Below are positions 1-64,000 of a DNA stretch of 64,000 nucleotides, in pieces. Both the position numbers and the translations under genes were made by a program. The DNA is from Escherichia phage JS98. Every line of letters starts with the position of its first letter. Within the stretch, counting starts at the first letter, position 1. The notes beneath the pieces were generated by a model that was not told the origin of the DNA, searched no databases, and saw nothing but the letters and a program-made list of their open reading frames with translations. The DNA lies in sequence record NC_010105.1. The stretch is one strand, 5' to 3'.

Positions 1-147
1 AGAGACTAGGATAATGTTAGGGATTAGGCCCTTATTAACAATAGCTTGGAGAGTTTCTTTATCATGAGCAGGCAGAATACATTCAGATAAAGTACCTGGA
101 CGATATTTCTGTTCCCACATGAATTCATTATTATTTACTGTAAGCAT
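1..147 (-). CDS. 44: clamp-loader large subunit gp44, N-terminal fragment (gene runs off window start)
   Basis: RC of 1-147 reads MLTVNNNEFMWEQKYRPGTLSECILPAHDKETLQAIVNKGLIPNIILVS, matching T4 gp44 N-terminus; directly downstream of gene 45. Confidence 0.8.
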   Translation of the reverse strand, partial: MLTVNNNEFMWEQKYRPGTLSECILPAHDKETLQAIVNKGLIPNIILVS

Positions 148-208
148 ATTAATTTCCTCAGGTTTGTTTTTACATTATACTCCAAGGGAGGAAATTCCTC
201 CCTATGCT

Positions 209-907
209 TTAGAACGAGTGGCTTGAGCCTGCTTCCATAGCTAATACATAAGAAGCTTGTGTACCTTCAAACTTAGCTGCAAATCGAGCATCCTGACCTT
301 CACCGCGTGCCCATAACAACACATGATAATCGGCTGGCATCATTTTCATATTGGTTTTGTTAATGATGAACTTAAAGTCAGGACCATCATGGTCAGCCAC
401 GACCAGAGAATACAATGGACGAGTTAATTCTTTATCGTCGACTTGTTTATAACCATTGATAACAATTTTACCATCGTCTACAGTGATTGCAAATGTATCA
501 ATACTCAGACCAGAGGACACACGCATCAACTGTTGATAATCTTCGGCTTTCAAATCGAAAATAACTTCAGCCACAGGGAACGGAATAGCTTTACTTGGGA
601 ATGCGATTGTGCTTGGGTCAGCAATAGGCCACTTAATTGTTGAACGTTGGTCTTTAATAATTAATGTGGTTTGGTCTTCACTTACCGAAACTTCAGCACT
701 TTCTGATACCAAAGACAGAATACTTAAGAAGCCATTCAAATCATAGATTGCCGCTTCGATATCGAAGGTATCACTTACAGTGGCTTCACCATAACTTGCA
801 CCGGTAACAGATCGGGTCAGAATGGTGTTACCTGGTTTAAGCATAATGCCTGGGTTAATACCGGAGAAGTTTTTAAGAATGTTCAGGGTTTCTTTAGAGA
901 ATTTCAT
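209..907 (-). CDS. 45: sliding clamp gp45
   Basis: 232 aa, colinear with T4 gp45 (MK.SK.T...LKNF...GIMLK...DLNGFL..LSLV); size and position match. Confidence 0.9.
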   Translation of the reverse strand: MKFSKETLNILKNFSGINPGIMLKPGNTILTRSVTGASYGEATVSDTFDIEAAIYDLNGFLSILSLVSESAEVSVSEDQTTLIIKDQRSTIKWPIADPSTIAFPSKAIPFPVAEVIFDLKAEDYQQLMRVSSGLSIDTFAITVDDGKIVINGYKQVDDKELTRPLYSLVVADHDGPDFKFIINKTNMKMMPADYHVLLWARGEGQDARFAAKFEGTQASYVLAMEAGSSHSF

Positions 908-931
908 AATGTTTCCTTATCAAGTCAAAAA

Positions 932-1393
932 TTAAGCAATAACGATCATTTGTTTACGAATGGATTCAGGCAGAGATTCAATATACTCTGGAATCTGGGA
1001 AGCAACAATAGCACCGGCTTCAAGCAACTGCTCATCAGGGTCGACGCAATAATCATCTTCTAAACGTTCAGAACCGTCGCGGTCGATAACAAGTTTAGCA
1101 CCTGCAGCCAGTGAATCATTATAATGGCGACGCATAATTTCTACCCACTTATCAGATACGTCGTTATCAATAATACCGTAGAGCATGAACTTAGTTTCTT
1201 GTGGAAGAGACTGCAATCGACGTGCGGAGTTGGTATCAATATTCAGTACCCATGATTTACGGATACGGTTCTGATTATGTGGGTTGGAATCAGTACGGAT
1301 GGTTTTAACTTGGATATCTTTAACGGTAACGCCATTAGAAGTAGCAAACATAATATTTTCTCTCATTTGGTTGGTAAATGTATTATAAATCAA
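932..1393 (-). CDS. hypothetical protein at the rpbA position (RNA polymerase-binding protein-like); start may be internal Met
   Basis: 153-aa ORF between 45 and 45.2 as rpbA is in T4; identity positional only. Confidence 0.4.
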   Translation of the reverse strand: MIYNTFTNQMRENIMFATSNGVTVKDIQVKTIRTDSNPHNQNRIRKSWVLNIDTNSARRLQSLPQETKFMLYGIIDNDVSDKWVEIMRRHYNDSLAAGAKLVIDRDGSERLEDDYCVDPDEQLLEAGAIVASQIPEYIESLPESIRKQMIVIA

Positions 1394-1407
1394 TATTTTA
1401 AAGCAAT

Positions 1408-1599
1408 TTAATCAAAGTACTCGTAGACAAACCATGCTGGATTTCTATTTGACATGATTGTAACATATTCTGACTTAAAAGCATTTTGGAGATAATCTTC
1501 AGTAACAAGATGTTCGTCTCCAGAGAAGTTGTTAACTAAAACATATCTCTTTATTTCCGGGGCGGCCAACAAATGCTGGCCTGTTATAAAATCACTCAT
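1408..1599 (-). CDS. small conserved protein at the 45.2 position
   Basis: 63-aa ORF, stop overlaps start region of gene 46 array; positional. Confidence 0.45.
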   Translation of the reverse strand: MSDFITGQHLLAAPEIKRYVLVNNFSGDEHLVTEDYLQNAFKSEYVTIMSNRNPAWFVYEYFD

Positions 1600-3278
1600 T
1601 CCATCACCGTGAATCGTCCAACTTTCTTCATTTGAAGATGTTGGCCATAAGCTTGTGGGTCATGGTCTCGGTGAGAGATAATGAACACGTTCGTATCCTC
1701 AAGGCTATTCAAGATGGTTGCAATGCTCTTAACGCCTTCAGCGTCAGTTGCACTGTCAAATACCTCATCAAGAATCAGTGTGGATATATTAACACCTGAT
1801 ACCCTAGAAGCAATATCACGCCATGTAAAAAGAAGTGCGATATCAATACGTGCTTTCTCACCCTGTGAAAATGAAGCATAACTAAAGTCTTCACGTCCAC
1901 GTGATTTAATCGTCTCATTGAATTCTTCGTCTAGGGTAAAGACGTAGTCCGCTTCCATAATCTTCAAATAAGAATTAATCTGCTTATTAAAGATAGGAAT
2001 GTATTTCTTAATAATGGAACCTTTAATACCGGTATCCTTCAACATTTCTGTCAGAATTCCACGATGATATTTTTCCATTACCAAGGACGATTTGGTAGAG
2101 ACGATTTTATCAAGCTCTGCTTGAAGCGCAGCAATCTCTTCGGCATTACTTACGAACTCAGCTGCTGCCTGGTCAATTAATACCTTAACCTTTTTAGCTT
2201 TCTCTACAGCAGTAATGGCTTGCTGTTTATGAGTAGCTATCTGAGATTTAATAGCCAACGCTTTATTGCGTTGTTCTGCTACTTGGTCTTTAATGAGCTT
2301 GAGCTCTTGGTACTGCTCATTAATCTTATCCAAAGATTTTTGAAGCTCAAAGTTTTTATCCTTAATTTTAGTAAGGATATTACCATGCTCTTCTAACCCT
2401 TGCATACACGTAGGGCAGTGACCACCGGTTTCGTATAACTTAACTACCTTTGTAAAGGTTGCCATATCATTTTTGATTGCAAATCCTTTATTACTCAGGT
2501 CACTCATGGAGTCGCTAGGGTCATCATCTACGATAACATTGAGTAATTCATCAGTCAGGGATTCTATGCTCGCCTTCGCAGTCCTGGCTTCTTTAACGAG
2601 CTCATCATACATTAATTGTAGACGGGCTGCGTTCTCACCAGATAATTTACGTTGACGTTCTTCGTTGTCGTTATAAATTTTAATTTGTTGGGTAATAGAA
2701 TCTTGCTTAACGTCTATTACTTGGATTTGGCTATTAGTCTCACGAATCAAAGATTTATTCAACTTATCCATATCCGCTAATACAGAAACCTCTAAGAGGT
2801 CTTCGACGAGTTTTCTTCTTGCAGGAGTGGATAGGCCCATAAAAGGGGTATATCCAGCTGTGCCGAGTACGACAATTTGTTTGAAGCTTGCATAGGACAT
2901 TCCGATAAGCTGTTCAAATTCCGCTTGGAAGTCTTTACTGCTGGCAGATTCATCAAGACGTTCACCGTCACAAGAGATTTCAAAAACGTTGGGTTTTTGC
3001 CCGCGTTTGATATAGTATTCTTTGCCATCATATTCCATCCACAGTTCGACCAAAAGGTCTTTCTTGTTACTTGAGTTAATCAACTGCCCTTTCTTAACAT
3101 CGCGAAAAGGCTTACCAAACAGAGCAAATGTTACAGCTTCAAGGAATGTTGATTTCCCTGCACCATTTTTACCAGTGACTAAGGTCTTTTGGACCTTGTC
3201 AAGTTGGATTGTAATAGGCTGCTGCCCTACCGACATAATATTTTTATACGTTACTTTCTTAAGCTTAAACGTTTTCAT
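1596..3278 (-). CDS. 46: recombination endonuclease subunit gp46 (Rad50/SbcC-like ATPase)
   Basis: 560 aa; Walker A GKNGAGKST near N-terminus, long coiled-coil middle, C-terminal ATPase signature; same length as T4 gp46. Confidence 0.9.
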   Translation of the reverse strand: MKTFKLKKVTYKNIMSVGQQPITIQLDKVQKTLVTGKNGAGKSTFLEAVTFALFGKPFRDVKKGQLINSSNKKDLLVELWMEYDGKEYYIKRGQKPNVFEISCDGERLDESASSKDFQAEFEQLIGMSYASFKQIVVLGTAGYTPFMGLSTPARRKLVEDLLEVSVLADMDKLNKSLIRETNSQIQVIDVKQDSITQQIKIYNDNEERQRKLSGENAARLQLMYDELVKEARTAKASIESLTDELLNVIVDDDPSDSMSDLSNKGFAIKNDMATFTKVVKLYETGGHCPTCMQGLEEHGNILTKIKDKNFELQKSLDKINEQYQELKLIKDQVAEQRNKALAIKSQIATHKQQAITAVEKAKKVKVLIDQAAAEFVSNAEEIAALQAELDKIVSTKSSLVMEKYHRGILTEMLKDTGIKGSIIKKYIPIFNKQINSYLKIMEADYVFTLDEEFNETIKSRGREDFSYASFSQGEKARIDIALLFTWRDIASRVSGVNISTLILDEVFDSATDAEGVKSIATILNSLEDTNVFIISHRDHDPQAYGQHLQMKKVGRFTVME

Positions 3279-3499
3279 GTATTGTTCTCACGAATTGTTT
3301 GTTCAGCATATTCTAGCATTTCTTCGGAAGAAGCAAACACGTCGTCAAGTTCCATGGCCCATGAAACACCTTCAGAATATTCAGAAGTGACATACATAGT
3401 TCCGGTATACCAAGAACCATCCACGTCCCATTCTACATTACCGAACCAGCCATCGCCAATATGAAAATCATGTTTATACATTTTCATCATTATAAGCAT
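3275..3499 (-). CDS. hypothetical protein (46.1 position)
   Basis: 74-aa ORF packed between 46 and 47. Confidence 0.45.
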   Translation of the reverse strand: MLIMMKMYKHDFHIGDGWFGNVEWDVDGSWYTGTMYVTSEYSEGVSWAMELDDVFASSEEMLEYAEQTIRENNT

Positions 3500-3737
3500 C
3501 CTTGATGCATGATTCAGCCATATGAATTAATGTTTCTGGAGTATCATCTACCATTACATTAAAGCTAAATTCTACAGCCCAATCGGTAGCAACATAAACT
3601 TTAATAAGCTCGCAGGTATCACGAGTGCTCACGGCTTCAAACCAGAACTTAATTGTACTAGGTTGGCCATCATCGTCAATAACTATACAGTCGTGTTCCA
3701 GTTCAAGTCCTGATTTTTTGAATTCATCTAAAGTCAT
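3474..3737 (-). CDS. hypothetical protein (46.2 position)
   Basis: 87-aa ORF packed between 46 and 47. Confidence 0.45.
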   Translation of the reverse strand: MTLDEFKKSGLELEHDCIVIDDDGQPSTIKFWFEAVSTRDTCELIKVYVATDWAVEFSFNVMVDDTPETLIHMAESCIKDAYNDENV

Positions 3738-4756
3738 CGTGTAACCTCATTATAAAGTTGTGCGGTCATAGTCTTAAGGGCTTTAACATCTTCTTCAGTG
3801 TGGCCATCAGGAAGGGCGTCGATATAATCATACATCATATCCAAGAGGGATTTAACTTCATCTTCCTCTTCAGAATCATCGATATCAACACTATTATCTA
3901 CCTTAGACACGATACGTAAAGAGTGAACAACCTTTTCAAGCTCTGATTCGAACTTAGTAAGGCCGTCATCGATTTTATCGACTATAACACGAACTGCGAT
4001 ATTTGTAAAATCTTTGTAATCGATAGTCGCATTAGGATAATGAATCTTACGATGCCAACAGGTTTCATTAATGATGAAATCCATTTTATGAGTTTCGGTA
4101 TCGAAAATCCAGAAACCACGAGGGTCGTTCTCATCACCTGCAGTCAGGGTCCATGGAGTACCAATGTACTTAACGTTTGCTGCATCAGAAATAGTGTGGA
4201 AGTGGCCTGACCAAACTTGCTTATACTTTTTAAGGAAATCAGGTTCTAAACCATGGGATTTCATTCCTTTATAGAAATAGAAACCATTTAATTCCCAATG
4301 ACCAACACAGAAATCTGCTGTAGTATTTTTGATATGGTCCATGATATCAGTCGTGTTTTCTTCACACATCCATGGAATCAAATCAATTTCGGTGCCATCA
4401 AAGTTAACCGTAGTAGGTTTTTCAATAACCTTGATATGGTCATATTTACCCAGAACTTCAGAAGCTGCGTTAGGAGTCAAGGTATTTTTGTAGTGCATAT
4501 CATGATTACCAACAATGGTATACATGGTAATGCCATTAGCTTTAAGCAAATCAGAGATTTCGCGAGCGAATTCCATACACTTATGGGTAATTGCTTTACG
4601 AACGTCAAAGATATCGCCGTATTGAATCCATACGGTAATACCATTTGCTTTAGAATAATCAATAGCGTCTTGGATACCTTGACGTTGGATATTTTGTACC
4701 CACACATCATCGGCCTTCACTCCAAGGTGCCAGTCACCTGTGTTTAATATTTTCAT
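3734..4756 (-). CDS. 47: recombination endonuclease subunit gp47 (Mre11/SbcD-like phosphoesterase)
   Basis: Start taken at MKILNTGDWHLG (ATG at 4754-4756), not the upstream in-frame Met of the ORF track; GDWH and GNHD phosphoesterase motifs; colinear with T4 gp47. Confidence 0.9.
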   Translation of the reverse strand: MKILNTGDWHLGVKADDVWVQNIQRQGIQDAIDYSKANGITVWIQYGDIFDVRKAITHKCMEFAREISDLLKANGITMYTIVGNHDMHYKNTLTPNAASEVLGKYDHIKVIEKPTTVNFDGTEIDLIPWMCEENTTDIMDHIKNTTADFCVGHWELNGFYFYKGMKSHGLEPDFLKKYKQVWSGHFHTISDAANVKYIGTPWTLTAGDENDPRGFWIFDTETHKMDFIINETCWHRKIHYPNATIDYKDFTNIAVRVIVDKIDDGLTKFESELEKVVHSLRIVSKVDNSVDIDDSEEEDEVKSLLDMMYDYIDALPDGHTEEDVKALKTMTAQLYNEVTR

Positions 4757-4896
4757 AAGCCGAGCACCGTTATCGCAATGCAAAATAAAATTATTGAGAT
4801 GAACCCATCAGGAGTAGAAAAGAATCCTATCCAACAGGCTCGTGTGAATGTGTAGAATGCCATGAATAACACGACATATCCTAAAAGTAATTCCAT
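4753..4896 (-). CDS. small hydrophobic protein (47 aa)
   Basis: MELLLGYVVLFMAFYTF... preceded by GAGGAGAA RBS; stop TGA overlaps gp47 ATG (ATGA coupling). Confidence 0.35.
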   Translation of the reverse strand: MELLLGYVVLFMAFYTFTRACWIGFFSTPDGFISIILFCIAITVLGL

Positions 4897-4939
4897 ATGT
4901 TCTCCTCAGTTGGTTCATTTTATCATCCGAATATAAAGC

Positions 4940-4960
4940 AAAAAAGGAGCCTAAGCTCCT
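4940..4960 (-). terminator. rho-independent terminator (palindrome GGAGC-CTAA-GCTCC with flanking A/T runs)
   Basis: Perfect 5-bp stem, 4-nt loop, T-run on the minus strand immediately after the 4951-5124 ORF. Confidence 0.5.
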
Positions 4961-5124
4961 TTACCAATTAATACACCATACAGAGGTTCATGAGAAGACC
5001 TGAACTTGATAGGCTTATAGGTAATAGTACCTTCATTTTCCGCTTTAATACGAGCAGCTTCAAATTTAAGTATCATCTCATTTTTGTCAGATTTAATCTT
5101 ATCAAAATCCATCGAATTCGTCAT
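4951..5124 (-). CDS. hypothetical small protein (57 aa)
   Basis: MTNSMDFDKIKSDKNEMILKFEAARIKAENEGTITYKPIKFRSSHEPLYGVLIGKGA, GAGG RBS upstream; below ORF-track cutoff. Confidence 0.3.
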   Translation of the reverse strand: MTNSMDFDKIKSDKNEMILKFEAARIKAENEGTITYKPIKFRSSHEPLYGVLIGKGA

Positions 5125-5396
5125 TCATAAAACCTCTTAAACTTTTTCGTATTCGTCATTCATAGCTTAAAAATCCGGATGTTCGTCTTTCATTAGCCAC
5201 CTGTCCATGTTATCATCGTTGCCACCACTTCTTAAGTTGATGTGAATCCACCCAAACCTTGGCTACAGGCTCAATCCGAAAAATTTCATCGGAATACTGC
5301 CCAACCATTTTATATTCGGTTTCAGTCTGCTTAATACAAATATTACCGTATGAGCGAAGTCTGAAGGCGGCTCCAATAAGAAGCCGTTTAAAGGGT

Positions 5397-5708
5397 TTAT
5401 TTACTAGCGCCATTGATAATTTCCCAAATCTGTTTACGCGTAGTTTCCCACATAACTCTAACGATTTCGTCAGTAGTTGGTTGACGGTAAATACCACGTA
5501 ATTTAATTATAGCATATTTGTAAGCTTCGAAATTGTTTTCGAGAACAGCGCCCTGAGCATGTGTATTAAGACGCTTAATTTCACGGGCATTCTTTTTAAG
5601 AATTTTGGCAGCTTGAGAAGCGGCTTCTTTAGCATTATTCTCTTCTAAACGCTTCTGGGCTTCTTCAATTTGCTCTTCGGTCAATTGAGAAATGTCGGTG
5701 CTTTGCAT
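5397..5708 (-). CDS. hypothetical protein (103 aa)
   Basis: Coherent ORF with AAGGA RBS before ATG. Confidence 0.5.
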   Translation of the reverse strand: MQSTDISQLTEEQIEEAQKRLEENNAKEAASQAAKILKKNAREIKRLNTHAQGAVLENNFEAYKYAIIKLRGIYRQPTTDEIVRVMWETTRKQIWEIINGASK

Positions 5709-5709
5709 A

Positions 5710-5937
5710 TTAATCCTTGTAATTCAGTTTTATATAAAAATCTTCGTCGGTAACGTGATAGTTATAAGTTAATGTTCCTTTTTCAGCTTTAATTTCTACC
5801 GAATCAGGGTGTTTTGGGTCTATTACAATAGGAAGCTTGGCAATATCCTTAAGATACATTTTAAGAACATAAGGAATTGCCGAATACTCTCCATCTACTT
5901 CTTCTAAAAGGCCTACCAGGTTAATCTTGAGTTCCAT
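5710..5937 (-). CDS. hypothetical protein (about 75 aa)
   Basis: ORF immediately downstream of gene 55; start set at internal Met to avoid long overlap. Confidence 0.4.
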
Positions 5938-6478
5938 ATAAAAAATCCAGCTCACCAACTTTAGATTCAGCGCTCTTATCAGACCCTGGCGCTTTAACTA
6001 AAGAGGTTTCATACTGAGTCATTTTGTCGTAAATATCCTGGATAAAAGTTTCATCTGCGATACCTACCATGTCGTCGTCATTGGCGTCATAAACGTTATG
6101 GACGAAGTAGCTGTATTTCTTTGCCATTTCTTTACGTTCTTTCTTGATACGCTGAACAAAGGCATTAAAACAAGCCATAGTGATATATGCATGTGGGTTG
6201 TCGTATTTTGTTTCGTCGAAGTTATGAAGACCTTTAATAGAGGCTTCGATTCCATCAGCAATCATTTCTTGCTTCCAAGATTGGGTATATCCGGAGAAGT
6301 TGAACCGCTTAGAAAGGCCTTCAGCAATGAGCATAATAGCCAAGCCGATAACGTCGTTCTGACGAACTATTTTATTAGGGTCGGTATTTTCTCGGAGTTC
6401 CGTTTTCCACTGGGTAATGGCTTTCAGAAGCTCCTTATTATTTACATAGTTATTTTTAGTCAGTTTAATTTCGGTCAT
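5921..6478 (-). CDS. 55: late-transcription sigma factor gp55
   Basis: 185 aa; NYVNNKELL...WKTEL...[58 protein letters not shown] matches T4 gp55 nearly residue for residue. Confidence 0.92.
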
Positions 6479-6544
6479 TGTTACCTCAGATAACTCAAAT
6501 CATAGGTCTATTATATCATAGTATTTGGAGACCCGTTTAAAGCA

Positions 6545-6808
6545 TCAACGGAGTAAGCAATAAGCCTGAAATACTGTTTCAAGGATTTGTATGAACTCGG
6601 GATAAGAAATTGTATCAGTACATCCATGTTCGGACATATATCCGCAAAATTCTTTAAAAAGTTCCGGATAATCCCGATGGTTGTATTTGGAAATATGAGA
6701 CTTCCATACTAAAGAAGTCTCACCACAAACAAACTCAACATCCATACAGTTATCTATTAAGAAAAATCCGAGACCTTCATAAGCGAGGGTGGTGGATATG
6801 GGTTTCAT
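6545..6808 (-). CDS. hypothetical protein (87 aa, Cys-containing)
   Basis: Intact ORF in leftward array. Confidence 0.4.
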   Translation of the reverse strand: MKPISTTLAYEGLGFFLIDNCMDVEFVCGETSLVWKSHISKYNHRDYPELFKEFCGYMSEHGCTDTISYPEFIQILETVFQAYCLLR

Positions 6809-7071
6809 TGTAGGAATCGAGCTCCTTCTAATGCATCATCAAGATTATCAAACTCATCGACGTAATCAATACCGCCAACTTCATCTTTAGCGTATAGCCA
6901 GTACCGTTTAAATTCATATTCGATAATAAAGTGGTCACCTTCAATCTGGAGAGCCCCATCACCATTAAATTGGACTGCATAACCTGTAAAGCGGACATCA
7001 TTCAGGAGTTCTTCTTTCATAGCAATCATTTCCAAGTTTTTATCGTAATTAGAGAGTTTTATTTTAATCAT
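6805..7071 (-). CDS. hypothetical acidic protein (88 aa)
   Basis: Intact ORF, stop/start overlap with neighbours. Confidence 0.4.
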   Translation of the reverse strand: MIKIKLSNYDKNLEMIAMKEELLNDVRFTGYAVQFNGDGALQIEGDHFIIEYEFKRYWLYAKDEVGGIDYVDEFDNLDDALEGARFLQ

Positions 7072-7397
7072 TTCGCAGCCTTAACAATTTTCAGGTCAAC
7101 GAATTTTTTCTTACGCTGGTTCTTCATACGACGGATGGTTTTGTCTGTGATTTCACCTGGGTGCCAAGCTTTAGATTCAACACCGAAGGCAGCAACATCA
7201 AACTCATCAAGAATATATTGAACCAGGATTTCACGAATACCGTTCTTACCAATTTTTTGGTCTTTAGAGTGCATGATTGGTAACAGTTCAGCAACCCATT
7301 GGTCAAGAACCTGAGGAGTTACAAAGCCAGTTTTCATCAGTTCATTAACTTTATCGAAAGCGAAAGAGTTCAGTACGTTTTTAATAGCTTGTGACAT
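7068..7397 (-). CDS. hypothetical protein (109 aa), starts MSQAIKN
   Basis: ORF with GAGGAAATT RBS; 5' leader and first codons identical to those of the 14377-15222 gene. Confidence 0.5.
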   Translation of the reverse strand: MSQAIKNVLNSFAFDKVNELMKTGFVTPQVLDQWVAELLPIMHSKDQKIGKNGIREILVQYILDEFDVAAFGVESKAWHPGEITDKTIRRMKNQRKKKFVDLKIVKAAK

Positions 7398-7436
7398 AAT
7401 AATTTCCTCAGTTTAAAATTTATAATCCGTGGGACC

Positions 7437-7466
7437 ATTATACTCTGGTCCCAAGAGTTTGTAAAC
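7437..7466 (-). promoter_or_regulatory. sigma70-type early promoter (GTTTACA -35, 17-bp spacer, TATAAT -10) with inverted repeat GGGACC/GGTCCC flanking the -10
   Basis: Read on minus strand: GTTTACAAACTCTTGGGACCAGAGTATAATGGTCCC upstream of 7068-7397. Confidence 0.55.
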
Positions 7467-7666
7467 TATTTTTGTGCTAGTGCGCCTTTCCAACCTTCAT
7501 ACATCGCGGCGGCTGATATTAATATTGCTCCTGCGCATTTTGAATATTTGTTATTCCAAAACCAGTTTAGAAAAACTTCGTCATCAATACCTTGAGCTAC
7601 CATATTTTCAAAGAACTGACGACGGGCTTCAGCAATTCGTTGTGATAATTTAGATTCAGGATTCAT
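7466..7666 (-). CDS. hypothetical protein (66 aa)
   Basis: Intact ORF. Confidence 0.4.
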   Translation of the reverse strand: MNPESKLSQRIAEARRQFFENMVAQGIDDEVFLNWFWNNKYSKCAGAILISAAAMYEGWKGALAQK

Positions 7667-7805
7667 TTAAATTTTCCAGTTGCCGTTTTCATCAATAAAT
7701 TCAATCCAGTCATTTACTGACCACTTAGTCGTATCGCCTTTTGGAGCAACATTTAAGGTGTATAATCCTTGTTTAAAAAGCATACGTTTGATATTCATAT
7801 TTTCC

Positions 7806-8099
7806 TCAGCTGTAACGATAGCACTCGTTTGATTTACGTTTTGCAACTCGATGAGAAGTATTGTAATCAGGTTCATCGTCGTTGTAAACATCTTTTTTCA
7901 GCTTTCTCACTTCTTTACGAAGTTGGCGATTCATTTCATTCTTAACTTCAGAATCAACGCCACGCATACGTTTCCACTTGTCAGAACGGAAGATATTTTC
8001 TTCAACTCGTTCCTGACTTACGCCGTCTGGTGCTTTACGACGTCCGGAATAATAAAAATCTTTTACAGACAATTCTTTACGACGGATAGTTTTACCCAT
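7806..8099 (-). CDS. hypothetical basic protein (97 aa)
   Basis: Lys/Arg-rich ORF. Confidence 0.4.
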   Translation of the reverse strand: MGKTIRRKELSVKDFYYSGRRKAPDGVSQERVEENIFRSDKWKRMRGVDSEVKNEMNRQLRKEVRKLKKDVYNDDEPDYNTSHRVAKRKSNECYRYS

Positions 8100-8101
8100 A
8101 G

Positions 8102-8356
8102 TTACCTCAACAGTTTGTATCCAATAAGGTTTTTAATGTACTGGATGTCTTTGATATCCAAATCCAACTTAAGGTCTTTCAGACGGTCGGCCAGGGTCAA
8201 AAAGGTTACATGCTTCCAATTCTTCACTGGGCAGCAATAAGTCTTAGGACCATTTGCAATTTCAATATTCTTATCAGTGACGGTGAGAAAAATTAGGCGC
8301 TCATCATCCAGATTAAGGGTGACGACATTTTTCATTGAATGCAATTTCAGGCTCAT
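8102..8356 (-). CDS. hypothetical protein (84 aa)
   Basis: Intact ORF. Confidence 0.4.
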   Translation of the reverse strand: MSLKLHSMKNVVTLNLDDERLIFLTVTDKNIEIANGPKTYCCPVKNWKHVTFLTLADRLKDLKLDLDIKDIQYIKNLIGYKLLR

Positions 8357-8558
8357 AATTTAATTTCCTTAGCTATCGAACAAAACACACCGCGGTCACA
8401 AATCATTTTAATATTAAGGTCAATTATGGTATACCACACGTCCAGGCTAGATATTTCAGTTACTAGAACAGCTTTGCCGTTGATTGAATAATACTGGTTG
8501 ACTTTAATTTCTTTATCTTGGATAGTCATAATGTTCTCCTCATGTGTTGATAGGATAG

Positions 8559-8587
8559 ACTATAACACGTGAGGAGAGGAAGTAAAC
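8559..8587 (-). promoter_or_regulatory. early promoter (GTTTAC -35, 17-bp spacer, TATAGT -10)
   Basis: Minus-strand GTGTTTACTTCCTCTCCTCACGTGTTATAGTCTATCC, followed by GAGGAG RBS and a 53-aa ORF. Confidence 0.4.
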
Positions 8588-8588
8588 A

Positions 8589-8906
8589 CTAATCTTCAAT
8601 TAAATCTCGGTCATAGCCAAGTTCAATCAAAAGGGATTTGAAGGCAGGAATATTTTCTATTTTCTTATTATCAACAAAGATTACAGGATAGCGTATAGCT
8701 AAGCTCTTGAAGCCAGCACGTTTGGCCAATGATACTATAAGAGGCTTATCATATACTGCGCCTGACGGCGTCTGGTTAATTACAGGATAGAAAGTATATT
8801 GGATAGAAAGGGAATTTAGGAGCGATAGAACTGCAATGCACCCTGGACAGCGCATGACCGTCTCAGGGATACCGTAAATCTCAATTTTAGTTAACTTTTG
8901 GTCCAC
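8589..8906 (-). CDS. glutaredoxin/NrdH-like redoxin (CPGC active site)
   Basis: KIEIYG beta-strand then CPGC dithiol and C-terminal glutaredoxin-like region; start placed at GTG 8904-8906, 8 nt after an AAGGAG RBS (start uncertain). Confidence 0.5.
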   Translation of the reverse strand: MDQKLTKIEIYGIPETVMRCPGCIAVLSLLNSLSIQYTFYPVINQTPSGAVYDKPLIVSLAKRAGFKSLAIRYPVIFVDNKKIENIPAFKSLLIELGYDRDLIED

Positions 8907-9183
8907 AGGAAATAACTCCTTGGTAGTCCCAAGTTTTGATAACTTCGTCTTCATTAGTTCCATACGGGATGTAAATCTGGATAAGGAACCCAGTATCATC
9001 AAAAGAGAAGTAGACGGTAGGTTTAATACCGTGAATCTCTGAAAGAGCATAGATGTCCTTGAGGTCATCTTCCTTACCGATAAAGAATTCTGGGTTCAGG
9101 TCACAGTCATGGAAGTACCATTCTTGGCCAAACTTGTCCCAAGCCGCCCAATCAGTAGCTACATACTCTTCAAAACGTTTCAT
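8887..9183 (-). CDS. hypothetical protein (98 aa)
   Basis: Intact ORF; 20-nt overlap with glutaredoxin start. Confidence 0.4.
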   Translation of the reverse strand: MKRFEEYVATDWAAWDKFGQEWYFHDCDLNPEFFIGKEDDLKDIYALSEIHGIKPTVYFSFDDTGFLIQIYIPYGTNEDEVIKTWDYQGVISCGPKVN

Positions 9184-9407
9184 TCTTTCACCTTCATCAT
9201 TTTAGAAATAACACTATGAACAGACTGGATTCGTTTTTCGAACTCAGACTCTTCAAGACCCTTTTCAGTACTCAGCGCACCAATCATCACAAACAGCAAT
9301 CCAAATGGGATAACCAGGATTAAAAGGCACACAATAAACAGGACAAATGTAATATTGGCCAGGATATCAGAAGCAGCATTACGAAATTTATTCATACGAT
9401 AGTCCAT
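9180..9407 (-). CDS. small membrane protein (75 aa, one TM helix)
   Basis: Hydrophobic stretch ITFVLFIVCLLILVIPFGLLFVMIGAL. Confidence 0.4.
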   Translation of the reverse strand: MDYRMNKFRNAASDILANITFVLFIVCLLILVIPFGLLFVMIGALSTEKGLEESEFEKRIQSVHSVISKMMKVKE

Positions 9408-9501
9408 GTATTAGTTACAACAAATAACCATTGAGCAGGATACTCAACACCCATGCGCCGGATAATATCATTCATAGATTCGGTTAAGGCGTAAAAATTA
9501 A

Positions 9502-9975
9502 TCATTTAAGCGATTTCCTCAGTTGTTTTTTAAATGAATCAACCATTTGTTTCTTTGTGTCAGATTCATTATAAGTCATTCCATGTGAAAGCATTTCAGC
9601 AATCATTTCTTCCTTACCTAATCTACTGAACTCTTTGGTTTTATCAGGAACGAAATTAGGATGGATATTGTTTTCAGTGTAATCAGATTTCAGATAGACC
9701 AGCAAATTCTCTAACCATTCGAGGTAGTCAACGTTTTGACCTTTAAGACCAGAACGGTTGAACTTATGCTTCATTTGTCCTTCTGCAGCATTGCACAGGT
9801 TACATAGTAAACCACGAACCTTACCAGCTTTTGGCCCGCTCAATTCATGGTCGTGGTCAAGGTGGTTACTTTGAACATCAGGGTTTAATTCACGTTTACA
9901 AATCAAACACTTACCACATTGTGCATCATAAAGTTTTTGTTTTTCTTCTTTGTATAATTTGCCGGTCAACAACAT
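9502..9975 (-). CDS. 49: endonuclease VII (Holliday-junction resolvase) gp49
   Basis: 157 aa; MLLTGKLYKEEKQK.YDAQ.GKCLIC.RELNPDVQ.NHLDHDHEL.GPKAGKVRGLLCNLCNAAEG is essentially T4 endo VII. Confidence 0.93.
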   Translation of the reverse strand: MLLTGKLYKEEKQKLYDAQCGKCLICKRELNPDVQSNHLDHDHELSGPKAGKVRGLLCNLCNAAEGQMKHKFNRSGLKGQNVDYLEWLENLLVYLKSDYTENNIHPNFVPDKTKEFSRLGKEEMIAEMLSHGMTYNESDTKKQMVDSFKKQLRKSLK

Positions 9976-10010
9976 AATAAACCCTTACCATTATTAGATA
10001 AGGGTATTTA

Positions 10011-10196
10011 TTATTTTTCAAATGTGCTATAGAACGAACGGTGCAACCGTTTAAATTGACGAATCATCTTTTTGGTAGGACGAGTATACAATCCCACACA
10101 GGTGGCCATAAACTGGTCAGTAGGGCTTCCTTTGATAAGAAGTTTCCAGACCTTGTCACCGTTTAACTTTTCGGTATAGACTAATGCAGTTTTCAT
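10011..10196 (-). CDS. hypothetical protein (61 aa)
   Basis: Intact ORF. Confidence 0.35.
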   Translation of the reverse strand: MKTALVYTEKLNGDKVWKLLIKGSPTDQFMATCVGLYTRPTKKMIRQFKRLHRSFYSTFEK

Positions 10197-10495
10197 GCGA
10201 CCTCAAATTCATTATCATCGTTAGTCCAAAAACACCAGAATGAAGCTTTAGTATCTTCAAACATTTCTTTAGTGTATTCGTATACCTTACCATTGAATTC
10301 GATAGCAGTTACGCCAATGATTTCAGGATTGCCCCATGGAGAAATCTCCACCTTCAAGATTTTAACTTCAGCACCTTCACAGAGCTCGCCTGACTCAAAA
10401 CCGCGATTGCCGTTTAATTCAGGCCAGTCAACATAATGGTCGACATCTTCTTCAGTAATACGAACAGTTTTACCTTCAAATTCAAATAAATTCAT
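10193..10495 (-). CDS. hypothetical acidic protein (100 aa)
   Basis: Intact ORF. Confidence 0.4.
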   Translation of the reverse strand: MNLFEFEGKTVRITEEDVDHYVDWPELNGNRGFESGELCEGAEVKILKVEISPWGNPEIIGVTAIEFNGKVYEYTKEMFEDTKASFWCFWTNDDNEFEVA

Positions 10496-10708
10496 CAGAA
10501 GGCCTCATCAGAAAAGCGGAGTTGAGCTTCAAGCCAATGGATATAATCGGCTGCGGCTTTAATTAAATCAGACTCTAGGTCAGGTAAAGAACCCGAATCC
10601 GATAACTCGTAAAGCGAATGTTCAATCAGACGGCCTTTATGACGGCCAATTTCAATTTTGGTACTCATATCCAAACTCCATATCGATTAAATCATTGTTT
10701 GAAGGTTC

Positions 10709-10738
10709 ATTATACTCTATTTCGGAATCGTTGTAAAC
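10709..10738 (-). promoter_or_regulatory. early promoter (GTTTACA -35, 17-bp spacer, TATAAT -10)
   Basis: Minus-strand CGGTTTACAACGATTCCGAAATAGAGTATAATGAACC upstream of a 57-aa ORF (10497-10670). Confidence 0.5.
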
Positions 10739-10784
10739 CGGTTCCTCTGGCTCGGTAGTTTCCCACCGAGCGACATACCATGGC

Positions 10785-11093
10785 TTAATGGTCACGCCAC
10801 CAACTACTTACTTCAAAATCAGGCTCGCCGTCTTCCCAATACCAAGGGCCGATTGGATGCCAATCACCATGCTCATCTTCTTCAAATTCTTCGGATTCGA
10901 GCCCAACGTATTGCCATTGGACTTCATAAGCAATGTCACCGATTACAACGGTGTTCTCGCCATACGGATTAGCCACAACAAAGTCTATACCTTCTGCTTT
11001 AGCCAGCCAAACCATATATTCGTATAGTTTATATTCTAGGTCATCTTCGGTGCCATCACCTAGAAAAATGGTTTGTTCGTTTAATTCAATCAT
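10785..11093 (-). CDS. hypothetical acidic, Trp-rich protein (102 aa)
   Basis: Intact ORF. Confidence 0.4.
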   Translation of the reverse strand: MIELNEQTIFLGDGTEDDLEYKLYEYMVWLAKAEGIDFVVANPYGENTVVIGDIAYEVQWQYVGLESEEFEEDEHGDWHPIGPWYWEDGEPDFEVSSWWRDH

Positions 11094-11347
11094 AATTCCA
11101 CCATAAATTCAAATAGCTGGTCACGTACACAAGTATCAGTCCAACCCCATTCAGTGGCTTCTTCTTTTAACCAATCCGGGAGATTTACCAATACGGTTTC
11201 TTTACTAGGCGCGGGAGTATCAAACTCACTTGCAAACTCTCTTGCGCAGGTTTTATAGGCCATATCAAATTCGGTCATTTGAAGTTCCAGAATGAAGCAC
11301 CAACCAGAAATAAAGGCCAACAAATCATAGACGTCAGCCACCAACAA
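11090..11347 (-). CDS. hypothetical protein (85 aa)
   Basis: Intact ORF. Confidence 0.4.
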   Translation of the reverse strand: MLVADVYDLLAFISGWCFILELQMTEFDMAYKTCAREFASEFDTPAPSKETVLVNLPDWLKEEATEWGWTDTCVRDQLFEFMVEL

Positions 11348-11432
11348 AAGTCACCGGAATCATCTAATTTAGCTAGGGTCTTAGCATAACCAATACCGAT
11401 GATAAGATACAAAACACCCAACGATAATTCAA

Positions 11433-11696
11433 TCATTTGAAATATGCTCGCAGTTGGTCAAAGCCACCAATAGAAGTTCCGTCTGGAGCAAATACCTGAG
11501 GCATGGTCAAACCTACTTGAGATTCACGTCCAAGAGCAGCCAGGAGTTCAGCAATCTTCTCATCATCAAATACGCCTTTTTCCGGCATCACGTTAATGAA
11601 TTCGTAAGGTTGTTTCTTAACATCAAGCAGACGTTTGGCATTATCACAGAAAACACAACGGTGAATATTTGAATCGTAACCATAAACTTTAAACAT
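11433..11696 (-). CDS. nrdC: phage thioredoxin/glutaredoxin NrdC
   Basis: 87 aa; MFKVYGYDSNIH.CV.CDNAKRLL.VKKQP.EFIN.MPEKGVFDDEKIAELL matches T4 NrdC, CVxC active site. Confidence 0.9.
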   Translation of the reverse strand: MFKVYGYDSNIHRCVFCDNAKRLLDVKKQPYEFINVMPEKGVFDDEKIAELLAALGRESQVGLTMPQVFAPDGTSIGGFDQLRAYFK

Positions 11697-11697
11697 T

Positions 11698-11936
11698 TTA
11701 AATTCCTAATACTTGTTTGAATGCTTCAGAACGGTCAAGTTCTGTTCCATATTTTTCTAGGTGTTCGTATTTTAAATCATACACATCAGATAGTATATTA
11801 TTATACGAACGAGTTAAAGCAGATTTCAATACTGAATAACTGTCCGGGAATTTACCATGCTCTTTATAATAAGCCAGAGTAAGTTCGCGGACTGCCTTAT
11901 CGGCAGCCTCTACATATTCTTTACGCTTTGCCATTT
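11698..11936 (-). CDS. hypothetical protein (about 79 aa)
   Basis: ORF; start set at internal Met after upstream stop. Confidence 0.35.
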
Positions 11937-12142
11937 TCATCTCGCTCAAATCGGTGTTTACAATGACGGCATTTATACTGAAGCGGATTATGACGCCATT
12001 GAACCAACTGGACCTGTTCAGTTCCACATTCAGGACAGTTTGGAACATTCTTAGAAGCTTTTTCACGACGTTCGACAATTTTAATAACAGCATTCCAATC
12101 AGGAATAGTTTGGTCAATATCGTCAGCTAATTGGTATTTCAT
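11921..12142 (-). CDS. zinc-ribbon protein (73 aa)
   Basis: CPEC...CRHC four-Cys arrangement. Confidence 0.45.
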
Positions 12143-13146
12143 TTCAACAGCTCCAGGGCTTGTTCCAGTTTATCCAGACGATTGGTAGACTCTTCCCAAA
12201 GTTTCTTGGCAGCAGTATATTGTCCGGTCAGTTTTTTGTTAATAGCCAAGGCATCTTTATACGCTTTTTCTAAGGCAACGATTTCCGGTAACTTGGATTT
12301 AGTAATTGGTGTATGGGCCATGATAGGGCTGTTCAAGTCGTTAATCAAGTCTTCTAATGTAGCAGGCTCTTTATCAGTGTTCACAATTTCCTCACATTTT
12401 TCTTGGTAAATTTCAGCATCGGTTTTTGGAACAGGGCATTTGATTTCGCGAACTGTTACTAAAACTTCATATCCTTTCCAGCCTAAGTGGTGGTTGATTT
12501 CTTGAATCTCATATTTCTCTACTGTATCCATCAAAGCTAAAGCTTGTTCTACAATATTCAGGGTATTGTAGGAAATATCTTGGTATTTCGAAACTTCAAC
12601 TTCTTTAGGTTTCCAACTAGGCGACCAAATAATAGAAATAAGTACCTTCCCTTTATAGTTGTTTGTTTTAATCATGCCATCAGCCATAGGGTGGATAGTA
12701 CGACAATCACCCTTTACAAAGGTTTTGGTTGCTGCTTTTAGAATTAATGCGGAGTTAGCCTTAAATTCACCGGCCCAACGTAAAGGAAATAAGCCCTTAG
12801 GGTCGGTACCTTTCATTTTGATATAGCTTTTTAAAACATCACCAAACCATTGGTAGCTAACAACGTGGCTGGAACCTGGGTGTTTCTCTCTGCCAAACTC
12901 TGAAAGGATATCCTTATTAACCAGCCGCGAAAGCAGTCGAGAACCTTTAAATGTATCTATGATATCAGGGATAAACAAACGCCCTGCAATCTTTTCGATT
13001 TCATCTTTGAAACAACCGGATAAGGCTTTATCAATTTGGTCTACCCATTTATTGATATTGGAAACTATCACCTCATATGGGGTTAATGGAGGGGTATTGT
13101 CAGTGATATACTTAGTAAAGGCATTGATGTATTCAGTACGGGTCAT
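12139..13146 (-). CDS. hypothetical protein (335 aa) with C-terminal coiled coil
   Basis: Start at MTRTEYINAF (ATG 13144-13146) after GAGGAGAATATC RBS; no motif recognised. Confidence 0.5.
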   Translation of the reverse strand: MTRTEYINAFTKYITDNTPPLTPYEVIVSNINKWVDQIDKALSGCFKDEIEKIAGRLFIPDIIDTFKGSRLLSRLVNKDILSEFGREKHPGSSHVVSYQWFGDVLKSYIKMKGTDPKGLFPLRWAGEFKANSALILKAATKTFVKGDCRTIHPMADGMIKTNNYKGKVLISIIWSPSWKPKEVEVSKYQDISYNTLNIVEQALALMDTVEKYEIQEINHHLGWKGYEVLVTVREIKCPVPKTDAEIYQEKCEEIVNTDKEPATLEDLINDLNSPIMAHTPITKSKLPEIVALEKAYKDALAINKKLTGQYTAAKKLWEESTNRLDKLEQALELLK

Positions 13147-13174
13147 GATATTCTCCTCAGTAGTTGATAAAAGG

Positions 13175-13204
13175 ATTATACTCCATCCGTCCTTGGATGT
13201 AAAC
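13175..13204 (-). promoter_or_regulatory. early promoter (GTTTACA -35, 17-bp spacer, TATAAT -10)
   Basis: Minus-strand GTGTTTACATCCAAGGACGGATGGAGTATAATCC upstream of 12139-13146. Confidence 0.55.
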
Positions 13205-13205
13205 A

Positions 13206-14099
13206 CTATTTTAGAGCTAATAGTGCCGCGCTGAGCTTGTCACGCTGGTTTTCCATATTCTTGATGCGAATCAATACGTCTTGAATGCTCTTTTTCTCAT
13301 CTTCAATCTGACCATTTAAACGGTGGATTGATTCCTGAATGCTATCTGCATAATAGGTCTCAATAGGTTTCATCGTAGGGTTAGTAACAACCAAAGAATT
13401 ATCAGGTTTAATTTTCCAATGATATGGTTTGGAATTGAATGGACTAGGCACAGCAGTGGTTTTGAATTTATCATAGGCTGCATACTGGCCTACGCTGTCA
13501 CATGATACTGCAGAGATACGACGTTCCATTTGTGGGTCCTTTTGTTGGGATTGATAAGGGGCATAAGACAAAAGATATTCACGAGTTAGTTTAACATTAA
13601 AATACACTGCATCGGCTCGCCCAGAACAATCAGCGTATTCATCGGTTGTAACTTTATATGATTCTACGGCCTTAATACGAGTCATTGCTTCTCTGAATAA
13701 GGTTTCGAATGCTTCACGAAGGGCCTTATTACCTTTTGAGGTAGGACGGAAACGAACTTGAATACCGTCAGCCAGAATATTAATGACTAGGTTACGAGCC
13801 GTAAAATTAATACTTTTGATATTAACAGGAACCGTAGAAATACGCCCTGCAGTGGCCAAGAGGTCTTTGATATTAGCCCGCAATGTTGCACCAAACAGGT
13901 GGGCTGGGCAACGGCAATAATCGTTCAAAGAACCGATATAAGTTCCTTTACGGCCTACACCATAAGTATAATTACCATTACAAATATGACCAAAGTCAGC
14001 TAGCCGATCGATAGCGATACGACGAGTCGTGTCATGGTCGTATATAGAGTATTCTTTACGTGTTTTAATGTTCATATTAAAGTCCAAATAATTTTTCAT
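13206..14099 (-). CDS. hypothetical protein (297 aa) with C-terminal coiled coil
   Basis: Intact ORF; no motif recognised. Confidence 0.5.
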   Translation of the reverse strand: MKNYLDFNMNIKTRKEYSIYDHDTTRRIAIDRLADFGHICNGNYTYGVGRKGTYIGSLNDYCRCPAHLFGATLRANIKDLLATAGRISTVPVNIKSINFTARNLVINILADGIQVRFRPTSKGNKALREAFETLFREAMTRIKAVESYKVTTDEYADCSGRADAVYFNVKLTREYLLSYAPYQSQQKDPQMERRISAVSCDSVGQYAAYDKFKTTAVPSPFNSKPYHWKIKPDNSLVVTNPTMKPIETYYADSIQESIHRLNGQIEDEKKSIQDVLIRIKNMENQRDKLSAALLALK

Positions 14100-14292
14100 A
14101 GAATTTAGCGAAAGGCCATGCGATACACATTATAATGCCCACTATCCAAAACATAGGCCATACTAGTGTAATGAATACTGCATCATAGCTTGATTCAATT
14201 TCGATTGGATTCCAATCACCTGATTTATGAATGATAAAGGTCGTCATAAATCCTAGCACAAAGTAAAGGAGAATAAAACCTAAGATTTCCAT
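14077..14292 (-). CDS. small membrane protein (71 aa, two TM helices)
   Basis: Hydrophobic segments ILGFILLYFVLGFMTTFII and FITLVWPMFWIVGIIMCIAW. Confidence 0.4.
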   Translation of the reverse strand: MEILGFILLYFVLGFMTTFIIHKSGDWNPIEIESSYDAVFITLVWPMFWIVGIIMCIAWPFAKFYEKLFGL

Positions 14293-14376
14293 ATTAACCT
14301 ATAATGTTTGAGAAAATTAGCCACAGAACACCCGTGGCTACGATTACATATCCAAGAACGGCGAGCCATTCCATAA

Positions 14377-15222
14377 TTAATCCTTAAGAAGATTTAGGAT
14401 ATCGATATATTTCTGGCGTTCAGCCTTAGCTTTGGCATTTAGACCAGAGAGTCGGAAAATCTCATCATCTTGTTGTTGGATTGTAACATTCAAGCAAGTA
14501 AGCAAATTGCTAAAATACTCAATTTGGGCTTGATGTTTCTCATTGCTGCGCACTGGTGCAGGTTCCATTTTAGGAGCTTGTTCTGAATGCTCTTCAGCCA
14601 GGTCTTTAATTTTATAAAGTTTAATACGCTGACCTACTCCAGTTTCAGCATCACCAAAACTAAGAACACCGTGCTGTTCTAATTCAGACAGGGCCAAGCG
14701 CAGATGGAACTTCCAGTTGTCGTATTGACACCCACTGTAATGGGAAATAGTATACTCGTTTTCATTTCTTGGATGATTAACAATATTAAAGATAATCCAA
14801 TCACCTGAACCGTTAGTCTTAAAGGTCATTTGTTTATCTTGACCTTTTGCAAGGCGAGCACCAAGGGCCAGTAGACGACGTTGATTAGTATTAAGGTCTT
14901 TAACAACTTCATCAAATGTCATCGCCGGGATTAAACGACCATAAAGGTCGTAGCCTTTGTTATAATTTTTAAGAATAATTTTGGCATTAGCACGAGACAA
15001 CATACCTGTTTTACGAAGAGTTTTCATGACTCGGTCTTCTAAGGTAAACGAACCTTTAGTCTTGTCAAAGATTTTAATGAAGTCATCTTTAACAGTACAA
15101 ACATTGAACTTGTCCCACATCATATATAGGACCTTTTCAACTACTTCTTTAGAACTAGGAATACGACCAAATTTAACAACTTTTTTAACTTCAGAACGAA
15201 TTTGATTAATTGCTTGTGACAT
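14377..15222 (-). CDS. hypothetical protein (281 aa), starts MSQAINQ, C-terminal coiled coil
   Basis: Intact ORF with GAGGAAATT RBS; 5' end identical to that of 7068-7397. Confidence 0.5.
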   Translation of the reverse strand: MSQAINQIRSEVKKVVKFGRIPSSKEVVEKVLYMMWDKFNVCTVKDDFIKIFDKTKGSFTLEDRVMKTLRKTGMLSRANAKIILKNYNKGYDLYGRLIPAMTFDEVVKDLNTNQRRLLALGARLAKGQDKQMTFKTNGSGDWIIFNIVNHPRNENEYTISHYSGCQYDNWKFHLRLALSELEQHGVLSFGDAETGVGQRIKLYKIKDLAEEHSEQAPKMEPAPVRSNEKHQAQIEYFSNLLTCLNVTIQQQDDEIFRLSGLNAKAKAERQKYIDILNLLKD

Positions 15223-15259
15223 AATAATTTCCTCAGTAAGTAATTAAGAACCTAGAACC

Positions 15260-15288
15260 ATTATACCATCCTTGGTATAAAGCGTTTA
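15260..15288 (-). promoter_or_regulatory. candidate extended -10 promoter (TGGTATAAT) inside palindrome TTATACCA-TCCT-TGGTATAA; weak -35
   Basis: Minus-strand CCAAGGATGGTATAATGG upstream of 14377-15222. Confidence 0.3.
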
Positions 15289-15810
15289 TGCGAGAACCGT
15301 CTTTAAACGCTCTTCAAATTTCTGAAGCAGAGCTTGGCGTTCAGCTCGTTGTGATTTGTACTGCTCGATACGACCTGAAGTGAGGGCGTACTGTTCGTTT
15401 ACTGATTCCCGCATGAATTCAGGAATCTCTTTACAAGCTTTGATTTCGTCAAACTTATCAATAACCGCTTGTTGTTCAGCAATCAAGTTATCAAAATAAG
15501 CGATATCTGATTTAATGTTTGCCAGGTCAGATTCAGTAGGCATTAAACGTTTATTACGCTCAGCTTGATAAGCTTGGTTGGTTTCACGACTCCAGTGAAG
15601 AGTACGTTTTTTGTTAGTGTTTTTATAGAGCTCTACAATACCAACTGAATCGATGATAACAATCCAGTTCCAACGGCTTTTGTAAATCTCTCCTCCAGAT
15701 ATGGTAATCTCATTACCACAAGCAACGTCGTTAAAGAACTTGCTTTGTTTTTCAGATTTGAAATTACCATTGTTAAAATTAATCAGTGAAAAAATATCTT
15801 TAGCGTTCAT
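15286..15810 (-). CDS. hypothetical protein (174 aa) with C-terminal coiled coil
   Basis: Intact ORF. Confidence 0.45.
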   Translation of the reverse strand: MNAKDIFSLINFNNGNFKSEKQSKFFNDVACGNEITISGGEIYKSRWNWIVIIDSVGIVELYKNTNKKRTLHWSRETNQAYQAERNKRLMPTESDLANIKSDIAYFDNLIAEQQAVIDKFDEIKACKEIPEFMRESVNEQYALTSGRIEQYKSQRAERQALLQKFEERLKTVLA

Positions 15811-15824
15811 GATAACCTCCAGTA

Positions 15825-15866
15825 GTTGATAGGTCTATAGTATCATGTCTAATGGAGATGTAAACA
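15825..15866 (-). promoter_or_regulatory. conserved early-promoter cassette (PeSL-like): GTTTACA -35, extended -10 TGaTACTAT, conserved AGACCTATCAA downstream
   Basis: Minus-strand GTTTACATCTCCATTAGACATGATACTATAGACCTATCAACTACTGG; one of at least 11 near-identical copies. Confidence 0.55.
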
Positions 15867-15867
15867 A

Positions 15868-16209
15868 CTAATAGAAACTTTTTTCACCGGCTTGCCCACT
15901 AAACCAGGCGGATTGTGTGTTCTCTTTCCGTTGGTGTTTAATACGAATAAGGTATTCGTTCCTGATGGCGCAGAGTTCATCTCTGAAGTCGCCTGCCAAC
16001 TTAACCTGCTTACGGTCTAGATTTATTAAGGCTTGGGTCTTAGCTGCCAAGAGCAGTCTCCTGTAGTCTCCTTCTTCGCAATCCGTTTTATAAACCTTCT
16101 CAGCGAATTTGTGTTTAGATTCATTATCATAGTCTTCAATAGACTGTTTCATGGCATTAGAGTATTTCAACTCTGCTTTTACAAGGTCATAACTAAATTG
16201 TTCAAACAT
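15868..16209 (-). CDS. hypothetical protein (113 aa)
   Basis: Intact ORF. Confidence 0.4.
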   Translation of the reverse strand: MFEQFSYDLVKAELKYSNAMKQSIEDYDNESKHKFAEKVYKTDCEEGDYRRLLLAAKTQALINLDRKQVKLAGDFRDELCAIRNEYLIRIKHQRKENTQSAWFSGQAGEKSFY

Positions 16210-16219
16210 AATTTCACCT

Positions 16220-17200
16220 TTATTTCAGAAGGGTAACTTCAGCGATTTCGCTCCAGTCATTTTTATCGGTGGCAATGAAGTCCGCCAGATAAAGAGCTGT
16301 ACGTAATGATACGTTACGAAGACGAGATACATTGGCCTTCATCCATGCTAGAGCTTGATAAGTCTCAGCATCAGTCAGACCTCGGTTTTGCATCATATCG
16401 GTGGACAGGATAACGTCTTCAACACGAACCATAATCTCTTCATTCGAGTGAACTCCGAGGTCTAAGTAAACTGAACGAGATACTAAAGCTTGGAGGTGTG
16501 GAGCAAGTTTAGTTCCACGCTCTAATTCACGGTCAATATCAACGTTGGTGATGAACACGATGGTGCCTTCGTATTCGAATTCTTTATCGATATTTTTATC
16601 ATCGAGATAAGAACTTGAAGTGCTCCAGCATACCTTACGTTTCTCACCGGTATCCAATGCCGCTTTCAGAAGGTTCAGGATATCCATGTCAGAGAATACA
16701 TCAACATCATCAATAAGAAGAACACTATTAGGGCCGCGGTTATTCCAAAGTTGCTCGTAAAGACCGATTCCACTAATCTTTCCGTTGATTGATTTATATT
16801 CGATAGTTTCATTTTCGTGGGCATTTTGTAATGCTTTATCCAAAGAGTATGTTTTACCAATACCTGCGGCACCAGAGATGATAAGGGAACGAATTTTACC
16901 ATCGATGATTCCGTTAGTCATCATGTTCATTACTTTAAAACGTTTGTTGATGCGATGTTTCATTTCTTCAGCGGATTCAGTAACCGTTGCAGGTGCTTCA
17001 GCGCCTTCCATTTCAACGTCACATTTGAACACCCATACACCACGTTCAACACCATCAATCTGCACGAATACCTTGCCGTCACCGAGGTGAGCTTCAGATT
17101 CATGAATTTTATTAGGGAACCAGGTTTTACCTGAACTCATGAACGTACCAGAGATTTCATTACCGCGATAGATACCTTTGTTGATTTTGATAGTTAACAT
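16220..17200 (-). CDS. AAA+ family ATPase
   Basis: Walker A GAAGIGKT, Walker B LLIDDVD, sensor-1-like TIVFITN; start at MLTIKINKG (ATG 17198-17200) after GAAGGAG RBS. Confidence 0.6.
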   Translation of the reverse strand: MLTIKINKGIYRGNEISGTFMSSGKTWFPNKIHESEAHLGDGKVFVQIDGVERGVWVFKCDVEMEGAEAPATVTESAEEMKHRINKRFKVMNMMTNGIIDGKIRSLIISGAAGIGKTYSLDKALQNAHENETIEYKSINGKISGIGLYEQLWNNRGPNSVLLIDDVDVFSDMDILNLLKAALDTGEKRKVCWSTSSSYLDDKNIDKEFEYEGTIVFITNVDIDRELERGTKLAPHLQALVSRSVYLDLGVHSNEEIMVRVEDVILSTDMMQNRGLTDAETYQALAWMKANVSRLRNVSLRTALYLADFIATDKNDWSEIAEVTLLK

Positions 17201-17225
17201 TTTATTCTCCTTCACTCAGTAGATT

Positions 17226-17263
17226 TGATAGGTCTATAATAACATGTTTAAAGCAGATGTACA
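17226..17263 (-). promoter_or_regulatory. conserved promoter cassette variant containing TGCTTTA (MotA-box-like) upstream of TATTAT
   Basis: Minus-strand GTGTGTACATCTGCTTTAAACATGTTATTATAGACCTATCAAATC upstream of AAA+ gene. Confidence 0.45.
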
Positions 17264-17266
17264 CAC

Positions 17267-17497
17267 TTATTTTGCAATAATTTCACAGAAGCCATCTTTA
17301 TAGCGGGCCCATGTTTCACCATTTACTGTATAAAGAGCAGCTTTACGGCCATTAGGCATAACAACTTGTTTACCTTTGTTTTTAGTTACAGCTTCAATAA
17401 TTTCGTATTCTTCAGCACGATCAGCTTTAAAGGTATCTTCCAGAGCGATCAAGTTAGTAGTGTAAGAACCGTATTTGTAATTTTTGATAGCGTACAT
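17267..17497 (-). CDS. hypothetical protein (76 aa)
   Basis: Intact ORF. Confidence 0.4.
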   Translation of the reverse strand: MYAIKNYKYGSYTTNLIALEDTFKADRAEEYEIIEAVTKNKGKQVVMPNGRKAALYTVNGETWARYKDGFCEIIAK

Positions 17498-17538
17498 TTT
17501 TATATCTCCGTTTGGTTTAAGTTTTCAGCTCTTTAGCT

Positions 17539-17576
17539 GATAGGTCTATAATAACATGTTTAAAGCAGATGTACAC
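17539..17576 (-). promoter_or_regulatory. conserved promoter cassette variant with TGCTTTA element (near-identical copy of 17226-17263)
   Basis: Minus-strand GTAGTGTACATCTGCTTTAAACATGTTATTATAGACCTATCAGC upstream of 17267-17497. Confidence 0.45.
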
Positions 17577-17591
17577 TACTTTTTTGCACTA

Positions 17592-17618
17592 AACCCAAAA
17601 AAGGCCCGAAGGCCTTTT
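17592..17618 (-). terminator. rho-independent terminator
   Basis: Minus strand: stop codon then AAAAGGCC-TTCG-GGCCTTTT hairpin followed by TTGGGTTT. Confidence 0.6.
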
Positions 17619-17619
17619 A

Positions 17620-18630
17620 TCATTTATAATACGAGTTATGGTTTTCTAGGTAAACCTGCTCAACGAACTTGTCCCAGAACTTCATGTCTACCTTATCAGG
17701 CATACCGTTCTTAGCGGCCCAGATAGCATTAGTTTCGACTTCATCAACGATAGCTTCAAGTTCGGCCTGTACATCTTTAAAAGCATGTAGCCCTTGTTTG
17801 ATTTCAAGGATAAATGGTGCTGTTCGTAAAGGATATTGAAGGTCACCGGTCATATAGATTTCCTTCAACTGATATCCAGCACGATAAGCATGGCTCAGAG
17901 CTTTCCAATCAATGCCTTCATTAGCTTCGGCCTTACGAGCACGTTCACCATATTCAGCATCAAGTTTATTCAGAGATTGCTTGAGCTCGATTAATGACAA
18001 AGTAGTTTGGTATTTACGACCTAGAACAGTATAGAACGTTTGAGGACCTGTTTTCTCGTGGTTATGGAACACCCATTCACAGAACTCGTTTTCAGGGAGT
18101 CGGTGCTTAATATCTTCTACCTTAGTACGACGTTGCTTAGTAGAACCATCTTCTTGATAATCAACCCACTGTTCAGGAATCTGGTTAACAATTGCCAGCA
18201 CACCACGTAAAGCGGCCAGTCGAGAACCCTTAACACCATATTTAGAAGCTTGCTTACGGACGTACCCTAAATAGGCTTTCATGTTAGTTGTATAGAAACG
18301 CGAACGGTTATCTTGGATAAATTTCCATACATCAGGTAAATCAGATTTAACCACCATTTCGGGTGGAGTGTGGAGCATATCTAGAGCAACGGTTTCGCCA
18401 TCAGCAGCCAGTTTAAAGAAATATTTCAGACTGTAAAGCTCATGGTCAACATCATCTTTAGTGTTTTTGGAAGCAGTGTTATTCGTGTTCAGGTTGGTAT
18501 GGTTCATAGCCGTACCTAACAGAATATCACGCGGATGCGGAACAAAGATTTCTTTAAAATCGACATCAGATTCCGGAGTACTTGTTCCATAAAGATGGCT
18601 ACCGAAGTAGCCTTTCATAACTGTTCTCAT
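17620..18630 (-). CDS. nucleotidyltransferase-fold protein (Pol-beta-like GS...DxD motif)
   Basis: N-terminal GSHLYGTSTPESDVDF fits hG[GS]x9-13Dh[DE]h; ATG overlaps upstream stop (ATGA). Confidence 0.5.
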   Translation of the reverse strand: MRTVMKGYFGSHLYGTSTPESDVDFKEIFVPHPRDILLGTAMNHTNLNTNNTASKNTKDDVDHELYSLKYFFKLAADGETVALDMLHTPPEMVVKSDLPDVWKFIQDNRSRFYTTNMKAYLGYVRKQASKYGVKGSRLAALRGVLAIVNQIPEQWVDYQEDGSTKQRRTKVEDIKHRLPENEFCEWVFHNHEKTGPQTFYTVLGRKYQTTLSLIELKQSLNKLDAEYGERARKAEANEGIDWKALSHAYRAGYQLKEIYMTGDLQYPLRTAPFILEIKQGLHAFKDVQAELEAIVDEVETNAIWAAKNGMPDKVDMKFWDKFVEQVYLENHNSYYK

Positions 18631-19079
18631 TCTTTATTCTCGAAGTGAATTACAGGACACATCTTAGATTTACGAGCTTTAATGTATTGGACGACGATAT
18701 TTTCTTTAGTTTCTCGGCCTTCACGCTCAGCTTGAATACGTTGCCATTCCTTTTCTTCTCTACGTGCATCATACCACGCGTGTAAATTCATCGCACCTAA
18801 TGCCAAACCAATGGATAGAGCAATAATAAGAGCTATTGCAATCAACCCTAAAACAAACCCTAGACTCAACAGAACAGGAGTACTTAATACAAAGAAATGC
18901 TCTAATACACCAGCTCCTGCAACAGTTAATCCAAAAAGCGTACTACCTGCAACAACAGCACAAGCAAAACAAGCCCAAACCATTTTCCAGAAATAAGCAC
19001 ACAAAGAGTGTGGTCGAGAATGACGGTCATAAAAACGGTCGTGTAATTTAACGTGCCAAGAGTTTGAATTGATAATCAT
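18627..19079 (-). CDS. membrane protein (150 aa, 3-4 TM helices, charged C-terminal tail)
   Basis: Hydrophobic segments WACFACAVVAGSTLFGLTVAGAGVL and LLSLGFVLGLIAIALIIALSIGLALGAM. Confidence 0.5.
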   Translation of the reverse strand: MIINSNSWHVKLHDRFYDRHSRPHSLCAYFWKMVWACFACAVVAGSTLFGLTVAGAGVLEHFFVLSTPVLLSLGFVLGLIAIALIIALSIGLALGAMNLHAWYDARREEKEWQRIQAEREGRETKENIVVQYIKARKSKMCPVIHFENKE

Positions 19080-19089
19080 AATATTTTCC

Positions 19090-19650
19090 TTAAGGGTTCA
19101 TAGTTGGGATAACAGAGTTCAGATAAGAGACTAAAACTTTTAGCTCGTCTTTAGTAAATACCACTTCATTTTCACCATCGTGTCTTTGGGTCAAGGATAG
19201 CAAATCACGACCCTGGTGTTGATACACGGATAATTCGGTATCATAATCCAGTTCTTCTTCATCACCTTCAAATGTTTCACTAGAACGAATCACCGCATCT
19301 TGGCCTGGAACTTTCCATTCAACTTCTGGCTTGCATTCTTCCTGGAACAGTTTAAAAATACATTTAAAGAAATTACTAGAATTCCTAATGCTTAGACATT
19401 CAGTATCAGTTTCGATATTAAATCCGTCTTCATTTTTATAAATCTGGGCCCATACATCGTCGTTAATATCAAACGATGCTCTATGGCGTCCATCAAGATA
19501 CCCATCTTTATCCAAAACCTTTAAATCATAAAGTGGTTTAATATCTTGGATAGTTAGTACGATTTTATCGTCTTCTTGACAAAGCTCAATTGCATTATTA
19601 ACTACTTCAGCGGTCAGTTCGCCAAACAATTCAGTTGTTTCAATAATCAT
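19090..19650 (-). CDS. hypothetical acidic protein (186 aa)
   Basis: Intact ORF. Confidence 0.45.
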   Translation of the reverse strand: MIIETTELFGELTAEVVNNAIELCQEDDKIVLTIQDIKPLYDLKVLDKDGYLDGRHRASFDINDDVWAQIYKNEDGFNIETDTECLSIRNSSNFFKCIFKLFQEECKPEVEWKVPGQDAVIRSSETFEGDEEELDYDTELSVYQHQGRDLLSLTQRHDGENEVVFTKDELKVLVSYLNSVIPTMNP

Positions 19651-19660
19651 TTTCTGTTCC

Positions 19661-19879
19661 TCAACGGTTGTGTTTTAAAATACTGTACAGTTCTTCGACT
19701 TGGCTCGCATTCAGACAAATCATATCATTTTCTTGCTGGATTGTGATTCCGCCTTTTTCTTCCCAATCTTTAACAAAAATGTCATCGTCAGACTCTTCAA
19801 CATCTGCCAAAAGGACAATAATACCGTCTTCAGAATTACCACTTGGGTCGTATAACATTACAGTTTCCTCGCTAGCCAT
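19661..19879 (-). CDS. hypothetical acidic protein (about 72 aa)
   Basis: ORF; start set at MASEETVMLYD. Confidence 0.35.
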   Translation of the reverse strand: MASEETVMLYDPSGNSEDGIIVLLADVEESDDDIFVKDWEEKGGITIQQENDMICLNASQVEELYSILKHNR

Positions 19880-19949
19880 GAAAAGAATAAACCTATTAAA
19901 ACTGGACCAATAAGCATTGTAAGCCAAGCCCAAGGTTCAAGATAGTAAA

Positions 19950-20207
19950 TCATCTCATGCTCCTGTGCCAACAGTTACGTGGCTCACGTTTAAAAATTTC
20001 ATCATGCATTGACTGACAACCTATACAATATATCACACCTTTGATAGCTTGACGTCGTGCTTCAGGAATCTCTTCATCACAATCAAAACAATATTTAGCC
20101 GATTCACGTTCAACTGCTACTTGCTTACGGGCGTGTACTATAGCGGCCTGAACGACCGCTTCCATTTCGAGCTGTTCGGCTCCGTCCTTAGCAAATCCAA
20201 CAGCCAT
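19950..20207 (-). CDS. DksA/TraR-like C4 zinc-finger protein
   Basis: C-x2-C-x17-C-x2-C (CFDCDEEIPEARRQAIKGVIYCIGC). Confidence 0.5.
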   Translation of the reverse strand: MAVGFAKDGAEQLEMEAVVQAAIVHARKQVAVERESAKYCFDCDEEIPEARRQAIKGVIYCIGCQSMHDEIFKREPRNCWHRSMR

Positions 20208-20389
20208 TATGCTTTCAACTCATTAAGATACTCAGCCAAGGCCGCTTTGGAGTTAGCCAAATCTCGTTTACACTGCTCTATTCCAGAATATGAATAACCT
20301 TCGCAATATTCAACAGCTAGGTCATTGGATGCGTTTTCAATATGCTGGGCGAGTTTAATAATTTTCTCAATCTGTTCGGTAGTTAACAT
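20207..20389 (-). CDS. hypothetical protein (60 aa)
   Basis: Intact ORF. Confidence 0.35.
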   Translation of the reverse strand: MLTTEQIEKIIKLAQHIENASNDLAVEYCEGYSYSGIEQCKRDLANSKAALAEYLNELKA

Positions 20390-20393
20390 AATA

Positions 20394-20630
20394 TCACCAG
20401 TATTTGTTGATAGTAGAAATTAATTCTTGGGCTTGAGTGGTCTTCAGCTTACACCCACAACCCTTTAATGTGTCTTTAAGGAGCCATGGTTCCTTGAGCT
20501 CGTCCTTTTCTAAGCGAATTCTGTACCCTCGGTAGTCGGCAAAGATACTTCGGTCGTCGAATATCTTAATCTCAAGGAGGCGATTATTGATTTCATATTC
20601 TAATGAAACCGTAGTACTTGTAAGTTTCAT
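20394..20630 (-). CDS. hypothetical protein (78 aa)
   Basis: Intact ORF just downstream of promoter cassette. Confidence 0.4.
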   Translation of the reverse strand: MKLTSTTVSLEYEINNRLLEIKIFDDRSIFADYRGYRIRLEKDELKEPWLLKDTLKGCGCKLKTTQAQELISTINKYW

Positions 20631-20649
20631 ACTGTTCTCCTCATTAGTT

Positions 20650-20686
20650 GATAGGTCTATAGTATCACGTTCCTAGAGGATGTAAA
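20650..20686 (-). promoter_or_regulatory. conserved early-promoter cassette (PeSL-like)
   Basis: Minus-strand ATTTACATCCTCTAGGAACGTGATACTATAGACCTATCAACTAATGAGG. Confidence 0.5.
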
Positions 20687-20727
20687 TACTAAAACGAAAA
20701 AAGGTCCCACCGAAGTGAGACCTTTGA

Positions 20728-21114
20728 TTATTCTAACGTTAACAAATACTTAGTCTGGTAAAAGACACCAGTGATGTCGTCCAAAGTCGATTGGATGGCC
20801 TTAGGAAGATTTTTGTAGATTTTATCAGACGCTTTAATAAGTTCATCAAGAAAATCTATGGGGTCTTTAGGCAGTTCTGAAGCAGATGGTAGTGATGCTT
20901 TATATTCTTTGCCACTAAATCCTAAATACTGTTCACTGAACTGGTCTAGTGGTCCTTGAACTTCTGTATAATAGAAGTCATATGCTTTGTGTCTTGCATA
21001 GCTTTTGGTTTCCAAATGGGCTGACTTAAAATAGGCTAAAGAAACCAACAGCCAACCAATATAAGAATCTACTTCAGTCCCTCGACTAAGTACGAAATCA
21101 TTGAATTTCATCAT
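20728..21114 (-). CDS. hypothetical protein (128 aa)
   Basis: Intact ORF. Confidence 0.4.
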   Translation of the reverse strand: MMKFNDFVLSRGTEVDSYIGWLLVSLAYFKSAHLETKSYARHKAYDFYYTEVQGPLDQFSEQYLGFSGKEYKASLPSASELPKDPIDFLDELIKASDKIYKNLPKAIQSTLDDITGVFYQTKYLLTLE

Positions 21115-21391
21115 CTACCTTCATTAGTTTAGCGTATCGTTCTCCGATAGCCCGACCTTCAATCGAGCAAGACTCTATTGTATTGCAATTTGAAATTTTC
21201 CAAGAAGCAGTTACATAAGCCCAGTAGTCTTCGGAGGCCTTTACACTAGGTTTACTCATTTGCGCATAAACTGGCATCGCACTACTAGCAAAGGCGTCCA
21301 TCAATTTAGGGTCGGATTTGTTTGCTAGTGAAGATGTTGGGCTTAAACATCCAATCATAAGGATACAAGCCACTGTACGGAAAATACCCAT
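21098..21391 (-). CDS. small secreted/periplasmic protein (signal peptide)
   Basis: N-terminal FRTVACILMIGCLSPTSSLA signal-like region. Confidence 0.4.
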   Translation of the reverse strand: MGIFRTVACILMIGCLSPTSSLANKSDPKLMDAFASSAMPVYAQMSKPSVKASEDYWAYVTASWKISNCNTIESCSIEGRAIGERYAKLMKVDDEIQ

Positions 21392-21478
21392 ACAAAAGTC
21401 CTTTGTTATTTTATACGAATTTGCCTTTCGGCCTTAACCGATAGCGATTACCAAAAGCTCTACGGTTAGTATTACTAT

Positions 21479-21757
21479 TTATAGCTTTTTAAGCTTACGA
21501 CAATAAGAATAGAACACGTCGTTAAAATTATATTCAACCCAATTCCTCTGTATAGGCGAGGTAATGGAAAGCATATAATGTGCTTTAATTAAATCCATTC
21601 CATTTTTATTAGGGCATTCTTTATTATTAGCATTATACGTCGCTGCTACAACTTCTATCTCTCTTTTGTAAGCCGCATCATCCATGATGGGCGAAAGAAC
21701 AATATAAGAGATGGCCACAGCGAACGCTAGAATTAAAATCTTTGAATTTAGGTCCAT
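21479..21757 (-). CDS. small secreted/periplasmic protein (signal peptide)
   Basis: N-terminal KILILAFAVAISYIVLSPI hydrophobic leader. Confidence 0.4.
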   Translation of the reverse strand: MDLNSKILILAFAVAISYIVLSPIMDDAAYKREIEVVAATYNANNKECPNKNGMDLIKAHYMLSITSPIQRNWVEYNFNDVFYSYCRKLKKL

Positions 21758-21764
21758 AGTACCC

Positions 21765-22337
21765 TCAACTCGTTATTTCTATCCAGTGCTTCCTGCACAA
21801 TGACACGTAAGAATCGTTGCCACCTATAGAAACTTGGGCTCCGTCCTTAATTGCGACACCATCTTGGACCCTAGCAGTCATAGTAGCTTTACGGCCGCAA
21901 TGGCACACACCTTTGTACTCAACGAGTTTATCTGCCGTAGCGAGTAATTCAGCAGAACCAGGAAACAGTTTACCCTGAAAATCAGTTCTTAGCCCGTAAC
22001 ACATAACCGGAACATTATAATTGTCTACTATCTTTGCCAGTTGTTTTATCTGTGCAGGTTCTAAGAACTGTGCTTCATCCACAAACACACAGTGGATATC
22101 TTTTTGAGATTCAGCCCAACGATAGAACTCGTATAGGTCCATATCCGGAGTCACTGCATTAGCCTCTTGACTAATCCCTATACGAGACGAAATGGTATGG
22201 CTTGATTCTCTATTGTCTATCGCAGGCTTTAAAAGGAGCACGCCCATACCATGTTCTTTGTAGTTATGAGCTGCCGTTAGCAATGAAGCGGTCTTACCTG
22301 AGTTCATTGCCGCATAATGAAAATAAAGTTGAGCCAT
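21765..22337 (-). CDS. tk: thymidine kinase
   Basis: 190 aa; P-loop AAMNSGKTASLL, VFVDEAQFL and C-terminal Cys cluster; colinear with T4 Tk. Confidence 0.93.
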   Translation of the reverse strand: MAQLYFHYAAMNSGKTASLLTAAHNYKEHGMGVLLLKPAIDNRESSHTISSRIGISQEANAVTPDMDLYEFYRWAESQKDIHCVFVDEAQFLEPAQIKQLAKIVDNYNVPVMCYGLRTDFQGKLFPGSAELLATADKLVEYKGVCHCGRKATMTARVQDGVAIKDGAQVSIGGNDSYVSLCRKHWIEITS

Positions 22338-22346
22338 ATTACCTTC

Positions 22347-22532
22347 TTAAAGCGTATTCACATAAGCTATTAATTCGTTTTCTTTCTCATCAAACCGATC
22401 AGCAAATTCTTCTTGCTGTTCAGGAGATAGCGGACCATATTCATCGTAAAAAGCGTTTGCTTCGGTATGTTCATCCAAAAGCTCGTGAATAAGCTCAAAC
22501 AATCTACTTTTCTGACTAATACTTAAACTCAT
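22347..22532 (-). CDS. hypothetical acidic protein (61 aa)
   Basis: Intact ORF. Confidence 0.4.
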   Translation of the reverse strand: MSLSISQKSRLFELIHELLDEHTEANAFYDEYGPLSPEQQEEFADRFDEKENELIAYVNTL

Positions 22533-22735
22533 TTAGGTTCACCATATCGCACAAATTTAGGATGTTCGCAATAACCAGAATGAAAACCTTCACCCTTATG
22601 ATTGGAACATCCTTTATTAGAACAGTACCACCAGTAATCAAATTCGCATTCCATTCCATCGTTGCATAAAGCTGCGATTACTGGCCATTCGCATTTTTCA
22701 CATTTAGCCGTTTTAAGAATTCTGGCTTGGCTCAT
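22529..22735 (-). CDS. Cys-rich small protein (about 68 aa)
   Basis: Start at MSQARILK with ATGA overlap to upstream stop; eight Cys. Confidence 0.4.
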   Translation of the reverse strand: MSQARILKTAKCEKCEWPVIAALCNDGMECEFDYWWYCSNKGCSNHKGEGFHSGYCEHPKFVRYGEPK

Positions 22736-22944
22736 AACCATTGCACCTTTAAGCAATATTCTTCTACATGCTGTTTACGTTTATTTTTATCTATAAAAGT
22801 ATATTCAACGTATTCACCAATATACCATTTATCGGTGTTATGCTGACTTTTTATAGGGCATTTAGTTACTCGAGTTTCGGTCCAGCGCCGAATAATTTCC
22901 GCTTTGTTTTTAGGGTCAAACGGATGTGGGTAATGTGCTTTCAT
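22732..22944 (-). CDS. hypothetical protein (70 aa)
   Basis: Intact ORF. Confidence 0.35.
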   Translation of the reverse strand: MKAHYPHPFDPKNKAEIIRRWTETRVTKCPIKSQHNTDKWYIGEYVEYTFIDKNKRKQHVEEYCLKVQWL

Positions 22945-23395
22945 AATCCACCACTATTAAATCAATATCAGGGGTAAACATATCAATTAATTGAGAAACC
23001 TTGTCCCAATCACCACCAGCAATACCACAACCAATGCGAGGAATATAAATTCTTGGTTTAAACAAAAGGTCATTTGCTTGTAGATTTAATTCTATCATAC
23101 AGTTTACTAAAGCACCGTAATCAAGATTAGGGCCTGGTTCGTATTGGGTGTATAAATTATAGCACATTGCAAATCCATTAGGCTTATGTTTAAAAACAAT
23201 AGACATATCACCTAATTTATCACGAGAGCCGTATTCGGTAGTAGTCTTATCAATTTCTAAAATTTTAGGATAAGCTCTTGCTAATTGACCCGCTACACCT
23301 GAACCCATAGTGTGAAAACAATTACACCCATGTGCAATAATATTACCTTGGAGAAACAGGGCGACGATATCGCCCTTAATATAATCAATAATCAT
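22916..23395 (-). CDS. macro-domain protein (ADP-ribose binding/processing fold)
   Basis: N-terminal IIAHGCNCFHTMGSGVAGQL and later IPRIGCGIAGGDW match the two glycine-rich macro-domain motifs. Confidence 0.55.
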   Translation of the reverse strand: MIIDYIKGDIVALFLQGNIIAHGCNCFHTMGSGVAGQLARAYPKILEIDKTTTEYGSRDKLGDMSIVFKHKPNGFAMCYNLYTQYEPGPNLDYGALVNCMIELNLQANDLLFKPRIYIPRIGCGIAGGDWDKVSQLIDMFTPDIDLIVVDYESTLPTSV

Positions 23396-23748
23396 TTAGA
23401 GTTTAGCCCTCGGTTGTAAGAGTCAACGAGTCTGTCTACCATAGACGCGCACATTTCTTTGTACTTTTTATCAGATGGAACACATTCAGTAACGTTTAGA
23501 CGTTGCTCGTATCTTTTAGAAAGAGTTTTCTCTTTCATTCGGCGATGCTCGACGTCGTTCTGCCCATCTTTAAAAGCAGCTGTTATTTTTGAACTGAATT
23601 CAATAACACATTCAGTATTACTCGGATGACAATAATCTTTTGCTGTACGGGTGGCATACTCGACAATTGAATTATTTGTATCATCAACCTGTGATGCTAA
23701 TACTCCCGGAGCAATCAACATAAGCGCTATAGTCATCTGTTTAATCAT
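23392..23748 (-). CDS. hypothetical secreted protein (118 aa)
   Basis: Signal-like MIKQMTIALMLIAPGVLASQ. Confidence 0.4.
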   Translation of the reverse strand: MIKQMTIALMLIAPGVLASQVDDTNNSIVEYATRTAKDYCHPSNTECVIEFSSKITAAFKDGQNDVEHRRMKEKTLSKRYEQRLNVTECVPSDKKYKEMCASMVDRLVDSYNRGLNSK

Positions 23749-24288
23749 TTAATATACCGCCTCAAACATCTTTTTAGATTTTAGGTAATTGGCCTTTTCT
23801 AGAACTTCGGAAGCATATTTACTGCCTGCTTTGACATTCCAGCCCGCATTATAAGAAGCAATCGCTTTTCTCAGGTCACCTTTGTGAACATTAATCCAAT
23901 AAGACAGCTCAATGTAGGCCCAAGAGGCACTGTTCTGTCGTTTTTGGACCATACGAATTATTTCTTTGTCTGACATCTTCCAACCTACCTGTTGAACACG
24001 ACTTCTTAACGTAGGCAAGTAATTTTGGAACATGCCATAAGCATGGTGCTTATCTTTATTTAAACCTTGATTAATTCCAGCAGATGATTCCTGCCATAAT
24101 AATCCGGCCATTATATATCCTAATCCTTTTTGATTAGGGTTTTCTTTGAACTTTCCCGACTTTTGGTATTGTTCACCGAAAGCATACGCATAATGTAAAT
24201 TATCGAGTTGTTCATTACTGAAAGTAGGCTCTACGCTATAGGCAGACATACTAACTGTCAATAGTAAAGTGGCTAATACTTTTTTCAT
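23749..24288 (-). CDS. secreted lytic-transglycosylase-like protein
   Basis: Signal peptide MKKVLATLLLTVSMSAYS; WQESS and AYNAG motifs resemble SLT-domain catalytic and substrate-binding motifs. Confidence 0.45.
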   Translation of the reverse strand: MKKVLATLLLTVSMSAYSVEPTFSNEQLDNLHYAYAFGEQYQKSGKFKENPNQKGLGYIMAGLLWQESSAGINQGLNKDKHHAYGMFQNYLPTLRSRVQQVGWKMSDKEIIRMVQKRQNSASWAYIELSYWINVHKGDLRKAIASYNAGWNVKAGSKYASEVLEKANYLKSKKMFEAVY

Positions 24289-24300
24289 GAGACCTCATTA

Positions 24301-24759
24301 TTAAAGATAGATTACTTTCGTGCTGGTTTTACCTTCTAAACGTTTAGAGTTAACAAATGCCATACGACATTTTAATGAATATCCTTTATCAGGATGTTTA
24401 CGATCTACGGTCATACCCAACCATAAGGTTTTATCGGTAATCTCGAGACGCAGTGGACGATACACTTTACCTGGGACAATTTCAGATTCTACGTCAGGAA
24501 GAGGCTCCTGGATTAAAAATTCATGGATTTCTTTAACATGATTGTGGAGCTTCTTGAACAAAGAGAAAACATATTTTTCGTCAATTTCACGTTGGATAGC
24601 ACGGTCCAACAAGTGATTAGAGTACTTAATAAAGAAAGCTGGGACACCGCTCTTAATGGCGGCTTTTTTGATGGACGCGTTAAGTTCACGAAATTCGGTT
24701 TCGAACTGACGACGTAATTTGTTGCGGCGGATGAATACTTCTGAATTAATTTCTGACAT
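24301..24759 (-). CDS. regB: endoribonuclease RegB
   Basis: Start at MSEINSEVFIRRNKLRR (ATG 24757-24759); colinear with T4 RegB. Confidence 0.88.
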   Translation of the reverse strand: MSEINSEVFIRRNKLRRQFETEFRELNASIKKAAIKSGVPAFFIKYSNHLLDRAIQREIDEKYVFSLFKKLHNHVKEIHEFLIQEPLPDVESEIVPGKVYRPLRLEITDKTLWLGMTVDRKHPDKGYSLKCRMAFVNSKRLEGKTSTKVIYL

Positions 24760-24778
24760 TTTGTAATCTCCTGTAGTT

Positions 24779-24816
24779 GATAGGTCTATAGTACCATGTC
24801 TACAGGAGATGTAAAC
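24779..24816 (-). promoter_or_regulatory. conserved early-promoter cassette (PeSL-like) with inverted repeat TCCTGTAG/CTACAGGA
   Basis: Minus-strand GTTTACATCTCCTGTAGACATGGTACTATAGACCTATCAACTACAGGAG upstream of regB. Confidence 0.55.
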
Positions 24817-24821
24817 TGCTT

Positions 24822-25100
24822 TTAGTATTTTTCTTCGGGTTGGAAAACAGAACGACAGGCCCACATGGAGGCTTCTTTCAAGCGTTCTATTGCCGTACGA
24901 ATCTGGGCGAGACGTTCATGAGTGAGGTCGAATTCTTCATCACTCATTTTATCAACACCTGAGCATGTAAAGGCTTCAACGTATTCTTCTTCTAATGCTT
25001 TAAAGATTAAGCCTAATCGAACTTCAGCATCTTTAATGGCATTCACTTTACTGATTTTATCGTCGGTATGTGGCTTGTAACCCTTGATATCTTCAATCAT
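24822..25100 (-). CDS. hypothetical small protein (92 aa)
   Basis: Intact ORF between denV and regB. Confidence 0.4.
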   Translation of the reverse strand: MIEDIKGYKPHTDDKISKVNAIKDAEVRLGLIFKALEEEYVEAFTCSGVDKMSDEEFDLTHERLAQIRTAIERLKEASMWACRSVFQPEEKY

Positions 25101-25315
25101 TTCACTTCCTCATCAGATGCAATATCATATTCTACAAAACGAAGGCCATCGTATCCACCACTAACAGAGATATACGTAGTCGGGTAAACAATTTCTTTAC
25201 CATTCCATTGGCCACCGTCCCAACATTCCATAAAGCCTTGTTCGCCCTGTTCGTGGAACCAGTCAACAAACATCTTCAGGGCTTCATCAGAGCCTTCAAT
25301 TGTCAATTTAGACAT
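25097..25315 (-). CDS. hypothetical protein (72 aa)
   Basis: Intact ORF. Confidence 0.35.
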   Translation of the reverse strand: MSKLTIEGSDEALKMFVDWFHEQGEQGFMECWDGGQWNGKEIVYPTTYISVSGGYDGLRFVEYDIASDEEVK

Positions 25316-25604
25316 ATTTTTTCCAGTCAGAAATCATATGAATCTCTTGGTCATACGTCAAGAGACTGCGAGTTATAATACCCTTACAAGGCCCAGAGAT
25401 GAACTCGAGGGTGAAGTAAGGAACCTGTTTCATTAATCGGATACTAGGAGCGTGGCATCTAAAACGAGAGCCCTTAAAGGGCCCTGACATGAATACGTAT
25501 TCTAATGGATAGAAATAAGCATATTCGAAATTTGCAGTAAGGTCCTCTCTTCGAACCTTACGTGAGAAATAACAGAACTCAAAAAGTTCTTCATCGGTCA
25601 TCAT
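25308..25604 (-). CDS. hypothetical protein (98 aa)
   Basis: Intact ORF. Confidence 0.35.
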   Translation of the reverse strand: MMTDEELFEFCYFSRKVRREDLTANFEYAYFYPLEYVFMSGPFKGSRFRCHAPSIRLMKQVPYFTLEFISGPCKGIITRSLLTYDQEIHMISDWKKYV

Positions 25605-26197
25605 TGCATTCCTATCACAAAGAACAGAGGGCGAGTAGTTTGATTGCTTTCTTCACATGATGCACGACAGCAATGTTGCACCACCTTTATATGGGCATCA
25701 TAAATCTTATCCATATCAGGTGTTTTAACAGGCTCATCAATTATATACAGAACCCGTGAAAGTGATAATCCACGGAATTTGCATGCAGTGTTACCAATAA
25801 AACTACGAACAGAATCAGTGTACAAACGGTACTTAATACTTTCTGTATGGTTATTAAAATATTCCTTTCGGATTGCAGCAGCCGAAACATTAGCATACGC
25901 GGCGCAATTAGACAAAATAATTACAGTCCCGCCACCTGCGAGCCAATCAGACGCAAAAATGGATACTGCCCTTGTTTTACCAGATTGGCGTCCACCATCA
26001 AGTTTTAGGGTGCAGCATTCTTTAAACAGGGTTTGTGAATCAGGTACATAAAACCCACTATTACAAATGTGTTCTACTCTAGCATCAGAATGGTTTGCAA
26101 AAGCATTCATCAGGGATAGATAACTACCGGTTAAAAACGTTTTCATAATTGTCTCTTTTTTAAGTTGGGGCCATTCCTTGGCACATAATTCATCCAT
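25601..26197 (-). CDS. P-loop NTPase-like protein
   Basis: Walker A-like GGRQSGKT and Walker B-like VLYIIDE. Confidence 0.45.
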   Translation of the reverse strand: MDELCAKEWPQLKKETIMKTFLTGSYLSLMNAFANHSDARVEHICNSGFYVPDSQTLFKECCTLKLDGGRQSGKTRAVSIFASDWLAGGGTVIILSNCAAYANVSAAAIRKEYFNNHTESIKYRLYTDSVRSFIGNTACKFRGLSLSRVLYIIDEPVKTPDMDKIYDAHIKVVQHCCRASCEESNQTTRPLFFVIGMQ

Positions 26198-26309
26198 GTA
26201 TCCGTATGTAAACCCTTTACCGCACTTGGGCTCGACCTTATTACAGGTAGGGAAAGGTCCATCACTCAGAGGACGCGACGTTCATGAGGAGAGGGCCGGC
26301 TTGCCTTTA

Positions 26310-26609
26310 TTAGAAAGAACCAGAACCTTTAATTGTGTTCTGGCGACCTTTATTTTCCAATTCGGAGTGGTCGATTTCGTATGCTTGGGCTACACCAAAG
26401 GCTTTTTTAACTTTAGCTAAAGAGCCTTTAGATGTAACAATATTAAAAGTATTACCTTTAGTAAAATCAACCAAATCCACTTGTACGCCCTGTTTACCGA
26501 GGCTTGCTACAATAGCATCAACATATTCTTGGTCTAAGGTGCCTTGGACACCTATTTGGAATGCTTTAGGAGCTTTGGCTTCTGTAATAAATTCTTGATA
26601 AGTTTTCAT
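26310..26609 (-). CDS. internal-protein-like (capsid-targeted) protein
   Basis: N-terminal MKTYQEFITEA matches the T4 internal-protein capsid-targeting leader. Confidence 0.5.
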   Translation of the reverse strand: MKTYQEFITEAKAPKAFQIGVQGTLDQEYVDAIVASLGKQGVQVDLVDFTKGNTFNIVTSKGSLAKVKKAFGVAQAYEIDHSELENKGRQNTIKGSGSF

Positions 26610-26651
26610 ATTATTCCTTAAGTTGATAGAAGTATTCTATCACGGATTTAA

Positions 26652-27068
26652 TTAAGCGTAAATAGCCTTGCCGTAGTGTTTGTACCAGGTAGGACGTTGT
26701 GCAATTTTTTCGTCCAAACGAGCTTGTGAAATAGCGATAGAAGCTTCGTGAGGAACATAATCACCACGGAATTCCTGAGGAATATCACTAATGTCCTGGA
26801 CCGTAGTATCCTTGATATTAAAGCCACGTTTTAAACATTCGGCTATAAGCTCGATTTGACGCTTACGTAAAAATTCAAGCTTATCATAAAAGAATGTAAC
26901 GTGGCCTGTACCAAGGATAAAAGTAGGGCTGATTTTAAAATCACGAACACGTTTACCGTTAGCAACATGCTTACGAACTGCACCGAAAACACGTGGTAAT
27001 TCACGATATTCAGCCATTAAGTGTTGGTCAGCCAATTCAGATACTAAGGTAAGGTTGATACGAGTCAT
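26652..27068 (-). CDS. denV: endonuclease V (pyrimidine-dimer DNA glycosylase) DenV
   Basis: 138 aa, [41 protein letters not shown]..., near-identical to T4 DenV. Confidence 0.95.
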
Positions 27069-27086
27069 TTTTAATCTCCTGTAGTT

Positions 27087-27124
27087 GATAGGTCTATAGT
27101 ATCATGCCTACAGGAGAAGTAAAC
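27087..27124 (-). promoter_or_regulatory. conserved early-promoter cassette (PeSL-like); inverted repeat CTCCTGTAG/CTACAGGAG pairs the spacer with the denV RBS
   Basis: Minus-strand AAGTTTACTTCTCCTGTAGGCATGATACTATAGACCTATCAACTACAGGAGATTAAAAATG. Confidence 0.55.
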
Positions 27125-27523
27125 TTATTTGTAAGTTTTCATCCAATTCTTGAACAGAGCTGCAACGTCTTTCTCTTTAACGTTCAATTTAACGTCCAGC
27201 ATTTTGCCACCGGCGGCACGTGTCTGACGAATCTTGGCCGTACCGGTTTCGCCATTCCACTCAACATAATACTGCCCGGTGTTCATAGCGATACCATCGC
27301 CATAGTCTTCGTTCTTAGAAGTAGTGAATGCCAACTTCATGGTCTTAGAGACACGGGCCTGCATGCCTGTCTGCAGAGCGTTACGAACGCGAATAACCTG
27401 AGGAGTGGCCTGGGTTAGGTTCTCGTTCAGTTCTTCGGTGAACTCTTCTGATTCAAACATTGCCAAAAGTTCAGCGGGCGCCGGGATTACAGCTTCGGCG
27501 ATAAATTCATTATAAGTTTTCAT
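27125..27523 (-). CDS. ipII: internal protein II-like
   Basis: MKTYNEFIAEA leader; position between denV and ipIII as in T4. Confidence 0.6.
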   Translation of the reverse strand: MKTYNEFIAEAVIPAPAELLAMFESEEFTEELNENLTQATPQVIRVRNALQTGMQARVSKTMKLAFTTSKNEDYGDGIAMNTGQYYVEWNGETGTAKIRQTRAAGGKMLDVKLNVKEKDVAALFKNWMKTYK

Positions 27524-27563
27524 ATAGGTCCTTTAAAGGTAAATGTGTTTAAGTATAGGCTTA

Positions 27564-28160
27564 TTAATTACCACGGGCTGCATTAGCAACGGCGTAAGCG
27601 TACTGAATATTAGCGTCTTTAAACGTACCTTTAGAGGTATCTAGTTCTGCCTTAAAGCCGGCCTTAGTCATAACATCGGCAAATTCTTTACGGAAAGCCA
27701 TTGTATCAAGACCTTTCCATGCTGATTTATGCTTGGCAAATTCAAGACCAGCGAAGTTGACTGCTTTAGCCAATTTATTATCAATAGTCCATTTACCTGC
27801 TTTAGGTACAAATACCGGACCTTTCTGTTTAGAGAACAGTTTTAAATTCCAGCGACGAAGGTCGCCGTCGGCTTTAACAAAAGCTGCGTCCAAGTTACTA
27901 GCAACAACATCTTGAATATGGCCAAATTTAAGCCCATCAGCTTCAATATTTAGGTCGTTACGCCAGCGAAGTCCTTCCCAGGCGAAAGCTTTAAAGTCGG
28001 AAGCTTTTGTAGCTAAATACCGTTCAATAGGAGCTGTTTTAGCGTCAAAGCCGTTTCCTGGGTTGTCAACGCCGTTTCCTCGGTAGGTCCACTCATCTTT
28101 ATTAATGCCTTTGACCTTTCCTGCAGTAGCTTCGGCGATAAATTCTTTATACGTTTTCAT
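27564..28160 (-). CDS. ipIII: internal protein III-like
   Basis: MKTYKEFIAEA leader, 198 aa basic protein, position next to e as in T4. Confidence 0.6.
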   Translation of the reverse strand: MKTYKEFIAEATAGKVKGINKDEWTYRGNGVDNPGNGFDAKTAPIERYLATKASDFKAFAWEGLRWRNDLNIEADGLKFGHIQDVVASNLDAAFVKADGDLRRWNLKLFSKQKGPVFVPKAGKWTIDNKLAKAVNFAGLEFAKHKSAWKGLDTMAFRKEFADVMTKAGFKAELDTSKGTFKDANIQYAYAVANAARGN

Positions 28161-28209
28161 ACGGGTCCTTCAAATGTAAATATTTAATTAGTCTGTTCAA
28201 GTAACTGTA

Positions 28210-28241
28210 GATATACTATCACAATTCTAGGAGATGTAAAC
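28210..28241 (-). promoter_or_regulatory. early promoter (GTTTACA -35, TGataGTATAT -10) of the conserved family
   Basis: Minus-strand AGTTTACATCTCCTAGAATTGTGATAGTATATC upstream of ipIII. Confidence 0.45.
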
Positions 28242-28246
28242 TGCTT

Positions 28247-28735
28247 TTATCTATAAGCAGCCCAAGTACCTGTTTTAAAGGTGGCAATAACACGCTTGGC
28301 ACGATTCGGGGTTTGCTTGTACCAACGAGACTGCGCCAGGTTAACTGCGGCATCATCCCAACGTTTCTGTTGGAGCATACGCAGAGAGTTGGTAAATCCT
28401 GCTACACCAGCTTCGCCCATTTGGAAGACCATATTAATCAATGCGCAACGACGAACTTCGTCCAACACATCATAAACCGGTTTCAATTTAGGATTGCGCA
28501 TTATAGCTCTACGAGCATTTTCCACTGAACGATTAAAGAGCTGTTCAGCTTCAGCCATAGTAATACGACCATTACAAACTCGACCCATAAGCTTATCAAG
28601 TTCAGCGCGAGCAACATCTTTAGATGGGTTCTTGGTAACTAACTGGCCTATACCAATAGTCCAATAACCTTCAGTGTCTTTATAAAGATTTAAATCAAGA
28701 CCTTCGTCTTGACGTAACATATCAAAAATATCCAT
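28247..28735 (-). CDS. e: lysozyme (endolysin) gpe
   Basis: 162 aa; [32 protein letters not shown]...; catalytic Glu11/Asp20 context conserved; colinear with T4 lysozyme. Confidence 0.95.
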
Positions 28736-28758
28736 AATTACCTCCTGATTATAGGAGG

Positions 28759-28766
28759 TATTTATA
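28759..28766 (-). promoter_or_regulatory. late promoter TATAAATA for gene e, inside an RBS-sequestering inverted repeat
   Basis: Minus-strand GATATAAATACCTCCTATAATCAGGAGGTAATTATG; CCTCC...AGGAGG hairpin encloses the RBS. Confidence 0.6.
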
Positions 28767-29216
28767 TCAAAAGAGCGAATCTAAAACCTTAAACATCGAC
28801 GGGCCCATGACATATTCCCATTGCGGACGTTTAATCAAAGCGAAAGCGTCGAATTCCGGAATCGTACGACCATCAGGGAACGTATGGTAAGCTGTACATT
28901 TGCAATTCTTGAACTGCTCGTGTTCGACAGGCACAGTATATAAGAACAGGTGTAGATTCTTATTGCTTGAATATTTGAACTCACCTAGGTCTTTCAGGAA
29001 CGCAGGGTCGTATGCCGTGAATCCAATCTCTTCTTCGGTTTCACGCATTGCTGCTTGAATAGGCTCTTCACCTGGTTCGACATGACCTTTAGGAATGTCC
29101 CATTTATGACGCATGTTCTCTGGATTACGAGAGCCTGTTACACGACCCATAACCAATTCTTTATCGGCGGTCATGAACAAAATACCAGCAGATAGTTCTT
29201 TCACTTTCTTACTCAT
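28767..29216 (-). CDS. nudE: Nudix hydrolase NudE
   Basis: Start at MSKKVKELS (ATG 29214-29216); Nudix box [22 protein letters not shown]. Confidence 0.75.
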
Positions 29217-29445
29217 CGTCTCGTTCCCATGATTGTTTAAAGATATCTCGTATAATAATTTCAACACATGTTTCTGTTGACGGACTTTCACTATCAGATA
29301 TTTGGACCATATAATCAGAAATAGGTCGGAACAAATCCAAGTCACTTTCTAAATCTTCTTTGATTTTCTCTTCTGATGTCCCGGTGTCATAGGAATACAG
29401 ATAAGAATCGCATGACTCGGATTTAATATAAATCGCAATACTCAT
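29209..29445 (-). CDS. hypothetical acidic protein (78 aa)
   Basis: Intact ORF. Confidence 0.4.
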   Translation of the reverse strand: MSIAIYIKSESCDSYLYSYDTGTSEEKIKEDLESDLDLFRPISDYMVQISDSESPSTETCVEIIIRDIFKQSWERDDE

Positions 29446-30029
29446 TTACGGCATTCCTCAATAAAAGAGTTTAATGTATTTTTCTTAGTGATATCGTCAT
29501 ATACCTTTTTAACTTTAGAAATACGAAAAGGTACTTCAATAACTGCAGTCCATAAAAATGATGCGATAAGTCCTAAGATAGCCGCAGACATCGCTGAAGC
29601 AAATAGCGTAATAGGCAGGTCATTATCCGTTGTCAGGAAAAACCCTAGGAGTGGGAAAAATAATATCCCCATCCAAACATAGAACCTAGAACTCACTAAT
29701 TTGTCGTATTCATCACTCCATGTACGAAAGCCGTATTTTTTGCTATAACAAATCAATGGGTCTGGTGTCTGTTCTTTATGGGGTTCCGGTTGCCAACCAT
29801 TTACGATATAGCCCATTTTATATTCCTCAATTAAAAGTTGTTTCATTTCAGCAGTACAACCCGACCAATCTATTGTACTGGCTGAAATTCCTTCATCGCC
29901 ATCATCAATATTTCGCCATGACTTTTTAATAATCATATTCTCACCACTTGGGATAATGATTCCGGCATTTTCGGGCCGACGGATGAAGTTTACATCAACA
30001 CCCATACAACCCGGTTCATAAAGGGCCAT
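29442..30029 (-). CDS. membrane protein (195 aa; soluble N-domain, C-terminal TM helices)
   Basis: Hydrophobic segments FYVWMGILFFPLLGFFL and LFASAMSAAILGLIASFLWTAVI. Confidence 0.45.
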   Translation of the reverse strand: MALYEPGCMGVDVNFIRRPENAGIIIPSGENMIIKKSWRNIDDGDEGISASTIDWSGCTAEMKQLLIEEYKMGYIVNGWQPEPHKEQTPDPLICYSKKYGFRTWSDEYDKLVSSRFYVWMGILFFPLLGFFLTTDNDLPITLFASAMSAAILGLIASFLWTAVIEVPFRISKVKKVYDDITKKNTLNSFIEECRK

Positions 30030-30715
30030 TACCAGCCCTCCATAGGGAATTCCAGATATACTTGGGCATTAACGCGGATTTCATTTGTAATCTTTTTAAC
30101 ACGGTCTGTATTACGAGACACACGACCAAACCAGCGCCAGCCATTACTTACTGCACGAGAACCTGTATGCCATGTCTGCCAATCAAACTGGAGCAATGTG
30201 CGGTCAGGAGCATCCCACTTGGTTAATTCATTAGACTCAATTTTTTCCAGAACTTCTTTATGCCACTGGCGATAGATAAGTTCGCCTTCAGGAATCTGGC
30301 TAAATTGTACAGTTCCGGTTGCAAAATAAGTAGGACACACATCAGCGTTAACAAGACCAAGAATATGTTCAGAATGGTATCGAGGATTATCATAATCAGG
30401 TTGCCCTGCAGTAATAAAGTGTTGACCAACTGGAATATCCGGACGCGGTACATCATCATGGTGATAACCTGGGATAGCAGGATACCAACCAGGCATAAGC
30501 ATATGAACTCGAGAATCAAATACAACCTGGTCGGTGTTCCAATCGTCCGGCAGGTTCATGATGAAGCTGCGAGTAATAGGACCACCGTTATCAAAAGCGA
30601 AGGCCAACGAACTGTTGAAGAACATAGTTTCGTTTTTGATTTTATCGTTAGAAATTTTACCGGCAAAACTACCTACTGCACGAGCTTGAGAATTAAAAGT
30701 TTTCGGGCTGTTCAT
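30029..30715 (-). CDS. hypothetical protein (228 aa); possible Fe(II)/2-oxoglutarate oxygenase-like (HxD...H...R)
   Basis: GYHHDD then about 100 aa later WHTGSRAVS...R; motif-level guess only. Confidence 0.45.
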   Translation of the reverse strand: MNSPKTFNSQARAVGSFAGKISNDKIKNETMFFNSSLAFAFDNGGPITRSFIMNLPDDWNTDQVVFDSRVHMLMPGWYPAIPGYHHDDVPRPDIPVGQHFITAGQPDYDNPRYHSEHILGLVNADVCPTYFATGTVQFSQIPEGELIYRQWHKEVLEKIESNELTKWDAPDRTLLQFDWQTWHTGSRAVSNGWRWFGRVSRNTDRVKKITNEIRVNAQVYLEFPMEGW

Positions 30716-30729
30716 AATATTTTCCTCAA

Positions 30730-30942
30730 TTACTTTTTGTTGAAAAAGTACATTTTACCTTTAGGGGATAAGGATACACGAAGTGCGTTACCGATACCAA
30801 CTGAACATTTAACCAGGTCAGCAGATTTCAATTCACCAAATGCTTGACGAAGGTCACCGTCACGAGTGTTAACCATCAGGCATTTAGCACCAGCTGCACG
30901 AACTTCGTTTAACATGTTGATTGCTTGGTTAGAAAGTTTCAT
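30730..30942 (-). CDS. hypothetical protein (70 aa)
   Basis: Start at MKLSNQAIN (ATG 30940-30942) after GGAGAA RBS; ORF-track N-extension runs through the promoter. Confidence 0.4.
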   Translation of the reverse strand: MKLSNQAINMLNEVRAAGAKCLMVNTRDGDLRQAFGELKSADLVKCSVGIGNALRVSLSPKGKMYFFNKK

Positions 30943-30970
30943 TTTATTCTCCATTTCACTCTGTTGTTTT

Positions 30971-31008
30971 GATAGGTCTATAGTATCACACCTATAGACC
31001 TTGTATAC
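30971..31008 (-). promoter_or_regulatory. conserved early-promoter cassette (PeSL-like)
   Basis: Minus-strand GTATACAAGGTCTATAGGTGTGATACTATAGACCTATCAAAACAACAG. Confidence 0.5.
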
Positions 31009-31020
31009 TGTTTTATGCAA

Positions 31021-31980
31021 TTATTTTGTGAAAGGACGAATTAAATGTTGGTTATCTTGGAACCGCTTGATGTAGTCATTTTCACCTAGCGTCTTATACA
31101 TATTCACTACAGCTTGGTAGTTTTCCCAGGCATACTCGCGGAACCAGCCTGAAGTGATTGAGGTACACACTTTCTCAAGAGCCATATAGAAACTTAACGA
31201 TGGTGAAATATTGAAGTCATTAGGAACCTGTGAACGTTCTAGGGCCAACACACAAGTTTCTTCATATACGCCAGCCAGTTTAATAGCTTCAGGCAAAGCT
31301 TCAAACTTCTCGCGTGAGGTCATGACTTCAGAACCGTCTTTCATATAAAAGGTATACGCTGGGCGTCCAGCCAATGCCACAGCTTCATGGATAGAGTCAT
31401 GGTCTAATGTATAAATGGTATCATTAAAGAACGATGATTTGTTTACATCCAATTTAGGATGAGAATAGCTCAACGTTTCTTTCTGGCGTTGCAGCATGAT
31501 TTCTTGGAGCTCTTCATTCAAGGTTACACCTTTATTACGAAGATATTTGATGTGGGACATCGTCTTCAAAAAGAACGGGTTGTTCTTCAAATAACGATGG
31601 CTCATTTTGATGGCCAGACAGATATCAGGTGTGGCCCAATAGAAACCCGTAAGACGGTCCTTTTTAATATGATTTTCGGCATATTTCAGGAGACGATAAC
31701 TTGAGGTGAAATCTTCGTCCTGAAGCTCGCCGGTGATTTCTCGTACGTTAGTCAGGGCACGGACGATATAAGCTTCAAAATAGGTTTCTTTACCATTGTA
31801 CATACATTTAAAGGCCTGGACATCAGGATTATCCACAGGAACATGGGCACCGAACATCCGAGCTTTAAAGTGATTCCACGAGCCTTGGTCGGCAATAAAA
31901 TCCCAATCAGAATTTTCGATATACTTACTTTCAATCAGACCAGCGTGGTGCAGTGCACGAGAACCAATAACTAGCATCAT
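31021..31980 (-). CDS. hypothetical protein (319 aa) with N-terminal GS...DxD nucleotidyltransferase-like motif
   Basis: GSRALHHAGLIESKYIENSDWDF near N-terminus; GAGGAAAAT RBS. Confidence 0.45.
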   Translation of the reverse strand: MMLVIGSRALHHAGLIESKYIENSDWDFIADQGSWNHFKARMFGAHVPVDNPDVQAFKCMYNGKETYFEAYIVRALTNVREITGELQDEDFTSSYRLLKYAENHIKKDRLTGFYWATPDICLAIKMSHRYLKNNPFFLKTMSHIKYLRNKGVTLNEELQEIMLQRQKETLSYSHPKLDVNKSSFFNDTIYTLDHDSIHEAVALAGRPAYTFYMKDGSEVMTSREKFEALPEAIKLAGVYEETCVLALERSQVPNDFNISPSLSFYMALEKVCTSITSGWFREYAWENYQAVVNMYKTLGENDYIKRFQDNQHLIRPFTK

Positions 31981-31992
31981 AATATTTTCCTC

Positions 31993-32162
31993 ATTAATAA
32001 AGACGAGTTACTTCATATTTACCCAGTTCAGATTTTTTTGCTTCAATACGCGTTGCGGCTAGATTAGCAGCCTCTAGTGAAGAAAATTGGACCACTTGGG
32101 AAGTATTCTGCCTTACACCACCTTGTGGGTGAGTAACAAAAACAATAAGAACATTATACATA
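31993..32162 (-). CDS. hypothetical small protein (56 aa)
   Basis: MYNVLIVFVTHPQGGVRQ... with GAGGAAAATATT RBS; below ORF-track cutoff. Confidence 0.3.
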
Positions 32163-32182
32163 ATATTTTCCTCAGAGTAAAC

Positions 32183-32422
32183 TTAAATTTCAGCAACGTA
32201 ATCGTTATGCAATTCCCACATATCATCAGAATTATTCTTAATGATAGGAATTATCTCATTAGAGATTTCTTCTGCATAAGGGTCATTGATACAGTGGGCA
32301 TCTTCAAAACGAACACCGTAATCAGACTTCTTATAGGCAAAGCCATAAATCTTTTTAAACTTAGCACGACTAATTCGTACCGGCTCATCAGACTTATCAG
32401 ACAGCGGAGAGTAATACCACAT
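32183..32422 (-). CDS. hypothetical protein (79 aa)
   Basis: Intact ORF. Confidence 0.4.
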   Translation of the reverse strand: MWYYSPLSDKSDEPVRISRAKFKKIYGFAYKKSDYGVRFEDAHCINDPYAEEISNEIIPIIKNNSDDMWELHNDYVAEI

Positions 32423-32466
32423 AGTGTTCTCCTCATGTTGGTGTACGGTAATAGTATCACGGTTTT

Positions 32467-32811
32467 CTAGAGTTGTACATCACTTCTACAATATTCTAAA
32501 AATAATTTATCGTTGTCTACTGTATCCCAACGTCGCCAAGATGGATTCCAGACCAAAGCGTTGTCACCACAATCATTGAGCTTAAAATGGTCATAGTACA
32601 TAGCTATGTGTCTAGTCTCGTCACCAGAGAACCCTAGTATAGGCTCGCCGTGGGTATGATACATATGATGGTGCATTGAGAGGTCGCATTTATAAAACAT
32701 CTCACGTTTACCACGGACGAACAAGAAAGCTTGCCCATTCATATAGAATTCTTTATCCGTTTTCAAAAGGTATTTGAATACTGAATCTTTATGCATAAGT
32801 CCTCCTACCAC
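32467..32811 (-). CDS. hypothetical His-rich protein (114 aa)
   Basis: HHHMYHTH cluster. Confidence 0.4.
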   Translation of the reverse strand: MVGGLMHKDSVFKYLLKTDKEFYMNGQAFLFVRGKREMFYKCDLSMHHHMYHTHGEPILGFSGDETRHIAMYYDHFKLNDCGDNALVWNPSWRRWDTVDNDKLFLEYCRSDVQL

Positions 32812-32826
32812 ATCCTTGTGGTTAAA

Positions 32827-33054
32827 TTATTTTCCTAACGAAATACGAGTAGGTTTTTTGCCAAAATATTCTTCATAAGAACCATCTAAACGACCTGCTT
32901 TAGACCGACAATACGAATCGTACTTTTTGTAATAAGTCATCTCAGTATTATAACGCGGGTGTCTATCGGCCATAATAATACTTAACGGCCAACCTTTGGC
33001 ATAATCACGAAGACCGTTTATTTTACGAATGTATCTTTTCTTTAATTTTAGCAT
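32827..33054 (-). CDS. hypothetical basic protein (75 aa)
   Basis: Intact ORF. Confidence 0.4.
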   Translation of the reverse strand: MLKLKKRYIRKINGLRDYAKGWPLSIIMADRHPRYNTEMTYYKKYDSYCRSKAGRLDGSYEEYFGKKPTRISLGK

Positions 33055-33272
33055 GAGCTCGGGTACCAGATTTTACCATCGGGACGAGCAACGAAGGTGC
33101 GACCAGCTTCTTCGCCGTAACAAGAGCTATTCAGCCAATCTTCAAGACGAACTTCACCATCGTAATCGTCTAACTCAACACCAAAACTTTGAGCAGAAGC
33201 CATATCTTTTACTTTCTTATACAGGGCAGCCAGTTCAAGAGCAGCTTTTTCTAATTCATCAATATCAGTCAT
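33048..33272 (-). CDS. WSSS-C tail family paralog 1 (74 aa), ends WYPSSC
   Basis: Acidic helical protein; internal WLNSSC and terminal WYPSSC. Confidence 0.5.
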   Translation of the reverse strand: MTDIDELEKAALELAALYKKVKDMASAQSFGVELDDYDGEVRLEDWLNSSCYGEEAGRTFVARPDGKIWYPSSC

Positions 33273-33282
33273 TTTTTATTCC

Positions 33283-33492
33283 TTAGCAAGACATAGAGGA
33301 GCTAAACCAGAAACCTTCACCTTCTGGGATACCGTAGTCATCACGGACCCATTCGTAATCATCATATTCCGGACTAGAAGCCGGAATATATTCTTCGCCA
33401 CCAGCGTGGAAGTGCTGACCTGTTTCGTCAGCCACGGACTGGCCTTTACGTACTAATTCACGGATTTGTTTTTCGATTTCATCAATAGTCAT
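33283..33492 (-). CDS. WSSS-C tail family paralog 2 (69 aa), ends WFSSSMSC
   Basis: Shared C-terminal motif. Confidence 0.5.
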   Translation of the reverse strand: MTIDEIEKQIRELVRKGQSVADETGQHFHAGGEEYIPASSPEYDDYEWVRDDYGIPEGEGFWFSSSMSC

Positions 33493-33501
33493 TTTATTAC
33501 C

Positions 33502-33699
33502 TTAGCATTCGTAAGAGGATGATACCCAAGAGGTACCACTAATAGTAATACAACCGTTATAAAGCGTGATATGTCGTTCTAAGTCACGAACACCATCGAT
33601 ATAGATATCAGCTTCTTCGCGTTCTTCTTTACAAATCTGGATAACGTTTTCAATAGCTGCGGCGGCAGTACGGATTGCACAATCTAATTCACGAGACAT
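33502..33699 (-). CDS. WSSS-C tail family paralog 3 (65 aa), ends WVSSSYEC
   Basis: Shared C-terminal motif. Confidence 0.5.
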   Translation of the reverse strand: MSRELDCAIRTAAAAIENVIQICKEEREEADIYIDGVRDLERHITLYNGCITISGTSWVSSSYEC

Positions 33700-33708
33700 A
33701 ATATTTCC

Positions 33709-33990
33709 TTAACATTCAGAAGAAGAGGACACCCAACCACCATTTTCCAGGTCAGTTGTATAGTCATGAGTATTAACAATAGCCCATTCAGGATGACCAT
33801 CTTCTTCCCAATGGGCAAGGTCAGCTTTCAAGGCACCAGGAGAATAATAGTCACCGCCCATACCGCGAGCAGGGTATATATTAAAATGAGTCTCATATTT
33901 GTCTGCAATTTCCTCGGCACGACGAATAGCTTCATGAATTTCTTTTACTGCGGCCAGAAGCTCTGGGTTGTTATGATTATCATTCATCAT
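33709..33990 (-). CDS. WSSS-C tail family paralog 4 (93 aa), ends GGWVSSSSEC
   Basis: Shared C-terminal motif. Confidence 0.5.
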   Translation of the reverse strand: MMNDNHNNPELLAAVKEIHEAIRRAEEIADKYETHFNIYPARGMGGDYYSPGALKADLAHWEEDGHPEWAIVNTHDYTTDLENGGWVSSSSEC

Positions 33991-33999
33991 AGCTTTTCC

Positions 34000-34290
34000 T
34001 TAGCACATTGCTGAAGAGGAGACCCAGGCACCAACTGTAACGACACCGTTTTCAACTTCACCGCCATTGTTTTCAATTTCATCTTTAAACCACTGGGAGC
34101 ATTCATAACCAACAGGGTAGTATGTACGTCCTGAGCCATAATCACCTGTTCCGAATTGAATACCATACTTATCGGCAATAGCTTCACATTTGTGTTCGAT
34201 GATATCCACTTTATTCAGAAGAGCATAGATAGCCTTTTCTGCAGATTTCTCGTCGTTGTATTCAGGGATTTCAATTTCAATTTTATTCAT
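34000..34290 (-). CDS. WSSS-C tail family paralog 5 (96 aa), ends GAWVSSSAMC
   Basis: Shared C-terminal motif plus internal YECSQWF. Confidence 0.5.
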   Translation of the reverse strand: MNKIEIEIPEYNDEKSAEKAIYALLNKVDIIEHKCEAIADKYGIQFGTGDYGSGRTYYPVGYECSQWFKDEIENNGGEVENGVVTVGAWVSSSAMC

Positions 34291-34640
34291 GATTTACATT
34301 CCTTAATAAAGGTTTCAAGGTCATTACGGTTGGTTTGTTTTACATACTCATTATAATTAGCCATCTCTAAAGCATATCTCTTACGGATGGGAGCATTCAA
34401 AGCATTTGTATGGCAAATATCATACACGAGAGGGATAAAATAAGCCACGACGGCCGGAGCGATTATCATATAGAAACCCATCTCAATAGGCATGACTCCT
34501 TCGATTGCAGCCATAACTGTGGTCATTACCAGACCAACCAGACCGCCGAGCATACCTGTGACAATTCCCGTGAATAAGGAAATAGCAATATCATATTCAG
34601 CCAATTGATAAACATGCGATGAAAGACTAGGCCGTTCCAT
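34287..34640 (-). CDS. membrane protein (about 117 aa, 2-3 TM helices)
   Basis: Hydrophobic segments GIVTGMLGGLVGLVMTTVMAAI and FYMIIAPAVVAYFIPLV. Confidence 0.45.
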   Translation of the reverse strand: MERPSLSSHVYQLAEYDIAISLFTGIVTGMLGGLVGLVMTTVMAAIEGVMPIEMGFYMIIAPAVVAYFIPLVYDICHTNALNAPIRKRYALEMANYNEYVKQTNRNDLETFIKECKS

Positions 34641-35169
34641 TTTGAACCTCTTTAGCGTATTCACGGCATTCAGCAATAAAACGATTAAGCTTCCGTTGTT
34701 GTTTACGACTTTCTAATGTGTACTCAGCAGTTAAGATACCAAGCTCGGCTTTATCATAATTTTTAATATCGGTGTAAGATGGCCGACGGTCGACCATTCC
34801 AAATACATCACCATTTTCTAAAGCCACATAGCATACTAAATGGTAATCATCGTCTGCCATATTAAGAAGCACACAATCATTGCTCTCATTTAAAGAATAT
34901 ACTGAATAACGTAGTCCAGCGAATTCCACTCGTTGAATAGCCAGATTTACGTCAATAATTTCCAAAGCATCTTCAAAAGAAAGGTCTTCAGCTAAAGCAA
35001 AAATAAAAGGTAATTTGGTAGTATCGCCACGGCTAGATGTTCTGCTTAAGAAATCGTTTGAATAGCCTAGGTCTTGGCGAATTCTATAAAGAACTGAATT
35101 GGTTTCATGGGAAAGACCACTATTTTTAAACCAATCAATATTTGATATAAGGTTATCATATAAACTCAT
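34627..35169 (-). CDS. hypothetical protein (180 aa)
   Basis: Intact ORF; first gene after terminator hairpin. Confidence 0.45.
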   Translation of the reverse strand: MSLYDNLISNIDWFKNSGLSHETNSVLYRIRQDLGYSNDFLSRTSSRGDTTKLPFIFALAEDLSFEDALEIIDVNLAIQRVEFAGLRYSVYSLNESNDCVLLNMADDDYHLVCYVALENGDVFGMVDRRPSYTDIKNYDKAELGILTAEYTLESRKQQRKLNRFIAECREYAKEVQNGTA

Positions 35170-35193
35170 AATATTCTCCTCTCCTCCAAATAG

Positions 35194-35210
35194 GGAGACC
35201 GAAGTCTCCC
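35194..35210 (-). terminator. terminator-like hairpin GGGAGAC-TTCG-GTCTCCC (weak U-run)
   Basis: Perfect 7-bp stem directly after the stop of 35218-35811. Confidence 0.4.
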
Positions 35211-35217
35211 GGTAACA

Positions 35218-35811
35218 TTACTTAAGTGAATTAATGTAGTCTTCGATATCGGCTGAAGTCGTGTCCATTCCAACTTGTGGGCCTTTAAACGTTTCTACAC
35301 GCAGCAGAGTATCTTCAATATCAATCTTAGTCAGTGCAGCTATTTCAACCACATCATCGGCAGTAGCAATACCAAGGGCGGCCATATTACGAGTTTCACG
35401 GATGTACTCGAGCTTAACAGCCAGTTCCTGACGAGAGTCATCAAGTTCCTTGACCTTCAGTTTAATTTCATTACGCATTTCGATATAATCGTCAGCTTTC
35501 TTACGAAGTTGAGTGGCTGTACGACGATAAAGGAGGCCGAGTTTAGCATGTACCTGAACATCGGCGCCTTCGGCAATCAGTTTACGAATTTCGCGTTCTT
35601 TAGAAGCAGCCAGTTGGTCTTTTTCATTTGCCAATGCACGAATGCGTTTTTCTTCATTCACAGACTTAACATGAGCAGTCTGGAGTTCGGTAATTTTATC
35701 AATCAGGGTAGAAGCAGCTTTAGTATACTGGTCTTCGATTGACAGGTTCTGAGTCATTGCGGTACCCAGTTTAGAACGGATGAACTCAACAATTTTCTTT
35801 AAAGTATTCAT
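35218..35811 (-). CDS. coiled-coil protein (about 197 aa); possible PspA/IM30-like
   Basis: Start at [14 protein letters not shown] (ATG 35809-35811); long heptad-like helices; PspA likeness is impressionistic. Confidence 0.45.
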
Positions 35812-35854
35812 AGTATTTCCTTCAGTCGGTTGGTATTTTGTAATCCATGAGGAC

Positions 35855-35884
35855 ATTATACCCTGTCCTCTGAGGGTTGTAAAC
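35855..35884 (-). promoter_or_regulatory. early promoter (GTTTACA -35, 17-bp spacer, TATAAT -10) with inverted repeat GAGGAC/GTCCTC around the -10
   Basis: Minus-strand TGTTTACAACCCTCAGAGGACAGGGTATAATGTCCTCATGG. Confidence 0.55.
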
Positions 35885-35887
35885 ATT

Positions 35888-36286
35888 TTATTTCATTTTA
35901 GCGAGGCAGATTTCATTGGCTTCCCATTGAGCTTGCTTAATAATAGCTTTGGATACAGGAACCTTTTGACCATAAGTTTTTGACGTTGAGAGAACAATAT
36001 ATTTGTTTGCCTCATTATGCCAACCTAGTGATTTTTCGCCATGACTACCTTTAACCACAGCTGACACCTCAACAGAGCAACCACCATCAGAAATCTTGGT
36101 TTCTACAATCCATTCATTTCTCTCGGCAGCTTCAATTTCCGATCTCCTTTTTTCTTCATACATGGTGGCCCAATCGGTTTTTGCCAAGTTGAAAGCAAGA
36201 GCTTTCTCTAATTCTTTGGCAGCTTTTTGTTGTTCAGGTGTTAATGAATTATATAACTCTTGCATTTCTTTATCTTCGATATTCAT
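35888..36286 (-). CDS. hypothetical protein (132 aa)
   Basis: Intact ORF. Confidence 0.4.
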
Positions 36287-36343
36287 TATGTTCTCCTCAA
36301 ATTACGGGCTCATAATATCTCAATCATGGGCCCATGTAAACAA

Positions 36344-36607
36344 TTATTTCATATTATTGAAATAATCTTCTGCATTAAAATCGTTATCATGGTAAACTTT
36401 GGTAGACGTTTTGGCGTAGCCTTCAGCTGAGAACATATTAATCACAACTTTAATTGTATACCACTGTCCATCTTCGTTACCCATTACTGCATAGGTTTCA
36501 TACACTGGGTGTTCAGGACCGATAACCTTAATATCGTTAACAGTAGCACCAAATTCTTCAGGAACGCATTTCATAAAGAAATTAAACAATTCACCATAAT
36601 TATCCAT
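36344..36607 (-). CDS. hypothetical protein (about 87 aa)
   Basis: Start at MDNYGELF (ATG 36605-36607) after GAAGGAGAG RBS. Confidence 0.4.
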   Translation of the reverse strand: MDNYGELFNFFMKCVPEEFGATVNDIKVIGPEHPVYETYAVMGNEDGQWYTIKVVINMFSAEGYAKTSTKVYHDNDFNAEDYFNNMK

Positions 36608-36633
36608 TTTACTCTCCTTCACACTGTTGTTTT

Positions 36634-36671
36634 GATAGGTCTATAGTATCATGTTTAAAGGAGGTGTAAAC
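36634..36671 (-). promoter_or_regulatory. conserved early-promoter cassette (PeSL-like)
   Basis: Minus-strand GTTTACACCTCCTTTAAACATGATACTATAGACCTATCAAAACAACAG. Confidence 0.5.
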
Positions 36672-36706
36672 AACTTTGTGAAATTATTTTTAGTTTAAAC
36701 CCCCTA

Positions 36707-36728
36707 AAAGGAGACCAAAGTCTCCTTT
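36707..36728 (-). terminator. rho-independent terminator (AAAGGAGAC-CAAA-GTCTCCTTT palindrome)
   Basis: Hairpin immediately after stop of 36731-37348, followed by TTTAGGGGG on minus strand. Confidence 0.5.
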
Positions 36729-36730
36729 CA

Positions 36731-37348
36731 TTATTTACGGGTCTTTTCGAACTGTGCTGCGTCACCTGCAAGGCGGCGGGCTTGACGAAGTTTGTTATCA
36801 ATTTCTTCGTGCATAGGCTGGGTATACTTAAGGCCTTCAACCGTCAGGTAAAGACGATAGAGGTCCGGGGTATCTAGGTTGTTAATGTGCTGCCCATTAC
36901 GAAGGGCGTTGAATTCTCGAACGAGTTGTTTAGTTTCGGATTCGATTTCAGAAACCAAAGAAGCCAGCTGGTTATATTTTTTAACAATAGTGCTGGTGTC
37001 GAACTTGATTTTAGGTTTAGGAGCTTCTTTTACAGGCTCTGCTTTAGGTGTAGGTTTCGGCGCTGCAACTTTGGTCTGAGCCGCGGGTTTAGAAACAGGA
37101 GCTTTAGCTGGTTTAGCAGGCTTAGTAGAGCCACCGGCTACGATATCTTTAAAAGCTTTGGAAGCTTTGTAATATTCTTTCTGGCTACTAGTATCAAAAC
37201 CATACATATCATAAACGTTTTTAAAGAACTCGGTAGTGGTTTTAGTCCCGGAAATTTTATCATAAGCAGCTTGCCACATATCTTTAGTCATGCGCACGCC
37301 GGCTTCATTCAGAACGCTTTCGTTCAAAAATTCATTGTAAGTTTTCAT
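36731..37348 (-). CDS. internal-protein-like protein (205 aa) with Ala/Pro/Lys-rich linker
   Basis: MKTYNEFLNES capsid-targeting leader; KPAKPAKAPVSKPAAQTK low-complexity segment. Confidence 0.55.
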   Translation of the reverse strand: MKTYNEFLNESVLNEAGVRMTKDMWQAAYDKISGTKTTTEFFKNVYDMYGFDTSSQKEYYKASKAFKDIVAGGSTKPAKPAKAPVSKPAAQTKVAAPKPTPKAEPVKEAPKPKIKFDTSTIVKKYNQLASLVSEIESETKQLVREFNALRNGQHINNLDTPDLYRLYLTVEGLKYTQPMHEEIDNKLRQARRLAGDAAQFEKTRK

Positions 37349-37376
37349 TATTGTTTCCTGTGTTAATTAACTTATC

Positions 37377-37384
37377 TATTTATA
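37377..37384 (-). promoter_or_regulatory. late promoter TATAAATA
   Basis: Minus-strand TATAAATAG about 30 nt upstream of the 36731-37348 ATG. Confidence 0.55.
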
Positions 37385-37385
37385 C

Positions 37386-37412
37386 AAAAAGGCCCAACCT
37401 TTCGGAAGGGCC
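37386..37412 (-). terminator. rho-independent terminator (GGCCC...GGGCC stem followed by T-run)
   Basis: Minus-strand GGCCCTTCCGAAAGGTTGGGCCTTTTTGTATA right after stop of 37418-37972. Confidence 0.6.
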
Positions 37413-37417
37413 GTAAA

Positions 37418-37972
37418 TCAGTTCTTGTAGAACCGGAACGGGTTCACGTGGAAGGCCAACATAGCTTTAGGGATTTTACGAGACAAAAGACTCTTAAGCT
37501 TCCAGCCACAGTACACGCGAAGGTAAAATGTGATTCCGCCGACCTTAAGATAAGGAACTGAAGCAAATACACCCCAGGCGTCATCATTCCACATCCACAA
37601 CCAACCATGGTGAGCTTTATCAGGAGAACCTGATTCTACGTCAGGATTACCACGATAATGGAATTCCGAGCTACAATCACGGCCTAGTTTATGATAAGCA
37701 AAGTTATAAGCTTTATTTCGCCATAGCCAAGCTACTCTCTGGAGATAAACACCACCAGGCATTTTCCTGATTTTAGCCCAACGTTTAATATGACCTTTAT
37801 CGCCGTCAATTGGATTATCGTATGTCATCATCCAATCAAAACCGTATGGCAATTTACCAGTCTTTTTATTATGAAAAGGAACCACAAAAGGCGCAAGGAT
37901 AACGGCTAGAACCATAGAGATAAAATCTAGTGGGACCAACAGAATCCAACTCAAATATTTTAAAAGTTTCAT
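37418..37972 (-). CDS. membrane-anchored Trp-rich protein (184 aa; N-terminal TM helix)
   Basis: N-terminal LKYLSWILLVPLDFISMVLAVILAPFVV; bracketed by two copies of the same promoter/terminator repeat. Confidence 0.5.
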   Translation of the reverse strand: MKLLKYLSWILLVPLDFISMVLAVILAPFVVPFHNKKTGKLPYGFDWMMTYDNPIDGDKGHIKRWAKIRKMPGGVYLQRVAWLWRNKAYNFAYHKLGRDCSSEFHYRGNPDVESGSPDKAHHGWLWMWNDDAWGVFASVPYLKVGGITFYLRVYCGWKLKSLLSRKIPKAMLAFHVNPFRFYKN

Positions 37973-37998
37973 ATTATTTCCTAAGTTAGTTTACTGTA

Positions 37999-38006
37999 TA
38001 TTTATA
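37999..38006 (-). promoter_or_regulatory. late promoter TATAAATA
   Basis: Minus-strand TATAAATATACAGTAAACTAACTTAGGAAATAATATG upstream of 37418-37972. Confidence 0.55.
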
Positions 38007-38035
38007 CAAAAAAGGCCCAACCTTTCGGAAGGGCC
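38007..38035 (-). terminator. rho-independent terminator closing the tRNA/small-RNA transcription unit
   Basis: Same GGCCCTTCCGAAAGGTTGGGCC hairpin plus T-run as at 37386-37412. Confidence 0.6.
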
Positions 38036-38040
38036 TTTAA

Positions 38041-38205
38041 CCTAGGGTAACCTTGTCGGGGTTCCACCTGCTAGGCAAGTGTTCTGTGCGCCGTTTCAGC
38101 TGTGAGATAAGGGACTTTAAGAGGAACTCATGTACTCCTTAAAGTCGGGTCTTATTCAGGGAACTTCAGTCCGACGACTTACCGGTAGCGACCCGGTTTC
38201 TTGTT
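38041..38205 (-). ncRNA. candidate structured small RNA downstream of the tRNA cluster
   Basis: Non-coding interval between tRNA-Arg and the terminator with a 9-bp inverted repeat (GACTTTAAG...CTTAAAGTC); no cloverleaf found. Confidence 0.25.
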
Positions 38206-38281
38206 TGGTCGAGACAGTAGGGATCGAACCTACGACCTACGGTTTAGAAGACCGTTGCTCTTCCTTCTGAGCTATGCCTCG
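38206..38281 (-). tRNA. tRNA-Arg (anticodon UCU)
   Basis: Hand-folded cloverleaf: acceptor CGAGGCA/TGTCTCG, D-arm GCTC..GAGC, anticodon loop CTTCTAA, T-arm GTAGG-TTCGATC-CCTAC, encoded CCA. Confidence 0.7.
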
Positions 38282-38285
38282 TATT

Positions 38286-38360
38286 TGGCGGACATGCATG
38301 GATTCGAACCATGGACCAATTGATTAACAGTCAACTGCTCTACCGCTGAGCTACACATCC
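38286..38360 (-). tRNA. tRNA-Asn (anticodon GUU)
   Basis: Hand-folded: acceptor GGATGTG/CATGTCC (two G-U pairs), D-arm GCTC..GAGC, anticodon loop CTGTTAA, T-arm CATGG-TTCGAAT-CCATG, encoded CCA. Confidence 0.65.
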
Positions 38361-38364
38361 AAAT

Positions 38365-38438
38365 TGGTGGCCCTGGGTGGAATCGAACCACCATCCAGCG
38401 ATTATGAGTCGCTCGCTTGACCGTCCAGCTACAGGGCC
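38365..38438 (-). tRNA. tRNA with CAU anticodon (Ile-lysidine type or Met)
   Basis: Hand-folded: acceptor GGCCCTG/CAGGGCC, anticodon stem AGCGA/TCGCT with loop CTCATAA, T-arm GGTGG-TTCGATT-CCACC, encoded CCA; short D-stem. Confidence 0.6.
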
Positions 38439-38443
38439 TTAAT

Positions 38444-38716
38444 TTAAATTACAAATCCAGCAGGAGCATTATCGTCTTTAGCCATGTGCTGAATTGTATG
38501 ATAAGTCATTTCTTCAGGAGCAACCAGATAAGCCGCAGCATTAACTAGTGGAATTATTTTTGGTTTAGCGAATGTGCTATCGGCAATTGCCATAAAGGGC
38601 TCGCCGTCGGTCTCAACTTCGCCAAATTGGCATTCATATGAAATAGAACAACGTTTAGTAGTTGTTGTCTTGGTTTCTGGGTCATAAAAAGCTAATTTTA
38701 ATACTAACATAAACAC
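38444..38716 (-). CDS. hypothetical protein (90 aa)
   Basis: Intact ORF just upstream of tRNAs. Confidence 0.4.
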   Translation of the reverse strand: MFMLVLKLAFYDPETKTTTTKRCSISYECQFGEVETDGEPFMAIADSTFAKPKIIPLVNAAAYLVAPEEMTYHTIQHMAKDDNAPAGFVI

Positions 38717-38839
38717 CTCAAATAAAATTAAGTAAAGTAAGTTTGATTAATAGACCTTGTCTATTATGAAAGGCTCTTTGAGGGAAGAACCTTTGGTAAT
38801 AGAGGGTATTAATGATAGAGTAATAATATCACATAATTC

Positions 38840-39325
38840 TTAAAGCATATCAAGTGCTTTCACATCAGGGATTTTAATTTCTTCTTCAATAATATACAGC
38901 TTAACGTAAGAAATTACACGGATGAAATCACCATCATATTCACAAGCCATACCAAGGAGCTCAGTAAGGGCTTCATTCAAGTAGTATTCTTCTTCGTCAT
39001 CGTTCAGCAAGGCTTCTAAGTCTTGGATACCGAGGACTTTATCTAAAAATTCAGGAGTCAATTGGCCTGATTTTACACCAGATTCAATGTGGGCAATAAC
39101 CAGATGCTTAACTACGTCCCATTCCGAATTACCACATTTATCCGGGTTGTTGCAATGAGAACCATGGAAAAGTTCTAGGATATATTTGTACTGTTGGATT
39201 TCATGTTCTTCTACGCCAAATACAGTCTGGGTTTTATAGTTATCGCCATCATTTTCCCAGGTTTCAATTTCAATTGCATAACCTTTAGGGATAATTTGTC
39301 CGAATTTAATATTCATTGTGGCCAC
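38840..39325 (-). CDS. hypothetical acidic protein (161 aa)
   Basis: Intact ORF. Confidence 0.45.
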   Translation of the reverse strand: MATMNIKFGQIIPKGYAIEIETWENDGDNYKTQTVFGVEEHEIQQYKYILELFHGSHCNNPDKCGNSEWDVVKHLVIAHIESGVKSGQLTPEFLDKVLGIQDLEALLNDDEEEYYLNEALTELLGMACEYDGDFIRVISYVKLYIIEEEIKIPDVKALDML

Positions 39326-39603
39326 ATATTAATGTAATCAAGTTTAATAGAAGCAATTTTCAAAGGATTTTTAAAGATGTCATATTCGACCAACCCATTT
39401 TCATTTGCCGTATAAAAAGTAAAGTTAACAGAATTATAGCGTTGGCTGTTAACTTTGAGTTTAACATCGCTTGAACTACGGCCAATATTAACCTGTTGAA
39501 CATCAAGCACAGCATCTTTGCCGTAATTTCGAATCAACAACTCAGCTGCAACCTGATCGGATTTATAGCCATTCTCTGGATTAGTAACCTTAACGTATAA
39601 CAT
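39313..39603 (-). CDS. hypothetical protein (96 aa)
   Basis: Intact ORF. Confidence 0.4.
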   Translation of the reverse strand: MLYVKVTNPENGYKSDQVAAELLIRNYGKDAVLDVQQVNIGRSSSDVKLKVNSQRYNSVNFTFYTANENGLVEYDIFKNPLKIASIKLDYINMWPQ

Positions 39604-40005
39604 TTAACCCTCGTCTACAATAGTGTGGGTATTGGCATTAACAATCTGCCACCAGCCAAAACGATTAGAACCGTAAAGAGGCTTATTCTCGTTTTCTTTA
39701 ATGATATCGCGCAGTTCATCTTCAGAGAAGGCTTTAGCGATTAAATCAGTATACCCACCGCGTGGATAATAATTATCACCCGCAAACAAAAGGAAATTTA
39801 CCTTTCCGGAAGGAACATATGCTTCCTTAGGATACTTGTTTCCTGCGTGGTCGACAACTTCAATATAACGGTAAGGAATATCAGTACTTTCAACCCATTG
39901 CCATGCTGCTGCAGGGGATTCAAAAGCATCAACACCTAAACGATTATCTTCATCTTTAGACGGATTATTTTCGTAATCCGCATATACATAATATTCAACG
40001 TTCAT
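39604..40005 (-). CDS. hypothetical protein (133 aa)
   Basis: Intact ORF. Confidence 0.45.
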   Translation of the reverse strand: MNVEYYVYADYENNPSKDEDNRLGVDAFESPAAAWQWVESTDIPYRYIEVVDHAGNKYPKEAYVPSGKVNFLLFAGDNYYPRGGYTDLIAKAFSEDELRDIIKENENKPLYGSNRFGWWQIVNANTHTIVDEG

Positions 40006-40202
40006 TATTCACCTTTAGAGATTTTATCCATAACGAAAGAGATTGAACCAATTAAGAATGCCACTACTAAAGAGATTGTATTCTCGGAAGTTGTAAGCAA
40101 ATCCAACATGAATCCTGCAAACATACTAAAGCCAAAAGCAGTAACGGCGGTCAGTGCAGTAACATTTCTAATTAATTCACAACGTTTCATTTTATTCTCC
40201 AA
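40005..40202 (-). CDS. small membrane protein (65 aa)
   Basis: TM-like VTALTAVTAFGFSMFAGFML and LVVAFLIGSISFV. Confidence 0.4.
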   Translation of the reverse strand: MENKMKRCELIRNVTALTAVTAFGFSMFAGFMLDLLTTSENTISLVVAFLIGSISFVMDKISKGE

Positions 40203-40217
40203 TCACTCATTTGTTTT

Positions 40218-40257
40218 GATAGGGCTATAGTATCATCAACTAAAGCCCGTTGTAAAC
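40218..40257 (-). promoter_or_regulatory. conserved early-promoter cassette (PeSL-like, GGGCT variant)
   Basis: Minus-strand TTGTTTACAACGGGCTTTAGTTGATGATACTATAGCCCTATCAAAACAAATG. Confidence 0.5.
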
Positions 40258-40259
40258 AA

Positions 40260-40553
40260 TTATTTTGTAATTTCTTTGATTTTAGAAACTACTTTATCTT
40301 TGGTAAGACCGGAAAAAGTCTTATATTTTGTAAAGTGGATATCATCACCAAGATTAATATAATATTTCTTTTTAACCGTATTGAATGCTATACTAACAGG
40401 TTTACCATTTACTGTAATAGTAATTTGCTGAGCCTTATCAACATCACCTGAGCCAAAGGCTCTTTTAATATCGCTACTAATATCGGCCATAGCCGCTTTG
40501 TTAATGGAATACAAATCTGTCGATTCTTTGATAAATTCTTGATAAGTTTTCAT
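40260..40553 (-). CDS. ipI: internal protein I-like
   Basis: MKTYQEFIKES capsid-targeting leader, 97 aa, located next to 57B as ipI is in T4. Confidence 0.55.
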   Translation of the reverse strand: MKTYQEFIKESTDLYSINKAAMADISSDIKRAFGSGDVDKAQQITITVNGKPVSIAFNTVKKKYYINLGDDIHFTKYKTFSGLTKDKVVSKIKEITK

Positions 40554-40583
40554 TTTTTGTTTCCGTTAGGTTGGGTTTGTTTT

Positions 40584-40621
40584 GATAGGGCTATAGTATC
40601 ATGCCTATAGACCTTGTAAAC
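40584..40621 (-). promoter_or_regulatory. conserved early-promoter cassette (PeSL-like)
   Basis: Minus-strand GTTTACAAGGTCTATAGGCATGATACTATAGCCCTATCAAAACAAACCC. Confidence 0.5.
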
Positions 40622-40632
40622 ATCTTTTTAAA

Positions 40633-41516
<884 letters not shown>

Positions 41517-41524
<8 letters not shown>

Positions 41525-42278
41525 TTTTATTTCCTAATAATTTATCAATAGTAGTGTATAGTTCAGAAAGAGTGCCGTTATTTTCAACAACAACGTCACC
41601 AGGTAAAATTGGTAGACCCGCTTCAGTGATGTGCGAGTCTTGTACTTGACCGGTTTCAGCGCGAACTACATGAATAATCGTAGCACCCATCGCTCTGAGC
41701 GAATCAATTTCATGTGTTTGACGAACATCAGGTACGACATAGTATTTCGCATCAGAGTATATTTTATCAAAATAGTCTAAAGCGAACAACTTAACCCAAT
41801 ACATCTTATCAAATTGGTTAACAATAATATCAGTCCCAAGGGTCTGCATGAGACGACGTACTGACCAATTGTTATTTTTATTTATTACTTCAAATAGCTG
41901 GTCTTTTGTTTCTTCAGACAGATACTGGACCGGGGTAAGACCATAATGATATGCGGTAAGAACATCAATTCCTGGAATAGGAAGGATATTATTCAGTTTA
42001 ACAATAGCATGTTCAAAAATATCAACCACATCATATGGTTTTAAAGGAAGGATTTCTTCACGGTCGTAACCGATACCTTCAAAACAGTTAAAATCAAGTT
42101 TAGGCATATAACTACGGTCGAATACAGGGTCATCAGATATGTATTCATAAGCTTCAGCCAGATACTTTTTAATAGGACCAGCGAGTTGGAATTTTACGGA
42201 ATCCATATTCTCAATTACATAGTTAGCAACGGTATCCTTACCGCTACGTTTGATTCCTACAATTGATATTAGTTTCAT
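41517..42278 (-). CDS. 1: deoxynucleoside monophosphate kinase gp1
   Basis: P-loop GIKRSGKDT, WSVRRLMQ.LGTD, MYWVKLFALDY, RAMGAT.IHVVR colinear with T4 gp1. Confidence 0.9.
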
Positions 42279-42868
42279 TATTTTCTCATAGATGGATGCA
42301 TAGACATACGAGCCACACGTTGTTCGGCATACGAATCAATTTGTGGACGACCTGTAACTATTGTACCATCTATTTCTACAGCAAACGATTTGAAGTTGAA
42401 TGTTGCTGTAGCGATTATCGCAGGGTCGGAATCTTCTTTATAAGAGTACTGAATCTCGGAAAGGTCGGATGGCCAACCGCCGTAGTAATGAATGCTCATT
42501 ACGATTTTCTGTTTGTTGTTATCAAGAATGTGGAGGGTGATAGCCTCAGGCTGGCCTTTAGGATGCCAGGCTTCTGAATCATGGGTTACATAGTTGTTTA
42601 ATGACAGCATCCACTTATAAACGTCAAGCCATGATTTCAATTCACGGTCTACAAGAAAGTTCACAATCAACGGGTCGAATTCTACTGTAGAACCTGGCAT
42701 CTTAGCACGGTGTATGCCCTGGGTCGATCCTGGGACGTCTGAGACCGGAATATGGATACCAGGTAGTGTTACATCTTGCACGTTTAATTTGAATGCCTGC
42801 GTCATTCCTGCGTCACTAACCTCTAAGATAAAGTTGGTAGTGTTAGTTTGGTTAAATAAACCGTTCAT
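42278..42868 (-). CDS. 3: tail completion / sheath stabiliser gp3
   Basis: Position between genes 1 and 2; start set at MNGLFNQT (ATG 42866-42868). Confidence 0.65.
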   Translation of the reverse strand: MNGLFNQTNTTNFILEVSDAGMTQAFKLNVQDVTLPGIHIPVSDVPGSTQGIHRAKMPGSTVEFDPLIVNFLVDRELKSWLDVYKWMLSLNNYVTHDSEAWHPKGQPEAITLHILDNNKQKIVMSIHYYGGWPSDLSEIQYSYKEDSDPAIIATATFNFKSFAVEIDGTIVTGRPQIDSYAEQRVARMSMHPSMRK

Positions 42869-42953
42869 ATGATTCCTATATTGCTTAAGTCCTAGCCAGT
42901 GTATAATGGTCCTAGGTCTGTTCCATTCAATAACTGGCTGGGATAATAGATTA

Positions 42954-43781
42954 TTATGCGTTCTTCCATACTTTCTGAGCTGAGTAACGCTTACCTTTAG
43001 ATACAAATTGCTGAAGCGGAAGCATGACTACATTAGCCCAATCAGAAGGTTTTATCTCTACTAAAGGACCCTTGATATTTCCAGGGATATAAGCCTTAAT
43101 CATCACGTCAGCGCCAGCGAATCCTTTTACCTTACTCCAATCGATTTTTAATTTAGTCGAGTTCGTAATGGTAGGCGTACTCGCGTATTGCTTCAGCAAT
43201 TCTTCTAGAAATTGCTGGCGTGCTTTAGGCGGAATATAGTGTAAGTTCAACCCGTACATCAGATTATGCTTACCAAGCCCAAGATAAATGATTAAAGGAT
43301 ATTTGTCCCAGTAGGGTAATGTGTCCTTGTGTTTAGCATCATAGATATAAGCATAAAGCTTACCAGGAGATGGTTTAGATACCTGGTGTCCACGAATTCC
43401 TTTCTTTAATGTTTCTGTAAACCATTTAGCTGATTTATTGTTTACAGCAGCGCCTTCGTTAGCAATCTTATCACGAATACTCTTTCTAAAACTATTCACC
43501 AAAATTAATTGACGCTCAGCTTTGGTTAATTTATTGCCAGGTTTCTTCTGGAGTTTTTCGACCTGTACAGCAGTTTTAATTCGACTCGAGTATCGAGACA
43601 TCGCAGATGTAAAGCTAGAATACTTAATGCCTTTATCTTCAGCGAATTTCTTAGCCGAGACGCCTTTGGCCTTAGCTTTGGCATATTCAACACCTAAAGC
43701 TATCCATTGTTGCTCTGAACGAGTAGGCTTAGAACCTTTTGTGGTTTCAGTGGCCTCATTGATGTAGGAAAATATACTCAT
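42954..43781 (-). CDS. 2: DNA end protector gp2
   Basis: About 275 aa basic protein at the gene 2 position; ATGA overlap with gene 4 stop. Confidence 0.65.
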
Positions 43782-44227
43782 CCTTTCCATCCTAATTTTT
43801 TCAGTGAGTTTTCAGTTATCAATCTAAAATTGATTCCCATTTTATCTGCTGTAGCTTTAGCAGCTTTCCATTTATCTTTATTTACACTCCATGTATAATG
43901 TTCGTTGATATATCTCTTTTTAGCGGCTGTAGTCATTTTAGCAGGAGCCGCTGGAGGATGGGTTTCTTTAAAAGGTTTGACTTCAAAAAAGAATTGTTGG
44001 CCGTTATCAAACTTAACCCAGAAGTCCATAAAATATCGACGTTTCTTTCCATCAGCATTACTAAAATACGGAATAACTACCTCTTCAGAGTTCCATTGGA
44101 CTACGTTAGGATGATTGTCAAGCCAACGCATGAGCCATGCTTCCCATGAGGAACGATATTGGATTTTCTTCCAGTCACCTTTATATTTTTGTAAGTTGGT
44201 AGGTTTAAATTTCCCTGAGTAAGCCAT
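43778..44227 (-). CDS. 4: head completion protein gp4
   Basis: 149 aa at the gene 4 position, divergent from gene 53. Confidence 0.65.
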
Positions 44228-44238
44228 AGTTGCCTCCT

Positions 44239-44246
44239 TATAAATA
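44239..44246 (+). promoter_or_regulatory. late promoter TATAAATA for gene 53
   Basis: TATAAATA about 28 nt upstream of gene 53 ATG. Confidence 0.6.
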
Positions 44247-44253
44247 TTAATAT

Positions 44254-44261
44254 TATTTATA
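44254..44261 (-). promoter_or_regulatory. late promoter TATAAATA for gene 4 (divergent)
   Basis: Minus-strand TATAAATA about 27 nt upstream of gene 4 ATG. Confidence 0.55.
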
Positions 44262-44273
44262 CTCGGAGGCCCT

Positions 44274-44876
44274 ATGCTCTTCTCATTTTTCGATCCTATC
44301 GATTACGAATCAAAAACAGTCAAGCCAGATTCCGGCTCATTAACAAATGCCGATGTATTGAGCGTGCCGATGACTGATATATTTAGAAATTATAAAGAAT
44401 ACTTTGATAGAGTGGCTAAAAATTATACACTAAAAACTTATTATATCAATGGAGCCCCGCGTCCGGAAGAATTAGCCCATCTTCTTTATGGCAATGTCCA
44501 ATTATATTGGGTTCTACTGATGTGTAATAATATATACGACCCGTATTATGGATGGATTACCGGCCAAGAAGCCGCCTACCAAGCAGCCATCCAAAGATAT
44601 TCTACTGCTGGTGGAAACCAGGTCCTTTACCATGTAAACGAAAAAGGCGAGAAATTCTGGAATCTTGTCAACACACCGGAAAATCCGTATACTTGGTATG
44701 ATAAAGGCGATACAGAAAAACGCTATCCTCAATACGAAGGCCCATTGGCCGCAGTAGATATTTACGAGGATGCTATTCGCAAAAATGAATATAAGCGCGA
44801 AATAAAAATTATAGACCCTAATGATATTGAGTCTTTTATTTCTGCTCTTATTCGTGAAATGGAGAAAGCCCTCTAA
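44274..44876 (+). CDS. 53: baseplate wedge protein gp53
   Basis: 200 aa, first late gene, immediately followed by gene 5. Confidence 0.8.
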   Translation: MLFSFFDPIDYESKTVKPDSGSLTNADVLSVPMTDIFRNYKEYFDRVAKNYTLKTYYINGAPRPEELAHLLYGNVQLYWVLLMCNNIYDPYYGWITGQEAAYQAAIQRYSTAGGNQVLYHVNEKGEKFWNLVNTPENPYTWYDKGDTEKRYPQYEGPLAAVDIYEDAIRKNEYKREIKIIDPNDIESFISALIREMEKAL

Positions 44877-46618
44877 TGATTAACATGTCTGATAATTTAA
44901 GTTGGTTCGTCGGTGTAGTTGAAGACCGAATGGACCCACTCAAACAGGGCCGAGTACGCGTACGCGTCTGGGGTATGCATCCATATGAAAAAGTACAAGG
45001 TCCTGTAAAAGGCCTTCGTACAGAAGATTTACCATGGATGTCGGTATTAATGCCTACATCTTCTGCCTCTGTTTCAGGTATCCAAACCGCTATGACTGGT
45101 ATGGTCCCAGGTACACAAGTTTATGGCCATTTTCTTGATAAGTGGAAATTAAACGGGCTTGTCCTCGGCACATATGGTTCAGCTTCAAAACAAAAGGCAA
45201 ATCCAAACGAAGGTTTTAGTGACCCAACAGGACAGTATCCGCTTTATTTAGGTAATGATGCCGCTGCACTAAACCGAGGCGGTGAAGTTGGATATGATGC
45301 CACTTCTAACGTAATACAAGATGCAAACACTGATGTAGGTATTAATCCTGACGGTTTGGATTTAAGCCAAGTTAAGCCTGATGATAATCCTAATTTCACA
45401 ATAGAAAACATGCTTCATCGTGATGAGGGTCTTCGTCTGAAGGTATATTGGGATACCGAAGGATATCCTACCATAGGTATAGGTCACCTTATTACTCCAC
45501 AACCTATTAGAGATATGAATCAGATAAACAAAATATTATCTAATCAAATAGGTCGAGAAGTTAAAGGTAACCCTGGTGCAATATCAATGGACGAGGCTTC
45601 TAAGTTATTCCAAGAAGACCTTAAAAAAGTTCAAAACGATATAGGCCGGCATAGTGTTGTAGGTCCTGTTTACAATAAAGAAAACCGTTCAAGACAAATG
45701 GCTCTTGAAAACATGGCTTTCCAAATGGGTTTAGGTGGACTTGCTAAATTTAAAACGATGCTCGGTGCAATGTTAGTCGGAGATTATAAGAAAGCATTTG
45801 ATGCCGCTCGTGATTCTGTATGGTTTAACCAAACTAAAGGCCGTGCCTCAAGGGTATCAATGATTATCCTTACAGGTAATATGGAATCATACGGTATTAT
45901 GGCCCCTAAAGAAAGAGAATTTAATGGCCGTTCTTATAGGATGATTCAAACCTTTGCAGCCCCTACAAATTCTGACCCTGCCGACCCGTGGACTCCGGAA
46001 GATACAAGGATTCTTTTTAAAGAACCTGATTCTAGTTATAAAGGCGAATACCCATATGTCCAAACCATGCAAACTGAAGGCGGGCATATCCAAGAATTCG
46101 ATAACACCCCAGGGCAAGAACGTTACCGATTAATCCACCCTACAGGTAGTTATGAAGAAGTCGCTCCTGACGGACGTAAAACTTCTAAGACGGTAGCCGA
46201 CGGGTATTATATGACCCAAGGCGATTCTAATACTTATGTTGGTGGTAATAATAAAGTCAATATAGGTGGCGATGAAACCTATTATAATATGGCAAACGTT
46301 CGACGTCAAACTGACGGTTCTGAAAGCATCCATATTCGTGGTAATGAAACCAAAACGGTAGAAGGCGACGGGACCCTTATTGTTAAAGGAAATGTTACGG
46401 TTATTGTTGAAGGCAATGCTGATATAACTGTTAAAGGTGATGCAAAAACCTTAGTCGAAGGCAACCATGATTATACAGTAAATGGAAATGTTAAGTGGTC
46501 GGTAAACGGAAACGTCGATATGACTGTTGCCGGTAATTGGTCTGAAACTATGTCGACTATGAGTTCTATTGCGTCCGGTCAATATACTATTGATGGTTCG
46601 AGGATTGACATTGGCTAA
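44876..46618 (+). CDS. 5: baseplate hub / tail lysozyme gp5
   Basis: 580 aa; central lysozyme domain (MLHRDEGLRLKVYWDTEGYPTIGIGHLI) and C-terminal beta-helix repeats (VEGDGTLIVKGNVTVIVEGNADITVKGD). Confidence 0.92.
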   Translation: MINMSDNLSWFVGVVEDRMDPLKQGRVRVRVWGMHPYEKVQGPVKGLRTEDLPWMSVLMPTSSASVSGIQTAMTGMVPGTQVYGHFLDKWKLNGLVLGTYGSASKQKANPNEGFSDPTGQYPLYLGNDAAALNRGGEVGYDATSNVIQDANTDVGINPDGLDLSQVKPDDNPNFTIENMLHRDEGLRLKVYWDTEGYPTIGIGHLITPQPIRDMNQINKILSNQIGREVKGNPGAISMDEASKLFQEDLKKVQNDIGRHSVVGPVYNKENRSRQMALENMAFQMGLGGLAKFKTMLGAMLVGDYKKAFDAARDSVWFNQTKGRASRVSMIILTGNMESYGIMAPKEREFNGRSYRMIQTFAAPTNSDPADPWTPEDTRILFKEPDSSYKGEYPYVQTMQTEGGHIQEFDNTPGQERYRLIHPTGSYEEVAPDGRKTSKTVADGYYMTQGDSNTYVGGNNKVNIGGDETYYNMANVRRQTDGSESIHIRGNETKTVEGDGTLIVKGNVTVIVEGNADITVKGDAKTLVEGNHDYTVNGNVKWSVNGNVDMTVAGNWSETMSTMSSIASGQYTIDGSRIDIG

Positions 46619-46628
46619 TATTTTACCT

Positions 46629-47150
46629 ATGAGCACAGATTTAGGAGACTCCATGGAAGGAGCCTCAATCGATGTTACGTTTACCGCTCAATTAGAAACA
46701 AACGAAACATTAGTTGAAATAAATATAACAGAATATGAGCCAACAGAAGGCATTATTGTCGATGGGGCTCGTTTATACGGAACCTATGAATCGGTATTCG
46801 GATTTTCTGAAGATGCGTTAAAATATCGATTAGGCGATGAATTTAAAACAGCAGGTTCATGGAAAGATTTACCAGAGGACAAGAGCACTCAATTATACCT
46901 CTGGAAAGCCCCTGGTAATCTTCAGAAGACTTTTTCCTATACCGTCACATTAATCTATGACTTTCAGGAAGAGTCATCAGGAGGTGATACAGGGAGCTCA
47001 GGAGGAAGTAATTCTAGAGCCGGTAACGAAACAGACCCTCCTCCAGCACCAGTAAGAAAAACTCTTACTAAGGTTTATACCAAGGTTATAGTGGGTAATT
47101 GGAGCAAATGGGCTAATCAACTCAGAGAATATGTATATGCGAGGCCATAA
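46629..47150 (+). CDS. hypothetical baseplate-region protein (5.1 position)
   Basis: Start at MSTDLGDS; Gly/Ser-rich C-terminal segment. Confidence 0.45.
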
Positions 47151-47443
47151 TGTCGGGCTTAAGTTATAACCAATGCGTAACAGCAGGTCATGAAGCATGG
47201 CCTCCTACAGTAATAAATGCCACCCAGGGTAAAGTATTTACAGGCGGTATTCCTGTATTAGTCGATGGGGACCCAATAACTCCTCATACAGAAATTAAAA
47301 AACCATATGAAACCCACGGTGGGGTAACCCAACCTAGAACATCAAAGGTATATGTTACAGGCAAAAAGGCTGTCCAAATGGCAGACCCTATTTCGTGCGG
47401 AGATACAGTCGCACAAGCCTCATCTAAAGTATTCATAAAATAG
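47150..47443 (+). CDS. 5.4: PAAR-like spike tip protein gp5.4
   Basis: 97 aa, same length and position as T4 gp5.4. Confidence 0.7.
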
Positions 47444-47451
47444 GAATTAAA

Positions 47452-49410
47452 ATGGCTACTCCTACGAATTACCAATTAACAAGAACCGTTAACGCTATCC
47501 CAAAAGTATTTGTGGGAGCTACGTTTGAAGAAATTAAAAAGAATATTATCGATTGGCTTTCCAGCCAGGAAGAATTTAAGGATTACGATTTCGTTGGTTC
47601 TCGAATGAATATCCTTATTGATATGCTTGCTTATAATACTCTTTATATACAGCAATTTGCTAACACAGCTTTATACGAGTCTTTTATAGGAACGGCAAAC
47701 CTTCGTTCTTCGGTTGTCCAAGCTGCACAAGATAACGGATATCTTCCTAGTTCTAAATCAGCGGCAAAAACAAGTATTATGTTGACCTGTACTCAGGCCC
47801 TGAATGAAAAGAATATTCGTATCCCACGTGGTACTAAATTCTTGGCCTATGCTCGTGATACTTCAGCAGACCCGTATGCTTTTGTTACCACGGAAAACGT
47901 TATTGCCGTACGTGATGTTAATAACCAATATCTCCCTATTGTATCTTTAGCACAAGGTCGTATTATTCGTACCGAACTTAAGTATGACCCTAAAACTCCT
48001 ATTCTTATTCGTGACCCGGATATTGATAGACAAGAAGTTAAACTTTATGTCGATGGTGCAGAATGGACTAACTGGACTAATAAATCCATGGTTCATGCTG
48101 GTAGTACATCAACCATTTACTATATGCGTGAAACCGTAGATGGTAATACTGAATTCTTCTTTGGTGAAGGCGTTGCCGAAAAATCAGTTGCGGGTGGTGT
48201 ATTAGAAGCTAACTATATTGGTGGTTTAAAACCTGTTAAAGATGCTACCATTGTTATAGAATATCTTCGTACCGACGGTGAAGTTGCTAACGGAGCAGTG
48301 GACTTTAGTTATGCGGATTCTTTGGCATATATTACGGTTGAAAAAATTACAGAAAACTATGATGGGAACCCGGATTATGTAGGTGCTGATGGTGGTGGTG
48401 ACCCTGAAGATATCGAACGTATTCGTGAACTGGCTGTAGTTAAACGCGAAGCCCAGATGCGTGCCGTAACTGGTACGGATTATGATACATTCGTTTCAGA
48501 ACGATTTGGTTCTATTGTACAAGCAGTACAAACATTTACAGACCCAAATAAACCAGGTTACGCCTTTGTTACTATTAAACCTAAATCAGGATTGTATTTG
48601 ACTGCGGTTCAACGTGAAGATATCCAAAATTATCTTTCAGAATTTAACTTGGCGCCTATTACTCCTTCGGTTATTTCTCCAGACTACTTGTTCTTAAAGC
48701 ATAAAATTAAGGTTTCATATGCACTGAACAAATTACAGGAATCCGAACAATGGCTAACGGCTCAAATCCTTTCCCAAATAGACCGTTATTATATTAACGA
48801 AGTTGAAATATTCAACCATGGATTTGCCAAGTCTAAAATGCTGACTTATATTGATAATGCAGACCACAGTATCCTTGGCTCTTCGGCTACGGTAACAATG
48901 GTTCGCGAGGTATTAAACTTCTTCAAAACACCTGAAGCGGGTATTAAATACTATAATCAATACACCAACCGTTCTGTAACTTCTAGTGAATTTGAGTTCG
49001 TCCCAACAAACGTATCGGATGATATTAAATCTTATAACGTACGTATTGTTGCCACAGATAAAGACGAACGAGGCGATGGTAAAATGGTTATAGGTCCTTT
49101 CCGTCCAGGTGATGTAATTGAAAACCAATACATCCAACCTTATACCGGAGATGACTTCGATAAAATGGCAGCTCCTGCAGACCAATCGGTCTACTATGTT
49201 ATTGGCGAAATTGATTATTACTCAGACTTTATTTTCTGGGATATCGCCGCAATAGGCCTTACTTCCGACCGTTTTGAAGTCCAGTCTATTGAACTTTATG
49301 CAGGACCAGACCAAGACAACATCTTTACCAAAGACGGTTCTTTAATCGTATTTGAAGATGACCTTCGTCCTCAGTACACAACTATAGAGTTGGAACCAAT
49401 TACAATATAA
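47452..49410 (+). CDS. 6: baseplate wedge protein gp6
   Basis: 652 aa, order and size as T4 gp6. Confidence 0.85.
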   Translation: MATPTNYQLTRTVNAIPKVFVGATFEEIKKNIIDWLSSQEEFKDYDFVGSRMNILIDMLAYNTLYIQQFANTALYESFIGTANLRSSVVQAAQDNGYLPSSKSAAKTSIMLTCTQALNEKNIRIPRGTKFLAYARDTSADPYAFVTTENVIAVRDVNNQYLPIVSLAQGRIIRTELKYDPKTPILIRDPDIDRQEVKLYVDGAEWTNWTNKSMVHAGSTSTIYYMRETVDGNTEFFFGEGVAEKSVAGGVLEANYIGGLKPVKDATIVIEYLRTDGEVANGAVDFSYADSLAYITVEKITENYDGNPDYVGADGGGDPEDIERIRELAVVKREAQMRAVTGTDYDTFVSERFGSIVQAVQTFTDPNKPGYAFVTIKPKSGLYLTAVQREDIQNYLSEFNLAPITPSVISPDYLFLKHKIKVSYALNKLQESEQWLTAQILSQIDRYYINEVEIFNHGFAKSKMLTYIDNADHSILGSSATVTMVREVLNFFKTPEAGIKYYNQYTNRSVTSSEFEFVPTNVSDDIKSYNVRIVATDKDERGDGKMVIGPFRPGDVIENQYIQPYTGDDFDKMAAPADQSVYYVIGEIDYYSDFIFWDIAAIGLTSDRFEVQSIELYAGPDQDNIFTKDGSLIVFEDDLRPQYTTIELEPITI

Positions 49411-49437
49411 GCCTCTTCGGAGGTTTAAGGAGATTTA

Positions 49438-52400
49438 ATGTCTGTACAAGCGCCTTATGTTACTAGTCTGAGAATTGATAAGCTCTCGGCTAACCATGTG
49501 AGCATTCTTTGGGATGACGTAGGCGCCAACTTCTATTATTTCGTAGAACTGGCCCAAACGAAGGATGCGGGTGTAGAAATTCCCGACGATAGATTATTTT
49601 GGAGAAATTTAGGTTACACCCCTAATAACGAATGGTTTGAAGAGGCATTCATTTCTCCTAATTCATTTTATAAAATGCGAGTTGCGGTAGCTGCTCAGGG
49701 GTTTGAGCAGTCTGAGTGGGTTTACACTGAAGAATTTGAAACTTTCTCTACCAACGCATATACATTTGAGCATATGCGCGAATTCACGTTGTCTAATAAA
49801 TTTATTGAAGAAAAATTCACAAAAAATAATCAGAATTATGTGAACTTTAATACTGATGCCATTATGGCTTCCTTAATGACGGAAGATTTTAACTTTACGC
49901 CGGCGTATTCGCATTTGTCATCTATATCAAATTATGTTTTAAAAGCCGACCGATTCCATGAAATCCAAGGAAGCATTCAAGCAGTTTGTAAAGACCCTAG
50001 ACGTTCTATTTTAATGGAACTTGGTGGAGTTCTGTATCTTTTAGAAAGATTCCAAAGCACAGCTAAAGTTTCTAATGATAAAGGACAAAACTGGCACTAT
50101 ATTAGATTGTTTAACGATAGAGTGGGTAATCCAGTATCTAGAACGGCTCATTACCAAACAGAAACTACTACATACGTACTAGGTTATGACCAAATATTTT
50201 ACGGGCGTAAATCAAGTGATATTAGATGGTCTGCTGATGACGTTCGCTTTAGTTCTCAGGACGTAACATTTGCTAAAATCGGTAGTGATATAGACCTTCC
50301 GTTTGAAATAGAAATATTTGGGTCATACGCAAAACTCCCATTGCCTATTTCCACTATTGCCGAAGCTATGTGTGCTTCTGACGATTTCATTTATGTTGCG
50401 GGTAGAGACAGAGTTTATAAAGCAAAAACATCAGAGGCCCCTATAGACACTGACCCTAGCTCACCAACTTACGGCGAGAAGATATTTGAAAGCGGATATT
50501 CAACTATAACAGGGAACCCTAAAGCTGTTTGCTATAAATTAGATTCTATCCAAGGGCATACGTTTGCTTTAATTACAGGTGAAGTTAAAGAAGAAAAAAT
50601 GGACCCTACAGTAGAGGCTAATGTAATTGATTCTGAATCTAAAGGTGTCTATTGGTTGGATGTAGAAACAGATACTTGGACTCGCGTATTCGGAAATACT
50701 GAAGAAGAACGTCGTCGTATAGAGCATGGTTATACTAGCATGTCTACAGATGGCGAAGAGTTATTTTTCAGTTCAAGCAACTTTAGATATGAAGTAGAGG
50801 TTGATTCTGAACTTCCTTGGAAATATCCTGAAATTGTTACTTCGGCTGTTAAATACGTTAAAGACGAACAGTGGATTCATAATAAGCATTATTTGATGAT
50901 GAGCTTTAGGTCTAACTCTAAATCAGATTTTAAAGAATTTAAACCAGGTCGTATGGCTTATTATGCTGAACCATTCTTCAGTTGGTCACGTCGTGATGGA
51001 ACCCGTTCTTGGATTACTACAGGTGACCATGCGATGGTTGTTTATAACGATGCTTTGTATCAGAAAATAATCGACCTTAATAGTGGTTCATCGCCGGAAC
51101 GTATTGTTCACGAGATTTGGAATAAAGGATTTTGCAAAGTTACATCCCCTAATATCGAATTTAATGGCTTTAAAAAATATTCCTCTGGTATGATGATTCA
51201 CAAATCTACAGGTGAATTAGTTGGTTATTTTGAATTCGACTATCGTGTGCGTGATGAAGTCCGTGTTATTTGGAAGCCTAAAGAAATTATGTTTACGGCA
51301 GAGCTCCAAAACCAAGAGCATGAAATTCCATGGGCCCCTAAAGAAGAGACCGGCGAACAAGACCCTGATTTGAAACCGTTATTGGTCAAAATGGTTCCGG
51401 ATAGTTATTTACTCCAAGATTCCAATTTTGAAAAATTCTGCGAATATTATCTACAGTTTATTAGTGATGGTTCTGGCACTCATTATAATAATTTGTTAAA
51501 CCTTATTCGTAATCAGTATCCTCGTGAAGAAGACTCATGGGAATACCTATGGTCTGAAATTTATAAACGTAATATCTATTTGTCAAAAGAAAAACGCGAC
51601 GAAGTTGTTAGATTTTTCCAAGCTCGTCAGTCTGATTTTTGGTCAACTAAAGGTACTGAGGCTTCATATAAATTCCTGTTTAAATTGCTTTATAATGAAG
51701 ATGTCGAAATTGATATCGAGTCCAAGAACTCTATCGAATATGATATCATCGTAGAATCCGACAATATCAGTGAAGATATCGTAGGCCAAACAATTTATAC
51801 TCCTACAGGAAGAAGTAATGTTACTTATATAGAACGAAATTACAAAGATGGTAAATTGCAATGGCGTTTAACCATTCATAATCTTTTAGGTCGTTTTATA
51901 GTCGGTCAGGAAATCAAATCTGAACGTACTTCATTTAAGGGTATGATTGTTCAAGGCGTTCGTGGTAAAGAGCTTTTGAGTAACAATATCGATTATATCA
52001 ACCGTAACCGTTCTTACTATGTGATGACTATCAAGTCTAATCTCCCGACCTCTCGTTATCGCAATGACGTTTTGAGATTTGTTCATCCGGTAGGTTTCGG
52101 CTTTATAGGTATAACTTTGCTTTCTATGTTTGTTAACGTTGGTTTAACACTAAAACATACAGAAACCATTATTAATATCCTTAAGAACTATAAATGGGAC
52201 TCAGGTTTGCCATCTGAATGGTACGATAGAGTTGCTGTAATAGGTTTTGATGGTAATATAGAACGAGACCCTCGTACAGGTGCTCCGATGTACAACGTTG
52301 GACCTAAAGCAGGTGAACCGTTTGATATTCCTGCCGATTATGATGCAGAAAATGATTTCTCTGTATTCCAAGGTCAATTACCACACGAACGTATTAAAAA

Positions 52401-52533
52401 GCATAGTCCATTGTTTGACCAAAGTGCTGTGACTTTTGCCAATTGGCGTGCACTGGTTGATAAGCGTCTTAAAGACGATATTGGAAATCCTAGAGACCCT
52501 AAAGTTCCAACTCAGGTAAAAATTAATGATTAA
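49438..52533 (+). CDS. 7: baseplate wedge protein gp7
   Basis: 1031 aa, order and size as T4 gp7. Confidence 0.85.
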   Translation: MSVQAPYVTSLRIDKLSANHVSILWDDVGANFYYFVELAQTKDAGVEIPDDRLFWRNLGYTPNNEWFEEAFISPNSFYKMRVAVAAQGFEQSEWVYTEEFETFSTNAYTFEHMREFTLSNKFIEEKFTKNNQNYVNFNTDAIMASLMTEDFNFTPAYSHLSSISNYVLKADRFHEIQGSIQAVCKDPRRSILMELGGVLYLLERFQSTAKVSNDKGQNWHYIRLFNDRVGNPVSRTAHYQTETTTYVLGYDQIFYGRKSSDIRWSADDVRFSSQDVTFAKIGSDIDLPFEIEIFGSYAKLPLPISTIAEAMCASDDFIYVAGRDRVYKAKTSEAPIDTDPSSPTYGEKIFESGYSTITGNPKAVCYKLDSIQGHTFALITGEVKEEKMDPTVEANVIDSESKGVYWLDVETDTWTRVFGNTEEERRRIEHGYTSMSTDGEELFFSSSNFRYEVEVDSELPWKYPEIVTSAVKYVKDEQWIHNKHYLMMSFRSNSKSDFKEFKPGRMAYYAEPFFSWSRRDGTRSWITTGDHAMVVYNDALYQKIIDLNSGSSPERIVHEIWNKGFCKVTSPNIEFNGFKKYSSGMMIHKSTGELVGYFEFDYRVRDEVRVIWKPKEIMFTAELQNQEHEIPWAPKEETGEQDPDLKPLLVKMVPDSYLLQDSNFEKFCEYYLQFISDGSGTHYNNLLNLIRNQYPREEDSWEYLWSEIYKRNIYLSKEKRDEVVRFFQARQSDFWSTKGTEASYKFLFKLLYNEDVEIDIESKNSIEYDIIVESDNISEDIVGQTIYTPTGRSNVTYIERNYKDGKLQWRLTIHNLLGRFIVGQEIKSERTSFKGMIVQGVRGKELLSNNIDYINRNRSYYVMTIKSNLPTSRYRNDVLRFVHPVGFGFIGITLLSMFVNVGLTLKHTETIINILKNYKWDSGLPSEWYDRVAVIGFDGNIERDPRTGAPMYNVGPKAGEPFDIPADYDAENDFSVFQGQLPHERIKKHSPLFDQSAVTFANWRALVDKRLKDDIGNPRDPKVPTQVKIND

Positions 52534-53530
52534 TTCTACAGTAGTTTATCGTTCTATTGTTACTTCAAAATTTAGAACGGAAAAAATGTACAACTTTTAC
52601 AGAACAATAGGTGATGGCGAAGACCAGAACACTATGTATGTATCTTTCGGAAGGGCCCGACCATGGGCCGATAACGAAAATGACCCTGGTTTTGCACCAC
52701 CCTATCCTGTAGATGATTCTGAAGGCGTAGAAGACGTCTGGACCAACATGATGGGTTGTGTTAAGGTTTATAAGAGTATGCTGGATTGTGTTGTCCCACG
52801 CAAAGACTGGGGTGACACAACTTATCCTAACCCATTTACTTTCCAGATCGGCGAAATTGTGGTAGCGAATAGCCAGCCACAAAACCGTACTGATGTAGGT
52901 GCCGGGTGGATGGTTTATCGTTGTGTAGATATTCCTGAATCAGGTACATGTTCTATTTTGTCCCTTGATAATAAAACCGAGTGTATTAAACTTGGTGGCA
53001 AATGGACTTCAAATGTGCAATCAGTTAAAGCCCCAGCAGGACAGGGTGATACGGAAGGTATGGTGGATACTGGTGATGGATATCTCTGGGAATATTTGTA
53101 TGAGATTCCACCTGATGTAAGTATTAACCGATGCACTAATGAATATATTGTAGTTCCATGGCCAGAAGAAATTGCTGAGGACCCAGAACGTTGGGGATAT
53201 GAGAATAACCTCACTTGGCAACAAGACGATTATGGATTAATTTACCGTATTAAAGCCAATACTATTCGCTTTAAAGCATTCTTAGATTCGGTTTATTTCC
53301 CTGAATTTAGTTTGCCAGGCAACAAAGGTTTTAGACAGCTTTCGATAATTTCTAACCCGTTAGAAGCTAAAGCTCACCCATCCGATCCGATCATTAAAGC
53401 CGAAAAAGAGTATTATGATGTTATAGACCTCTCCCGCCACTCCGGTGAAATGATTTATATGGAAAACCGTCCTCCGGTTATTCGTTCCATGGACCAAACA
53501 GAAGAAATTAACATTGTCTTCGAATTCTAA
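52526..53530 (+). CDS. 8: baseplate wedge protein gp8
   Basis: 334 aa, order and size as T4 gp8. Confidence 0.85.
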   Translation: MINSTVVYRSIVTSKFRTEKMYNFYRTIGDGEDQNTMYVSFGRARPWADNENDPGFAPPYPVDDSEGVEDVWTNMMGCVKVYKSMLDCVVPRKDWGDTTYPNPFTFQIGEIVVANSQPQNRTDVGAGWMVYRCVDIPESGTCSILSLDNKTECIKLGGKWTSNVQSVKAPAGQGDTEGMVDTGDGYLWEYLYEIPPDVSINRCTNEYIVVPWPEEIAEDPERWGYENNLTWQQDDYGLIYRIKANTIRFKAFLDSVYFPEFSLPGNKGFRQLSIISNPLEAKAHPSDPIIKAEKEYYDVIDLSRHSGEMIYMENRPPVIRSMDQTEEINIVFEF

Positions 53531-53533
53531 TAA

Positions 53534-53556
53534 GGGCCGCAAGGCCCTTTCGGGTT
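53534..53556 (+). terminator. terminator-like hairpin GGGCC-GCAA-GGCCC followed by TTTCGGGTTT
   Basis: Between gene 8 stop and gene 9 start. Confidence 0.45.
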
Positions 53557-53591
53557 TAATAAATACAGTATATCAATAATGAGGCATACCT

Positions 53592-54452
53592 ATGATTAAG
53601 CAAACTGGTAAAGAACTAATTGACGTCGGTGAAATTGGTAATGCCAGCACCGGCGACATTCTTTATGACGGCGGTGTTAAACTGAACACTGACTTAAACA
53701 ACATCTATAATACTTTCGGCGACCAACGTAAAACAGCTTTAACCGGCGAATTGACCGGCCAGAAATTACACGCTACAGGGTATTATCAAAAATTTGGTGA
53801 TATGGACCAAGCAAGCTCGGTTGATTTAGGCTCTTTGGTGGATATCGATGCTTCTAGCGGTTCTATCGTATTAACCACTGTAAAGGGTGCAGTTGGTGAA
53901 GGAATTGAGATTATCAACTCTAACGGAAGTATTTCATCTACTAACTATCTTGAAATCCGTATATTAGATACTTTTGCAAGTCATCCTACTTCAACCCTGC
54001 GTATTGTAACCCCTTATACCCGAGTTCTTTTATGGTGCGTATCGGATACAAACGGTGTTGCGGTATGGGATTATTCAATTGAAAGCATGTTTGGTGATAA
54101 ACGAGTTCCATTAAATAAGACATATAATATATCTTCTGTCGCTCGTGATATCCCGGTGGTTTATTCAGGTCAGTATTCATTGGTCAAACTTTTAGTTACT
54201 GCAGTGAATGCCAACGAAACCATTTACAAAGCTTCAGAATATCTTGTGTTTATCGACAACCAAGCTAAAAAGATTTATTCCACTGAATACGCAGTTATTA
54301 AACGTGGACAAACTTCAGATGATGACGAAATTTATTCTCTAGATTTTAAATTCGATACATCAAACTATATTATCGCGACCGCTTCTTCTGTCAATCCTAT
54401 GAGGCTTGCAATTAAGGTCGTAGAAACCCAAACTATTGGAGTTCCAGTATAA
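53592..54452 (+). CDS. 9: baseplate protein gp9 (long tail fibre socket)
   Basis: 286 aa, order and size as T4 gp9. Confidence 0.85.
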   Translation: MIKQTGKELIDVGEIGNASTGDILYDGGVKLNTDLNNIYNTFGDQRKTALTGELTGQKLHATGYYQKFGDMDQASSVDLGSLVDIDASSGSIVLTTVKGAVGEGIEIINSNGSISSTNYLEIRILDTFASHPTSTLRIVTPYTRVLLWCVSDTNGVAVWDYSIESMFGDKRVPLNKTYNISSVARDIPVVYSGQYSLVKLLVTAVNANETIYKASEYLVFIDNQAKKIYSTEYAVIKRGQTSDDDEIYSLDFKFDTSNYIIATASSVNPMRLAIKVVETQTIGVPV

Positions 54453-56263
54453 TGAAACAAGACTTAAAAGTAGGTTCCGCTGTTGATGACGGGTCCGGTG
54501 ATTACCTGCGTGCAGGTGGTCTTAAAATTAATAACAACTTCAATGAGCTTTATTACCAATTAGGCGACGGCAATAACCCACATGCCGCAGGCGCTTGGAA
54601 ACAACATTCTACTGAAGACGGTGCTTTGTTGAATGCCGTAATGGGCCATAGCTATACCCTTAATACCCAGGGTGGGCGTATTAACGTCCAGCTTCCTAAA
54701 GGCTCTCCTGAAGAATATAACTTTGTTATCCGTGTACGTGACGTGTATTCTTCATGGCAAGCTAACCCAGTAACCTTAATCCCTGCCACAGGTGATACCA
54801 TTAAGGGTTCAGCTACTCAAGTTGAAATTGCTCGCAACTTCTCTGACCTTGAATTGGTTTATTGTGCGCCTGGTCGTTGGGAATATGTTGAAAATAAGCA
54901 AGTAAACCGTATTCCAAATAACGACCTTGCTACCGTAGCAACTAAACAGTTTATTGCAACTGAAGGTCAAACAGATTTTCTAGATGTTTTCCCTGGCCTT
55001 TCTTACAACGTAGCAAGTTTAAGCGTTTCACAACGTGGTAACAATTTGTTCTATGGTGTTGATGATATTTTTGATGCTGCTACCGCAGAGTTTGGTTCTC
55101 CAGGTGCTCAACCAGGCGAATTGGTTGCCTTGAATGGTAAGGACATTCGTTTAAAATATCCATGCGAAGCAGGTGATACTGTTATTATCAAATCGTATAA
55201 TGACGGACTTGCCCAATGGCGCAGTTCTTATAACCGCCGTGATATAACAATCAAAAGTTCAGAATTGACTAAAGACGTTTCTGTTCCTGGCTCTTCTTTC
55301 GTGGGTGATTTGAGTACTTCACATGTTATATCAGCAGCTGATTTGAATATTTCCGTTAACAGTCCTATCAACCCAAATGCTTGCCAAGTCATGCTTAATA
55401 GCACATTACTTCATCAAGCTGGTACTGCTGGCCTTCCTTCGTTTTATTGTGAAGGTGCCGACGGACGTACTGCTACCGAGTGTTTTAATGCAGGTGGGCA
55501 ATGGACCCAATCTAAATCAGACTATATTTTTAATTTGACCCCTGAAGATAAGATTGAATCCATCGAATTTGGACGTGACTTTGAACATGGTGATATTCTT
55601 ACGGTAATTTGGTATAATAACGATATCGGCACCACCATGGAAATTGATGAGATTTTGGATTATACCAATAACATCTATATTTCTAAAGGCCCTTCTATTG
55701 ATATATCAGGCCAGGTTCGTATCACTGATGTAGATAATCCTTTTGCACCTAACGTTGAACCTGTCGCCCCATCTAATATTACAATAGATACAGCATCGAC
55801 ATTTTTTGATTTAATTTACCCTGTAGGAACCATCTATGAGAACACGGTGAACCCTAATAACCCTAAAACTTATATGGGCTTTGGTTCATGGAAGCGTTTA
55901 TCTGATGTGTTCTTGGTAGGTTGGTCTCCTGACGCTGGTTCTTTGTTTAATGCAAATAATAACGACCTGGATTCAGCGGGTGTTCCACAATCAACTGCAG
56001 GCGGGACTGGTGGTGCTCATGTGGCTAATTTGAAATATGAGAATATCCCAGAACTTAATACAGATGATAAAGTCCTTATTGCTGATAACGATGGCCCTAT
56101 TTTTGTAGGTGGATGTTTAGTTGACCCTGATTCACAAGGACCGGCTTATACAAAATATCGTGAAGATAAAGCCAGTATTAATAAGGCTCAAGGGACCACT
56201 CCTATCCCGGTTAATACTCTACCACCATACTTAACTGTTCATCGCTGGATGAGGATTGCATAA
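54452..56263 (+). CDS. 10: baseplate wedge protein gp10
   Basis: 603 aa, order and size as T4 gp10. Confidence 0.85.
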   Translation: MKQDLKVGSAVDDGSGDYLRAGGLKINNNFNELYYQLGDGNNPHAAGAWKQHSTEDGALLNAVMGHSYTLNTQGGRINVQLPKGSPEEYNFVIRVRDVYSSWQANPVTLIPATGDTIKGSATQVEIARNFSDLELVYCAPGRWEYVENKQVNRIPNNDLATVATKQFIATEGQTDFLDVFPGLSYNVASLSVSQRGNNLFYGVDDIFDAATAEFGSPGAQPGELVALNGKDIRLKYPCEAGDTVIIKSYNDGLAQWRSSYNRRDITIKSSELTKDVSVPGSSFVGDLSTSHVISAADLNISVNSPINPNACQVMLNSTLLHQAGTAGLPSFYCEGADGRTATECFNAGGQWTQSKSDYIFNLTPEDKIESIEFGRDFEHGDILTVIWYNNDIGTTMEIDEILDYTNNIYISKGPSIDISGQVRITDVDNPFAPNVEPVAPSNITIDTASTFFDLIYPVGTIYENTVNPNNPKTYMGFGSWKRLSDVFLVGWSPDAGSLFNANNNDLDSAGVPQSTAGGTGGAHVANLKYENIPELNTDDKVLIADNDGPIFVGGCLVDPDSQGPAYTKYREDKASINKAQGTTPIPVNTLPPYLTVHRWMRIA

Positions 56264-56928
56264 TGACTTTAACTGAAATGAAAAGCGGGTTAAAATCCCG
56301 CTTAGCTGACTATTTGGAATTATCTTACACCAGTGACAAGCCTACTGCTGTTGCTGACCAACGACCTATCGGTGGGCCTTCTGCAAACCAAACCCAGAAG
56401 GGTGTTTATTTTCCTACAGTCCAAAGTGCAATAGATGATATTGCATTTAGAACAGAGCTTCCTGTGAACTCTGTTATTATTACCACAGAAAACAGAGCAC
56501 CTGGATTTATCCAACAATCTGATAAAATTACATTCACCGGTTCTATTTCTTCAGGCGGCGAACTTGGAGACCCGGTTATTATTAAAGTGTTTGGACTTCC
56601 TGTAGAGGTCTTAGTTGGTGATTCATCTGTATTGGTTGCATCTAAAGTAAATGATGTATTTTTAGACGCCATTGCTAATAGCTATATTTTAGCCGAAACA
56701 GCTATTGACGCCTTAGACCAATCTACCTTGAATATTAAATACAATGACTATCAGAATCATATTTTTTCACCATATAAACAATCGGGTTGTACAATTTCCC
56801 ATACTATAGTCCAGCAGCCAAGGGCCGGATATGGTAAGTGGGAATACTTAGGTAACTCTACCCAATCGTTAGCAGGTGGTACAGTTAACGGCACGATTCC
56901 TTTATATTACTATAAGAGATTATATTAA
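56263..56928 (+). CDS. 11: baseplate wedge protein gp11
   Basis: 221 aa, order and size as T4 gp11. Confidence 0.85.
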   Translation: MTLTEMKSGLKSRLADYLELSYTSDKPTAVADQRPIGGPSANQTQKGVYFPTVQSAIDDIAFRTELPVNSVIITTENRAPGFIQQSDKITFTGSISSGGELGDPVIIKVFGLPVEVLVGDSSVLVASKVNDVFLDAIANSYILAETAIDALDQSTLNIKYNDYQNHIFSPYKQSGCTISHTIVQQPRAGYGKWEYLGNSTQSLAGGTVNGTIPLYYYKRLY

Positions 56929-58454
56929 TGTCAACAAACACACTAAAACACATTAGTGATAAATCGGAATTCAAATCATTCGACCCTACTGGGTCGAATT
57001 TCCCGCCTGATATTACTAATGTTCAAGAAGCATTGGCGGCTATTTCATTAATCGGTGTCACGGGTAATGTTCCTTCAGCCACAGAAACATCCCAAGGTAT
57101 TATTCGTCTTGCCACAACACAAGAAGTAATGGATGGGTTGGATGCTTATAGTGCAGTGACTCCAGCAACTTTAAAAGCACGTTTAGATATTCCTACTCAG
57201 GCAACAGAAACTTATGTAGGTATTACCCGTTATGCTACTAATGCTGAAGCTATAGCAGGCACAGAGCCCCAGGCTGCAATCGTAGCAACCTCTTTGAAAG
57301 CGGTAATGGATTATACATTTGAGAACCGTTTATCAACAGAGAACACTACAGGCGTTATCAAGATTTCAACTACACCTGCTGCATTAGCTGGTACCGATGA
57401 TACCACAGCAATGACCCCGCTTAAAGTATCTCAAGCAATTGGTGCGGCCACAGCAGCGTTACCGGTTTATTCTACGGCAACGACCACAAATGAAGGTTTG
57501 GTTCGTTTAGCTACTAATGCTGAAGTTGGCAATGGAAGTCTTTCGGTAGGTATTGCTATTTCTCCAGCCGGATTAGCCACATTAACTTCCACCGAAGCCA
57601 GAAGTGGTATTATTAAACTCGCAGGTTGGGATATGGTATCTAATGGTACTGACCATACTGCCGCTGTTACTCCGGCATCTTTGCTAGCTCGTACAGGTAA
57701 TACAGGACGAATTGGCTTGGTGCGTTTAACTACTACAGTAGGACAAGGCGATGGTAATACGGCCCTGGCTTATAATGCTAACGTTATTTCTACTTCAGGT
57801 GGTGAAATATGGGGTACTTTAAACGTTAATGGCGCATTACGTCGTAATGGTGTTGATGTTGTTACCCATGACCAATTATCAGATAGCGTTCCAGTAGGTA
57901 CTATTTGTATGTGGGGTGGACATGAAGGTAATATCCCAGGCAAATGGCGAGCTTGTGTAGGTGGGACTTATACTGGTGGTGCATATTTAAATGCTGTTGG
58001 TGGACGTTGGGGATGGTGGGGTGCTATTCCAGATTTCCGTGGATTGTATCCTCGCGGCGCTAACATGGTTGGTGGATATTCTGAAGGTGAAGTTAACCCA
58101 CATATTGCCGGTAACCGAGGAGAAGACGGTAAAGGTAAAGCCCGTTTAGGTAACGGTGTAGGTTCGTTCCCACAATCTTCTGTTCAAGCCCAAGCATTAC
58201 GTTATCATAAACACGCCGGTGGTTTTGGTGAACATGATAACTATGGTGCTTTTGGTAACACCGCTAACTCTGGGTATGTTGGTACTCGTAAAGGACTTGA
58301 CTGGGATAACCGTAGTTATTATACTAACGAAGGGTTTGAGACCACTGAACCTTGGAACCGTGATGGCCATACCACACTGAATAGTGAAGGACTTATTGCA
58401 AATGAAACACGTCCTTGGACAATGTCCGTTCTTTTTATTATTAAAGTAGAATAA
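56928..58454 (+). CDS. 12: short tail fibre gp12
   Basis: 508 aa with repeated VTPA(T/S)L-type fibre repeats, order as T4 gp12. Confidence 0.85.
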   Translation: MSTNTLKHISDKSEFKSFDPTGSNFPPDITNVQEALAAISLIGVTGNVPSATETSQGIIRLATTQEVMDGLDAYSAVTPATLKARLDIPTQATETYVGITRYATNAEAIAGTEPQAAIVATSLKAVMDYTFENRLSTENTTGVIKISTTPAALAGTDDTTAMTPLKVSQAIGAATAALPVYSTATTTNEGLVRLATNAEVGNGSLSVGIAISPAGLATLTSTEARSGIIKLAGWDMVSNGTDHTAAVTPASLLARTGNTGRIGLVRLTTTVGQGDGNTALAYNANVISTSGGEIWGTLNVNGALRRNGVDVVTHDQLSDSVPVGTICMWGGHEGNIPGKWRACVGGTYTGGAYLNAVGGRWGWWGAIPDFRGLYPRGANMVGGYSEGEVNPHIAGNRGEDGKGKARLGNGVGSFPQSSVQAQALRYHKHAGGFGEHDNYGAFGNTANSGYVGTRKGLDWDNRSYYTNEGFETTEPWNRDGHTTLNSEGLIANETRPWTMSVLFIIKVE

Positions 58455-58463
58455 GGGTAAAAA

Positions 58464-60719
58464 ATGATTAACAAATTGGAACTTAGTGAGTTACCATTTG
58501 TTGACGGCGTACCTGATGCTCCTCAAAAGCGTATCCAATGGATACGCGAGGGTGATTGTATGTCTGCAGCAAAAACAAAATACGGCAATGAAGGTAATTT
58601 GAACGCTGCTGCTTTAGGAGTTCAGAAAAACGTAGAAGCTCTTGATGCCAACGATTTAAAAACTGCTGATAAAGTTAATGAGCTTATAGAAAACGTTAAT
58701 AATATCAATGACGCTTTAGAAATGTCAACAGATATTTCTATCATTCAACAAATAGAGAAAAACCGTGTTGATATTGTAGACCTTAAAAAAGTCACCGAAG
58801 ATACAACAGAAAAATTAGACACCTTAACAACCAATTTTGATTTCTTGCGTGAAGATGTTGGATACCATGACCCTTTACAAGACGGCCCATATTTAACTGT
58901 ACGTGAAAATATTGTTCTTCTTAAAAATGAAATTGGTCACTATGAGGACCAGGATATAAACGGTAATCCTTTACCTCCGGGTGAAACTAGTGAAGCCACT
59001 GGTATAAAACGCCGCATCATGGATAATACCACTGAATTGGTGGACCACCGTCTTCGTATTGATACCCTTGAAAGAAACTATGAAGATTCTGATGTTGGGC
59101 AATTAGGTATTAAACTAAATGAAATTCGTGCCGAATTAGGACCACATTCTGATACGGTAGGTAAACAACCCGCTTACACCCGAATTTCAGTATTAGAAAC
59201 GGCTGCAGTTAATTTTAATACGGCTATTGACGAAATTAAGGATAATATTGATTTCTCTGGTATGCCTATAAAGGACCGAGTAACTACTTTAGAAAGCAAA
59301 ACCTTTACCTTAGAAAATTCAGTTAACGTTGATTTAAAACCTAGAGTAACTTCTATAGAAACTCAAATCGGTTCTGAGTCTGCACCAGCATCTATTAATG
59401 GACGTTTAAGTGGGCTTCGTACTGATGTAAATGATTTAAAAACCGTTGTTGGTAATAGTTCTAGTGAAGGGCTTCGTTTCCAGGTTTCCGATATTAATCG
59501 ACGCCTTGGTAGTGAAGTGTCTCCTGCAGCTGGCACTATTAATAAGCGTTTGAATGATGTTATTATTCAAGCAAACCAATCTACCTCATCCATCCAGGAT
59601 ATTCAGGTAGAAATTGGTAACAACCAATCCGGTATAAAAGGTACTTTGCTTAAGCTCACAAATAAGGTTGACGGAACGAACCCTAACGGAGCTACCGTAG
59701 AAGAACGTGGTCTTATTAATGCGGTTACTTCTTTAGAAACCCAGATGCAAGGTAAATTAGGTGACGCGCCTTCTGATGGTAAACTCTATGCACGTCGAAA
59801 TGCGGCATGGGCTGAAGTTGTTAATAATTCCACAGAAATAGAAACTGTTAAAGCCGATTTGGTTGTTACTAATGGTAAAGTGACCGCTTTAACTTCTAGA
59901 GTAGATGATAACGATACTTCTATTTCATCTCTTAATACTCGCACCACTGCTCTAAATACTTCGGTTGGTGAGATTAAAGCCGATATAGTTACTATAAAGG
60001 CCAAAGATGTTGAACAGGACGGTCGTTTAACTTCTTTGGAAGAGGCTGATGTTACTATTAACGGTAAAATTGCTGCTCTTGAAACTAAGACAGATACCAC
60101 TGATGATGATGTCACAGCACTGGCTTTAGACGTTTCTTCTTTAGAGAACCAATTGACTCCTATAAAAGCCGATATTACCAAAAACAAAGGTGATATTGTT
60201 GCCTTAACTGGTCGAGTGGCTTCTACTGAAGGTGAAATTACCGCAATTAAAGTTGATACAGCCAAAATTGCTCCTTTAACAACTAGAGTTACTACGGCAG
60301 AAGGTAAAATCACTACTTTAGAAACAGGGCTTGCCGCTGTTAAAGTCGAATCCGATAAAGTAGCAGGAATCAATACCCGCCTTGGCACTGCAGAAGGTGA
60401 CATCGGAACACTTAAAACAGGGTTGGCTGAAGTTAAGGGTGAATCCGATAAAGTAGCAGCTATAGATACCCGTTTGGGTGTTGTTGAAGGCGAAGTTGGT
60501 ACTCTTGAAACAGGTTTGGCTGCTGTTAAAGTTGAATCTGATAAAGTTGCTGACTTAGGAACCCGTTTAACCGCTGCCGAAGGTAAAATTACAGCCTTAG
60601 AAACAGAATTATCTAAACGTCCACCGGTGGCTCCTGCCGCAGACGGACTTCCGTATGTTCTGGTTGATAACGCATGGGTATTATTGTCTGATTTTGTGAC
60701 TTTAAACTCAGCACCATAA
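58464..60719 (+). CDS. wac: fibritin (neck whiskers) wac, extended form
   Basis: 751 aa; N-terminal LSELPFVDGVPDA as in T4 fibritin, long heptad coiled coil, C-terminal foldon-like PYVLVDNAWVLLSDF. Confidence 0.8.
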   Translation: MINKLELSELPFVDGVPDAPQKRIQWIREGDCMSAAKTKYGNEGNLNAAALGVQKNVEALDANDLKTADKVNELIENVNNINDALEMSTDISIIQQIEKNRVDIVDLKKVTEDTTEKLDTLTTNFDFLREDVGYHDPLQDGPYLTVRENIVLLKNEIGHYEDQDINGNPLPPGETSEATGIKRRIMDNTTELVDHRLRIDTLERNYEDSDVGQLGIKLNEIRAELGPHSDTVGKQPAYTRISVLETAAVNFNTAIDEIKDNIDFSGMPIKDRVTTLESKTFTLENSVNVDLKPRVTSIETQIGSESAPASINGRLSGLRTDVNDLKTVVGNSSSEGLRFQVSDINRRLGSEVSPAAGTINKRLNDVIIQANQSTSSIQDIQVEIGNNQSGIKGTLLKLTNKVDGTNPNGATVEERGLINAVTSLETQMQGKLGDAPSDGKLYARRNAAWAEVVNNSTEIETVKADLVVTNGKVTALTSRVDDNDTSISSLNTRTTALNTSVGEIKADIVTIKAKDVEQDGRLTSLEEADVTINGKIAALETKTDTTDDDVTALALDVSSLENQLTPIKADITKNKGDIVALTGRVASTEGEITAIKVDTAKIAPLTTRVTTAEGKITTLETGLAAVKVESDKVAGINTRLGTAEGDIGTLKTGLAEVKGESDKVAAIDTRLGVVEGEVGTLETGLAAVKVESDKVADLGTRLTAAEGKITALETELSKRPPVAPAADGLPYVLVDNAWVLLSDFVTLNSAP
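60322..60600 (+). repeat. three tandem 93-bp (31-aa) repeats inside wac coiled-coil region
   Basis: AAACAG repeat landmarks at 60322, 60415, 60508, 60601; units TGLAAVKVESDKVAGINTRLGTAEGDIGTLK / TGLAEVKGESDKVAAIDTRLGVVEGEVGTLE / TGLAAVKVESDKVADLGTRLTAAEGKITALE. Confidence 0.7.
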
Positions 60720-60720
60720 T

Positions 60721-60742
60721 AAAAGGGCTTCGGCCCTTTTTT
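60721..60742 (+). terminator. rho-independent terminator after wac
   Basis: AAAAGGGC-TTCG-GCCCTTTT hairpin plus T-run. Confidence 0.65.
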
Positions 60743-60744
60743 GC

Positions 60745-60752
60745 TATAAATA
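60745..60752 (+). promoter_or_regulatory. late promoter TATAAATA for gene 13
   Basis: TATAAATA about 22 nt upstream of gene 13 ATG. Confidence 0.6.
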
Positions 60753-60773
60753 CGGTTATTAGAGGAATAAAAC

Positions 60774-61709
60774 ATGGCAAGTGAATCATATAACCCTAAG
60801 CAACTCAAGGACGCTATTCTGCGCCGCCTGGGTGCACCGATTACAAATATTGAAGTAACTACTGACCAAGTATATGATTGCATCCAGAGGGCTCTAGAGC
60901 TCTACGGCGAATACCATTATAACGGGTATAACAAAGGTTATCAGGCTTTTTATATCGGCCATGACGATGAAGAAAAATTCCGTAATGGCGTATTCGACCT
61001 TAAAGGACGTAATATATTTGCAGTAACACAAATTTTGAGAACTAATGTAGGTTCTTTAACATCTATGGACGGGCAAGCAACTTATCCATGGTTTACAGAT
61101 TTTGTACTAGGTTTGGCAGGTATTAATGGTGGTCTTGGGTCTTCATGTAACAGCTTTGGACCTAATGCCTTCGGCGCTGACCTTGGTTATTTTACACAAT
61201 TAATGCAATATCGTTCTATGATGCAGGACCTTTTGGTTCCACTGCCTGATTATTGGTATAATGATGCCACTGAACAATTGAAGGTAATGGGCAACTTTGT
61301 TAAAGGCGACTTTATTGTAATTGAAGTTTATACCCGTTCATTTAATGGCGTTGATTCCATGGTCGGGAATACAGCAGGATATGGATACGCTTCCGGTGGC
61401 TGTGACGAAAATGAATGGAGTCCTGGGGCTATTTGGGACAATCCTGCACGTCGAATTTCAGGAATGAGAGCTGGTGAGGACCTTGGACTACAAGATGGTG
61501 CGTATAATAACCGTTGGGTCAAAGATTACGCTACGGCATTAGTTAAAGAGGTCAATGGTAATATTTTAGCCAAACACCAAGGTATGCAATTAGCTGGCGG
61601 AACCACTGTAGATGGCATTCGATTGATTGAAGAAGCTCGTTTAGAAAAAGAACGTCTTCGCGAAGAATTAGATTTGCTCGACCCACCAACACCTATTTTA
61701 ATTGGATAA
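60774..61709 (+). CDS. 13: neck protein gp13
   Basis: 311 aa, order and size as T4 gp13. Confidence 0.85.
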
Positions 61710-61711
61710 TT

Positions 61712-62485
61712 ATGGCTACTTTCGATTCGAGTTTATTTGCTAAGCTGGAAAATAACACCGGCTATGCTAACACGAACGAAACTGAAATAATGAACCCTTT
61801 CGTCAACTTTTATCGCCATGAGAACACTCAAACATTGGCTGATGCTTTAGTTGCTGAGTCTATTCAAATGCGTGGTATCGAGCTTTATTATATACCACGC
61901 GAATACGTTAATCCTGACCAGCTATTTGGCGAAGACCTTCAGAACAAATTTACTAAAGCCTGGAAGTTTGCGGGTTATTTGGATTCCTTTGAAGGTTATT
62001 CCGGTGACAATACTTATTTCAGTAAGTTCGGTATGATGGTTAATGATGAAGTAACAATCACAATTAACCCTAACCTTTTTAAACATCAATGCAACGGTAC
62101 TGAACCTGTTTCAGGTGATTTGATTTATTTCCCAATGGATAACAGCCTATTTGAAATTAACTGGGTTCAGCCTTATGACCCATTCTATCAAGTCGGTACA
62201 AACGTCCAGCGTCGCATTACTGCTACCAAGTTCATTTATAATGGTGAAGAACTTCGTCCTGAATTACAGAGAAATGAAGGCATTAATATTCCTGAATTCA
62301 GTGAGCTTGATTTAATGCCTGTTAAGAATATTGATGGGTTGGCTGATATCTCTGATATCCAATATGAAGAGGTTAATGAGATTAATGCTGAAGCGGCGGA
62401 ATTCGTACACCCTTATGTAGTGATTAACGGTAGAGGAGAAGATGCTCCTCCTACAGCATTTGATGATGCTTTTTTAGATGATTAA
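61712..62485 (+). CDS. 14: neck protein gp14
   Basis: 257 aa, order and size as T4 gp14. Confidence 0.85.
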
Positions 62486-62493
62486 ATAATACA

Positions 62494-62514
62494 TGGCGCA
62501 TCCCGCGCCATTTT
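62494..62514 (+). terminator. terminator-like hairpin TGGCGC-ATCCC-GCGCCA followed by TTTT
   Basis: Between gene 14 stop and gene 15 RBS. Confidence 0.5.
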
Positions 62515-62521
62515 AGGAGGT

Positions 62522-63391
62522 TTGATGTTTGGACATTGGTATAATAGTTCGCTACGTCGCTATATTGTTTTGATGGGTGATTTATTTTCCCATGTTCAAG
62601 TAGCACGTCAAAGAGAAGATACAGGGCTTAAATTTATTAAGGTTCCTATTACGTATGCTTCTAAAGAAAGATTTATGGCTAACTTAGGTAAATGGACGGC
62701 AGTACAGAATATCCCAAATCCTAATATGACGCCAAAAGAAAGGGCTGAACAAAAAGCTAAGGTGGAAACTGTTCTTCCACGTATGAACCTCCAAATGGTT
62801 GACATGCTTTATAACTCACAATACAAAACAGCTCTTCAAAATAGAACACAAATTCAATTTGAGAATGGGGACCCTCGTAAACGAGTCAGCCAATATTCTC
62901 CTACTCCAGTAAAAATGATTTTTGAACTGGGTATTTACACTAGAACTCAAGATGATATGTTCCAGATTGTGGAACAAATTATGCCGTATTTCCAACCTCA
63001 CTTTAATACAACAATTACCGAACTCTATACAAACGAAATTAAATTTGACCGTGATATTCGTATTGTGTTCCAATCTATAGCAATGGACGAACAATTAGAA
63101 GGCGATACCACTTCACGTCGTCGCTTAGAATGGTCTATGATGTTTGAGGTTAACGGATGGCTATATCCTCCTGTTAAAGAAATGGAAGGCGAAATCAAAA
63201 CCATTTATCTTGATTTCTTTGCCAACTCTAAAGAACTCGCTCCTGAAGGTAATTTTGAATCGGTTGATAGCGAAGTAGTTCCTAGAGGTGTAGAAGAAAA
63301 AGAATGGGACGGTAAGTCCATTCAAACGTATTCACAAGATATTCCGGTGCCTGTTGAACCAGAACCTCCAGCACCAAGGAGAAACCCATGA
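62522..63391 (+). CDS. 15: tail sheath stabiliser / tail terminator gp15
   Basis: 289 aa, order as T4 gp15. Confidence 0.85.
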
Positions 63392-63879
63392 GCGATTTAG
63401 ATATCAATAAATTAATGGATATTACCGACCTCCCTGGCTTGACCGGGGAGGAAGTTACAGCCTACGAACCAATAGTATTAAAAGAAGTGGAAAGTAATCC
63501 ACAGAACCGTACTCCTGATTTAGAAGACGACTATTCTGTGGTTCGTAGAAACCTCCATTTTCAACAGCAAATGTTAATGGATGCAGGTAAAATATTTTTA
63601 GAAGTTGCTAAGAACGCTGAATCGCCGCGTCATATGGAAGTATTTGCCACATTAATGGGGCAGATGACTACCACCAACAAAGAGCTTTTAAAACTTCATA
63701 AAGAAATGAAAGATATTACCGCTGAACAAATCGGTACTAAAGGTGGAGAGCCTAACCAAACTAATATCCAAAATGCTACTATTTTTATGGGTTCACCAAC
63801 CGATTTAATGGATGAAGTGGGCGATGCTTATGAAGCCCAGGAAGAACGTGAGAAGGTAATTAATGGAACAACCAGTTAA
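63388..63879 (+). CDS. 16: terminase small subunit gp16
   Basis: 163 aa, order and size as T4 gp16; ATGA overlap with gene 15. Confidence 0.85.
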
Positions 63880-64000
63880 CGTATTAAGCGATGACCATCC
63901 ACTAAACGAAGGCAAGACTATAGTCATTAAGCCACCGGGTTCGCTTGAACGTAAAACAGAAGAAGGTATCAATTGGATTAAATCCCAATGGGACGACAAA
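63863..64000 (+). CDS. 17: terminase large subunit gp17, N-terminal fragment (continues beyond window end)
   Basis: [46 protein letters not shown] matches T4 gp17 N-terminus. Confidence 0.85.

Follow-up and report, generated by a model that had tools for sequence, protein, structure and literature searches.

Diverged NrdC.4-type and NrdC.5-type proteins with a conserved C-terminal helix in a candidate anti-defence region of Escherichia phage JS98

Identity and arrangement of the genes

Four genes of Escherichia phage JS98 (NC_010105.1) encode proteins that a preliminary description had taken to be unrecognised and to end in similar coiled-coil tails, which raises the question of whether they are copies of one gene and what such a tail would do. 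The window, meaning the whole 64,000-nucleotide stretch of DNA that was analysed, is JS10-like Dhakavirus sequence with 95.6% identity to JS10 by megablast, and the JS10 record carries nrdC.4, nrdC.6 and nrdC.8 annotations at the matching genes. The ORFs of 335, 297, 281 and 174 aa were present on the minus strand with the C-termini that had been quoted. They had been called consecutive; two small ORFs separate the 281-aa and 297-aa genes.

12139..13146, minus strand: NrdC.4 ortholog, 335 aa (phrog_1435; precomputed Pfam PF26897)
13206..14099, minus strand: NrdC.5-family protein, 297 aa (Pfam DUF7235, PF23882; phrog_2351)
14077..14292, minus strand: 71-aa predicted membrane protein within the run (phrog_7899; annotated in phage RZ)
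14294..14374, minus strand: 26-aa hydrophobic mini-ORF (MEWLAVLGYVIVATGVLWLIFSNIIG; a near-identical ORF is annotated in phage RZ)
14377..15222, minus strand: NrdC.6 ortholog, 281 aa (phrog_2257; precomputed Pfam PF26899)
15286..15810, minus strand: NrdC.8 ortholog, 174 aa (phrog_2274; precomputed Pfam PF26901 Phage_T4_Y05D)

Genes were identified by BLASTP against T4 together with PHROG and Pfam assignments, and both of these resources place the four proteins in separate families. Rather than being unrecognised, each is an ortholog or a family member of T4 NrdC.4, NrdC.5, NrdC.6 or NrdC.8 and, judged by these comparisons, the run is the JS10-like (Dhakavirus) equivalent of T4 nrdC.4, nrdC.5, nrdC.6 and nrdC.8.

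The 335-aa protein matched T4 NrdC.4 over its full length (41% identity over 346 columns, E 2e-75) and positions 1-334 of 334 of phrog_1435 (E 8e-139). Its gene is located as in T4, directly after nrdC.2/nrdC.3, with a stop codon that overlaps the nrdC.2 start. T4 NrdC.3 is a paralog of the 335-aa protein and T4 NrdC.4 its ortholog; T4 has a copy of nrdC.3 while this phage, JS10 and phage RZ are without one. The 297-aa protein matched DUF7235 over the entire model (positions 1-307 of 307) with 420.5 bits, the cut-off being 30 (E 6e-126). T4 NrdC.5 scored 420.6 bits (E 5e-126) with this Pfam family, and the two proteins have in common the full-length domain, the position after nrdC.4, a domain-linker-helix layout and the terminal motif QRxKLxxAhxxLK/N, where h is hydrophobic. 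Unlike T4 NrdC.5, the 297-aa protein belongs to a Dhakavirus/Gaprivervirus subtype with 24% identity to it (BLASTP, E 1e-15) and about 28% identity in the body across clades, and its target specificity may differ. With an alternative start at ATG 14075 the protein would have 289 aa.

Similarity of the 281-aa protein to T4 NrdC.6 was 45% (BLASTP identity, E 2e-48) with an E of 9e-126 against phrog_2257, and the 104 homologs in this family all had PF26899. This ortholog of the T-even NrdC.6 has a proline-rich linker followed by a helical tail of about 50 aa ending in ERQKYIDILNLLKD, encoded by about 14380-14535, and the tail pattern KAKxERxKhhxhhxLLKx is kept from RB69 to T6. The T4 reference NrdC.6 differs in being without this tail as a result of a 1-nt frameshift. 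The 174-aa protein had 69% identity to NrdC.8 of T4 (E 2e-91) and of T6 over the full length at the same position, an E of 4e-102 against phrog_2274, and a terminal KFEERLKTVLA common to the three proteins. It consists of a conserved N-domain of about 90 aa (NNGxFKSEKQ) followed by helical segments broken by proline, and the N-domain is widespread; 45 remote representative clusters matched this domain only.

Promoter-like sites were confirmed for three of the four genes, as had been described.

13175..13204, minus strand: T4 early-type promoter GTTTACA-17-TATAAT of the NrdC.4 gene (11/12 sigma-70 consensus match)
15260..15283, minus strand: middle promoter of the MotA-box type, GCTTTA-12-TATAAT, ahead of the NrdC.6 gene (motif count)
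15837..15865, minus strand: T4 early-type promoter GTTTACA..TACTAT ahead of the NrdC.8 gene (motif count)

The motif GTTTAC..TAnnAT was counted 16 times in the window, where 1.8 would be expected, and GCTTTA-12-TATAAT 17 times, where 3.3 would be expected. A terminator-like hairpin was located at 14318-14340 within the 26-aa mini-ORF.

Relationships between the families

Profile comparisons indicated that NrdC.4 and NrdC.5 are remotely homologous over their full length and form one superfamily with NrdC.3, with hhalign probabilities ranging from 84 to 98%. NrdC.3 matched NrdC.4 at 97.7% (E 2e-12), and the combined NrdC.3 and NrdC.4 profile matched NrdC.5 at 83.8% (E 8e-6), the latter alignment running collinearly through 250 columns as far as the last residue. 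Bridging sequences included Klebsiella KR8_324, which matched NrdC.3/NrdC.4 at 93%, and Serratia CHI14_346, which matched NrdC.5 at 94.6%, and these two matched each other directly by BLASTP (3e-8). In addition, phrog_26858 was matched by the body of NrdC.4 as well as by the tail of NrdC.5.

Predicted structures were in line with the profiles. The AF2 model of the 335-aa protein (mean pLDDT 81.7) has an alpha/beta N-domain at 3-271, a linker at 273-284 and a C-terminal helix at 287-334, while that of the 297-aa protein has a domain at 21-178, a disordered linker at 181-244 and a helix at 246-296. Both models have a common core of two strands, a helix and two strands and matched the same BFVD proteins in Foldseek searches (IME523, Cronus, PS2 and fHe-Yen9-01), and in this superfamily an alpha/beta domain is joined through a flexible linker to a heptad helix of 48-51 residues.

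The preliminary description had proposed a paralogous family with variable N-terminal domains. This applied to the 335-aa and 297-aa proteins together with T4 NrdC.3, where the tails are best conserved and the N-domains diverge fast, although by profile homology these N-domains are diverged homologs and not unrelated modules. The 281-aa protein is a candidate member only. NrdC.6 shares its architecture and heptad register with NrdC.4 and NrdC.5, and homology is suggestive: its alignments with the NrdC.3, NrdC.4 and NrdC.5 profiles were collinear yet not significant (hhalign E 0.05-0.09), and the internally duplicated Sf25 NrdC.6 was a single Foldseek match to the 335-aa protein (E 2.5e-3). NrdC.8 appears from its profiles to be unrelated to the NrdC.3/.4/.5 family and is alike in general build only, with a small N-domain followed by helices; none of its profile links to the other three families was significant (hhalign probabilities at most 1.7%). 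By these comparisons two, perhaps three, of the four genes are diverged copies of one gene and keep a conserved coiled-coil tail, so that the idea of shared tails is right in part.

Conservation and register of the tails

The single long helices that end the 335-aa and 297-aa models are encoded by the following regions.

12142..12288, minus strand: NrdC.4 tail-helix coding region, residues 287-335 (AF2 helix 287-334, heptads and conservation)
13209..13364, minus strand: NrdC.5-family tail-helix coding region, residues 246-297, ending in NQRDKLSAALLALK (AF2)

Hydrophobic occupancy of the heptad a and d positions was 0.86 for the 335-aa protein and 0.80 for the 297-aa protein (p=0.0015 against shuffles for both) and 0.73 for the 281-aa protein (p=0.03), and all three tails finish with L-K in the same d-e register. 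A continuous heptad was not found in the 174-aa protein (occupancy 0.61, p=0.19 against shuffles), which has a proline in its C-terminal region. Across clades, identity was higher in the tail than in the body for NrdC.4 (69% vs 42%), NrdC.5 (46% vs 28%) and NrdC.6 (63% vs 34%), and the conserved tail codons were rich in synonymous changes, with 8-11 such changes within the last 30 codons of NrdC.4. This pattern suggests that the tails are under selection at the protein level. Copies without a tail occur in viable lineages, namely RB69 NrdC.5 and the T4 reference NrdC.6.

Similar tails had been described for all four proteins on the basis of their letters. In raw pairwise alignments of the C-termini, just one of the six pairs, the 335-aa and 297-aa proteins, rose above chance level (z 3-4). 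At the level of family profiles, the end of the NrdC.5-family tail aligned column for column with that of NrdC.4 by hhalign, the tails of NrdC.3 and NrdC.5 aligned in register (hhalign E 4e-5), and those of NrdC.3 and NrdC.4 had a z of 3.0 in an end-anchored test, so that similarity beyond heptad periodicity holds for the NrdC.3/.4/.5 profiles. Tail similarity is suggestive for NrdC.6 (end-anchored z 1.4-2.2, uncorrected, 15 tests) and essentially without signal for NrdC.8, where the C4-C8 pair had a z of 2.0 (p 0.025, with no correction for the 15 tests) and the other four of five pairs a z of at most 0.9. Single-copy members in other genera, from Klebsiella and Serratia phages, retain the tail, which argues against a need for pairing between paralogs.

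Anti-defence context and possible roles

Tails alike in no more than generic coiled-coil composition, together with orthology to T4 nrdC.x proteins of known function, had been named as an argument against a common effector family. Of these two points orthology was established, which makes up half of the argument, and two of the four families, nrdC.5 and the nrdC.8 ortholog, have published anti-defence phenotypes. Briefly, T4 nrdC.5 counteracts Dsr1, a SIR2 defence protein from E. coli ECOR17, and plasmid-borne nrdC.5 alone brings back plating on Dsr1 cells (Srikant, Guegler and Laub, eLife 2022, PMC9391042). In the HIDEN-SEQ preprint (bioRxiv 10.1101/2025.11.20.689424), bas37_0203 is reported to inhibit one allele of Druantia type III and is termed a "bona fide inhibitor". 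A different Druantia III allele still restricts Bas37, so that inhibition is allele-specific. Gene order, size and the deletion primers, which map in and immediately around nrdC.8 with one primer encoding RKFEERLK, lead us to infer that bas37_0203 is nrdC.8; the preprint does not itself make this equation. Its main text and legends do not highlight NrdC.4 or NrdC.6 when naming conditionally essential genes, and one of its comparison tables gives both genes small, non-significant log2 fold changes. The Dsr1 and Druantia III phenotypes may carry over to the JS98 proteins by orthology, although at only 24% identity to T4 NrdC.5 the anti-Dsr1 activity of the 297-aa protein may not transfer.

The run is probably a tandemly expanded anti-defence block in which diverging target-binding N-domains are carried on a conserved oligomerising tail, with NrdC.8 being unrelated. 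On this reading it is the Dhakavirus counterpart of the nrdC.4-nrdC.8 block of T4, with dispensable early or middle genes in an anti-defence island, and NrdC.4, the NrdC.5-family protein and possibly NrdC.6 are tandem duplicates of one ancestral gene. The fast-diverging N-domain would bind a specific host immune protein directly, for which NrdC.5 and Dsr1 may serve as an example, the conserved tail would oligomerise as a coiled coil, and duplication would provide a wider variety of targets.

It is unlikely that the likeness of the tails is generic to four unrelated small-domain proteins, each with a C-terminal coiled coil and with no shared ancestry or function. The chance-level raw alignments, the position of NrdC.8 with no significant profile link and one of five end-anchored pairs above chance, the non-significant hhalign result for NrdC.6, and the separate PHROGs and Pfam families would all fit such an explanation, but full-length collinear homology joins NrdC.3, NrdC.4 and NrdC.5, along with the bridging sequences and shared structural neighbours. 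For the 335-aa and 297-aa pair it was ruled out by the collinear hhalign alignment and the bridges, while for NrdC.8 it holds. A similarly low probability is given to the tails docking on one common partner, as the preliminary description had suggested, either a host hub or a phage protein such as the neighbouring AAA/STAND-like ATPase NrdC.10, with the paralogs as alternative adaptors brought to a single machine. In four families no segment is more conserved than the tail, three tails in the window end with L-K in one register, a loose C-terminal motif, defined post hoc, was found in 4 of 282 window ORFs of which three are run genes, and NrdC.10 co-occurs widely (1310 phage records). A shared partner should however preserve a common surface, and the paralog tails differ at most of the surface positions b, c and f; moreover, the tail-only profile signal is weak and proximity is the sole link between NrdC.10 and the run proteins.

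Less likely still is a docking code in which the terminal helices assemble NrdC.3, NrdC.4, NrdC.5 and NrdC.6 into mixed coiled-coil bundles or onto one shared hub, for instance a host factor or NrdC.10. Were this so, the products would form one anti-defence particle with several specificities, the exchange of N-domains would adjust its range of targets, and natural NrdC.6::NrdC.4 tail fusions would be functional. There is also little likelihood that the proteins act as accessory factors in host takeover or DNA metabolism, with names taken from their nrdC position and with indirect phenotypes. These are early or middle genes close to nucleotide-metabolism genes, and NrdC.8-like genes in metagenomic phage contigs adjoin those for gp32 and UvsX-like RecA, or primase and DnaB. 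Against such a role, neither T4 nor Bas37 needs any of nrdC.3-.9 on laboratory hosts, nrdC.5 suffices from a plasmid, the bas37_0203 product is considered a true inhibitor by its authors, and the patchy distribution, tandem expansion, frameshifts, fusions and duplications are better suited to arms-race genes than to core metabolism.

An anti-defence block is also in keeping with other T4 islands, such as dmd-tifA-adfA (anti-toxin-antitoxin) and pin/gp49.2/nrdC.1, which as in the run consist of small dispensable genes with early promoters; NrdC.1 inhibits Septu and gp49.2 inhibits OLD. In these islands, as probably here, each gene neutralises a different host defence, and they evolve by deletion, amplification and recombination. 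The run differs in that several neighbours are diverged duplicates with a common coiled-coil tail, which is undescribed for those islands, and it is this modest family-level insight that is new in what would otherwise be ordinary anti-defence genes of a known type. A gene of the ancestral type adjoins nrdC in many Straboviridae.

Identity and organization of the genes

The window phage is a JS10-like Dhakavirus of the T4 type, and over 5.9 kb around the run its identity was 95.6% to Escherichia phage JS10 and 96.6% to one unannotated relative. The four proteins (p335, p297, p281 and p174, named by length) had been described as unrecognised; their lengths were borne out, and all four ORFs lie on the minus strand, while BLASTP against T4, Pfam and the JS10 annotation, which gives nrdC.4, nrdC.6 and nrdC.8 for three of the four genes, placed them in the known T-even ORF families NrdC.4, NrdC.5, NrdC.6 and NrdC.8.

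Features of the run and its surroundings in the window
11698-11910, minus: NrdC.1 ortholog (phrog_2052)
12139-13146, minus: p335, 335 aa; T4 counterpart NrdC.4 (41% identity, BLASTP E 2e-75)
13206-14099, minus: p297, 297 aa; T4 counterpart NrdC.5 (24% identity, BLASTP E 1e-15)
14077-14292, minus: 71-aa membrane ORF, annotated in related phage RZ
14294-14374, minus: 26-aa hydrophobic mini-ORF MEWLAVLGYVIVATGVLWLIFSNIIG, annotated in phage RZ
14377-15222, minus: p281, 281 aa; T4 counterpart NrdC.6 (45% identity, BLASTP E 2e-48)
15286-15810, minus: p174, 174 aa; T4 counterpart NrdC.8 (69% identity, BLASTP E 2e-91)
16220-17215, minus: NrdC.10, AAA/STAND-like ATPase with a weak C-terminal HTH match

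The Pfam model DUF7235 matched p297 and T4 NrdC.5 alike at full length (420 bits each), the four proteins fell into four separate PHROGs, none with an assigned function, and an NCBIfam search gave zero matches. By themselves the run genes are ordinary T-even accessory genes. They are not strictly consecutive, as the 71-aa and 26-aa ORFs lie between the p281 and p297 genes; in T4 a membrane protein, NrdC.7, is encoded between nrdC.6 and nrdC.8, whereas the window has its membrane ORF between the NrdC.6 and NrdC.5 homologs instead. A terminator-like hairpin (14318-14340) sits inside the mini-ORF.

The true start of p335 is the ATG at 13146, with GAGGAG just before it, and a 355-aa GTG form was rejected as an artefact of mechanical listing, its extension (13147-13206) overrunning the early promoter at 13175-13204. 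The p297 gene has two candidate starts: from ATG 14099 the protein has 297 aa and the gene a 23-nt overlap with the 71-aa ORF, and from ATG 14075 the protein would have 289 aa, as most database homologs do. The AlphaFold2 model shows residues 1-20 of the longer form as disordered.

Three of the genes had been credited with their own promoter, which held at the level of consensus matches: T4 early-type sites (GTTTAC..TAnnAT) lie upstream of the p335 and p174 genes and a MotA-box-type middle promoter (GCTTTA-12-TATAAT) upstream of the p281 gene. The early-type motif occurred 16 times in the window (15 on the minus strand; 1.8 expected) and the MotA-type motif 17 times (3.3 expected). Nearly all copies of both up to approximately 43 kb were on the minus strand, in step with the GC-skew strand switch.

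Conservation of the C-terminal tails

The preliminary description had proposed similar C-terminal tails. In raw Smith-Waterman alignments of the last 40-80 residues, p335-p297 alone stood out (z 3-4) and the other five of six pairs were at chance, and family profiles were therefore built from database homologs and the loci of T4, T6, RB68, DalCa, Pu-Krd-SF2, RZ, RB69 and Manna. Word-indexed homolog searches reached NrdC.5 relatives only to about 50% identity and missed T4 NrdC.5, a gap filled by the annotated-phage loci.

Within-family identity of tail and body
NrdC.3: tail 83%, body 62%
NrdC.4: tail 69%, body 42%
NrdC.5: tail 46%, body 28%
NrdC.6: tail 63%, body 34%
NrdC.8: tail 75%, body 71%

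Synonymous differences were common in the conserved tail codons (8-13 of the final 30 codons when clades are compared), so the constraint acts on the protein rather than on overlapping DNA signals; judged from these substitution patterns, the tails are conserved under protein-level selection. Nucleotide-level constraint through overlap with the next promoter was rejected, since synonymous sites vary freely and just one tail adjoins a promoter.

Tail-only hhalign matched NrdC.3 and NrdC.5 in register (E 4e-5; reversed control 0.07), with E 0.013 for NrdC.3-NrdC.4 and 0.009 for NrdC.4-NrdC.5. An end-anchored profile score was set against a heptad-preserving null, with two NrdC.5 subtypes as positive control (z 4.2), and gave z 3.0 for NrdC.3-NrdC.4, about 2.1-2.2 for NrdC.3-NrdC.5 and 1.4-2.2 for NrdC.6 against the others. 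For NrdC.8, four of five pairs were at z <=0.9 and NrdC.4-NrdC.8 at 2.0 (p 0.025); after correction for 15 tests the positive control and NrdC.3-NrdC.4 alone stayed significant. Tail similarity thus stood for p335 and p297 (pairwise, and through the NrdC.3/.4/.5 profile matches), was suggestive but below significance for NrdC.6 and was essentially absent for NrdC.8. A reading of the tails as purely generic coiled coils fits NrdC.8, whereas p335 and p297 refute it.

The NrdC.3/.4/.5 superfamily

Full-length profiles of NrdC.3 and NrdC.4 aligned with 97.7% probability (hhalign E 2e-12), and a merged NrdC.3+NrdC.4 profile matched NrdC.5 at 83.8% (E 8e-6) in a collinear alignment of 250 columns that reached the final residue, the NrdC.5 end being dKLxaAixaLK. 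AlphaFold2 models of p335 and p297 (mean pLDDT 81.7 and 67.8) had an identical order of elements, namely a globular alpha/beta part with a two-strand, helix, two-strand core, a low-confidence linker and a single long terminal helix (residues 287-334 and 246-296, respectively). In Foldseek searches of BFVD both models matched the same uncharacterised 300-375-aa Straboviridae proteins, in Enterobacter IME523, Erwinia Cronus, Serratia PS2 and Yersinia fHe-Yen9-01.

Phages of Klebsiella, Serratia, Acinetobacter and Enterobacter carry one 324-355-aa gene with a long-helix end, 1-7 genes upstream of nrdC. Two such proteins bridged the families, as Klebsiella KR8_324 matched the NrdC.3/.4 profile at 93%, Serratia CHI14_346 matched NrdC.5 at 94.6%, and the two matched each other directly by BLASTP (3e-8); phrog_26858 was matched by the NrdC.4 body and the NrdC.5 tail. 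These single-copy lineages retain the tail, which therefore needs no paralog as a partner. By profile comparison NrdC.3, NrdC.4 and NrdC.5 are paralogs with a predicted domain-linker-helix architecture, and NrdC.5 is a diverged duplicate of NrdC.3 and NrdC.4, perhaps of NrdC.6 too.

NrdC.6 has a layout like that of NrdC.4 and NrdC.5, with a Pro-rich linker leading into a helix some 50 aa long. Its heptad register is also the same, L-K falling on positions d-e, and one further residue comes after the L-K. Its profiles were collinear with those of NrdC.3/.4/.5 below significance (E 0.05-0.09), and its sole structural link was between the p335 model and Sf25 NrdC.6 (Foldseek E 2.5e-3), a copy with an internal duplication of 83 aa. 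NrdC.6 is perhaps a member of the superfamily.

For p174 there was no continuous heptad, and hhalign gave no profile link to the other three families. The paralogous family with variable N-terminal domains suggested earlier therefore holds for p335 and p297, has p281 as a candidate member and excludes p174. The N-terminal 90 or so residues of NrdC.8 (NNGxFKSEKQ...) also occur in 45 representative clusters, where the helical region that comes after them is not conserved; the clusters carry the precomputed label PF26901 (Phage_T4_Y05D) and occur in unrelated phage contigs adjoining gp32 and a UvsX-like RecA, or primase and DnaB.

Remote NrdC.8-type proteins (PF26901) in metagenomic phage contigs
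L016, 6001-6657
L017, 4995-6596
L018, 555-2156

One remote NrdC.8-type protein (P0215) was a 533-aa fusion with an uncharacterised N-terminal part of 340 aa.

Anti-defence functions

Two families of the run have published functions. With T4 nrdC.5 supplied on a plasmid, a deletion phage again plates on cells with Dsr1 from ECOR17 (PMC9391042). In the HIDEN-SEQ preprint (bioRxiv 10.1101/2025.11.20.689424), bas37_0203 is reported as a Druantia III inhibitor, a gene of 528 nt flanked by genes of 390 and 315 nt and downstream of the series nrdC,.1,.2,.3,.4,.5,.6 in Bas37. The primers used to delete bas37_0203 fall within and directly beside nrdC.8 of T4 and T6, and RKFEERLK of the NrdC.8 tail is encoded by one of them. 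This makes bas37_0203 the NrdC.8 ortholog and ties the inhibitor to a long-known T4 ORF. The DruSM1 anti-Druantia paper concerns a phage and a gene that are both unrelated. The HIDEN-SEQ preprint gives nrdC.3-.9 as all non-essential in T4 and Bas37.

Within the NrdC.3/.4/.5 group, with or without NrdC.6, NrdC.5 alone has a known phenotype. Its status as a diverged duplicate with a shared tail marks out NrdC.3, NrdC.4 and NrdC.6 as direct candidates for additional anti-defence proteins. What is new, in a modest way, is this tie of NrdC.5 to NrdC.3 and NrdC.4, perhaps NrdC.6, through a conserved coiled-coil tail; a literature search found no published description of it, and one by the Pfam accessions of the run families found nothing.

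The anti-defence phenotypes of the T4 nrdC.5 and Bas37 nrdC.8 orthologs would carry over to the window phage, which sequence identity makes likelier for NrdC.8 (69%) than for the NrdC.5 homolog (24%). The variable N-domain may bind a host immune protein, the heptad helix would drive self-association and raise avidity for oligomeric targets, and tandem duplication may have diversified the targets, a simple design of a constant oligomerising helix carrying a variable binding domain. A common interaction partner docking on the tails, as the preliminary description also proposed, is possible, but surface conservation across families is weak and not in its favour; an indirect metabolic role of the run proteins is a further rival. 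The original observation and its interpretation were thus each upheld in part.

Nearby, gp49.2, a few genes away from the run in the T4 region upstream of nrdC, is an OLD inhibitor; of the 49.x genes, the JS10 annotation has 49.1 and 49.3 only. Inhibition of Septu was recently reported for T4 NrdC.1. NrdC.10 has homologs in 1310 phage records, among them Vibrio, Xanthomonas and jumbo phages, and is thus far more conserved than its neighbours.

Turnover of the nrdC block

The block shows churn typical of arms-race genes. Relative to T6 (L005 3428-4315), the T4 reference nrdC.6 (NC_000866; L002 10067-10894) has a 1-nt deletion after ...QIEEL, which causes a frameshift and loss of the conserved tail; the T4 annotation in the HIDEN-SEQ preprint has a full-length nrdC.6 of 891 nt, so the NC_000866 deletion reflects either a difference between strains or an error in sequencing. 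In RB69 nrdC.5 (L009 8142-9044) the DUF7235 match ends at model position 232 of 307 and the end is non-helical, the tail probably having been lost by frameshift.

In Salmonella phage Manna, nrdC.5 is deleted and Manna_094 (L003 6113-7150) is a natural chimera in which the first 269 or so residues of NrdC.6 are joined in frame to the last 83 of NrdC.4, the junction being a 10-nt microhomology TGATGAAATT. The chimera was rejected as evidence for tail homology because this junction joins non-homologous positions. In NrdC.6 of Shigella phage Sf25 (P0176, 378 aa), residues 176-258 are repeated in an internal tandem duplication of 83 residues. The duplication starts at ...KQIEEL, where the T4 frameshift also lies, and the Manna fusion junction is about 10 codons further downstream.

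Follow-up and report, generated by a model that had tools for sequence, protein, structure and literature searches.

The vs–tk.3 region of the JS98 window

The window analysed here is a stretch of 64,000 nucleotides from Escherichia phage JS98 (sequence record NC_010105.1). Its open reading frame list holds a 159-aa frame with an ATG start at 22916..23395 on the minus strand, and this frame carries, verbatim, both of the glycine-rich motifs that a first-pass annotation of the sequence had ascribed to it. The features of the locus are:

22916..23395, minus strand: tk.4/adfM ortholog; 159 aa, single-domain macrodomain protein of the ALC1-like class
23282..23341, minus strand: loop-1 motif IIAHGCNCFHTMGSGVAGQL, residues 19-38; first Gly-rich loop (alignments A1 and A2)
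23144..23158, minus strand: NLYTQ motif, residues 80-84; codons AAT TTA TAC ACC CAA
23006..23044, minus strand: loop-2 motif IPRIGCGIAGGDW, residues 118-130; second Gly-rich loop, with A126 at the position of the TARG1 catalytic D125
23392..23395, minus strand: ATGA junction of the tk.4 start codon and the vs stop codon, read from the DNA
23392..23748, minus strand: vs ortholog (valyl-tRNA synthetase modifier), upstream and in the same direction; 45% identity to T4 Vs; PHROG 1256
22732..22944, minus strand: tk.3 ortholog (DUF7202), downstream; Pfam DUF7202 E=2.5e-37; 71% identity to T4 Tk.3 from residue 1

The vs and tk.3 orthologs are context for tk.4, and vs has no part in macrodomain function. 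At its 5' end tk.4 is joined to vs as the first-pass annotation had read it: the tk.4 ATG occupies 23395-23393 and the vs TGA 23394-23392, a true ATGA overlap in the DNA, and in the T4 reference annotation the coordinates of the two genes likewise overlap by 4 nt (vs from 61386, tk.4 to 61389). At the 3' end, the tk.3 start (22944) overlaps tk.4 by 29 nt (22916..22944), as against 4 nt in T4, and the window protein has four additional C-terminal residues relative to T4 Tk.4. Among ORFs of at least 30 aa, the longest on the plus strand that overlaps tk.4 has at most 69 aa. A scan of 21500-25500 for sigma-70 promoters and terminators returned 12 promoter-like sites where 11.6 were expected from shuffles, and therefore carries no information on transcription units.

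Megablast of 21000-25000 matched MN04 at 99% identity across the whole query, and JS10, dhaeg, IME281 and CLB_P2 at 96-98%; judged by its sequence, the window is that of a Dhakavirus, a JS10/MN04-like T-even phage. Gene order is the same as in T4, on one strand: rI.-1, rI, rI.1, tk, tk.1, tk.2, tk.3, tk.4, vs, vs.1, regB. The flanking genes match their T4 counterparts (Vs at 45% identity, Tk.3 at 71%), and the Pfam and PHROG assignments of the neighbours are concordant (TK, DUF7438, Phage_zn_bind, DUF7202, valyl-tRNA synthetase modifier). The window protein itself aligns to T4 Tk.4 over 155 of 155 residues with no gaps, at 56% identity (E=8e-69). Because ungapped identity, identical gene order and matching flanks coincide, the gene is the ortholog of T4 tk.4 by both position and sequence. 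JS10, a 98% identical phage, annotates the same gene as tk.4; in other records it is called “hypothetical protein,” “phosphatase” or “macro domain protein.”

The first-pass annotation placed the gene next to tk. It does share a block with tk (21765..22337), without adjoining it: tk.1, tk.2 and tk.3 lie between the two, and these three small genes account for the name tk.4. The same annotation took the upstream gene to encode a secreted protein. A signal-peptide-like N-terminus is indeed present; the gene is the vs ortholog, and its secretion is a prediction only. In both Vs proteins the N-terminal residues form a hydrophobic stretch that leads into a motif of small residues (window, MIKQMTIALMLIAPGVLA/SQ; T4, MTKILVLCIGLISFSASA/SAD), with Kyte-Doolittle 12-residue maxima of 2.5 in the window and 2.7 in T4, and the impression of secretion is understandable because the N-terminus is signal-like in both. 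Such a Sec-signal-like start (VLA/SQ in the window vs, 23392..23748, minus strand; SASA/SAD in T4 vs, 5387..5734, minus strand, of the T4 locus L001) would sit oddly with a modifier of the cytoplasmic valyl-tRNA synthetase. T4 requires vs in minimal medium specifically (10.1101/2025.11.20.689424).

Two further neighbours deserve comment. The vs.1 ortholog (23749..24288, minus strand; 179 aa) also has a signal-like N-terminus, MKKVLATLLLTVSMSAYS, and gave no Pfam match at E<=0.01. The regB ortholog frame (24301..24864, minus strand) runs to 187 aa from an upstream GTG, and an internal ATG (MSEINSEV...) would give about 152 aa; since that length is near the 153 aa of T4 RegB (462 nt including the stop codon), the upstream extension is doubtful and is probably not translated.

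Fold, family and active-site residues

The frame encodes a macro domain, as first proposed from its glycine-rich motifs. Pfam Macro (PF01661) matches residues 22-136 over model positions 2-117 of 118, scoring 34.2 bits against a cut-off of 22 (E=2.7e-8), and PHROG 335 matches at E=1.2e-70, far beyond chance. We modelled the protein with AF2, using as input a family alignment of 49 sequences (A1); the model has a mean pLDDT of 93.5 and a pTM of 0.88. It predicts a three-layer alpha/beta/alpha fold, in which the central sheet is mixed and the ADP-ribose cleft is lined by two Gly-rich loops. Foldseek searches of the PDB with this model returned macrodomain structures as best matches (TARG1, Poa1p, BT1257 and DarG macrodomains, TM about 0.68-0.76), and structure prediction, the check that the first-pass annotation had proposed for the fold, thus came out in its favour. 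Loop 1 contains a Gly-rich stretch of the kind typical of macrodomain ADP-ribose-binding clefts.

The family is widespread: a database search returned 796 homologs, and 2761 phage records contain a tblastn match to the tk.4 protein. Macrodomains are encoded by 41% of myoviruses (PMC9503650). Some relatives extend C-terminally past the macrodomain, by about 100 aa in Felixounavirus Ro111lw (L005, 295..1074, where the CDS ends at the edge of the locus) and by about 40 aa in the homolog from Agtrevirus pSal-SNUABM-02 (L008, 238..837).

We compared active-site residues in a second alignment (A2), which joins the window and T4 proteins to references taken from PDB alignments and to the PhiKZ gp104 construct (PMC13309987). 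The glutamine of NLYTQ, Q84, stands where other macrodomains have their catalytic lysine: K80 in DarG, K84 in TARG1 (also by profile alignment) and the lysine of FPTKDNW in PhiKZ gp104. The catalytic Asp125 of TARG1 is replaced by Ala126, in A2 and in the profile alignment alike. Q84 falls instead at the position of Gln85 in SCO6735, and glutamine there is a hallmark of SCO6735 and BT1257. With H22 and N25, which lie in loop 1 and correspond to SCO6735 His24 and Asn27 in both A1 and A2, the protein has the full His/Asn/Gln set of SCO6735 in A2.

These residues are strictly conserved among the aligned database homologs (H22 in 118/118, N25 in 118/118, Q84 in 120/120), and N25 and Q84 are kept at 29-38% identity in Felixounavirus, Otagovirus, Pakpunavirus, Agtrevirus and a Vibrio phage. 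T4 Tk.4/AdfM, whose gene likewise lies between vs and tk.3, has the same His, Asn, Gln and Gly-loop residues; in loop 2 the window protein (GCGIAGGDW) is nearer to the family consensus than T4 (GAGIGKGNW). Since identity to T4 Tk.4 is only 56%, specificity could differ.

A variant of the first position occurs in the homolog from Vibrio phage K491 (L007, 301..795), which has Gln for His22 (MAQGCNC) and keeps N25 and Q84; such a variant may offer a natural test of the importance of the histidine.

Comparison with characterised macrodomains

SCO6735 and BT1257 (PDB 5E3B, 2FG1/2AFC) are ALC1-like macrodomains of the Gln type and cleave ADP-ribose off thymidines in DNA (PMC9411070). In pairwise comparisons they are the closest references to the window protein (BT1257 44 bits, SCO6735 36 bits) and PhiKZ gp104 is the most distant (12 bits). 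The window protein has their Gln/Asn/His set at only 27-28% identity, and is phage-encoded where they are cellular. SCO6735 efficiently hydrolyses DarT-made thymidine-ADP-ribose in vitro and rescues cells from DarT toxicity; Q85A and Q85E abolish activity completely, and N27S nearly abolishes dT-ADP-ribose hydrolysis, while His24 lies near the active site and the loss in H24Y is attributed to disrupted structure and not to a demonstrated catalytic role (PMC9411070).

Two features nonetheless keep the phage protein out of the SCO6735 subclass in the strict sense. The mobile loop of SCO6735 is about five residues longer than that of DarG and TARG1 and carries Lys89 and Lys94, which are linked to DNA binding, and the subclass has Val/Ile25, whose backbone is proposed to position the catalytic water (PMC9411070). 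Opposite SCO6735 MKTGSKG, the window and T4 proteins show a gap of 6-7 residues in A2 and are without Lys89 and Lys94, and the phage family has an invariant Gly23 in place of Val/Ile25. By analogy of residues the window protein probably works like SCO6735, but because it is without the long mobile loop and Val/Ile25 we do not file it in that subclass.

DarG of DarTG2 (NCBIfam NF048014; PDB 5M3I, 5M31) supplied the best NCBIfam and PADLOC models, at 27.8 and 28.4 bits, in the macro part of the model only. The former score compares with an equivalog cut-off of 250, and genuine DarG controls scored 416 and 477 bits and adjoin darT (the control locus L003 shows the pair darT-darG). The window protein covers DarG model positions 1-142 of 338 and is without the C-terminal DarT-binding domain; its gene has vs and tk.3 as neighbours and no darT beside it, and DarG catalytic Lys80 (Thermus aquaticus and Mycobacterium tuberculosis numbering) is Gln84. 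We therefore take it to be related to the DarG macrodomain without being a DarG. A DNA search of 5,426 complete E. coli genomes with a genuine darG gene from a Citrobacter plasmid (L002) found no match; as darG divergence is beyond the reach of blastn, this carries no information on the prevalence of DarTG2.

The human TARG1/OARD1 is of the same fold class and also removes thymidine-linked ADP-ribose (PMC9411070), with a Lys84/Asp125 dyad where the window protein has Gln84/Ala126. Going by these residues, the chemistry of the window protein is probably not the lysine-dependent one of DarG and TARG1. Yeast Poa1p, a known ADP-ribose-1''-phosphate phosphatase, is again of the same fold class and has the H-x-C-N-C motif of loop 1 in common with the window protein.

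A phage protein of the same name is more distant. PhiKZ gp104, also called AdfM, is a free-standing macrodomain that counters DarTG2, and its removal of DarT2-made ADP-ribose from DNA was shown biochemically (PMC13309987). It is DarG-like, with a lysine in FPTKDNW, and shares 12 bits with the window protein and 5 bits with T4 Tk.4. With so little shared and a different residue at the key catalytic position, we reject the equation of T4 AdfM with PhiKZ AdfM; the name covers two different macrodomain lineages. The Gln-type assignment of the active site in the T-even protein is the one point at which this analysis goes beyond the literature consulted.

A probable role in DarTG2 resistance, and competing roles

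DarTG systems stop phages by ADP-ribosylating phage DNA. AdfA (61.2) and AdfN (30.3) counter DarTG1 only, and T-even phages are nonetheless resistant to DarTG2 (PMC11257639/PMC11825919). When a T4 transposon library was grown on a DarTG2-expressing host (HIDEN-SEQ), tk.4 was the single significant hit, and a clean T4 tk.4 knock-out was sensitised to DarTG2; the gene was renamed adfM, for anti-DarT factor Macrodomain (10.1101/2025.11.20.689424). A single DarTG2 system underlies this genetic evidence, which is published as a preprint, and the enzymatic removal of ADP-ribose from DNA by T4 Tk.4 “seems likely” as its authors' inference (10.1101/2025.11.20.689424). tk.4/adfM is thus the DarTG2 resistance factor of T4, previously unidentified for T-even phages. 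The suggestion of the first-pass annotation that the gene reverses DarT-type DNA modification is supported by the T4 knock-out and, having been published for the direct ortholog, was already known.

We consider it likely that the window gene is the Dhakavirus Tk.4/AdfM ortholog acting in this way, its product most likely hydrolysing DarT2-made thymidine-ADP-ribose after the manner of SCO6735. In this best explanation the ORF, its fold, its class, its orthology, its synteny and its residue pattern are observations; that the window ortholog does what T4 Tk.4 and SCO6735 do, and does so catalytically, we infer by analogy. The free-standing macrodomain would be produced early in infection, within the tk-vs block. 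Once host DarTG2 is triggered, DarT2 ADP-ribosylates thymidines of single-stranded phage DNA and blocks replication. The Gly-rich cleft of the phage protein would then bind the ADP-ribose moiety, and invariant Q84, held by N25 beside H22, would position the distal ribose for water-mediated cleavage of the thymidine-ribose bond, leaving the DNA unmodified again. The phage macrodomain would in effect be an orphan stand-in for the DarG antitoxin.

The T4 knock-out phenotype is compatible with binding and with catalysis alike, and the protein might instead neutralise DarT2 mainly by holding it, as a stoichiometric antitoxin mimic (“interaction-inhibition”), without cleaning DNA. Such a mode is possible because catalytically dead SCO6735 still inhibits DarT; the Q85A, DarG K80A and TARG1 K84A mutants all do so in vitro, SCO6735 most strongly (PMC9411070). 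We nevertheless judge it unlikely as the main mode here. The C-terminal domain by which DarG binds DarT is absent from the 159-aa protein, and the strict invariance of H22, N25, Q84 and the Gly-rich loops across distant phages is what catalysis predicts, and not what a surface for binding a variable toxin would.

Similarity to Poa1p, in fold, in sequence and in the H-x-C-N-C motif, is strong enough that a small-molecule hydrolase has to be weighed: an ADP-ribose-1''-phosphate phosphatase or an O-acetyl-ADP-ribose deacetylase that would tidy NAD-derived metabolites during infection. The T4 annotation gives Tk.4 as “phosphatase; contains A1pp phosphatase motif,” PHROG 335 bears the name “phosphatase,” and the Otagovirus and Pakpunavirus homologs lie near a nicotinamide phosphoribosyltransferase gene. 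The phosphatase labels are, however, homology annotations that reflect the Poa1p similarity. To our knowledge ADP-ribose-1''-phosphate is not produced by T4 tRNA repair, and we know of no other source of it in a T4-type infection. With the T4 knock-out phenotype specific to DarTG2 (10.1101/2025.11.20.689424), a metabolite role appears quite improbable.

Very improbable, in our view, is a role in reversing or tuning the ADP-ribosylation of protein or RNA, whether laid down by the phage's own transferases (Alt, ModA and ModB in T4-like phages) or by other host ART-based defences. Alt, ModA and ModB modify arginine, and we know of no macrodomain that cleaves the arginine linkage. T-even phages do carry ADP-ribosyltransferases (PMC9503650), and Glu/Asp-linked ADP-ribose on proteins is a further substrate of SCO6735 and TARG1 (PMC9411070), but DarTG2 sensitivity is the only tk.4 phenotype reported (10.1101/2025.11.20.689424). 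Degradation of ADPR-derived immune signals (Thoeris gcADPR, His-ADPR and other TIR products), which the first-pass annotation had offered as an alternative, is without support and the most far-fetched of these roles.

T-even Tk.4/AdfM and its relatives in Felixounavirus, Otagovirus, Pakpunavirus, Agtrevirus and Vibrio phages may form a third, phage-typical ALC1-like subgroup, Gln-type like SCO6735 but short in the loop and invariant in H-G-C-N-C, which would remove thymidine-linked ADP-ribose without a lysine; we put this forward tentatively, leaning slightly against it ourselves. If it is true, anti-DarT2 macrodomains have been recruited by phages at least twice independently, as a Gln-type in T-even phages and as a Lys-type, DarG-like form in PhiKZ, and the Gln-type might, like SCO6735, also act on protein-linked ADP-ribose, giving an anti-defence range beyond DarTG2. 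Independent recruitment of the two macrodomain types is likely, and it is this, together with the active-site assignment, that remains novel. Recognising the ortholog in a Dhakavirus is mainly a gain in annotation over the GenBank names “hypothetical protein” and “phosphatase”; it also aids predictions of host range among DarTG2-bearing strains, a point of relevance to phage-therapy cocktails.

A gene arrangement in two Pseudomonas phages is worth recording. In phiPsa267 (Otagovirus; L006, 1..810) and in ZCPS13 (Pakpunavirus; L009, 1..780), a gene for nicotinamide phosphoribosyltransferase, an enzyme of NAD+ salvage, is followed, after one small ORF, by the Gln-type macrodomain gene, and this proximity suggests a linked NAD/ADP-ribose counter-defence module.

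Follow-up and report, generated by a model that had tools for sequence, protein, structure and literature searches.

The window, that is, the whole 64,000-nt stretch of phage JS98 DNA analysed here, contains a 92-aa, ATG-initiated open reading frame (ORF) at 24822..25100 on the minus strand, whose predicted product has the sequence MIEDIKGYKPHTDDKISKVNAIKDAEVRLGLIFKALEEEYVEAFTCSGVDKMSDEEFDLTHERLAQIRTAIERLKEASMWACRSVFQPEEKY. A GAGG motif, read from the sequence as its Shine-Dalgarno (SD) element, is situated 6-7 nt 5' of the ATG, and this start codon (25098-25100) shares the tetranucleotide ATGA with the TGA stop codon of a 72-aa ORF (orf72) located before it, implying translational coupling. 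The original prediction had described a helical protein of 92 aa encoded directly upstream of regB, among the small ORFs between denV and regB. This description is borne out by the ORF listing of the window, by a structural model with helices at residues 13-46 and 54-85 and by the flanking genes: regB (Pfam REGB_T4, 233 bits) follows downstream after a spacer of 62 nt, and denV, whose product is 97.8% identical to T4 DenV, lies upstream (Table 1).

Several comparisons place this DNA among the T-even phages. A megablast search with positions 22000-28000 returned Dhakavirus phages, with JS10 and MN04 at 97.8% each and further ones at 93-95%. MN04 is assigned to the species Dhakavirus JS98, and a 5,276-bp stretch around the 92-aa ORF is identical in the IMG/VR locus L005. 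The window is thus a JS98/JS10-like T-even phage of the genus Dhakavirus. Its gene order in this region is denV, a gene resembling those for internal proteins (IP-like), vs.8, vs.7, orf72, vs.4, regB, vs.1 and vs, compared to denV, vs.8, vs.7, vs.6, vs.5, vs.4, vs.3, regB, vs.1 and vs in T4. The vs.8, vs.7 and orf72 genes are packed in a row (25097..26146, minus strand) with overlapping stop and start codons, and a promoter-like sequence is found upstream of them; vs.4 is probably transcribed with them as a single unit. Across 46 related viral loci, one neighbour of vs.4 is always orf72 or vs.6 and the other vs.3 or regB, and the gene order is kept in more than 40 T-even-like loci. Searches of the window with T4 Vs.5 and Vs.6 (tblastn) yielded nothing significant.

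Table 1. Positions of the genes and sequence elements discussed in the text (window coordinates).
Feature	Position	Strand	Description
vs.4/acb2 CDS	24822..25100	-	92 aa + stop; predicted cyclic-dinucleotide sponge, two-helix hairpin
vs.4 codons 1-23	25032..25100	-	N-terminal arm and start of helix 1; equivalents of cGAMP-contact residues Y8, H11, K23; helix cap T12
vs.4 codons 34-69	24894..25001	-	hypervariable hairpin tip; 5-aa insertion relative to T4; includes A65, R68
vs.4 codons 70-92	24825..24893	-	base of helix 2 and C-terminal tail; A70, A77, A81 (hexamer interface), S78, R83, F86 (cGAMP contact), E72
vs.4 Shine-Dalgarno GAGG	25108..25111	-	sequence reading
orf72	25097-25315	-	72-aa ORF; phrog_1986
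vs.7	25308-25604	-	homology to T4 vs.7
vs.8	25601-26146	-	homology to T4 vs.8
Promoter-like sequence upstream of vs.8	26212-26185		GTTTACA-16-AATTAT
denV	26652-27068		T4 DenV orthologue
regB	24301-24759		RegB
Promoter-like sequence upstream of regB	24815-24788	-	GTTTACA-16-TACTAT, T4 early type
regB-leader stem, 5' arm	24800-24810		within the promoter spacer
regB-leader stem, 3' arm	24766-24776		regB Shine-Dalgarno region; GGAG at 24768-24771
acb1	40839..41294	-	T4 57B orthologue; 151 aa, 84% identity to T4 57B; Pfam PF23474 Acb1, 197.9 bits
tk.4	22916-23395	-	159 aa; Macro domain PF01661, 34 bits

Database comparisons of the 92-aa protein consistently point to a single family. The Pfam model PF24729 (Acb2_Tad1_hairpin) matches over its full length (positions 1-58 of 58) with 59.2 bits (E=4.7e-16), well above the cutoff of 27, and the protein falls into phrog_717 (E=1.5e-27), the PHROG in which homologues of T4 Vs.4 had been found (Jenson et al., 2023; PMC10097602). 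Among the PDB sequences, the only significant single-sequence match is the entry 7UQ2, "Vs.4", which aligns end to end (E=1e-29); reciprocally, T4 Vs.4 identifies positions 24825-25100 of the window in a tblastn search with 65.6% identity (E=1.6e-33). A profile built from 36 homologues improves the match to 7UQ2 to E=1.1e-41 and additionally recovers the structures of PaMx33 Acb2 (8H2J/8H2X/8H39/8IXZ; E=1.9e-5), with Y11 and K26 of PaMx33 aligned to Y8 and K23 of the 92-aa protein. A search of NCBIfam provided no model for either this protein or the neighbouring 72-aa ORF. These alignments identify the gene as the orthologue of T4 vs.4 (acb2) in Dhakavirus. The original prediction had gone no further than stating that size and position would fit Acb2, had asked for pairwise alignments with T4 Vs.4 and other Acb2 proteins, and had named a lack of similarity to the Acb2 family as the outcome that would speak against it; the opposite was found.

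This gene family is already known: it was described in 2023, including its structure and mechanism. Annotation of its members is uneven: the record of the sister phage JS10 labels the orthologue as vs.4, and several close relatives are named "Acb2/Tad1 hairpin domain-containing protein" in UniRef. MN04 encodes a protein that is 100% identical and is labelled "hypothetical protein", as is the case in most of the 40 phage records listed. In these entries, the gene can be renamed acb2 with confidence.

The predicted fold agrees with this assignment. An AlphaFold2 (AF2) model based on an alignment of 36 homologues consists of a two-helix hairpin (pLDDT 83.6), and thereby matches the Acb2 protomer of about 90 aa, which is composed of two long antiparallel helices with N- and C-terminal arms. 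In a Foldseek search of the PDB with this model, ranks 1-3 were occupied by chains of 7UQ2 (E about 1e-6, TM 0.69-0.77) and ranks 4-6 by the Acb2 structures 8H2X/8H2J (TM about 0.69), with about 14% identity in the structural alignment.

The residues required for Acb2 function are known from studies of T4 Vs.4. There, Y8 and F82 stack on cGAMP via pi interactions, Y8, H11, K23 and R79 contribute hydrogen bonds or salt bridges, and the hexamer binds three cGAMP molecules with a Kd of about 30 nM (PMC10097602). Function was lost upon mutation of Y8 or F82 and of the hexamer-interface residues L29, A66, A73 and A77; F33A partly destabilised the hexamer, and a screen returned the mutations T12I, S74N and A77I (PMC10097602). 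In a global alignment, the T4 residues Y8, H11, T12, K23, L29, F33, L60, A66, A73, S74, A77, R79 and F82 all recur unchanged in the window protein, where A66, A73, S74, A77, R79 and F82 are numbered A70, A77, S78, A81, R83 and F86. Every cGAMP-contact and hexamer-interface residue reported for T4 (PMC10097602) is thus conserved, the interface being kept as L29, F33, A70, A77 and A81. Eight positions (Y8, H11, K23, A70, S78, A81, R83 and F86) show no variation across all 36 of the diverse homologues. From T4 Vs.4 and PaMx33 Acb2 we infer hexamer formation for the window protein, and likewise cGAMP binding, ligand range and inhibition of CBASS. An AF2 prediction of six copies joined by 25-aa Gly-Ser linkers, with nine homologues, remained at low confidence (pTM 0.30, pLDDT 48.3) and is uninformative either way.

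Conservation is distributed unevenly along the protein. Identity to T4 Vs.4 amounts to 30/33 in the N-terminal segment (T4 residues 1-33) and 19/23 in the C-terminal one (T4 residues 66-88), compared to 12/31 in the hairpin tip (aa 34-69), which comprises about one third of the protein and carries the 5-aa insertion. Among the homologues, the length of the tip varies from 31 to 41 aa. Nei-Gojobori dN/dS values were determined for 39 distinct orthologous coding sequences, whose synonymous sites are heavily diverged, and amounted to about 0.10 for aa 1-33, 0.30-0.45 for aa 34-69, the fastest-evolving segment, and about 0.05-0.09 for aa 70-92. These ratios and the synonymous divergence demonstrate that the ORF at 24822..25100 is a real gene under selection, far beyond what a chance ORF would display. 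A tblastn search matched its protein in 1,230 phage records, and in 1,226 of these the match spans the full length. The ends that form the pocket are under strong purifying selection. For the hairpin tip, positive selection was sought, and values of 0.85-1.33 were reached only in pairs with saturated synonymous sites; the tip is consequently read as a segment of relaxed constraint, and no diversifying selection is claimed.

These observations can be combined into a model to which we assign a probability of about 90%: the product of this Dhakavirus vs.4/acb2 orthologue would be a hexameric sponge for cyclic dinucleotides that keeps a CBASS effector inactive. In this model, Vs.4 would be translated from the tightly coupled vs.8-vs.7-orf72-vs.4 message, and the 92-aa two-helix hairpins would assemble into an interlocked hexamer, a trimer of dimers. 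Three pockets would be formed at the dimer interfaces, in which Y8 and F86 would stack on the purine bases, while H11, K23, S78 and R83 would bind the phosphates and riboses. Each pocket would capture one molecule of 3',3'-cGAMP or a related cyclic dinucleotide. With the signal sequestered, the CBASS effector would stay inactive and the phage could complete its cycle. Vs.4 would act alongside Acb1, which degrades such signals.

The alternative that fares best accepts the Acb2 fold and questions the ligand. It proposes a shifted or widened range, in which either a working three-fold pocket binds cyclic trinucleotides or another signal, or the protein acts as a Thoeris (3'cADPR) sponge like Acb2_43, instead of or besides binding cGAMP. 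In PaMx33 Acb2, R67 and T74 bind cyclic trinucleotides in a second pocket, which is lined by A70 and I71 (Cao et al., PMC10312549). The equivalents in the window protein are A65, E72, R68 and T69, respectively. Together with E37, these positions also deviate from T4 (E37, A65, R68, T69 and E72 vs. Y37, D61, T64, I65 and T68). Dhakavirus-type Vs.4 therefore differs from the T4 protein exactly at the second pocket on the three-fold axis, in addition to having a tip that is 5 aa longer, and the ligand range beyond dinucleotides cannot simply be read from T4. Further points in favour of this alternative are that R68 would set three arginines around the axis, that the hairpin tip evolves faster than the rest of the protein and that Acb2 homologues with Thoeris specificity exist (PMC12393519). 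In addition, testing for cA3 trinucleotides covered the T4 version, an atypical type with Thr at the R68 position, and CHI14 only.

Other comparative evidence argues against an altered range. Loss of cGAMP binding is unlikely, as the dinucleotide pocket is intact and invariant. Neither of the residues essential for cA3 binding in PaMx33 (R67 and T74) is conserved. T4 Acb2 (D61, T68) and CHI14 Acb2 do not bind cA3, which for T4 is partly explained by a helix 2 that lacks the pocket-enlarging kink of PaMx33 (PMC10312549). CHI14 Acb2 retains R67 and lacks T74, and a Glu at this position, as in the window protein, can be deduced from the E76T mutant described in the same study (PMC10312549). The Pro65-Gly66 kink of PaMx33 has no counterpart: helix 54-85 contains neither Pro nor Gly and is predicted as one continuous helix. 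All features of the dual-pocket subtype (PaMx33/JBD67 type), namely R67, T74 and a kinked helix 2, are accordingly absent. The monomer model (DSSP) contains no strands like the extra terminal ones from which Acb2_43 builds its 3'cADPR pocket, although such strands might form only in the oligomer. Finally, the dN/dS of the tip indicates relaxed constraint and not positive selection. On balance, a shifted or widened ligand range appears improbable. Based on A65 and E72 at the positions of the cA3-binding residues and the missing kink in helix 2, we predict binding of dinucleotides only, as for the T4 and CHI14 homologues.

A more specific variant of the same idea concerns the common "QIR" type, which carries Arg at the position of PaMx33 A70 in 17/36 homologues, including the window protein (R68). 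It could form an arginine-lined pocket that binds a second class of immune signals, a suggestion to which we attach a low probability, slightly below that of an altered range in general. If true, the anti-defence range of these phages would be wider than that of T4 Acb2.

According to a second alternative, vs.4 would be decaying or have lost its function, a fate proposed in the literature for the acb2 alleles of T2 and PaMx41. Decay could be favoured by pressure from Panoptes-type systems: T4 Acb2 triggers the Panoptes system OptSE through its nucleotide binding, which is both required and sufficient for this, and Y8A and F82C abolish the response; Panoptes selects for loss of acb2, and natural defective alleles have been reported (PMC12657218). 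Split vs.4 matches at two related loci (L045 and L047) would fit such a scenario. In the window, however, the frame is intact and of full length with an SD element and a coupled start, all binding and interface residues are preserved, purifying selection is strong, and the protein is 97-100% identical in several phages. We thus consider decay very improbable. In the sponge model favoured above, the intact pocket predicts that the phage is sensitive to Panoptes.

The weakest alternative, in which the ORF would be the positional counterpart of T4 vs.3, is suggested by the T4 order vs.4, vs.3, regB and by the length of T4 Vs.3, which is likewise 92 aa, and can be dismissed with near certainty, since a tblastn search of the window with T4 Vs.3 yields nothing even at E<=10, whereas T4 Vs.4 matches at 1.6e-33, since the close relatives L007 and L016 possess vs.3 as well as vs.4, arranged as vs.4, vs.3, regB, and since vs.3 is cleanly absent in the DNA alignment. 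This alignment of positions 24760-24821 with L016 and with L007 (2777-3049) places the absence of vs.3 between the vs.4 stop codon and a point just before the regB promoter. Because vs.3 is absent, vs.4 abuts regB in the window. The assignment to the T4 vs.4 position by the original prediction hence requires a distinction: by sequence the gene is vs.4, but the T4 gene next to regB is vs.3. The vs.3 gene is missing in the window as well as in L005, L006 and L008, and is present in L007, whose Vs.4 is 99% identical, and in many other relatives. Its presence or absence is a recent gain or loss of a single gene, beside the promoter and stem element of regB.

This regB element was observed in the spacer between vs.4 and regB, where a sequence resembling a T4-type early promoter is found (Table 1). 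An 11-bp stem pairs the promoter spacer with the SD region of regB; its RNA fold has a free energy of -19.2 kcal/mol (z=-3.4). Conservation of the stem was assessed by folding each sequence individually and by counting pairs anchored at the SD. In 26/30 distinct regB leaders from related phages (mean z -4.9), the promoter spacer base-pairs with the SD. These 26 leaders contain 14 different stem sequences, and four positions show at least three types of Watson-Crick pairs, a sign of compensatory change. RNAalifold reported no structure on a MAFFT alignment of the same leaders, in which the 3' arms are out of register. The 5' arm is located upstream of the expected transcription start, so that only transcripts reading through from vs.4 would hold both arms. 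Consequently, the regB SD would be masked on long read-through transcripts and accessible on those initiated at the regB promoter. The SD sequence GGAG doubles as the cleavage site of RegB itself, an enzyme that needs single-stranded RNA (PMC1702504; PMC3014915). A reading of the element as a PeSL cassette was rejected, as the published PeSL stem-loops are situated upstream of the promoter and thus exhibit a different geometry. No description of this hairpin was found in the RegB (PMC1702504; PMC3014915) or PeSL literature examined.

Other genes in the window were noted as well. The 72-aa ORF, without a match in Pfam or NCBIfam, precedes vs.4 in most T-even relatives, sometimes with vs.6 in between. 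Its first approximately 16 aa resemble T4 Vs.5 (MSKLTIEGSDEALKMF vs. MAKIIIEGSEDVLNAF). In three T4-like loci (L021, L025 and L026), the vs.5 match is split over two frames, which suggests that vs.5 of T4-type phages may be what remains of the 72-aa ORF gene after a frameshift. By its location alone, the 72-aa ORF is a candidate anti-defence partner of vs.4. The vs.8 gene (region 25601-26197, minus strand) encodes a P-loop-like GGRQSGKT motif and shows sub-threshold Pfam matches to Terminase_6N (E=0.002) and AAA_30 (E=0.03). For the N-terminal extension of T4 Vs.8, all matches in the window (26163-26259) lie in other reading frames, indicating that the start of vs.8 is shifted. The tk.4 orthologue contains a Macro domain, and its product is possibly an ADP-ribose-processing enzyme encoded in the same early-gene block as vs.4.

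Five small genes on the minus strand (26310-26609, 27125-27523, 27564-28160, 40260-40553 and 40633-40842) share the leader MK(T/S)Y(Q/N/K)EF(I/L) with T4 IpII; in T4, this leader targets internal proteins to the capsid. One of the five matches phrog_2667, "internal head protein", and as a group they resemble a diversified repertoire of injected internal proteins. In T4, some proteins of this kind counter host defences.

Farther upstream of vs.4, the window encodes the orthologue of T4 57B, in which both HxT motifs (HSTI and HITL) are visible. Going by these homologies, the phage carries both known anti-CBASS genes of T4, acb1 and acb2. The combination of Acb1 with an intact Acb2 would predict evasion of cGAMP-type CBASS and vulnerability to guard systems of the Panoptes type. 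JS98-like phages have been considered for phage therapy of E. coli diarrhoea, and their Acb1/Acb2 content is relevant to the prediction of their host range.

Among the known systems, T4 Vs.4/Acb2 (7UQ2; Jenson et al., 2023; PMC10097602) is closest, as a full-length homologue with the same hairpin fold and in the same neighbourhood between denV and regB. Both proteins share the N-terminus (MIEDIKGYKPHT) and the C-terminus (LKEASMWACR.VFQPEEKY). They differ in length (88 aa in T4), in the hairpin tip and in the three-fold pocket, where Y37, D61, T64 and T68 of T4 are replaced by E37, A65, R68 and E72. The surroundings differ in that the 72-aa ORF takes the place of T4 vs.5/vs.6, and in the absence of vs.3, which in T4 separates vs.4 from regB. 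PaMx33 Acb2 (8H2J, 8H2X, 8IXZ; Huiting et al., 2023; Cao et al., PMC10312549) belongs to the same family and has the same fold, with Y11/K26 corresponding to Y8/K23. It possesses R67, T74 and the Pro-Gly kink, in place of which the window protein has A65, E72 and an unkinked helix; high-affinity binding of cA3, as in PaMx33, is hence not expected from the sequence.

Two further systems delimit the proposed function. The Thoeris-inhibiting Acb2_43 is a hexameric hairpin sponge of the Acb2 family, to which the window protein also belongs (Hadary et al., 2025; PMC12393519). It does not inhibit CBASS, and beta-strands added at both termini form its 3'cADPR pocket (PMC12393519). In the window protein, in contrast, no strands are predicted and the canonical Tyr/Lys dinucleotide pocket is retained. 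Acb1 (T4 57B), encoded in the window as in T4, has the same target, the cyclic oligonucleotide signals of CBASS, but is unrelated in fold and mechanism: it degrades these signals enzymatically as a phosphodiesterase, whereas Acb2 sequesters them.

Follow-up and report, generated by a model that had tools for sequence, protein, structure and literature searches.

Hairpins preceding e, denV, and regB

We analyzed 64,000 nucleotides of Escherichia phage JS98 (NC_010105.1; the whole stretch is referred to as the window), with gene annotation taken from JS10 and T4. The genes e, denV, and regB are all carried on the minus strand, where each of them has an inverted repeat. A preliminary description of this DNA had placed promoters within hairpins that sequester the ribosome-binding sites (RBSs) of the three genes. 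The hairpins are real, and two details of that description (i.e., the placement of the late promoter motif at e and the coordinates of regB) were wrong. The range 27069-28770, which was said to cover all three genes, excludes the regB site (24816-24757), which lies 2.3 kb outside it.

The e hairpin consists of a 5' arm, TACCTCCT (28753..28760, minus strand), complementary to the Shine-Dalgarno (SD) sequence; a loop, ATAATC (28752-28747); and a 3' arm, AGGAGGTA (28739..28746), which contains the SD sequence AGGAGG. The late promoter motif TATAAATA is located at 28759..28766. Under the rule that places this motif at positions -13 to -6 (PMC1524935), transcription is predicted to start at 28753, which is the final base of the anti-SD arm; the arm occupies -7 to +1, and CCUCC occupies -5 to -1. 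The motif had been thought to lie inside CCTCC-TATAATC-AGGAGG; instead, it is found immediately 5' of the CCTCC arm, and TATAAT is formed by the last base of the arm and the loop. The misplacement carried over the arrangement of T4, whose loop does hold a second copy of TATAAATA. In both the minimum-free-energy (MFE) and the centroid structures of the read-through RNA, UUAUG (28733..28737), which includes the e start codon (ATG, 28735-28733), pairs with UAUAA (28766-28762) in an outer 5-bp stem, leaving both the SD sequence and the AUG paired in the predicted structure.

The denV and regB promoters are of the early type. At denV, the -35 element GTTTAC (27119..27124, minus strand), which is the same as the T4 early consensus (PMC1524935), lies directly 3' of the stop codon of an upstream 132-aa gene. 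The 5' (anti-SD) arm, TCTCCTGTAG (27108..27117), is within the 17-nt promoter spacer; the -10 element TACTAT (27096..27101) is in the hairpin loop; and the 3' arm, CTACAGGAGA (27075..27084), includes the SD sequence GGAG ahead of the ATG (27068-27066). The minus-strand regB site is built in the same way, with GTTTAC (24811..24816), the arm ATCTCCTGTAG in the spacer (24800..24810), TACTAT in the loop (24788..24793), and the arm CTACAGGAGAT (24766..24776), within which the SD sequence lies, followed by the ATG (24759-24757). When +1 is taken as the seventh nucleotide after the -10 element, following T4 early promoter geometry (PMC1524935), the predicted starts are A27089 and A24781, respectively; all +1 positions given here are derived from consensus rules. 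Since the anti-SD sequences of both genes are part of the promoter spacer, they cannot be part of the proximal transcript. The two sites represent a single duplicated 53-nt cassette with 3 differences and are therefore not independent observations within this genome. The sequence TCCTGTAG occurs 8 times, compared with an expectation of 1.3.

The e, denV, and regB hairpins have predicted energies of -14.1, -18.1, and -19.2 kcal/mol, with z scores of -3.3, -3.9, and -3.6, respectively, and none of 200 shuffled sequences was equally stable in any of the three cases. The proximal leaders, when folded alone, were unstructured. Structure prediction, which had been proposed as a check, indicated that freeing the RBS costs more in read-through RNA than in proximal RNA for all three genes: 8.8 to 9.6 versus 5.4 to 5.8 kcal/mol for e, 9.5 to 10.8 versus 2.6 to 3.0 kcal/mol for denV, and 11.4 versus 1.6 to 4.1 kcal/mol for regB. 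No e hairpin of its family is weaker than that of the JS98 type, whose discrimination is only approximately 3.4 kcal/mol.

Sequestration in the window, in T4, and in related phages

Among approximately 100 gene starts in the window, the median cost of opening the SD sequence was 3.0 kcal/mol. At 8 of these starts, pairing with an upstream arm raises this cost to at least 7.8 kcal/mol, and all 8 have a promoter +1 between the arm and the SD sequence, in a window with only approximately 23 promoter-proximal units. These data include three further units on the minus strand. The unit at 15805..15865 precedes a 174-aa gene and comprises GTTTAC, the arm TCTCCATTAG (15858-15849), TACTAT, the arm CTACTGGAGG (15825-15816), and an ATG at 15810; its opening costs are 10.9 versus 2.7 kcal/mol, and none of 40 shuffles reached the former. 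The unit at 8524..8587, which serves a 58-aa gene, comprises GTTTAC, the arm TTCCTCTCCTCA (8581-8570), TATAGT, the arm TGAGGAGAA (8542-8534), and an ATG at 8529, with costs of 11.4 to 13.3 versus 2.5 kcal/mol. A weaker unit at 36602..36671 (87-aa gene; 7.8 versus 0.3 kcal/mol) has GTTTAC, CTCCTT (36663-36658), TACTAT, AAGGAG (36619-36614), and an ATG at 36607. The SD sequence is left unsequestered in 12 of the 17 early promoter units of the window. The ipIII promoter (28240-28213) has TCTCC in its spacer; the distant ipIII SD sequence is not sequestered, and its opening cost is 2.4 kcal/mol. Several window promoters have inverted repeats around the -10 element that leave the SD sequence untouched.

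In the syntenic 10 kb of T4 (24 annotated genes), only regB (12.7 kcal/mol), denV (12.0 kcal/mol), and e (13.4 kcal/mol) exceeded 6 kcal/mol. The T4 record AF158101 has no annotated promoter features. T4 denV carries the same cassette as the window, with only 2 differences from the -35 element through the SD sequence, and the arms of T4 regB have different sequences (TTCCTCTTGAC and GTTAAGAGGAG).

The claim that the same logic applies at denV and regB was supported by comparison: T4 regB and dozens of relatives preserve the pairing while using other sequences. It is present in each of the 31 distinct denV leaders of the T4-like type, which use nine or more different arm sequences and follow two layouts: the anti-SD sequence occupies the -35/-10 spacer in one and the -10/discriminator region in the other, always 3 to 30 nt upstream of +1. 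Opening the SD sequence in these 31 leaders costs 6.9 to 17 kcal/mol, compared with 0.7 to 3.9 kcal/mol in the proximal RNA; when the upstream part was shuffled, the cost was 2 to 5 kcal/mol, and 0 or 1 of 60 shuffles reached the observed value. Helices of 22 to 26 bp are found in some relatives. At e, 14 distinct orthologous leaders have a TATAAATA-type motif directly adjoining the anti-SD sequence, which is placed exactly between (T/A/G)ATAAATA and +1.

The denV/regB pairing is conserved through compensatory changes. MAFFT alignments of the leaders misregistered the arms, and we therefore used neither alignment-based pair counting nor a covariance model; the arms were instead anchored on the CTCC/GGAG core by a script. 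Across nine arm classes, two to four types of Watson-Crick pair occur at each of five positions beside the core, and the complementarity reaches 5 to 11 bp past the core and covaries. Cognate arms form 36 bp, compared with 11.9 ± 4.6 bp after permutation (0 of 20,000 permutations reached the observed value), and the cognate duplex energies were reached by 1 of 20,000 permutations. Noncognate pairs of promoters and leaders already have duplex energies of approximately -10 kcal/mol, and a CTCC-like motif is generic in many early promoters; part of the complementarity is therefore family-wide and not gene specific. The feature is also dispensable, since regB is unsequestered in one lineage (L008/L010; 0.7 to 1.0 kcal/mol) and only weakly sequestered in another (L011-L014; 4 to 5 kcal/mol). 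The arrangement is absent from denV relatives at 40 to 46% identity (L060-L099) and from jumbo-phage loci and thus belongs to the enterobacterial T4-like group alone. Rfam yielded no relevant family.

Proposed translational insulation and its alternatives

Taken together, these data suggest that each element serves as a promoter-embedded translational insulator, a reading to which we assign a probability of roughly 0.7. It combines the observed sequences, predicted structures, conservation, covariation, and promoter association with inferred start positions, putative read-through RNA, and a presumed effect on translation. The SD sequence (at e, also the AUG) would form the 3' arm, and the anti-SD arm would lie just upstream of the position where the gene's own promoter initiates transcription. 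Transcripts from upstream promoters would carry both arms and fold, hiding the RBS, and proximally initiated RNA would be freely translated without the 5' arm. The pairing logic of the preliminary description thus stands, given folding, relatives, and predicted starts: read-through RNA pairs the SD sequence, and proximal RNA is predicted to lack the 5' arm. Translation of e, denV, and regB is, on this model, probably restricted to transcripts from their own promoters. The proximal promoter of e is late, and lysozyme would therefore be made only late, as in the known T4 mechanism. At denV, regB, and the three further window genes, a sigma-70-type early promoter would encode the anti-SD sequence in its spacer, and in relatives the -10/discriminator region may do so instead. 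In that case, immediate-early transcripts would be the sole source of the proteins of these genes, and middle or late read-through RNA would yield none. One example of such silent read-through might be RNA from the e late promoter that crosses the internal-protein genes into denV; in the terminator scan, no terminator-like site separated the promoters from the upstream genes.

The repetition of these cassettes also fits an explanation in which the denV and regB hairpins are stem-loops of the PeSL (promoter-early stem-loop) type that attenuate or terminate upstream transcription, the repeats mediate modular recombination, and the SD pairing is incidental. The sites do have a stem-loop associated with the promoter, and each belongs to a set of repeated intergenic cassettes in which an early promoter is followed, at the 3' end, by an SD sequence and an ATG. 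The window has at least 11 cassettes with the common sequence GTTTAC-N17-TACTAT-AGACCTATCAA, the copies at denV and regB are nearly identical, and the T4 denV cassette is almost unchanged, although the DenV protein is only approximately 77 to 79% identical to those of T4-like loci. Inverted repeats that do not touch the SD sequence surround the -10 element of several other window promoters, and published stem-loops lie between the -35 and -10 elements or over the latter, and one of these lowered the expression of a reporter as a strong terminator would (PMC2839356, section 14). The stems in the window, however, have no following U-tract (their flanks read AUUAAAAAUG and AUUACAAAAUG), and the terminator scan of the minus strand returned zero hits at these sites, where a G+C-rich hairpin with a U-run on the transcribed strand was looked for. 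A terminator score is obtained at the e hairpin on the antisense (+) strand alone, since TATAAATA looks like a T-rich tail in that orientation. In the second layout, the -10 element is in an arm and not in the loop, so that an SD sequence in the 3' arm and a 5' arm upstream of +1 are the only shared properties, and the cognate-specific covariation touches the bases that flank the SD sequence. We thus regard this explanation as unlikely; recombination and insulation are mutually compatible.

In the spacer layout, the anti-SD sequence begins 6 to 13 nt past the upstream stop codon (7 nt at denV in the window, and 11 to 13 nt at regB), which, judging from established footprint geometry, is roughly as far as a terminating ribosome would extend. 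Terminating ribosomes might therefore melt the 5' arm, so that denV and regB would not be silenced on read-through RNA but translated in proportion to the upstream gene. Such coupling seems quite unlikely, given the distance at regB and the unreachable anti-SD sequence of the second layout (31 to 36 nt from the stop codon), where sequestration is equal or stronger (10 to 17 kcal/mol); moreover, position is conserved relative to +1 and not to the stop codon, and the T4 e experiments revealed repression and not coupling (PMC3014915). It is very unlikely that the structures chiefly govern the fate of the RNA (i.e., shielding of GGAG from RegB, processing or stability, or RNase III sites in the 22- to 26-bp helices), with translation being secondary. 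RegB cuts the GGAG of early SD sequences, including its own, and is inhibited by secondary structure (PMC1702504, PMC3014915); all 3' arms contain GGAG or GAGG, and helices of the length in question do exist in some relatives. Nevertheless, the same design occurs with a late promoter at e, where the demonstrated function is translational repression; the T4 denV SD sequence resists RegB through its 3' context and not through structure (PMC1702504); and the placement of the 5' arm upstream of +1 would be left unexplained. It is highly improbable that SD sequences and pyrimidine-rich promoter spacers are complementary by chance: the CTCC/GGAG cores are short and the CTCC-like spacer motif is common to many early promoters by descent, but the shuffle tests, the two permutation tests, the covarying pairs beyond the core, and the isolation of regB, denV, and e among the 24 T4 genes all disfavor it.

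Insulation at individual promoters might extend to a general code of T4-type phages, a tentative proposal to which we give less than even odds. Early sigma-70 promoters would carry the anti-SD sequence of the gene that they serve, the -10 variant (TATGAT, TATAGT, or TATAAT) would covary with the bases before the AUG, and RegB, DenV, and several small proteins would be made only from immediate-early RNA. Such a code would help to shut off early protein synthesis abruptly; the mechanism by which early promoters are shut down has been described as incompletely understood (PMC3014915). If insulation by promoter-containing hairpins is correct, these elements would represent a general T4-type means of tying translation to the transcription start, beyond the delay of late proteins, and would offer a simple cis-acting explanation of how the synthesis of certain early proteins, one of them a potentially harmful RNase, ceases despite continued upstream transcription. 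Promoter sequence (spacer, -10 variant, and discriminator) would coevolve with the RBS, a point of interest both for annotating promoters and for engineering insulated expression units.

Comparison with known systems

The e element corresponds by orthology to the lysozyme control established experimentally in T4 (McPheeters et al. 1986, via Uzan & Miller 2010, PMC3014915): the protein is 77% identical to those of T4-like loci, and the gene order nudE-e-ipIII-denV is shared. In T4, an inhibitory structure in long transcripts lowers synthesis approximately 100-fold, and late transcripts lack its 5' strand (PMC3014915, section 29). Both the T4 and the window e genes have the SD sequence in the 3' arm, with the window AUG also in a stable helix, and a late promoter, TATAAATA, that adjoins the anti-SD sequence; late e RNA is therefore predicted to lack the 5' arm. 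The two differ in the number of late promoters (two in T4, with one inside a 12-nt loop, and one in the window, whose 6-nt loop reads only (T)ATAATC) and in the predicted discrimination (8.8 versus 5.4 kcal/mol in the window and 13.4 to 13.9 versus 2.8 kcal/mol in T4). Similar e leaders in related phages have already been noted (PMC3014915). The e element is thus known from T4, and it adds one more orthologue and otherwise nothing new.

PeSL cassettes of RB49/phi1, PST/T4, and nt-1/KVP40 (PMC2839356, PMC4122927) resemble the early units of the window in being repeated, AT-rich intergenic regions with an early promoter, a stem-loop, an SD sequence, and an ATG, in the frequent position of the stem-loop between or over the promoter elements, and in being common to unrelated genes. 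Their stem-loops have been described as terminators or attenuators separate from the SD sequence, and those of PST/T4 are drawn upstream of the promoter; in the window units, by contrast, the SD sequence itself is the 3' arm, and a terminator signature is absent. With respect to RegB autoregulation (PMC3014915), the window regB likewise has a GGAG SD sequence and its own early promoter, and the hairpin would be an extra layer acting on read-through RNA, outside the autoregulation described. The context of this SD sequence, GGAGAUUACAA, has C at position 9, where the consensus totally lacks C (PMC1702504).

The reviews consulted list late-promoter cases only, and the early-promoter version of hairpin control therefore looks like a little-noted variant of the known T4 control. 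Our literature searches returned late-promoter cases only, within a coverage that did not extend to older accounts of stem-loops before regB. The abstract of Valerie et al. (NAR, 1986) reportedly notes possible stem-loops ahead of tk, vs, and regB. Other T4-family parallels are soc, 49, I-TevI/II/III, segB, and Aeh1 mobE (PMC3014915, PMC2988022), for which the RBS is likewise hidden in transcripts from distal promoters and the proximal start is inside or after the 5' arm. The proximal promoters of these genes are late throughout, and the specific promoters of homing endonucleases are middle or late, never early (PMC3014915), whereas those of denV, regB, and the three further window genes are sigma-70-type early promoters. 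In these early units, the promoter itself encodes the anti-SD sequence, as part of its spacer or of its -10/discriminator region, and the temporal logic would be inverted, with translation limited to the earliest RNA.

Hairpins over the e, denV and regB starts

The preliminary description had placed inverted repeats at the ribosome-binding sites of e, denV and regB, all within 27069-28770. All three are present in the sequence, but that of regB was found at 24816-24757. On the minus strand, the e leader reads TATAAATA-CCTCCT-ATAATC-AGGAGG-TAATT-ATG and forms an 8-bp stem in which TACCTCCT pairs with AGGAGGTA, and folding predicts that the AUG is also paired, by an outer stem. The late motif, said earlier to lie inside this hairpin, is instead a canonical TATAAATA immediately 5' of the arm complementary to the Shine-Dalgarno sequence (anti-SD and SD, respectively). 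T4 e carries an extra TATAAATA in a longer loop, whereas the loop here is only ATAATC. On the plus strand (28739-28770), the e hairpin together with the TTTATATCAA behind it (complementary to TATAAATA) scores as terminator-like, which is probably a by-product.

The denV 5' arm is a 10-nt TCTCCTGTAG within the 17-nt spacer from GTTTAC to TACTAT, and it pairs with the 3' arm CTACAGGAGA, which includes the SD. The regB and denV leaders are copies of one 53-nt cassette, with three differences between them. T4 denV has essentially the same cassette, and T4 regB has the same architecture but the arms TTCCTCTTGAC and GTTAAGAGGAG. The RegB/S1 consensus is GGAGRAYARAA, with C totally absent at position 9, and T4 denV is RegB resistant (PMC1702504). 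The denV GGAG context of the window (27076-27079; GGAGAUUAAAA) is closer to this consensus than that of T4 denV, and the regB context (24766-24769; GGAGAUUACAA) has C at position 9.

The hairpin energies are -14.1 (e), -18.1 (denV), and -19.2 (regB) kcal/mol (z-scores of -3.3 to -3.9; 0 of 200 shuffles folded as well). Transcription starts were predicted by rule, with the late motif at -13 to -6 and the early -10 element ending at -7 (PMC1524935), and leaders from these proximal starts are predicted to be unstructured. The energy needed to make the SD single-stranded (opening cost) was calculated from ViennaRNA partition functions. As the preliminary description anticipated, it is higher in read-through RNA from upstream promoters than in proximal RNA for all three genes: 9.5-10.8 versus 2.6-3.0 kcal/mol for denV, 11.4 versus 1.6-4.1 for regB, and 8.8-9.6 versus 5.4-5.8 for e.

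Association with promoters and occurrence in relatives

The median opening cost across about 100 candidate gene starts in the window is 3.0 kcal/mol. In eight genes, an upstream arm holds the SD at a cost of at least 7.8 kcal/mol (i.e., regB, denV, e, the genes starting at 15810, 8529, and 36607, and a divergent late pair at 44227/44274), and in all eight a promoter +1 lies between arm and SD. SD sequestration is seen in only 5 of the 17 early promoter units; thus, the arrangement is selective rather than general to promoters. The syntenic 10 kb in T4 has 24 annotated genes, and costs above 6 kcal/mol are confined to regB (12.7), denV (12.0), and e (13.4). The ATGs of the divergent late genes (44225-44286, both strands; 149 and 200 aa), presumably gp4- and gp53-like from the T4 map, lie 47 nt from each other, and both strands carry TATAAATA. 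Each gene has as its anti-SD the reverse complement of the other gene's SD, and the opening costs calculated for antisense read-through RNA are 13.1 and 13.6 kcal/mol.

The SD is sequestered in each of the 31 distinct T4-like denV leaders (6.9-17 kcal/mol); the cost falls to 0.7-3.9 kcal/mol in proximal RNA and to 2-5±1.5 when the region 5' of +1 is shuffled. At least nine different arm sequences occur among these leaders (e.g., TTCCTCCAAG/CTTGGAGGAA, ATCTCCGTTTG/CAAACGGAGAT, and one 14-bp version), in two layouts. The anti-SD either follows the -35 element or is formed by the end of the -10 element plus the discriminator (e.g., ATGTCCTCCT/AGGAGGACAT); in the latter layout, covariation links the -10 variant to the bases preceding the AUG, and helices can reach 22-26 bp, including the AUG and first codons. 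Distances to the stop codon of the upstream gene fall into two groups (6-16 or 31-36 nt), and the anti-SD is upstream of +1 in every leader of either group. Beside the CTCC/GGAG core, five positions show two to four Watson-Crick pair types each (nine arm classes). Permuted cognate arms give 11.9±4.6 contiguous pairs, and the 36 observed were reached in 0 of 20,000 permutations (1 of 20,000 for duplex energy). Of 15 distinct regB leaders, 10 are strongly sequestered, three weakly (L011-L014), and two not (L008/L010); regB of another lineage has a perfect 15-bp stem (TTTCTCCTCTTTATG/CATAAAGAGGAGAAA). In 14 distinct e leaders, the anti-SD lies exactly between (T/A/G)ATAAATA and +1, and the stems covary.

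The arrangement was not found at jumbo-phage or distant denV loci. Four jumbo-phage denV relatives (L046, L050, L052, and L056) have a different promoter type about 40-70 nt upstream of the ATG, in which a G+C-rich hairpin containing a TTGAC -35 element is followed by a T-run and TATAAT, so that terminator and promoter overlap; they show no SD sequestration.

Alternative readings and other repeats in the window

The best reading is the one first proposed, in which the hairpin would block translation of RNA that reads through from upstream, and only RNA started at the promoter within the hairpin would be translatable. The closest alternative is that the hairpins are promoter-early stem-loop (PeSL) cassettes, repeated units to which roles in attenuation and recombination have been ascribed (PMC2839356, PMC4122927). 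At least 11 PeSL-like cassettes occur in the window; however, the denV and regB stems lack U-tracts, and what the two layouts have in common is SD pairing upstream of +1. Coupling mediated by ribosomes would be an option only for the spacer layout, and protection against RegB or other kinds of RNA processing, although possible, leaves the position relative to +1 unexplained.

An early-promoter cassette family on the minus strand shares GTTTAC-N17-TACTAT and a conserved initial transcribed region, AGACCTATCAA (-10/+1 cores at 40595, 40229, 36645, 30982, 27098, 24790, 20661, 17550, 17238, and 15839). At many early promoters, an inverted repeat brackets the -10 element (spacer versus discriminator/+1) and leaves the SD untouched (30982, 40229, 40595, 36286, 35811, and 7397, minus strand; gene-start or core coordinates). 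Examples are AGGTCTATAG/CTATAGACCT, GGGCTTTAG/CTATAGCCC with a compensatory change, and GGGACC/GGTCCC; these repeats resemble PeSL stem-loops. In the window repeat search, families D6/D9/D10 correspond to six minus-strand genes (starts at 26609, 27523, 28160, 37361, 40556, and 40845) with a repeated N terminus, MKTY(Q/N/K)EFI..., similar to the capsid-targeting sequence of T4 internal proteins, which suggests an expanded internal-protein gene set. Family D5 comprises three tandem 93-nt repeats (60294-60572, plus strand; 65-72% identity to the first copy) inside a plus-strand gene.

Relation to known translational control

The region is a 98% match to Escherichia phage JS10, and its RegB, DenV, and lysozyme are 100% identical to those of an IMG/VR genome; the phage is accordingly T4-type (Dhakavirus). 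The order nudE-e-ipIII-(ip-like)-denV ... regB is that of T4, on the minus strand throughout. A terminator scan found no terminator-like site separating e, the internal-protein genes, and denV, and transcripts begun at the late promoter of e could plausibly extend to denV. Since the proximal promoter of denV and regB is early, their translation would be limited to immediate-early RNA.

The e case is already known. In T4, the structure forms in long transcripts and lowers lysozyme synthesis about 100-fold, its 5' strand is absent from late transcripts, and leaders of this kind are on record for related phages (PMC3014915); by analogy, control of e here is taken to be this established mechanism. 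In the reviews consulted, every hairpin example listed has a late promoter (e, soc, 49, I-TevI-III, segB, and mobE), and the promoters specific to endonucleases are described as never being early (PMC3014915, PMC2988022). There is real uncertainty as to whether the early-promoter form has been described before; we regard it as a variant of the known control.
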